Shown in pieces: positions 1-19,937 of a stretch of DNA of 19,937 nucleotides (positions are counted from its first letter, which is position 1; the number at the start of each line of letters is the position of its first letter). The notes beneath the pieces are model-generated. The model was not told the DNA's origin and searched no databases. It was given only the letters and a program-made list of their open reading frames with translations. Source of the stretch: Chlamydiales bacterium (GTDB taxonomy: Bacteria; Chlamydiota; Chlamydiia; Chlamydiales; JBDQID01); the NCBI GenBank assembly GCA_047611865.1, contig JBLFWS010000054.1, positions 1 to 19,937 of the forward strand. The letters are read 5' to 3'. Position numbers and translations under genes: made by a program.

Positions 1-72
1 CAATATAAGCAAAGAACAAAACGTTTATCAATTTTGATACCCTGCATTTTTAGAAGATCGGGCATGACTCAG

Positions 73-240
73 TTACATAATCACAAATCCCTTCGCTTCT
101 CTTAAGTCATCCGAGATTTTGGTCAGAAAGCCTATAGGCTTAGGAAAAAGTGTTACCTTGTATTGAGCCATGCCGAATTTTTCATATAAGGATTTGATAA
201 GAGAAGATGCTGTCAAAGATTTTTGAGGACATTTTGCCAT
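73..240 (-). CDS. possible small hypothetical protein (55 aa, MAKCPQKSLTASSLIKSLYEKFGMAQYKVTLFPKPIGFLTKISDDLREAKGFVIM)
   Basis: ATG at 240 to TAA at 73, co-oriented and about 30 nt downstream of the F-box/ankyrin gene. No clear RBS or recognisable motif. Confidence 0.3.
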   Translation of the reverse strand: MAKCPQKSLTASSLIKSLYEKFGMAQYKVTLFPKPIGFLTKISDDLREAKGFVIM

Positions 241-271
241 GATATAAACTTCGTTGAGGATTTATTAAGCC

Positions 272-1540
272 TCAAAGTTTACGAAATAAAATTTTAAATC
301 TCCTCCTAAAATTTTCCAGCGGGAATTGCTGCGTAATGCCTCGGAAATTTCCTGCTTCAGCAATCTCAATGGCTTTTTCTATCACATCATTAATATCCTC
401 GGATAAAAGAAATAGTTCCACCATTCTGATTTGACCTCTTTCTATAGATTTTAGAAAGGCTTCGTTAACCATATCTCCATCTACGTCTCCACTATCAAGA
501 AAGTATTTGACATCTGAAAGCTTACCTTTTTTCACGACCTCAAGAAAAGTGTTGTTAATATGCATGATGTCAATATTCTGGCTGTGTAGAAATCGTGTTA
601 CGAGATTTGAGCCGGGTTCTACAGCTTCAAAACTTGACGGAAGGCCTTTCAGATATTCTGTAACGTGCTGCTTTCCTGATAGGGAGGCAGCATAAAAGGC
701 TCCAAGCATGTCCTCTTCGGGAAACTGATGGTGCTGTATTAAAGCTTTGGCAGCTTCGAGATTACCACATCCGGTAGCGTGCGCCAAGGCATGAGCAAGG
801 CTCTCATCGTCGATGGAAATTTTTTCTAGAAAGAAATGAAAGGTTTCATATCTGCACAATAAGCAGGACAAGTAAAAGCAATAGACTAAAAAATCATTGT
901 GAATGATCTCGGAATCGGAGTAGAGCGCTAAAATGTCTGTTCGGTTTTGCAGGGTAGCCTTAAGGGCTAAATTCTGAATTACATCGGTGGGGATGGTGAT
1001 TCTTTCGAAAAGGAACTTGATGAAATTTATGTGATGGTTTTCAGGTTTAGTAGTAAAGCAGGTTCTGATGCACTCCTCGTCTGGTGTGATGTGTTGAAGG
1101 ATAAATTCACAGCACTCTACACTGCCAGAGTTACAGGCGTGGATAAAAGCATCATGAAAAACTTGTCGGTCAATAGTGGGGTTCTGGATAAAATCAACAC
1201 AGGCGGCGTATCTTTCGAAGTGAAACCTGGAGGGGATTGATGGTTGGGAAAAGGGGTTCTCTGGAAAAGAGACATATGGCCAGAAATATTGGTTTACAGC
1301 CTTAGCTGTTCTAAAAGCCTTATTCTTTAATGTTTCTCCATCCTTGTCACTAAAAATTTTCGTTAGATCTTTCCATCTCTTGTCACAGATAAGCTTTTCC
1401 TGATTATGTAGATATCTGGAAACTCAAGACATACTGATACAATCGCTTAAAGGTAAAAAGGGTAGTACTACAAAAGGAAAAGGCGAGCCGTCGTAAAAAA
1501 GAATATTTTGATCAGTGGTGATTTCGCCAATTTCGTCCAT
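272..1540 (-). pseudogene. F-box + ankyrin-like repeat effector candidate (422 codons) interrupted by a single in-frame TGA at codon 39 (1424-1426)
   Basis: Manual translation: ATG at 1540 with AGGA RBS, 19 nt after the dapF stop. It reads MDEIGEITTDQNILFYDGSPFPFVVLPFLPLSDCISMS*VSRYLHNQEKLICDKRWKDL..., then stays open in the same frame into the 199-aa ORF 272..871. The N-terminus fits the F-box pattern (FLPLxD..S.VSR...D..W). The C-terminus has degenerate ankyrin-like repeats (AFIHACNSGSVECCEFIL, ALAHATGCGNLEAAKALI, AFYAASLSGKQHVTEYL, AFLKSIERGQIRMVELFL). Confidence 0.75.
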
Positions 1541-1559
1541 TGAGTGTATCCTGAAGAAA

Positions 1560-2417
1560 TTATAGGGTTTTGCTGATTTCTACCTGACCTTGATAGACAA
1601 GCTGGGCATCACCGGTCATGCTTACATCGCGAATATTGTCGCCGTCAAGTTTGAAGTCGATTTTTAACTCAGAGCCTGATCGGGTTCTGACAAGTATAGG
1701 TGGTTGGAGTTTTTTTACCTTTGCAGCAGCAATAGCTACAGCTGTAGCACCTGTACCACACGCTAAGGTTTCTCCCTCTACACCACGTTCATAGGTTCTT
1801 TGGAAAACCTTTCCAGAGGGGCGCACACAAGCAAAGCTGGCATTTACACCCTTAGGCCGAAAGTGCTCATGATAGCGAATCATAGCACCCGTTTTATCAA
1901 TAGAGATTTCTTCTTCATCCTCTACAAAAATCACCGCATGTGGGACCCCTGTATTGAGAACGTGTACGGTATTCAACTGTCCGTCGATAGATAAGGGGAG
2001 ATTGAAAGAAAAATCTGTAGGCTCACCCATATTGATAGAAACTTGGTCTCCAGCGAGCTTGCAAAATAGCTTGCGTTCCATTGTTTCAATATACCAAGGG
2101 CCTTCTTTGAAACCTAACTCCAGAAGGAATTTTATTAAACACCGTATGCCATTACCACACATCTCGGCCTCACTGCCGTCGGCATTGAAAATGCGCATGC
2201 GGAAATCTGCAGAAACAGAATTCTGCAAAAGAATAATACCGTCCGCACCTATACCGTTACGACGTTGACACAAATCTTGAATGATTTTGATTTTGTCGAC
2301 CGGGAAAAAACTCTTCCGATTATCAATCAGAATAAAGTCATTTCCCGACCCACTGTATTTTGAAAAAGAAATTCCCAAAAACTTAAAGGAGTTCTTTGTA
2401 GTCAGATATAATTCCAT
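1560..2417 (-). CDS. dapF: diaminopimelate epimerase
   Basis: Motifs [49 protein letters not shown] (both catalytic Cys). The true start may be the TTG at 2378, just after the clpP stop. Confidence 0.96.
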
Positions 2418-2976
2418 CGAGAAGTCCGAAGTTAAGGGCTTCCTGAGCAGTCATCCAGGTATCCCTGTCCAACGCTTTCTCGATTGTTTTGAAATCTTTT
2501 CCCGTAGCATTCATGTAAAGTTTGATCAGCTCATCACGAGTCTTCAAAATCTCTGTTGCATGGATGTCGAGGTCTGTAGCCTGTCCTCGAATACAACCAC
2601 CAAGAGAAGGCTGGTGAATCATTATACGAGAATGAGGGGTCGCAAAACGTCTGCCTGGATCTGCACAAAGGCTGAGAATAGAACCCATTGATGCAGCTAA
2701 ACCCGTAACAAGGGTCGTTATTGGTGAGGATATCATCTTAATTTGATCCCATACGGCAAAACCTGCATCTATAGCACCACCAGGGCTACTGATGACAAAA
2801 AGAATAGGCTTTCCAGGATCAGTTATCTCAAGATACCAAAGTTTGCGGATCGCATTCTTCGCGCTTTCCATTGTCACAGATTCGCAAAAATAAATGCGAC
2901 GTGCATTAAGTACTGCATCGTCGATCTTGTCATCAAGAGATTTGAAGTCATTGTTAAGAACATTTGATTTAGGCAT
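2383..2976 (-). CDS. clpP: ATP-dependent Clp protease proteolytic subunit (ClpP1-like)
   Basis: [14 protein letters not shown] (catalytic Ser), RIMIHQP (His), [23 protein letters not shown]. Start reassigned to ATG 2976 (MPKSN) because a GGAGAG RBS precedes it; the ORF track starts at 3045. Confidence 0.95.
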
Positions 2977-3168
2977 GGAACTCTCCGTCAAATTACATAA
3001 GACTGTATTTTTCCTTGTGAGGACCTTTTTTTCAAGAGGTTTCACAGTAAAGCGGGATTTTCGGGCTTATTCCGTCCGAATATTAAGCTTAAACTCAAAA
3101 CTAACCCATTATTGAGTATACTATTAGCAAGTAGGTGCTAAATTTGACACCTGCTTGTTGTGTTTTAA

Positions 3169-4677
3169 CTATTGTACCTTTGCCGAGGAGTACACTTGAT
3201 TTTCAAGCTCCAGTTCAGGATATAGGGGGAAACGTCCCAAAAGATCGCTAACACGGGCTTTTGCATGGCTTAATACTTCTTCGTTCGTCTCAAATTTTGC
3301 CTTACTGGGGGCACCTGTTTTGGCTACAATAGTTGGCTTAGTATTTTTTAAGACGTCTACAATCACACTAGCGACTTCAGCCATTTCTTCTTTGCCCATA
3401 CCCAAAGTACTGATAGCGGGAGTTCCCAAGCGAACACCTGATGTATACCAAGGACCGTTTGGATCAAAGGGAACGGTATTGCGATTTGAAGTGCACCCGG
3501 CTTCTCGCAAAGCAGCTTCTGCCTGACGCCCAGTTAACCCAAAGCTTCTAACATCCAATACAATAAGGTGATTGTCTGTTCCGCCAGTAAGAATTTTTCC
3601 GCCTTCCTTCTGCACATGTTCTGCCAAAGCCTGAGCGTTGTTTACAATGCGGCCGGCGTATTCTTGAAACTCAGGGCGGCTAGCTTCATCTAAAGCAATA
3701 GCTTTTGCTGCCATCACATGAGGAAGGGGACCTCCTAATACCAAAGGACATCCTTTGTCTATAGTATCGCCGTACTCTTTTTTACATAAAATCAAGCCGC
3801 CTCTAGGGCCACGCAGGGTTTTGTGGGTTGTACTCGTTACAATATCAGCAAAAGGCACTGGGTCGTAATCACCTTGGAAAACCTTACCAGCAACCAAGCC
3901 TGCAAAGTGTGCCATGTCTACCATGAATACGGCTCCCACGCTATCGGCAATTTCTTTCATCGTAGCAAAGTTAATGCGGCGAGGATAAGCGGAATAACCC
4001 CCTATGAGAATATCAGGCTTTTCTCGTTTCACCTGTTCGGCAAGAGCGGTATAATCAATAAGGCCTGACTTACGATCCACATCATAGCAGACAGCTTGCA
4101 TCATCTTAGAGGAAACGTTGTGACGATAACCATGAGTTAGGTGTCCACCTGAACTCAAAGATAAGCCCATAACTTTCTGACTCATCATTAGCTGACGGAC
4201 TTTTTCATATTCTTCATCGCTAAGCTCATCAAGCTTCAGCTTACCCAAGGACTCCACTTCCCGATTCTGCACGCGTTGGACAAGGATACTCCAAAAAGCT
4301 ACCAGGTTAGCGTCGGCACCAGAATGTGGCTGAACATACGCATGGTCTGCTCCAAAAACTTTTTTTGCTAGATTCGTAGCTTCTCCTTCCACAACATCCA
4401 CGTTGCCACAGCCAGAATAAAAACGATGGTTGACGTATCCTTCAGAATACTTGTCAGTCAAAAGATTTCCCATAGCGAGCTGTACTGCGAGGGATGAAAA
4501 GTTTTCTGAAGCTATTAACTTGAGGTTGTTGCGCTGGTCCCGCAATTCATTGAGGATACTTTCTGCCACTAAGGGCTTGGACCGTGAAATGACTTCGAGG
4601 GATGCAAGGTAGGCAATGGTAGCTGCTTCCTGTTTGTCCTCAGGTGTTTGTGATAGATATTGGCGGAGCCGGGACAT
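3169..4677 (-). CDS. glyA: serine hydroxymethyltransferase (long, chlamydial type)
   Basis: LIASENF, KYSEGY, VQPHSGADAN, GGHLTHG, STTHKTLRGPRGG (PLP Lys), GTDNHL, SGVRLGTP. About 500 aa, and glyA-clpP-dapF order as in Chlamydiae. Confidence 0.97.
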   Translation of the reverse strand: MSRLRQYLSQTPEDKQEAATIAYLASLEVISRSKPLVAESILNELRDQRNNLKLIASENFSSLAVQLAMGNLLTDKYSEGYVNHRFYSGCGNVDVVEGEATNLAKKVFGADHAYVQPHSGADANLVAFWSILVQRVQNREVESLGKLKLDELSDEEYEKVRQLMMSQKVMGLSLSSGGHLTHGYRHNVSSKMMQAVCYDVDRKSGLIDYTALAEQVKREKPDILIGGYSAYPRRINFATMKEIADSVGAVFMVDMAHFAGLVAGKVFQGDYDPVPFADIVTSTTHKTLRGPRGGLILCKKEYGDTIDKGCPLVLGGPLPHVMAAKAIALDEASRPEFQEYAGRIVNNAQALAEHVQKEGGKILTGGTDNHLIVLDVRSFGLTGRQAEAALREAGCTSNRNTVPFDPNGPWYTSGVRLGTPAISTLGMGKEEMAEVASVIVDVLKNTKPTIVAKTGAPSKAKFETNEEVLSHAKARVSDLLGRFPLYPELELENQVYSSAKVQ

Positions 4678-4766
4678 AGTGTAGACCTCTTTGGGGGGTT
4701 TAGACTTTTTCAGTACAGAATAATCCCTTCAGTAATAAAAAAAAAGAAACCGTCTTCTTTTTCTTC

Positions 4767-5492
4767 TTATTGACCCTTTGGGATTGTCACCCCAAATTCC
4801 TCGTGCAAAACCTCAAGCATCAAAGGATATAGCACTATGGAGTTGGCTGACTTTAATTCTTCTTCCACTCGGGCTTTGAACATTTCGAGGTTTTCACCAT
4901 TTTCTTCCATCTCTTTCCGGTAGGTAAGAACGAGAGAATGCTTTTGGATTTGATCGTAATCTTCAGGGAGCATCTCTGATTGCTGACCAAAAAATATCTG
5001 GACTTCAGATCTGTCGCTTTCATGCAGGGCATTTAATATAGACTTGGCACCAGACAAGCTTAAGGCATTTTGATCCAGATCCAAAGCCGGACTTTTCAGT
5101 ACTTCATTGACAGCTAAGAAGGATCTGACTTTCAGCGCTGACGCTAAAGTGTTAGCACCCTCATCACTAAGTTCATTACATGATAGATCTACCGAGGCGA
5201 CTTTGGGGCTTTCCTTTAAAGCATTTGAGAGATCTGTTATGTTTGCGTTACTTAAACTCTTGCCTTTCAAATCAAGATGCGCTCCACGCCAACGATCAAA
5301 CAGGGCGGGTCGATTGCTCAGTTCTTCCTTGGAGTCTTTAAAATTGGGGTGATTGATAATTCTTTCAAAAAAAGATTGGAAGTCAGCGTCCATTTTTGAG
5401 TTAATATACTCTAACCACTGATCTTTACCTCTAAATTCACAAGGCTCTGGTATAATCAACAAACTCTGTAGGCTAGTTAAGGCAGAGGCCAT
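4767..5492 (-). CDS. leucine-rich repeat (ribonuclease-inhibitor-like) protein, candidate secreted effector
   Basis: Three LRR-like units: HLDLKGKSLSNANITDLSNAL, SVDLSCNELSDEGANTLASAL, ALDLDQNALSLSGAKSILNAL. Confidence 0.75.
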   Translation of the reverse strand: MASALTSLQSLLIIPEPCEFRGKDQWLEYINSKMDADFQSFFERIINHPNFKDSKEELSNRPALFDRWRGAHLDLKGKSLSNANITDLSNALKESPKVASVDLSCNELSDEGANTLASALKVRSFLAVNEVLKSPALDLDQNALSLSGAKSILNALHESDRSEVQIFFGQQSEMLPEDYDQIQKHSLVLTYRKEMEENGENLEMFKARVEEELKSANSIVLYPLMLEVLHEEFGVTIPKGQ

Positions 5493-5570
5493 AAGTCAAT
5501 CCTGATGTCGTAGTTAAATCCGAGGTTGTCCAAGACAAAATAATTTTGGAAAGGGCTTATAGTTTAAAAC

Positions 5571-5780
5571 GGTGTTGTTGCACAATTTAATACGTTTACA
5601 ATCATTTATTTAACCACAGAGAGCACCGAGAACACAGAGAGATAGAAAAATGCATAAGGTCTCTCAGAATATGCTATCAAGTGATCTGTGATTTTTTATT
5701 TTCTCTGTGCCCTCTGTGATCTCGGTGGTTAAATTTTAATCATAAGCCTCTTGTAGACGCATGTTTTATGCAACAACGCC
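5571..5780. mobile_element. 210-bp MITE with IS903-like (IS5 family) terminal inverted repeats and 9-bp target-site duplication
   Basis: TIR GGTGTTGTTGCACAA (5571-5585) / TTATGCAACAACGCC (5766-5780), 13/15 match. Flanking direct repeats GTTTAAAAC (5562-5570) and GTTTAAAAT (5781-5789). No transposase inside. Confidence 0.8.
5608..5734. repeat. nested inverted repeat built of three CAC(A/C)GAG heptamers at 9-nt period
   Basis: Left: ATTTAAC-CACAGAG-ag-CACCGAG-aa-CACAGAG. Right: CTCTGTG-cc-CTCTGTG-at-CTCGGTG-GTTAAAT. Confidence 0.85.
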
Positions 5781-5954
5781 GTTTAAAATCCAAATGGGCG
5801 AAAGGACGGGTTGTTCACCGAGCTTAAAATCTACAAAAGACTTTAAAAGCAAGCAAGCACTATGTGGTAAATACGTAGAAAACAGTGGATTTGGCTAGAA
5901 GAAATTTTAAAACAATGGTTTTTGTTCTACTGAGGGGAATGACGGTGATTTCTC

Positions 5955-5983
5955 TTGAGAAATATTACTCTTGAGGCTATTCT
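5955..5983 (+). promoter_or_regulatory. putative sigma66/sigma70 promoter of cdsZ(-rnpB)
   Basis: TTGAGA-17 nt-TATTCT, 80 nt upstream of the ATG. Overlapped by two CTCTTGAG motifs (5952-5959, 5968-5975). Confidence 0.4.
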
Positions 5984-6063
5984 AATATAGATGTAAAGGA
6001 AAAAGTATTTTCTAAACTAACTGTTTGGAATTTAGAAATTGATTTACCCCTGGGAAAAAAGCG

Positions 6064-6834
6064 ATGTTAGATTCTCTAAAAGATATCCTTGATGTTCAAG
6101 AACTGGACATTAAGATGATCCGTCTCATGCGCCTCAAAAGAGAACGTCAAAAAGAATTGGATAATATCCATAATTTGAGAACCGATCTACAGACTCAGCT
6201 CGAAGCCAAAGGTCTGGAGATTCTTGAACTCAAAAAAGATGTTCGTGTCAGTGAAGGCAAAATCGCAGAAGTAAAAGAAAAAATTCTAAAGCTTGAAGGT
6301 CAACAGAATAAAGTTAAAAAAGTTGAAGAATTTAACGCTTTGAGCCAGGAACTTTCTAGAGCAGAACGCGAGCGTACAAATGCCGAACAAGTCTTCTCAG
6401 ATGTCGTCGAGAAACTTACCATGGAAGAAGAAGGCATGGAAAGCATTAAAGAAAGTATCTCCTCTACTGATGAAAGCAGTCAGGTTTTTGAACAAGAACT
6501 CCTCGAAAGCATCGTCCGCATTAATGAAGAAGGGAAAGAGCTACTCCTACAACGCCGAGAGCTCGAAAAGCTTCCTGAACAGGAACTTATGGGTATATAC
6601 GACAAGCTTCTTCACAATAAAAAAGACCGCGTTATCGTTCCTATCGAAAATCGTACATGCAGTGGGTGCCACATTGTGCTTACGGCGCAACATGAAAACC
6701 TCGTACGTAAATGGGAAAGATTAGTCTATTGTGAGCATTGCTCTCGCATCCTATATTGGCCGGAAGGTGCTTCAGCTGACGGAAGTGAAACAGTTCCAAA
6801 ACGCCGCCGCAGACGTTCTACTACGGCAGTGTAA
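6064..6834 (+). CDS. cdsZ: coiled-coil / C4 zinc-ribbon protein, CT398 (CdsZ) / FlgZ family
   Basis: Long coiled coil followed by CSGCHIVL...CEHCSRILYW and a basic tail (PKRRRRR). Directly upstream of rnpB, as in Chlamydia. Confidence 0.88.
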   Translation: MLDSLKDILDVQELDIKMIRLMRLKRERQKELDNIHNLRTDLQTQLEAKGLEILELKKDVRVSEGKIAEVKEKILKLEGQQNKVKKVEEFNALSQELSRAERERTNAEQVFSDVVEKLTMEEEGMESIKESISSTDESSQVFEQELLESIVRINEEGKELLLQRRELEKLPEQELMGIYDKLLHNKKDRVIVPIENRTCSGCHIVLTAQHENLVRKWERLVYCEHCSRILYWPEGASADGSETVPKRRRRRSTTAV

Positions 6835-6843
6835 ACAAGTTTT

Positions 6844-7220
6844 TCTGGGAAGATGGGCAATCGCTGCCGCCATTCCACTTGTGGGTGGCGGGAGAGGAAA
6901 GTCCGGGCTTCATAGAAGGGGATACCAGTGAAATACTGGGGGCCGTAAGGCTACGGAAAGTGTAACAGAAAATAGACCGCAGGTGAGCTTGCTTACCAGA
7001 CAGGATGAAAATGCCAGGTTTAAGACCCGGCCAGACTTGGGGGAACTCAAGCTGCTACAAACCCTATCCGAAGCAAGACCTAAACAAGACATATAGCCAT
7101 TCTTCGTGGTGTTTTGGGCTGGTCGCTCGAGAATGTCGGTGACGGCATTCCTAGATGAATGATTGCTCACTGTAAGCAATTGCGTACAGTTGACAAGACC
7201 CGGCTTATAGTCTTCCCAGA
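6844..7220 (+). ncRNA. rnpB: RNase P RNA, bacterial type A
   Basis: P1 helix TCTGGGAAGA (6844-6853) / TCTTCCCAGA (7211-7220); GAGGAAAGTCCGGGCT; GGAAAGTGTAACAGAAAATAGACCGC; GAAGCAAG; CTAGATGAATGATTG; ACCCGGCTTA. Followed by a T-run. Confidence 0.97.
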
Positions 7221-7339
7221 CTTTTTTTTATTTTCCAATGATAGTTTTCATAGAGATCACGCAGAGAGGAGTTACTCCTTTCTGTACTCTCTTGTCTAAA
7301 TTAAGATTTAGATATTGGAAGAAACGATGAGTTTCCGTC

Positions 7340-7548
7340 TCTTCCTTCGCGTTTAAAAAGGGTAGGACGACTTCAAAGAATAGCAAGGCTTTACCTCTCT
7401 TATCCTCCCCCTTCCTCTTCTTCTCTTCCCTCCTCTTATCTTCCTTCGCGGCCTTCGCGTTTCTTCGCTGCCTTCGCGTTAAAAAAAAGTGAAAGATGAC
7501 TCAAATGAAAGAGATACAAAGTTACAAAAAAAGATACAAAGATACAAA
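7340..7548. repeat. compound repeat cluster: CTTCGCG heptamers at 9-10 nt period, a polypyrimidine tract and GATACAAA octamers
   Basis: CTTCGCG at 7345, 7444, 7453, 7472 (CTTCGCT at 7463). TCTTCCTTCGCG duplicated at 7340 and 7439. C/T tract at about 7394-7447. G(A/T)TACAAA x4 at 7513-7548. Confidence 0.8.
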
Positions 7549-8385
7549 CTACTCGAAAGAAAAACTATACGTAGAAGAGTTTGTGTTGAGATTATGGATG
7601 ACTTCACTTTTTATTAATCGATTTTCTCTTACATCATCGTTGATAGCATCATAGGCATCCCAAGTGATATGGGAGTAGACGTATGATTCATTTGGAGTGA
7701 TTCGGAGGTGGACAAAGGGGTCTTTGTCGTGATTTTCAAAAACAACATTTTCTATAGGGACATTTTTTAGAAGGCTCTTATTCTTCATAAAAAAGGTGGC
7801 AACTTTGTGGTTTAGGTCTACACAGGTACGGGAATTAAAAAGTCGTGAGATTCGAGTAAGTTGATTATGTGCGTATTTATCATCAGGAAGAAGCTTTATG
7901 ATTTTTCTCACGCAGGAGTCAAAATCTTCGCAGCGAATATCGTTTATATAGTATTCCATCCTGCCAAAATCGTCTTTCATGGAGGATTCGACACCCAGAA
8001 GATTGTTTTGTAGTTCATAGTTAGTTAATTGAGAGTCAAAAGGGTAGCCACAGATTGCAACCATTGGCTGTCCTCTTTCGCCGGGGAAATCATGGAGTGT
8101 TTCTTTGAAGTTTAATTTGTAAGATTTAGAGGCTATCCGATGAATGCCAAGTCCAGCAAGGGCAATGGTACTGATGGCAAAGATAGCGGGGCAGGCAAAG
8201 CCTACGACAACTTTAAATAGTATAAGGCCACCTGTGGTGGTGGATGTCGCTGCAAGGGACGAAAGAGCGGTATTGGAAATTAAATTGGACGATGGGGTGA
8301 TCTTCTTTAAAAGATCTTTGGAGATTTCATCAGCTTCATGGGTAAGGACTAAGGGTACTATTTCCATTGATGAGATACCTGTCAT
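7549..8385 (-). CDS. hypothetical membrane protein with N-terminal extended hydrophobic segment (Inc-like candidate)
   Basis: 278 aa, with an approximately 40-aa hydrophobic stretch (ALSSLAATSTTTGGLILFKVVVGFACPAIFAISTIALAGLGI). The start overlaps the folE stop (ATGA). Confidence 0.65.
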   Translation of the reverse strand: MTGISSMEIVPLVLTHEADEISKDLLKKITPSSNLISNTALSSLAATSTTTGGLILFKVVVGFACPAIFAISTIALAGLGIHRIASKSYKLNFKETLHDFPGERGQPMVAICGYPFDSQLTNYELQNNLLGVESSMKDDFGRMEYYINDIRCEDFDSCVRKIIKLLPDDKYAHNQLTRISRLFNSRTCVDLNHKVATFFMKNKSLLKNVPIENVVFENHDKDPFVHLRITPNESYVYSHITWDAYDAINDDVRENRLIKSEVIHNLNTNSSTYSFSFE

Positions 8386-9068
8386 CGTATTCCTTCAAAG
8401 AATTCCTTGCGGAGGTGTTCGGCATTCTTGAAGTGGCCCCGTAAGAAATTCGTGGTTGTCATGCTGCTCTGGTCCTGAATCCCACGAGATGAGACGCAGG
8501 CATGCTTGGCAGTTAGAGAAACAGCGACATTCTCAGTTTGCAAAATTGTGGCAAGGCTGTCAGCAATTTGCGCTGTAAGCCTTTCCTGTATCTGAGGTCT
8601 TTTGGCAAAGTAGTTGACGATTCTGTTAATTTTCGAAAGGCCAATTACGTGACCATTAGGAATATAAGCCACGTGGGCTTTTCCTTGAAAGGGAACAAAA
8701 TGGTGTTCGCAGAAACTATTGAATTCAATGTTGCTGACCAAGACCATATTGGGGTCATCGTCATGGAACTGGTCTTTCACCAAAGAAATTTCAGGGAAGT
8801 TGTTTACGTTAAGCCCATTGAAAATTTCCTTAACATACATTTTAGCTATACGGTAAGGGGTCCTTTGTAAAGACTCGTTGGTGATATCCAATCCTAAAAT
8901 TACCATAATATCGCGAAACTTCTCCTCGATAAGAGCTATCTTTTCGTCCTCGGGAATCTCATGAAAGCTAGTCGTTACAGGATTGGGATAGTTCGTGATA
9001 GCTGCGAAAGAACTAAGGTTTTCATCGTCTTCTTTTAAGGATGTAATCACATCAGATTGATTGGGCAT
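8382..9068 (-). CDS. folE: GTP cyclohydrolase I
   Basis: TPYRIAKMY, SFCEHHFVPF, GLSKINRIV, RPQIQERLT, HACVSSRG (Zn ligands Cys/His/Cys). Confidence 0.97.
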   Translation of the reverse strand: MPNQSDVITSLKEDDENLSSFAAITNYPNPVTTSFHEIPEDEKIALIEEKFRDIMVILGLDITNESLQRTPYRIAKMYVKEIFNGLNVNNFPEISLVKDQFHDDDPNMVLVSNIEFNSFCEHHFVPFQGKAHVAYIPNGHVIGLSKINRIVNYFAKRPQIQERLTAQIADSLATILQTENVAVSLTAKHACVSSRGIQDQSSMTTTNFLRGHFKNAEHLRKEFFEGIR

Positions 9069-9074
9069 TAAGGC

Positions 9075-9830
9075 TTACCTCTCATTTACGTGTAGATGTT
9101 GCTGACGTTGAATGGCTCCAGCGGTAATGGAAAATGCGTTGGCGACATTTAAGGAGTTCTTCCTTCCCATAAGAGGGATTCTTAGTAGGTAATCAGCCTC
9201 TTGTAAGGATTCGTCTGAGCAACCATATTCTTCGTTTCCCACAACCAATGTAAATGATTCAGGAAAAACAAATTCATGTAGATTAAAAGCGTCAGGGCTA
9301 GTTTCAAGAACTATAACAGGCTTGGGGAGGTGCTTGAGAGCGACTCCCTTAAAACAACTTACCCACTCCCAGGTACCCATAGAGGTCTTTCGGACTTTGG
9401 CATTATCCGTGAATGGAGTGTCCTTGGAAAAATATACCGATCCCAATGACAGAGCCTCTGTTGTACGCAAAATACTCCCGACATTATGAGCTGAACGCAA
9501 ATTATCCAAGTAAATAGATATAGGAAGGGGTGGATGACTGTCCCGATTATCTCCTTTATCCACATGTGGTAAGAGGTTGTGCTCTTGAAAATGAACCCTG
9601 GCAAGTCCTAAATGCCAATGATACCGGTCTGCAATATGTTTGCGGTCCTGGCAATTATACAGAGGCGAATGCTCCATCCAAGCGATGATCTCGTTGTAAT
9701 GGAGCAAAAGCTCTTCTATGGGGTGATTGTCAATAAGGCCCTCATAGGCCTGACGGAGAATCTCCGCAAGGTTCTTGTGCTGTCGATCCAAAGGTAAACT
9801 AAGGAATTTCTTTTGCGTAAAACCTAGCAT
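9075..9830 (-). CDS. TrmH/SpoU family (SPOUT) RNA methyltransferase with N-terminal extension
   Basis: LDNLRSAHNVGSILRT, VVGNEEYG, IPLMGRKNSLNVANA. Confidence 0.92.
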   Translation of the reverse strand: MLGFTQKKFLSLPLDRQHKNLAEILRQAYEGLIDNHPIEELLLHYNEIIAWMEHSPLYNCQDRKHIADRYHWHLGLARVHFQEHNLLPHVDKGDNRDSHPPLPISIYLDNLRSAHNVGSILRTTEALSLGSVYFSKDTPFTDNAKVRKTSMGTWEWVSCFKGVALKHLPKPVIVLETSPDAFNLHEFVFPESFTLVVGNEEYGCSDESLQEADYLLRIPLMGRKNSLNVANAFSITAGAIQRQQHLHVNER

Positions 9831-9841
9831 AATTTTGCCAA

Positions 9842-11440
9842 TTACTGAGTTGCTGCTGCCTGCTTTTTAGAAAGGTATTCCTCAAGGTTACCCTCGTGAA
9901 TATGGATACCATCATCTTCAAAAGCAATAATTTTTGTTGCCACACTTTCAATCAGACCGCGGTCATGGCTAGCAATAACAAGTGTTCCTTTGTAATCTTC
10001 TAGGCCCCAGGCTAGTGCAGAAACAGCTTCCAGGTCAAGGTGGTTGTTAGGCTCGTCCATAATCAGAAGATTGTGATCTTCCAGCATCAGTCCCGCAAGA
10101 ATTAAACGTGCGGTTTCCCCACCGGAGAGCTTCGTAACTTCCTTGAAGGCATCATCACCAGCGAAAAGCATTTTGCCCATAGCGGCGCGAAGTTCTTGGT
10201 CGTACAAACCTTGTTTTCTCTGGCGCAACCAGTCGAAAGATTCGACCTTTTCATTTTTGTCGATGACTTCGGCGTGGTTTTGAGGGAAATAGCAAGTCTT
10301 AACCAAGTGGCCAACTTCAATACTTCCATTAGTGGGTTCAAGAACTTTGGCAAGCATCTTGAGAAGAGTTGTTTTACCTCTACCGTTGTTTCCAATTACC
10401 GCGACCTTGTCTCCACGCTGAATCTCAACGGAGAAACCATCGAAAACTTTATCCTCGTCATCGTAGCTTTTGCCAAGTTTTTCAACTTTCAGAGCAATCT
10501 TTCCCGAAACTTTTTCGGGCGTAGCAAAGCGAATGTACGGGCGTTGGATGTTGGACTGCTTTAAATCTTGAGGCTGCAAGCGCTCAATCTCGCGTTTACG
10601 GGATTGTACCTGACTCGCACGGGTTCCCGCACCGAACTTTGAAACAAACTCTTTTAGCTGAGCAATCTTCTTTTCTTTAGATTTAGCTTCGCCTTCTTGC
10701 CTTGAACGAACTGATGTTTTGGCGAAGACCATGGCGTCGTAGTTGCCAGGGTATAAGATGATGGTCTCGTAATCTACATCAGCAATGTGTGTCGTAACAG
10801 AGTTAAGGAAATGGCGGTCGTGACTTACTACAACCATAGCCCCCTTGTAGCCAGCCAGAAATCCTTCTAGCCAGGAAATAGCTTCCATGTCCAAGTGGTT
10901 CGTTGGCTCGTCAAGAAGAAGGGCTTGAGGGTCTCCAAACAAAGCCTGACAGAGAAGTACACGAAATTGTAGGTCTGTAGGGATTGAGCCCATTTTTTCT
11001 TCGTGGAATTCAGTTGGAATGCCCATCCCATTAAGGAGTATTTCAGCATCATTGTCAGCGGAATAGCCATTTTCTTCAGCAATGATTCCTTCGATGTCTC
11101 CAAGGCGCATGCCGACTTCGTCGGTCATTTCCAGTTCGTATAGGCGGTCGCGCTCTTCTAAAACTTCCCAAAGTCTCGCATTTCCCATGATGACAGAGTT
11201 AATAACTGTGAGTTCACGGAAGTCTTCGATGTTCTGACGTAACATTCCCACCCGTTCCGGGAGAGTGATGTTACCAGTAGTGGCTGTTTCCAATCCCATA
11301 ACGATTTTTAATAGGGTGGATTTGCCGGCACCATTTGGGCCGGTTAAGCCATAGCGGTTCCCATCTCCAAATGTAATGTTTACATTTTCAAAGAGGATGC
11401 GGCTGCCGAAAGCTTTGGATATTGACTCTAAGGTAATCAT
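9842..11440 (-). CDS. ABC-F family ATP-binding protein (two ABC domains, no membrane segments)
   Basis: GPNGAGKST...LLLDEPTNHLD...SHDR and GNNGRGKTT...LSGGE...MDEPNNHLD...SHDR. Confidence 0.95.
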   Translation of the reverse strand: MITLESISKAFGSRILFENVNITFGDGNRYGLTGPNGAGKSTLLKIVMGLETATTGNITLPERVGMLRQNIEDFRELTVINSVIMGNARLWEVLEERDRLYELEMTDEVGMRLGDIEGIIAEENGYSADNDAEILLNGMGIPTEFHEEKMGSIPTDLQFRVLLCQALFGDPQALLLDEPTNHLDMEAISWLEGFLAGYKGAMVVVSHDRHFLNSVTTHIADVDYETIILYPGNYDAMVFAKTSVRSRQEGEAKSKEKKIAQLKEFVSKFGAGTRASQVQSRKREIERLQPQDLKQSNIQRPYIRFATPEKVSGKIALKVEKLGKSYDDEDKVFDGFSVEIQRGDKVAVIGNNGRGKTTLLKMLAKVLEPTNGSIEVGHLVKTCYFPQNHAEVIDKNEKVESFDWLRQRKQGLYDQELRAAMGKMLFAGDDAFKEVTKLSGGETARLILAGLMLEDHNLLIMDEPNNHLDLEAVSALAWGLEDYKGTLVIASHDRGLIESVATKIIAFEDDGIHIHEGNLEEYLSKKQAAATQ

Positions 11441-11494
11441 AAGTAAGCAAAAATAAGGTAAGTAAATAAATAAGTTGTTGACTTGAATGGGAAC

Positions 11495-11523
11495 ATGATA
11501 GCAAAAATGATGATCTCATACAA
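11495..11523 (-). promoter_or_regulatory. putative sigma66/sigma70 promoter of the ABC-F-SpoU-folE operon
   Basis: Minus strand TTGTAT-17 nt-TATCAT with extended TG, about 55 nt upstream of the ABC-F ATG. Confidence 0.45.
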
Positions 11524-11554
11524 GGTTAAAAACCCGCACAATAACGGGGCGACG

Positions 11555-12541
11555 ATGTTTATTCACGCGTCATATAAATTTCTTGAGCATCTTAGATCAG
11601 TAAAGAACGCTTCAGAGCACACCATACGCAATTATACTATCGATTTAAATGGGTTAAAAAAATATCTTGAAGCCGAAGTTCTTAAGCTTAAAGAAGAAAA
11701 ATTCCCAGAAAAAATTAACTATAATCTCAACTATAACCTTCGTAGTACGGAAAATGATGATAGCATCGGTCTTGGACTCGTTACTCGGAAAGTTATTAGA
11801 GATTATCTGGCCTTTCAGAGTCTTCAAAGCGTCAGTAGAAGGACGATTGTTCGCCGGATGTCATCCCTGCGATCCTTTTTTAAGTACGTAATGAGGCAAG
11901 GGTTTGTTGAGCATAACCCTATGGAGGATATCGAAAGTCCTAAAGTAGAAAAAGTACTGCCCGTTTCTCTCAGTTATGAACAGGTACAAACACTTTTTGA
12001 CCAACCCGATACCCATGAATACCTTGGTTTTCGCGATCGCTGTATTATGGAATTGTTTTATAGCTCGGGGCTTCGGGTTAGCGAGCTTGTCGGACTGAAT
12101 CGTAATGAATTTGACCCTCAAAATCTTGTCGTTCGACTGTGGGGGAAAGGGAGAAAACAACGTGTCATTCCCATTACAAAAAATGCGGCTGAATGGATTT
12201 CGGCATATCTAGAGCACCCTGAAAGAAAACGTGATATCGATGGGCACCTGGCTCAAGTTGATGATGATGCTGTTTTCCTCAACAAACTAGGTACTCGTCT
12301 CTCACCACGTTCTGTCGACCGAAAATTCGATAAATACCTCACCACCAGTGGGCTTGCAGGAAAAGTCACTCCTCATACTATTCGGCACACGATAGCCACG
12401 CACTGGTTAGAAAATGGTATGGATCTTAAAACCATTCAGGTGCTATTGGGTCACAGTTCCCTCGCCACCACTACCATCTATACTCATGTCTCATCAGGCT
12501 TGAAAAAAAATGTATATGATGCGACTCACCCGCGAGCTTAG
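11555..12541 (+). CDS. xerC: tyrosine recombinase XerC
   Basis: SEHTIRNY, RD...ELFYSSGLRVSEL, GKGRKQR, TPHTIRHTIATHWLENG, LLGHSSLATTTIYTHV (R-K-H-R-H-Y). Located between ABC-F and rnz, as in Chlamydia. Start placed at ATG 11555 (MFIHAS). Confidence 0.9.
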   Translation: MFIHASYKFLEHLRSVKNASEHTIRNYTIDLNGLKKYLEAEVLKLKEEKFPEKINYNLNYNLRSTENDDSIGLGLVTRKVIRDYLAFQSLQSVSRRTIVRRMSSLRSFFKYVMRQGFVEHNPMEDIESPKVEKVLPVSLSYEQVQTLFDQPDTHEYLGFRDRCIMELFYSSGLRVSELVGLNRNEFDPQNLVVRLWGKGRKQRVIPITKNAAEWISAYLEHPERKRDIDGHLAQVDDDAVFLNKLGTRLSPRSVDRKFDKYLTTSGLAGKVTPHTIRHTIATHWLENGMDLKTIQVLLGHSSLATTTIYTHVSSGLKKNVYDATHPRA

Positions 12542-12546
12542 CTGAA

Positions 12547-12578
12547 AAATCGAAGCCCCTGATGTGGGGCTTCGATTT
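12547..12578. terminator. bidirectional intrinsic terminator between xerC and the RES toxin
   Basis: Perfect 13-bp stem AAATCGAAGCCCC-tgatgt-GGGGCTTCGATTT with A/T tails, between convergent stops. Confidence 0.88.
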
Positions 12579-12581
12579 ATT

Positions 12582-13277
12582 TTATAGCTTGTTGTCGAGC
12601 TGTGCTTCAAAGATGTCTCTGGCATGATGCTCTCCGTCTACAAAAAAGGCGTAACAGGTATTGTCTCCATGGTTCATATTTACTGATTTGTAAAGAATTC
12701 CATCGCCTCCAAAATTTCTTATATAGTGAGCAAGACGTTGACTAATCTTAGGGATTTTCTGGAGACCCCAAGCTGCGCCAGTGGGAAATTCATTGATTAG
12801 TTGAATTAGGTTAGGGTAGTGAAAGTTTTTTTCTATGAGTTCTTCAATGCTCCACAATTCAATATTTTTTCGTTTTGGAATAAGTTCATATTCTTTTCCA
12901 TCTCTTTTGATGGAGTCGCCATAGAATTCAGTTCTGGCACATTCAATAGTTTGAGAAGCGTAGAGGCATACCCCGACTTCAATGTTTGGAAGGAAGGTGA
13001 GCTGAGAGGCCCCAATGCAAAATCGGGAACCAAATGCAAAGTTACCGGTGAGTTCGAAAGGTTCTCTGTTTTTGCCAACAATTCGAAATATTGGAATATT
13101 GGATATATTTTTTAGGGAGTTGCGATTAGGTATTGGCTTCTCGTCTTTGAGCCACTGGTTAAATTGACTTAGATCATCTAAATCGGAGATCCAGGAGGAG
13201 ATAGTTTCCAAGGCTTTTTCATTAGCATTATCAAAGTCTGTTTGAAAGAGGTGAAGGTCGCTAGGGTCAAATGTCAT
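12582..13277 (-). CDS. RES domain toxin (putative NAD+ phosphorylase / ADP-ribosyltransferase fold)
   Basis: IFRI...GSRF (R)...LYASQTIECARTEF (E)...GDGILYKSV (S)...CYAFF. Lies 18 nt downstream of an antitoxin-like gene. Confidence 0.8.
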   Translation of the reverse strand: MTFDPSDLHLFQTDFDNANEKALETISSWISDLDDLSQFNQWLKDEKPIPNRNSLKNISNIPIFRIVGKNREPFELTGNFAFGSRFCIGASQLTFLPNIEVGVCLYASQTIECARTEFYGDSIKRDGKEYELIPKRKNIELWSIEELIEKNFHYPNLIQLINEFPTGAAWGLQKIPKISQRLAHYIRNFGGDGILYKSVNMNHGDNTCYAFFVDGEHHARDIFEAQLDNKL

Positions 13278-13295
13278 TTGCAGCTCAGTGTAAAG

Positions 13296-13664
13296 TTAAA
13301 CTCGTTCTTCTAGCCAGTTAAGTATGATATCTCCTTTACCCTGAACTATCCAGTCGATTGGAGCTCTATTGAAGAAAAATTGATTGGGCATTCTAAGCCA
13401 GTTAATGGCTTTTTCCTTATCATTTTGGACAAATTTAAAGGCTAGATCAGCGATTTTAACTAAGTTGAATAAATTCTCTCTTGAGGATTCTTTGATTTTA
13501 GCTGTATTTTGCCTATAAAGTGTTTGACGTGAGATCTTTAGGAATTCTTTTAATTCAACAATACTAGGCACAAGGGCTTTAAGAGTGACTAGATCCGATT
13601 TTTTCTGATCGCTAGTCAAAATGCTTAAGCTGTCGGGGTAATGACCCGTTGTTGGTGAACCCAT
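13296..13664 (-). CDS. Xre-HTH / MbcA-ParS-type antitoxin
   Basis: HTH-like LKEFLKISRQTLYR; C-terminal KAINWLRMPNQFFFNRAPIDWIVQGKGDIILNWL. Start placed at ATG 13664 behind AGGAGG (13672-13677). Confidence 0.85.
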   Translation of the reverse strand: MGSPTTGHYPDSLSILTSDQKKSDLVTLKALVPSIVELKEFLKISRQTLYRQNTAKIKESSRENLFNLVKIADLAFKFVQNDKEKAINWLRMPNQFFFNRAPIDWIVQGKGDIILNWLEERV

Positions 13665-13686
13665 ATGTTTACCTCCTGTCATGCTG

Positions 13687-13725
13687 TGTAAACTAAGTGT
13701 AACATAACTGTAATTTAACTGTAAA
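13687..13725 (-). promoter_or_regulatory. TA operon promoter overlapped by a 4 x TTACA array at 11-bp period
   Basis: TTTACA (13725-13720)-18 nt-TACACT (13701-13696), with an extended TG. TGTAA on the + strand at 13687, 13698, 13709 and 13720. Confidence 0.7.
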
Positions 13726-13824
13726 GTTATTTGTATAGGATTGCCAGGTGATCTATGCTGTTCTTTGAGAAGAAAAGACTGATATTTGATTTTTTCACCA
13801 GGGGAGGATGAGTCTTTTCAGTCC

Positions 13825-14733
13825 TTAAAATTTAGGGAAGGGAAAGCGACGTAAATCTTCTGCGACGTCAGTGTTGGGGAAGATTGCGCGGCTCTCTTCG
13901 AGGAATTCGTCCATGTCGCTGTAACGAGCAGAGAAGTGTGTGAGGACGAGCTTGTGTGCCCCGGCTTCTTTGGCGATGATGGCGGCCTCTTTAGCTGTCA
14001 TGTGGCTGTGTTTCGCGGCCAGGTGCTTGTCTCTGTCGAGATATGTACTTTCGCTGAGAAGTAGCTTGGCTCCCTTGGCAATATCGATAGCGTTTTGGCA
14101 AAAGCGGGTGTCACTGACGAAGACAAAGCTGTCACCAGGGCGTATTTCGCTGACATCGTCTAAAGTGACTGTTTCGTCGTTGATTTGTAGGCTTTCTTTT
14201 TCTTGAATCTCGCGGACCATGGGTCCGTGGATGCCGGCACTTTTAAGTTTATCTTTGAAAAATTTTCGTGTGTCAGGCTCCGTGATTCTCCATGCGATGC
14301 AGTCTACTCCGTGGTCCAGAAAAGCAGCTTCGATGCGGAACTTACCATAGTCTTCAACTAGGCCAGCTTCACTGACGGGGTGTTCGACGACCTGGATACG
14401 TTCGTGATACATTGTGCCGTAGCGGAGGCGGTCAAAATATATTTTGCCACTGGCAGGGTAGTAGCAATGAATTGTGTGCTTAACGCTGTCCAGGTTAAGG
14501 CGCATAAGCATAGATCCGAGGCCAAGACAGTGGTCTCCATGGAAGTGGGAAATGAAGATTCTACTTACGACGGGGGGGGCAATGTTAGCGAAGATAAATT
14601 GTCTTTGTGTTCCTTCGCCGGGATCAAAGAGGAGTCCCTCATTGTTCCAGCGCAGAAGATAGCCACTGTGGTTTCGGTAGCGGGTGGGCTGCTGGCTTGA
14701 GCTGCCTAGTATGGTAAGATCGCGGACACTCAT
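13825..14733 (-). CDS. rnz: ribonuclease Z
   Basis: [34 protein letters not shown] exosite motif (GIHGP), [19 protein letters not shown]. Confidence 0.95.
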
Positions 14734-14865
14734 GAATGATTACTAACTTGTTATTTTAAGGAGTCAAATAATTTACAAAGGGGAAAAAAACTCCCAGCTG
14801 AGCCGAATTATAGTAGCAGGCTGGAGTGTTATATTCAAGTTTTACGAAGCATATTCCAACGTTTC

Positions 14866-15663
14866 CTAGTTTAAGGTAGCACGGGCTGTATCAAAGGTAA
14901 TGGCTCTACTTATCTTGTCCTGAAAGGCGATGGAAAATTCTATGCTATCGGCCTTATCACCAAGGGCTTCTTTAACAGTTTCCAGGGCGAGGGCGGGTTC
15001 GTTGCATTCACCGGAAAGGTGGGCCAGGTGAACGTGCTTGAGCTTTGGAGACCATACCTCTTTGAGAAGTTTTCCGCAGTCTTCGTTGGATAGGTGGCCA
15101 CTTCTGCTTAGGACACGCTGTTTGTATACATTGGGACGGGGGCAGGAGTAAACAAGAGCGGGGTCATGATTTGCTTCTACATACAGATAGTCACAGTCCT
15201 GTAACTGCTTTTGTACTAAAGAGGTAGCAAAGCCGAGGTCAGTGCAGATTCCGACCTTAATTTCTTCGTACTTAACCGTAAAGGCTACTGGATCTGAGGT
15301 GTCGTGAGGGATGCTAAATGGGTGAATCAGTAAGTCGTTGAATTCAAAATTTTCACCGGTAGAAAAGATTTTAAATTTTGGGCAATCTCTAAGTTGATTG
15401 GTAATGCCCTTTGCTGTTTCACAATTAGCTAATACGGGTATGCCTTTTTTACATGCAAGAACCTTAAGGCCTTGTATGTGGTCGCCATGCTCGTGGCTTA
15501 CAATTATGGCGTCAATATCGTCGATATCAACACCTATTTCTTCAAGTTTCTTAACAGTCGCACGACCACTGATGCCGCAGTCAAAAAGTACTTTCGTCTT
15601 TTGAGTGCCAAAAAATATGCTGTTTCCTCGAGAACCAGAGGCGAGTGGACAAAAACCAATCAT
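14866..15663 (-). CDS. MBL-fold metallo-hydrolase, YycJ/WalJ-like
   Basis: LASGSRGNS, DCG, SHEHGDH, PHD, TDLG, EANHD, GHLSN, LAHLSGECN. Confidence 0.9.
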   Translation of the reverse strand: MIGFCPLASGSRGNSIFFGTQKTKVLFDCGISGRATVKKLEEIGVDIDDIDAIIVSHEHGDHIQGLKVLACKKGIPVLANCETAKGITNQLRDCPKFKIFSTGENFEFNDLLIHPFSIPHDTSDPVAFTVKYEEIKVGICTDLGFATSLVQKQLQDCDYLYVEANHDPALVYSCPRPNVYKQRVLSRSGHLSNEDCGKLLKEVWSPKLKHVHLAHLSGECNEPALALETVKEALGDKADSIEFSIAFQDKISRAITFDTARATLN

Positions 15664-15786
15664 TTTACCATCCGTAAATCATTAAACGCAGACTATATGA
15701 CCTCATGGAGCTTTTTTCCGCAAGAAAATACCCTTAGATCAAAGAGGTATTAGCTACTTCATTAGTTTTTGGTCAATTCACTGAAG

Positions 15787-15802
15787 TGGCATTCAATTTG
15801 CA
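15787..15802 (+). promoter_or_regulatory. sigma54 (RpoN) -24/-12 promoter
   Basis: TGGCATTCAATTTGCA matches TGGCAC-N5-TTGCW with exact GG-N10-GC spacing. Correctly oriented, about 70 nt upstream of the fliS operon. Confidence 0.8.
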
Positions 15803-15869
15803 TAATCAAAAACGGTAAACACTACGAATAATTTAAGAAGCGTCATTGCGTTGTGTATAACTTTTATAA

Positions 15870-16556
15870 ATGGAGCGATGTGGAGCTATGCAAATCATTA
15901 TAGAAGAACACAACCTTGAATGGGATCTCGATAAGAGAGAGGTCACTATACAGCAGGTTGTGGATGAGGTGGAAATATTCCTATTTTCCGTCGGTAAAGT
16001 TCCTGTGGGACTATCTATTGATGGGCACGTTCTTACGCAGGAAGAATTAGAATCCTGGCAGGAAAGAACTGTAGGAAAAGATCAGGTGCTGGAGTTTGAA
16101 GTCTCAGAGCTGTCAGTCTTTTTGATAGATAACCTTAGCGGGGCAAATGAAGCCAATGCAGAACTCATTAATAGCATTAATGTTTTTGCTGATGAGCTGT
16201 ATGCTTCTACTAAGTCTGTAAATCCTAAAGAGGTTGTTGAAAATATTCGGAATTTTTTCTTCTTTTGGACGCGGTTGCATAGGTTGGTTCCAAAGGTTTT
16301 TGAAACCGTGGAATTTGACGGAAAAAAATTCCAGCAGTGGTCGGATGATTTGCAGGATATCTTCAAAGAAATCGTCGGTGCTATGGAAGATGAAGATAGT
16401 GTTTTGGCTGCTGACCTTCTTCAGTATGAGATTGTCCCAGCCATTGAAGCTATAGATACTTCGGTAGGGCTGTTGAAAGAAAGTGTTGAACGGATTTCGA
16501 GTTCAGATGAAGAAGAAAAGGTAGAGGGTAGTGGAAAAATTAAAGAAAAAAAATAA
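15870..16556 (+). CDS. acidic hypothetical protein, first gene of the fliS operon
   Basis: 228-aa ORF (alternative start ATG 15888). N-terminal beta-rich part (VGLSIDG) and a helical C-terminal motif (EIVGAMEDEDSVLAADLLQYEI) that resembles, from recall, hypothetical proteins in flagellar loci. Confidence 0.7.
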   Translation: MERCGAMQIIIEEHNLEWDLDKREVTIQQVVDEVEIFLFSVGKVPVGLSIDGHVLTQEELESWQERTVGKDQVLEFEVSELSVFLIDNLSGANEANAELINSINVFADELYASTKSVNPKEVVENIRNFFFFWTRLHRLVPKVFETVEFDGKKFQQWSDDLQDIFKEIVGAMEDEDSVLAADLLQYEIVPAIEAIDTSVGLLKESVERISSSDEEEKVEGSGKIKEKK

Positions 16557-16604
16557 AGGCTGCAAGCCGAGATTTAAACACTCTGAAAATAGAGAGGGTG
16601 AAAC

Positions 16605-17048
16605 ATGAGCGATAATAAGGATAAGGATGTCGCCAGGATGTATAAGCGTAAGCAAATTGAATCTGCTTCGCCTGGTAGGCTCATTGTGATGCTATATGAT
16701 GCAGTCTTAGACAATCTTAAGAAAGCTGAAGAAGTCATAACTGGAGATGAAGCGGATCGCTTCGAAAAGTTTCATAATCATATGATGACGAGTCAGAATA
16801 TTATTACGGAACTCACTGTTGCTTTGGATATGGAGAAAGGTGGAGAAATCGCCAAAAACCTGTTCCGATTATATGACTTTTGCAACTGGAGACTGGTAGA
16901 TGGTAATGTCAAGAAGGACACAAAAGCTATCCAGGAAGTAAGAAAAGTATTGGAGGTTCTTAAATCAGGATGGGAAGAAATACAAGATACTCCAATTCCT
17001 GATGGTGACATCAAAAAACTTAATCAAGGTCTTAATTTACAAGGGTAA
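16605..17048 (+). CDS. fliS: flagellin export chaperone FliS
   Basis: Y..QIESASPGRLIVMLYD, QNIITELTVALDMEKGGEIAKNLFRLYDF..WRL...N, VL..LKSGW: the classical FliS signature. GAGAGG RBS. Confidence 0.93.
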   Translation: MSDNKDKDVARMYKRKQIESASPGRLIVMLYDAVLDNLKKAEEVITGDEADRFEKFHNHMMTSQNIITELTVALDMEKGGEIAKNLFRLYDFCNWRLVDGNVKKDTKAIQEVRKVLEVLKSGWEEIQDTPIPDGDIKKLNQGLNLQG

Positions 17049-17050
17049 GT

Positions 17051-17464
17051 ATGGATTGGGCATCGGAACTCGTCACAAATTTGCAGGAAAAGTTGGATCA
17101 AGCTCTGGAAAATGTCAATGCCTTGCATAAGGCATCTTCCGGAAATATTGACGGCGAAGACTTTAAGTGCTTGCAAAGTCAGCAAGATGAAATCTTATCA
17201 CAGCTCTTAGAAGCGGACCAAAAACTATGCAAAGAATATGGATCAAAATGGTATGCCCAAAAACCCCTTAGTCATCTGCAGATTAAGGACAAAATTAAAG
17301 CTATTGAAGAGCTTAATAGCTGTTTTATTGAAAATATGAAGGTCAGGAAAGGACTCCTGGAAATAGAACTTCAGGGATTAAGCAAAACTAAGAGAACGTT
17401 CTCTAAAATGAAAACTTATTATGGGAAGGTAAAAAAAAGGCTCCGCATCAATGTCTTCTCATAA
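17051..17464 (+). CDS. helical flagellar chaperone-like protein (FliT/FlgN-like)
   Basis: 137 aa, apparently coiled-coil/helical, starting 2 nt after the fliS stop. Position and size match fliT/flgN. Confidence 0.55.
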   Translation: MDWASELVTNLQEKLDQALENVNALHKASSGNIDGEDFKCLQSQQDEILSQLLEADQKLCKEYGSKWYAQKPLSHLQIKDKIKAIEELNSCFIENMKVRKGLLEIELQGLSKTKRTFSKMKTYYGKVKKRLRINVFS

Positions 17465-17481
17465 ATAGAGTCAAAAATATT

Positions 17482-17509
17482 GAAAAGCGGCAAAAAAATG
17501 CCGCTTTTC
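17482..17509. terminator. bidirectional intrinsic terminator between the fliS operon and dnaJ
   Basis: Perfect 11-bp stem GAAAAGCGGCA-aaaaaa-TGCCGCTTTTC between convergent genes. Confidence 0.85.
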
Positions 17510-17563
17510 TTGATCCGGGATTACCGTTTACGAATGGGTACTGGAACTTAAGAAGTCAATACC

Positions 17564-18715
17564 CTAAGAGTTCGAAAAAAAAGATTTAATTTTCTCTAAA
17601 AAGCTCTCTTTCGTCGGTAAATTGTGTGCTAACTCCGTCTCCCCAAAGGCTCCTAGAAGTTTTTTCTGATCGTCGCTCAAAGCTGTAGGGGTCTCAACCA
17701 GAACTCGTACAAGAAGGTCTCCCTTGCCTTGACCGTGCAGATTTGGAAAGCCTTCACCGCGAATACGGAAGATTTTCCCTGTCTGGGTTCCTTCTGGGAT
17801 TGTTATGCGTGCTGCCCTGGATAGAAGTGCGGGAATGTCTTTCTTGCACCCAAGACCAGCTTCTGCAAAACCAATAGGAAGATCTAGGATGATATCGTCG
17901 CCGTGGCGGTCAAAGACGTTATGAGGCTGCACCTTGATGAAAACGTATAAGTCCCCGGGAGGACCGCCACCTTCACCAGCGTCACCGTAACCAGCCATCT
18001 TCAGGCGGGTTCCAGTATCAACACCTGCAGGTACGGGAATTTTTATCGTCTGCTTCGATTTCACACGACCGACTCCATGGCAGGAAGAGCAGGGGTCAGT
18101 AATAATTTCACCTTCACCATGACATTGCGGACACGTTGTGGCCATAGTAAAAAAACCACGACTTTGCATTAGTTGACCAGAGCCACCGCAACGGCTACAG
18201 GTTTGAATGCCGTTCTTGGAGGTAGTTCCTTGTCCACGGCAGGGGTCGCAGTTGACGTAATTTGTAATGATTGCTTCCTTCTCCACCCCGGTAGCGGCTT
18301 CCTTGAAGGTTAGGGTAACAGTAATTTTTTTGCTTGCACCCTGACGGGCATGACCTCCACCACCAGAGCCTCCTCCAAAGAAAGAGTCGAAGACAGAATC
18401 TCCGCCACCCATTCCTCCACCAAAGGCTCCCATGAACGTCCTAAGAGCGTCTTCCATTGAGTCAAAGCCCTGATGGCCTCCACCGCCGCCAGCTCCTTGA
18501 AGTCCGGCCTTGCCATAGCGGTCGTAAACTTCACGTTTCTGCTTGTCGGAAAGAACCTCGTAGGCTTCAGAGATCTCTTTAAAATGGGCCTCCGCATCGG
18601 GGTTGCCCTGATTCTTGTCGGGGTGATATTTTATTGCCATTTTTCGGTATGCCTTTTTGATCTCCTCGGGAGTCGCATCTCGGGAAATCTCTAGACATTC
18701 GTAGTACTCAGTCAT
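17564..18715 (-). CDS. dnaJ: molecular chaperone DnaJ
   Basis: J domain with HPD, G/F-rich linker, four CxxCxGxG repeats and C-terminal domain. Start placed at ATG 18715 (MTEYY); upstream alternatives extend to 18730. Confidence 0.97.
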
Positions 18716-18962
18716 TGTATCCATAGCCACTTTGGTAAATGGTTGCTTAGTTTACTCAATTGTTATGACACAGAAAGCGTTTTTTAAAACAGCTTTTAGC
18801 AGAAATGAACTCAGAGTGTCAAAAAAGAAAAGGGGAGTCACAGGGGGGGGGGAAGGTCTTAAAATAAGAAAAAAGATAAAAAGACCCTCAAAAAAAAATC
18901 AATCCCGGAGCAAGACAGTCAGTTTAATGACTTGTATGACAACGGGACTGTTACCTGAGAGT

Positions 18963-19157
18963 TTACCTTCTCTTGGAGATCGCTTTGAGTTTGTACTTCA
19001 ATGCAGCCTTGGACTTTGCCTTGGCACGAACAGAAGGTTTCTCGTAATAACGATGAGCTTTCGCTGCTTTCATGATTCCTTCTTTGTCCAGCTTCTTCTT
19101 AAGAGCGCGAAGAGCTTTGTCAATGGAATCGCCAATCCGAACTTTTACGCTAGGCAT
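18963..19157 (-). CDS. rpsU: 30S ribosomal protein S21
   Basis: [30 protein letters not shown]...RYYEKPS. GAGGAGG RBS before ATG 19157. Confidence 0.96.
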
Positions 19158-19378
19158 GGGCCTCCTCAATACGTCGCAACTTTGTAGTTAAAAAATAGTT
19201 ATTTTTGCAATTAAGCATTGCAGTTATTTTACAAGGGTACAATAGGATATCCCCAGATATAAATCAAGTCTCAATTTAGCCATGGGTTTAACTATTATAG
19301 GGTGGTAGAAACTTATTTTAAGCCCCCTCCTATTGAAAGTCTACTGTTTGCTTTCCCAAAATCGTCGATAAATCAGTC

Positions 19379-19537
19379 TAGGTCGTGTATTAAAATTAAG
19401 GAATGTCTGATTTTGAGGGCATTTTTTTGTGATTTTGGATTGCATGAGGCACTCCATGCTTAGGTAAGCCGAGTGCAATTCAAAAGTTCGGAAAAAGGCT
19501 CCAAAAGCAGCGTTTCGTAATTTTAATACACGGCATA
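19379..19537. mobile_element. 159-bp TA-bounded palindromic element (MITE-like)
   Basis: Perfect 15-bp IR CGTGTATTAAAATTA (19384-19398) / TAATTTTAATACACG (19518-19532). Imperfect pairing continues inward (TTTTGGATTGCA / TGCAATTCAAAA). TA at both ends. Confidence 0.75.
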
Positions 19538-19676
19538 AGCAAAAGAAATCGCTGGATTTTCACTTTATTGCCTGCTTTTTCCCCTTCTTTTTAGAGAATC
19601 TTAATCAATTCCTTATCTCACCTTAAAATAAACACTTTAAAATAAGGGGATTGAAAATATACTCAGGAGAGTTATC

Positions 19677-19937
19677 ATGGCTTACTTTAATCCAATCCAC
19701 TCCTTGGCTCAGAACGTCTACCGTGCAAGGCCTGTGGCAGCACCTCTTGTCCGTCCCATCATCAACGCTCCCGTATTCTTTCATGAAATATATGTTCCTG
19801 TCTCACAAAATCCTCCCAGACTGCAGCCCCAACGTTTTCAGGCCCCCTACTATCCAGACAGGAACTATATCCAACAAGCTCATGTACGCTATGCCCAACA
19901 AGCTCCTGTACGCTATATCCAACAAGCTCCTGTACGC
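19677..19937 (+). CDS. partial Pro/Gln/Tyr-rich repeat protein (3' end beyond the window)
   Basis: AGGAG RBS, ATG 19677, 87 codons open to the window end: MAYFNPIHSLAQNVYRARPVAAPLVRPIINAPVFFHEIYVPVSQNPPRLQPQRFQAPYYPDRNYIQQAHVRYAQQAPVRYIQQAPVR. Confidence 0.75.
   Translation, partial: MAYFNPIHSLAQNVYRARPVAAPLVRPIINAPVFFHEIYVPVSQNPPRLQPQRFQAPYYPDRNYIQQAHVRYAQQAPVRYIQQAPVR
19866..19937 (+). repeat. 24-bp coding tandem repeat (at least 3 copies), Y(I/A)QQA(P/H)VR
   Basis: TATATCCAACAAGCTCATGTACGC / TATGCCCAACAAGCTCCTGTACGC / TATATCCAACAAGCTCCTGTACGC. Confidence 0.95.

Follow-up and report, generated by a model that had tools for sequence, protein, structure and literature searches.

A three-gene flagellar operon with a sigma54-type promoter motif in a flagellated chlamydial genome

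Organization of the locus

The window, the whole 19,937-nucleotide stretch of DNA that was analysed, contains three plus-strand genes, orf1, fliS, and orf3, flanked by a divergent gene upstream and by convergent dnaJ downstream. The features of the locus are as follows.

14866..15663, minus strand: metallo-β-lactamase-fold gene (yycJ-like), conserved upstream neighbour
15777..15806, plus strand: weak sigma70/sigma66-type match TTCACT-18-CATAAT, 9/12, overlapping the sigma54 motif
15787..15802, plus strand: sigma54 -24/-12 motif TGGCAT-TCAAT-TTGCA (TGGCATTCAATTTGCA), 0 mismatches to TGGCAY-N5-TTGCW
15888..16556, plus strand: orf1, 222 aa, DUF8042 protein, ATG after GGAG
16605..17048, plus strand: fliS, flagellin export chaperone, 147 aa, assigned by family profiles
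17051..17464, plus strand: orf3, 137 aa, likely FliT, modelled as three helices in a FliT/FlgN-type fold
17482..17509, no strand assigned: GC hairpin flanked by A/T tracts, lying between orf3 and dnaJ, candidate intrinsic terminator for both directions
17564..18730, minus strand: dnaJ, convergent neighbour

The metallo-hydrolase gene at 14866..15663 is called yycJ-like after an earlier note on this DNA. As that note had described, three closely spaced genes, with fliS in the middle, lie between this gene and dnaJ in a window that holds neither fliC nor fliD; both are located on other contigs. The 224-nt gap between the divergent yycJ-like gene and orf1 holds the sigma54 motif, and an in-frame ATG at 15870 is a less likely alternative start for orf1. 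The order orf1-fliS-orf3 is found in 8/8 FliS-positive relatives, in one case interrupted by a contig end, and dnaJ also adjoins the orf3 relic locus of three non-flagellated relatives. The terminator claimed downstream of orf3 survives as a candidate: on the plus strand, the GC stem of the 17482-17509 hairpin is followed by TTTTCTTG, and the segment 17465-17563 has a folding z of -4.17, which together argue for a two-way terminator, but a terminator scanner lists the hairpin on the minus strand (the dnaJ side) only.

The genome and its FliS

The chlamydial assignment of the earlier note is upheld by CdsZ on the window contig (349.8 versus an NCBIfam equivalog cut-off of 275), by Hc1 encoded in the genome, and by the named homologues of orf1 and orf3, which are from Chlamydiales and include one orf1 homologue from the marine chlamydial SAG AB-751-O23. 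Chlam_OMP6 gave no match in a search without a responding control, and no RNA holder was found among those listed.

The earlier note proposed either a flagellated chlamydia with sigma54-controlled chaperones or chaperones repurposed for type III substrates, and suggested a search of the genome for flagellar genes, rpoN, and activators. The genome contains a near-complete flagellar set, including flagellins, FliD, and the hook-basal body set, together with FliA, RpoN (TIGR02395, 402.7 versus a cut-off of 277.35), two full-length sigma54 activators, and a separate, non-flagellar type III export set. There are 11 Flagellin_N matches above the cut-off, one of which is FlgL, and 10 Maf genes, one copy (on C227) adjoining flagellin; FlgM was not found with the E. 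coli query. The sigma54-type site thus stands in a real flagellar context, in agreement with the first of the two proposals.

FliS exceeds both family cut-offs (PF02561, E 1.8e-37, 128.5 versus 26.7 bits; TIGR00208, 89.7 bits, cut-off 53.75). FliS and orf1 are present in 8/9 flagellin-positive relatives, the exception being a genome that is 68% complete, and in 0/51 flagellin-negative relatives. A FliS phylogeny, also suggested earlier, places 12 chlamydial sequences in one clade (99/95) whose sister is FliS of Verrucomicrobiota/Lentisphaeria type (93/82). Flagellated chlamydiae and their FliS, including a FliS tree, had already been published (supplement of PMC5604735).

orf1 resembles the flagellin glycosylation adaptor GlfM

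The first gene, previously treated as an anonymous hypothetical, instead encodes a DUF8042/GlfM-like protein comprising an N-terminal β-grasp-like domain (TP0873_N) and a four-helix bundle (DUF8042) that ends in AADLLQYE. In the structural model (mean pLDDT 84), the helices span residues 75-105, 113-133, 148-167, and 171-218, and D176, in the context D-L-L-Q, is invariant in 25 alignment rows. The preprint bioRxiv 10.1101/2023.12.03.569772 describes GlfM as an 89-aa member of the tripartite GlfM-Maf-2 flagellin sialylation system, with an essential D77 in the motif D77-x-x-E80 and also F24-R25. The invariant last-helix Asp of orf1 may correspond to D77 as described there. Short Bacillota homologues of orf1 show D-x-x-E, and one shows F-R, the comparison being to the residues given in the description of GlfM.

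Homologues of orf1 adjoin maf in 27/30 Bacillota loci (the best 30 of 42 matches in 251 genomes) and in 6/6 Verrucomicrobiota/Lentisphaeria-type loci scanned, and two loci (L344 and L352) have the order maf-orf1-fliS. None of the genome's own Mafs carries the orf1 domain. When longer proteins joining the bundle to Maf were sought, a single ordinary orf1 homologue came up, a result of little weight. Neither Pfam nor NCBIfam assigned a family to orf1 or orf3, and with either model Foldseek found nothing that reached E 0.001. A wide fold search of orf1 returned generic four-helix bundles only (best Z 11.2); neither Maf nor FliS was among the entries listed. No plasmid match was found for orf1, the one literature match to TP0873 proved to be a primer name, and no report of GlfM in chlamydiae was found in the literature searched. 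By the maf adjacency of its homologues, orf1 is likely a GlfM-type adaptor for Maf flagellin glycosyltransferases.

orf3 has a probable FliT/FlgN-type fold

The best fold matches of the orf3 model are 5gna, a flagellin-assembly chain that we take to be FliT (Z 11.3, rmsd 2.0, 96 aligned), and the FlgN structure 2fup (Z 10.8, rmsd 2.2, 95 aligned); the match to FliT 3h3m has Z 9.5. FliT/FlgN-type entries, two of the five presumed to be such, constitute 5/11 top matches (Z 8.8-11.3), a range in which FliT and FlgN are tied and which generic helical bundles also reach. At the sequence level, neither orf3 nor 55 homologues match FliT PF05400, hhalign of the orf3 family against E. coli FliT gives a probability of 0.1, and a profile comparison with the genome's FlgN found nothing. 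An Atlas lead scores 0.89, with FliT on 12% of members; PF05130 is not matched, and the PDB profile match to FlgN reaches only E 0.042.

The orf3 gene directly follows fliS, and FliD is encoded in the genome. The FlgN role is filled by a Pfam-grade gene between flgJ and flgK (C21:25481-26029; PF05130, E 1.6e-10), and orf3 is therefore likely a FliT-like chaperone of the FliD cap rather than FlgN. Of the two halves of the earlier label "fliT/flgN-like", FliT is the likelier, the true FlgN lying before flgK.

Shortened forms of orf3 occur in 15/51 non-flagellated relatives, six of which keep the gene in its original place but have neither orf1 nor fliS there, and these forms do not have the conserved C-terminal tail found in flagellated ones. 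The orf3 tree does not separate the flagellated forms from the yycJ-linked relics. The orf3-only locus is read as a loss scar.

The sigma54 site upstream of the operon

The motif TGGCATTCAATTTGCA at 15787-15802 on the plus strand is intergenic, faces orf1, and places GG and GC ten bases apart with a 5-nt spacer. The -24/-12 promoter motif reported earlier is confirmed without mismatch, and the chance of a strict site in the 224-nt gap is 2.4e-4; the motif spacing predicts a transcription start near 15813. Genome-wide, 21 strict sites are found versus 7.6 expected, and wrong-spacer controls give 8, 6, 10, and 5. With a matrix trained on 22 sites of relatives only, the operon site scores 18.2 bits (rank 11 in the genome), a score that is indecisive by itself, with 11 sites at or above this value versus 6 in a reversed-genome control. 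Most other strong sites in the genome G000 precede non-flagellar genes.

Among nine other loci with upstream sequence, the site is found before orf1 in one, L179, the closest, and is missing in L180 and in 7/7 GTDB relatives. L179 keeps the site though its orf1 is only 51% identical, and its FliS groups with that of the window (100/96 clade). Judged from these sequences, the motif is genuine, but at this operon it is limited to one clade, the window and one close relative. The proposed sigma54 control of the chaperones is accordingly favoured here by the perfect site and the presence of rpoN and activators, but it is not general, the site being absent from eight other loci.

Proposed flagellar promoter tiers and regulators

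The suggested scan upstream of other flagellar genes gave sites (≤1 mismatch) in all relatives tested before flgB (7/7), flgF (8/8), and fliK (7/7), over a background of 27/2903 ORFs; the same-family genome G001 has sites before all three. A site precedes fliD in G000 and G001 and is missing there in 7/7 other relatives. The export and motor genes and fliA have no sigma54 motif, and sigma54 driving of fliA was rejected, with a conserved site in 0/9 genomes; the tiers are therefore not a simple chain. A sigma28 pattern, derived from the same flagellin promoters on which it was counted, is found at 13/25 of the relatives' flagellin loci, five of the genome's own flagellins, and one Maf, that on C228 (background 24/2838).

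Among flagellated relatives searched, rpoN is present in 5/5 and fliA in 9/9, and in 9/10 flagellated genomes a MinD/FlhG-like gene comes directly after a kinase-activator pair. The activator is a CtcC/AtoC orthologue that falls under the FlgR and FlbD cut-offs. CtcC of the window genome retains its HTH; retention only in flagellated lineages was rejected, 13/20 non-flagellated loci also keeping it. These data suggest a sigma66>sigma54>sigma28 pattern that uses the same factors as the late genes of C. trachomatis, and flagellar control is the likely ancestor of the late-gene switch in Chlamydia. No report of sigma54 or sigma28 promoters of chlamydial flagellar genes was found in the literature searched.

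Proposed role of the operon and alternative explanations

The locus is probably a three-gene flagellar operon that prepares filament subunits for export and is likely transcribed by sigma54 in the window lineage, within a three-tier promoter scheme. This reading builds on gene identities (family and fold), on the order of the genes, on their occurrence together with flagellin, and on promoter motifs; from these we infer every binding step and every promoter's use. orf1 would bring a Maf glycosyltransferase to flagellin, for which FliS is the predicted chaperone; orf3, as FliT, would chaperone the FliD cap. A sigma66 tier would comprise the export and motor genes and fliA; a sigma54 tier, the rod and hook operons flgB, flgF, and fliK-flgD-flgE, with CtcB-CtcC as likely activator; and a sigma28 tier, the flagellins. 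In the window clade, the orf1-fliS-orf3 operon and fliD would have left a sigma66-type promoter and joined the sigma54 tier, a change that would time the synthesis of chaperones and cap to just before that of flagellin.

An origin of the flagellar genes by bin contamination or recent transfer, which would make the operon non-native to chlamydiae, is scarcely credible. The assembly is fragmented (272 contigs, 2.5% contamination) and the age of the chlamydial flagellum has been questioned (PMC5826181), but linkage and tree largely refute this explanation: the operon contig also carries CdsZ, RNase P RNA, RNase Z, and dnaJ, its GC content is 0.425 versus 0.415 in the genome, chlamydial FliS is monophyletic, and the same yycJ-linked locus recurs in several families, with the orf3-only scar in non-flagellated ones. 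Repurposing of the chaperones for non-flagellar type III substrates is very unlikely for the operon. The genome does have a second, non-flagellar export set, and orf3 homologues persist without flagellin, but FliS and orf1 occur only with flagellin, the window genome encodes flagellins, FliD, and the hook-basal body set, and the surviving orf3 forms lack the C-terminal tail conserved in flagellated ones. Only for orf3, and in relatives without flagella, may repurposing apply.

Reading of the flagellar operon by sigma66, as in most relatives, with the sigma54 motif idle, repressing, or secondary, is unlikely. It would account for the eight loci without the site, and TTGAC occurs 30-130 nt before orf1 in 7/9 relatives versus 314/2928 in the background, although this pattern is post hoc and the kin are not independent. 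In C. trachomatis, no more than two sigma54 targets proved true by ChIP, and many predicted ones were refuted (PMC12282069). The sigma66-type match that overlaps the site in the window is nevertheless no better than that of a third of controls (9/12 is reached by 189/575 control upstream regions), and sigma70-type scoring of the relatives' upstream regions is not above background, whereas the sigma54 core and spacer are perfect, the site is retained in the diverged L179, and a parallel gain before fliD is seen in the same family. That orf1 works without Maf is also rather unlikely; it would then be a chaperone or assembly factor of the filament, with a bundle like that of FliS or FliT and flagellin or FliD as its client, and not a glycosylation adaptor. 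In its favour, orf1 accompanies fliS in all chlamydial loci and adjoins maf in none examined, the flagellated genome G004 (97% complete) has orf1 and no Maf was found in it, the Treponema homologue adjoins fliD rather than maf, and most non-flagellated relatives keep Maf and not orf1. The last point is equally expected of a flagellin-specific adaptor, and the maf adjacency outside chlamydiae, together with a four-helix fold and a putative Asp motif like those described for GlfM, argues for the adaptor.

Implications

By itself, the operon departs only modestly from known ones; set in its context, it touches on two questions. One is why a non-motile pathogen keeps sigma54, sigma28, and CtcB-CtcC for its late genes: the targets that are predicted for these factors and conserved across about ten chlamydial families are flagellar genes, and the promoter set gives defined targets for tests and predicts the timing of chlamydial flagella. 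The other is whether the phylum inherited its flagellum from a common ancestor (PMC5604735 versus PMC5826181); loss in place would be expected to leave, in families without flagella, the kind of orf3-only remnant that is seen at this locus. A broader proposal is offered tentatively, doubt slightly outweighing belief: the sigma54/CtcB-CtcC/sigma28 programme of infectious-form conversion in Chlamydia may be the surviving skeleton of a flagellar hierarchy that is intact in flagellated chlamydiae, where it would produce a late, glycosylated flagellum and swimming elementary bodies. Non-motile lineages would have lost the flagellum repeatedly while keeping the regulators, Mafs beside ctcC, and a clipped FliT-like protein for non-flagellar clients. 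The findings also suggest that Chlamydiota may glycosylate flagellin by a GlfM-type route, and they draw attention to the Maf enzymes that non-motile members retain.

Comparison with known systems

The fliD-fliS-fliT operon of E. coli and Salmonella is driven by sigma28/sigma70 promoters. Similar to that operon, fliS in the window is followed by a FliT-fold gene. The differences are that fliD lies on another contig, a DUF8042 gene comes first, orf3 has no detectable sequence link to FliT, and the promoter is of sigma54 type.

A sigma54/FlgSR/sigma28 flagellar hierarchy operates in Campylobacter and Helicobacter, and FleQ-FleN/FleSR in Pseudomonas. The present system resembles these in the sigma54 motifs at rod and hook operons, the sigma28 pattern at flagellins, and the kinase-activator pair with a MinD/FlhG-like gene. 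It differs in that the activator is a CtcC/AtoC orthologue below the FlgR/FlbD cut-offs, FlgM was not detected here with the E. coli query, and the organism is of obligate intracellular type.

Flagellar gene sets of marine chlamydiae were described by Collingro et al. 2017 (PMC5604735). As in that study, a complete flagellum lies beside a non-flagellar T3SS, and chlamydial FliS is monophyletic and sister to Verrucomicrobia. FliT and rpoN are unmentioned in its main text or the supplements searched, and these parts do not cover promoters, operon partners, or a relic in non-motile lineages.

Compared with GlfM as presented in bioRxiv 10.1101/2023.12.03.569772, orf1 shares a four-helix bundle and homologues beside maf, its conserved last-helix Asp may be equivalent (D-x-x-E/Q), and the window genome has Maf and NeuB-like synthase genes. 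In contrast to the 89-aa GlfM, orf1 has 222 aa with the extra N-terminal β-grasp-like domain, adjoins fliS rather than maf, and would have as partners one or several of the 10 Mafs, which are not linked to it.

Late genes of C. trachomatis are under sigma54/CtcB-CtcC and sigma28 control (PMC12282069; PMC7482065; PMC10597470), and the flagellar analogy for chlamydial regulators is termed "highly speculative" in PMC10597470. The same three sigma factors, activator pair, and motif are found here. The C. trachomatis sigma28 gene is sigma66-driven, and its counterpart in flagellated chlamydiae has no conserved sigma54 site. CtcC of C. trachomatis has no DNA-binding domain, whereas that of the window genome has an HTH. 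By ChIP, the C. trachomatis factors have two targets each; in flagellated chlamydiae, the conserved predicted targets are flagellar.

Operon Architecture

The operon is real and flagellar: a new form of the fliS-fliT unit, bearing a sigma54 site restricted to one clade, in a type of organism that has been described before. The three-gene unit that the earlier note placed behind a -24/-12 motif between a yycJ-like gene and dnaJ was recovered, with FliS encoded by its second gene:

14866-15663, divergent from the operon: metallo-hydrolase gene, presumably yycJ (named so in the earlier note)
15787-15802, + strand: sigma54 -24/-12 motif TGGCATTCAATTTGCA, inside the 224-nt gap between the yycJ-like gene and orf1
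15888-16556, + strand: orf1, first of three closely spaced ORFs
16605-17048, + strand: fliS, second ORF, identified as FliS
17051-17464, + strand: orf3, third ORF
17482-17509: hairpin between orf3 and the convergent dnaJ

The hairpin is a candidate two-way terminator: the terminator scanner scored the - strand only, but on the + strand TTTTCTTG follows the GC stem, and folding of this region gives z -4.17. Genome-wide, the strict sigma54 motif occurs 21 times versus 7.6 expected, wrong-spacer versions occur 8, 6, 10, and 5 times, and the chance of a strict motif in the 224-nt gap is 2.4e-4. A weak sigma70-type match overlaps the motif; 189 of 575 control upstream regions have a match as good. 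On a matrix trained on 22 sites of relatives, the window site scores 18.2 (rank 11) and the reversed genome yields six sites that high, so position and conservation, not score, support it.

Host Genome and Flagellar Inventory

The window is a contig of a 3.59-Mb bin that is 95.5% complete. CdsZ, encoded on the same contig as the operon, exceeds its cut-off, Hc1 is present in the genome, and the named homologues of orf1 and orf3 belong to Chlamydiales. Other window features are the following:

6064-6834, + strand: CdsZ, a CT398-type zinc-ribbon protein, 9 kb from the operon
6845-7223, + strand: class A RNase P RNA (Rfam, 247.9 bits), directly 3' of cdsZ
12582-13682, - strand: RES-domain gene and Xre/MbcA-like partner, probably forming a toxin-antitoxin insertion that separates xerC from RNase Z
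272-871, 4767-5492, and 7549-8385, - strand: ankyrin-like, LRR-like, and unknown membrane-anchored ORFs (weak Pfam matches only), of a kind often secreted by environmental chlamydiae

CdsZ is described as homologous to the RpoN-stabilising FlgZ of H. pylori (PMC3372290).

Queried with E. coli proteins and Pfam, the genome contains flgB-L, flgA, flgN, and fliD-R (fliL under its Pfam cut-off), together with fliW, flhA/B, an FlhF-type GTPase, fliA, motA/B, cheA/W, and an MCP; flgM, flhDC, cheR, and cheZ were not found with these queries. Eleven Flagellin_N matches, FlgL among them, lie above the cut-off, and RpoN and two full sigma54 activators are encoded. Of the two readings in the earlier note, this content bears out a flagellated chlamydia. 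The genome also has a second, non-flagellar export set. Four flagellins of ~608 aa lie in tandem (C21:12472-21453), several short (~265 aa), divergent flagellin-like genes are scattered (C21:5253, C227, C268, C122, C85, C35), fliW adjoins flgL, and flgE is unusually long (933 aa).

One activator, on C17, is a CtcC/AtoC orthologue that adjoins a PAS kinase and is found in 41/61 genomes (E 1e-60). The ctcB-ctcC neighbourhood (C17:46-3861 and 5574-6050; also loci L299 and L300) has a MinD/FlhG-like gene after ctcC in 9/10 flagellated genomes, the tenth stopping at a contig edge, and in 3 of the 20 non-flagellated loci examined; of the 37 genomes that carry maf as well as ctcC, 22 have the two ≤6 kb apart. 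A small helical gene, FlgN/FliT-like by eye and with no NCBIfam match, precedes ctcB-ctcC. The second activator (C6:3593-4999, no kinase beside it) is seen in 8/10 flagellated genomes, and more weakly in one other, and is a candidate flagellar-specific activator.

Distribution and Phylogeny of FliS

The other reading, that the chaperones were repurposed for type III substrates, is unsupported for FliS and orf1, which in the relatives sampled were found only together with flagellin. In single-query searches of a sample whose related genomes are not independent, flagellin is found in 9/60 same-order relatives; FliS and orf1 are in eight of these nine, the single miss being a 68% complete genome, and in 0/51 flagellin-negative relatives. 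The order orf1-fliS-orf3 is kept in 8/8 relatives with FliS (one broken by a contig end), and yycJ lies upstream in 5/8.

In the FliS phylogeny that the note had called for, built from 38 of the 93 rows after dropping most Treponema and the longest branches (a quick tree had all 93), 12 chlamydial sequences form one clade (99/95), sister to eight Verrucomicrobiota/Lentisphaeria-type rows (93/82). FliS from loci L179 and L178 clusters with the window FliS (100/96). Flagellated chlamydiae have already been described, and our tree agrees with the published one, in which their FliS groups next to that of Verrucomicrobia (PMC5604735).

The Third Gene

No family match was obtained for orf3 or 55 homologues, and profile comparisons gave no link to FliT or FlgN. 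The orf3 model comprises three long helices. Among 48,161 chains, its best match is 5gna, which we take to be FliT (Z 11.3, rmsd 2.0, 96 aligned), alongside FlgN 2fup (Z 10.8, rmsd 2.2, 95 aligned) and FliT 3h3m (Z 9.5, rmsd 1.7, 82 aligned); these scores are within helical noise, yet they concentrate on the FliT/FlgN group. FliT is the likelier role because a separate, Pfam-grade FlgN already sits between flgJ and flgK.

With a broader profile (55 of 150 matches aligned), partly built from short forms so that the count depends on it, orf3 homologues appear in 15/51 flagellin-negative relatives, one as a weak match. Six lie by yycJ, dnaJ, or a presumably FtsK-like gene, at a locus without orf1 and fliS, with the order dnaJ-yycJ-orf3-ftsK in two. 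Eight adjoin what is presumably a dehydrogenase-like gene, seven of them forming a distinct clade. The helical core is retained in these forms, which are clipped of the conserved tail. From sequence, the orf3-only locus is read as a probable deletion in place, a scar. Among the clipped orf3 homologues of the 15 non-flagellated relatives (L310-L326), one clade beside the dehydrogenase-like gene has basic C-terminal tails.

orf1 and a Probable Role in Flagellin Glycosylation

orf1 contains TP0873_N and DUF8042 domains (precomputed Pfam; Atlas 0.96), modeled as an N-terminal β-grasp-like domain (weak ThiS matches) and a four-helix bundle. In the six Verrucomicrobiota/Lentisphaeria-type loci scanned, the bundle homologue is followed by a Maf-type gene (PF01973) and by fliS, and several of these loci have flagellin upstream. 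In a Bacillota-centred sample (251 genomes, 42 with a match, best 30 loci examined), maf adjoins the homologue in 27 of the best 30, fliC, fliD, or fliS is present in 19, and the order is maf-orf1-fliS in two. Asp176 is invariant in orf1 (AADLLQYE), and D-x-x-E is seen in short Bacillota homologues.

Ten Maf genes are present in the window's genome (on C120, C42, C67, C110, C227, C228, C85, and C78), one adjoining flagellin and one carrying a sigma28 motif; two lie beside NeuB-like genes, one of which matches a motif, the other being presumably NeuB-like, judged by likeness. Maf-type genes occur in 50/60 relatives, mostly without flagellin, and are often followed by a MORN-like gene.

GlfM, as published, is a four-helix adaptor of 89 aa whose gene adjoins maf-2; it recruits Maf to flagellin and cannot do so without Asp77 in its last helix (bioRxiv 2023.12.03.569772). 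Judged by that description, orf1 resembles GlfM in its four-helix bundle and may do so in its Asp, and orf1 is quite probably an adaptor bringing Maf to flagellin. Counted against this role are that maf, unlike in GlfM, is not adjacent to orf1 in chlamydiae, that no Maf was found in G004, a flagellated relative with orf1, and that a Treponema homologue adjoins fliD.

Promoter Motifs in Flagellated Relatives

A scan before other flagellar genes, also proposed in the note, located sigma54 sites (GG/GC fixed, at most one mismatch; relatives where the gene was found) shortly upstream of flgB (7/7), flgF (8/8), and fliK (7/7), against a background of 27/2903 ORFs; the window's genome and the same-family G001 have all three. 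The sigma54 site of the chaperone operon is more restricted: the site precedes orf1 in the window and L179 but is absent from seven GTDB relatives and L180 (L181 duplicates L180; L178 and G040 lack usable upstream sequence). Sites before fliD are likewise found in the window's genome and G001 and in 0/7 others. TTGAC precedes orf1 in 7/9 relatives versus 314/2928 in the background, a post hoc count that suggests an older sigma66 promoter.

The sigma28-type pattern T(N)(A/C)AG-N16-CCGA(T/A/C)A, drawn from the very flagellin promoters counted, precedes 13/25 flagellin loci of relatives and five flagellins of the window's genome (background 24/2838), and sites of this type precede about 20 non-flagellar genes there. 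No conserved sigma54 site precedes fliA (0/9); two perfect motifs in the FlhF-type gene region upstream of it (C257:950 and 1474, +) are not conserved in nine relatives. Strict sigma54 sites in further intergenic regions lie ahead of small unknown genes, a gene with a sulfotransferase domain, and genes for membrane proteins (C20:14651-15262, C83:981-1481, C63:2469-2933, C11:411-1724, C152:6062, C51:6770-7324).

Proposed Mechanism and Relation to Chlamydia Late Genes

From the observed gene content, order, distribution, and motifs, we infer sigma tiers and protein roles. Sigma66 would drive export parts, motor parts, and FliA; activated sigma54 would drive rod and hook and, in the window's clade, also FliD and the orf1-fliS-orf3 operon; sigma28 would then drive flagellins. 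orf1 would recruit a Maf to flagellin, with FliS chaperoning flagellin for export and orf3 chaperoning the cap protein. In the openly accessible literature searched, neither a conserved sigma54/sigma28 pattern in flagellated chlamydiae, nor a likely GlfM-type chlamydial gene, nor the orf3 scar was found.

In C. trachomatis, sigma54 and sigma28 are reported to bind late only, with two targets each (PMC12282069), and a flagellum-like hierarchy is put forward only as speculation (PMC10597470). Comparison of the motifs of flagellated chlamydiae with these late sigma factors suggests that the C. trachomatis late programme descends from flagellar control.
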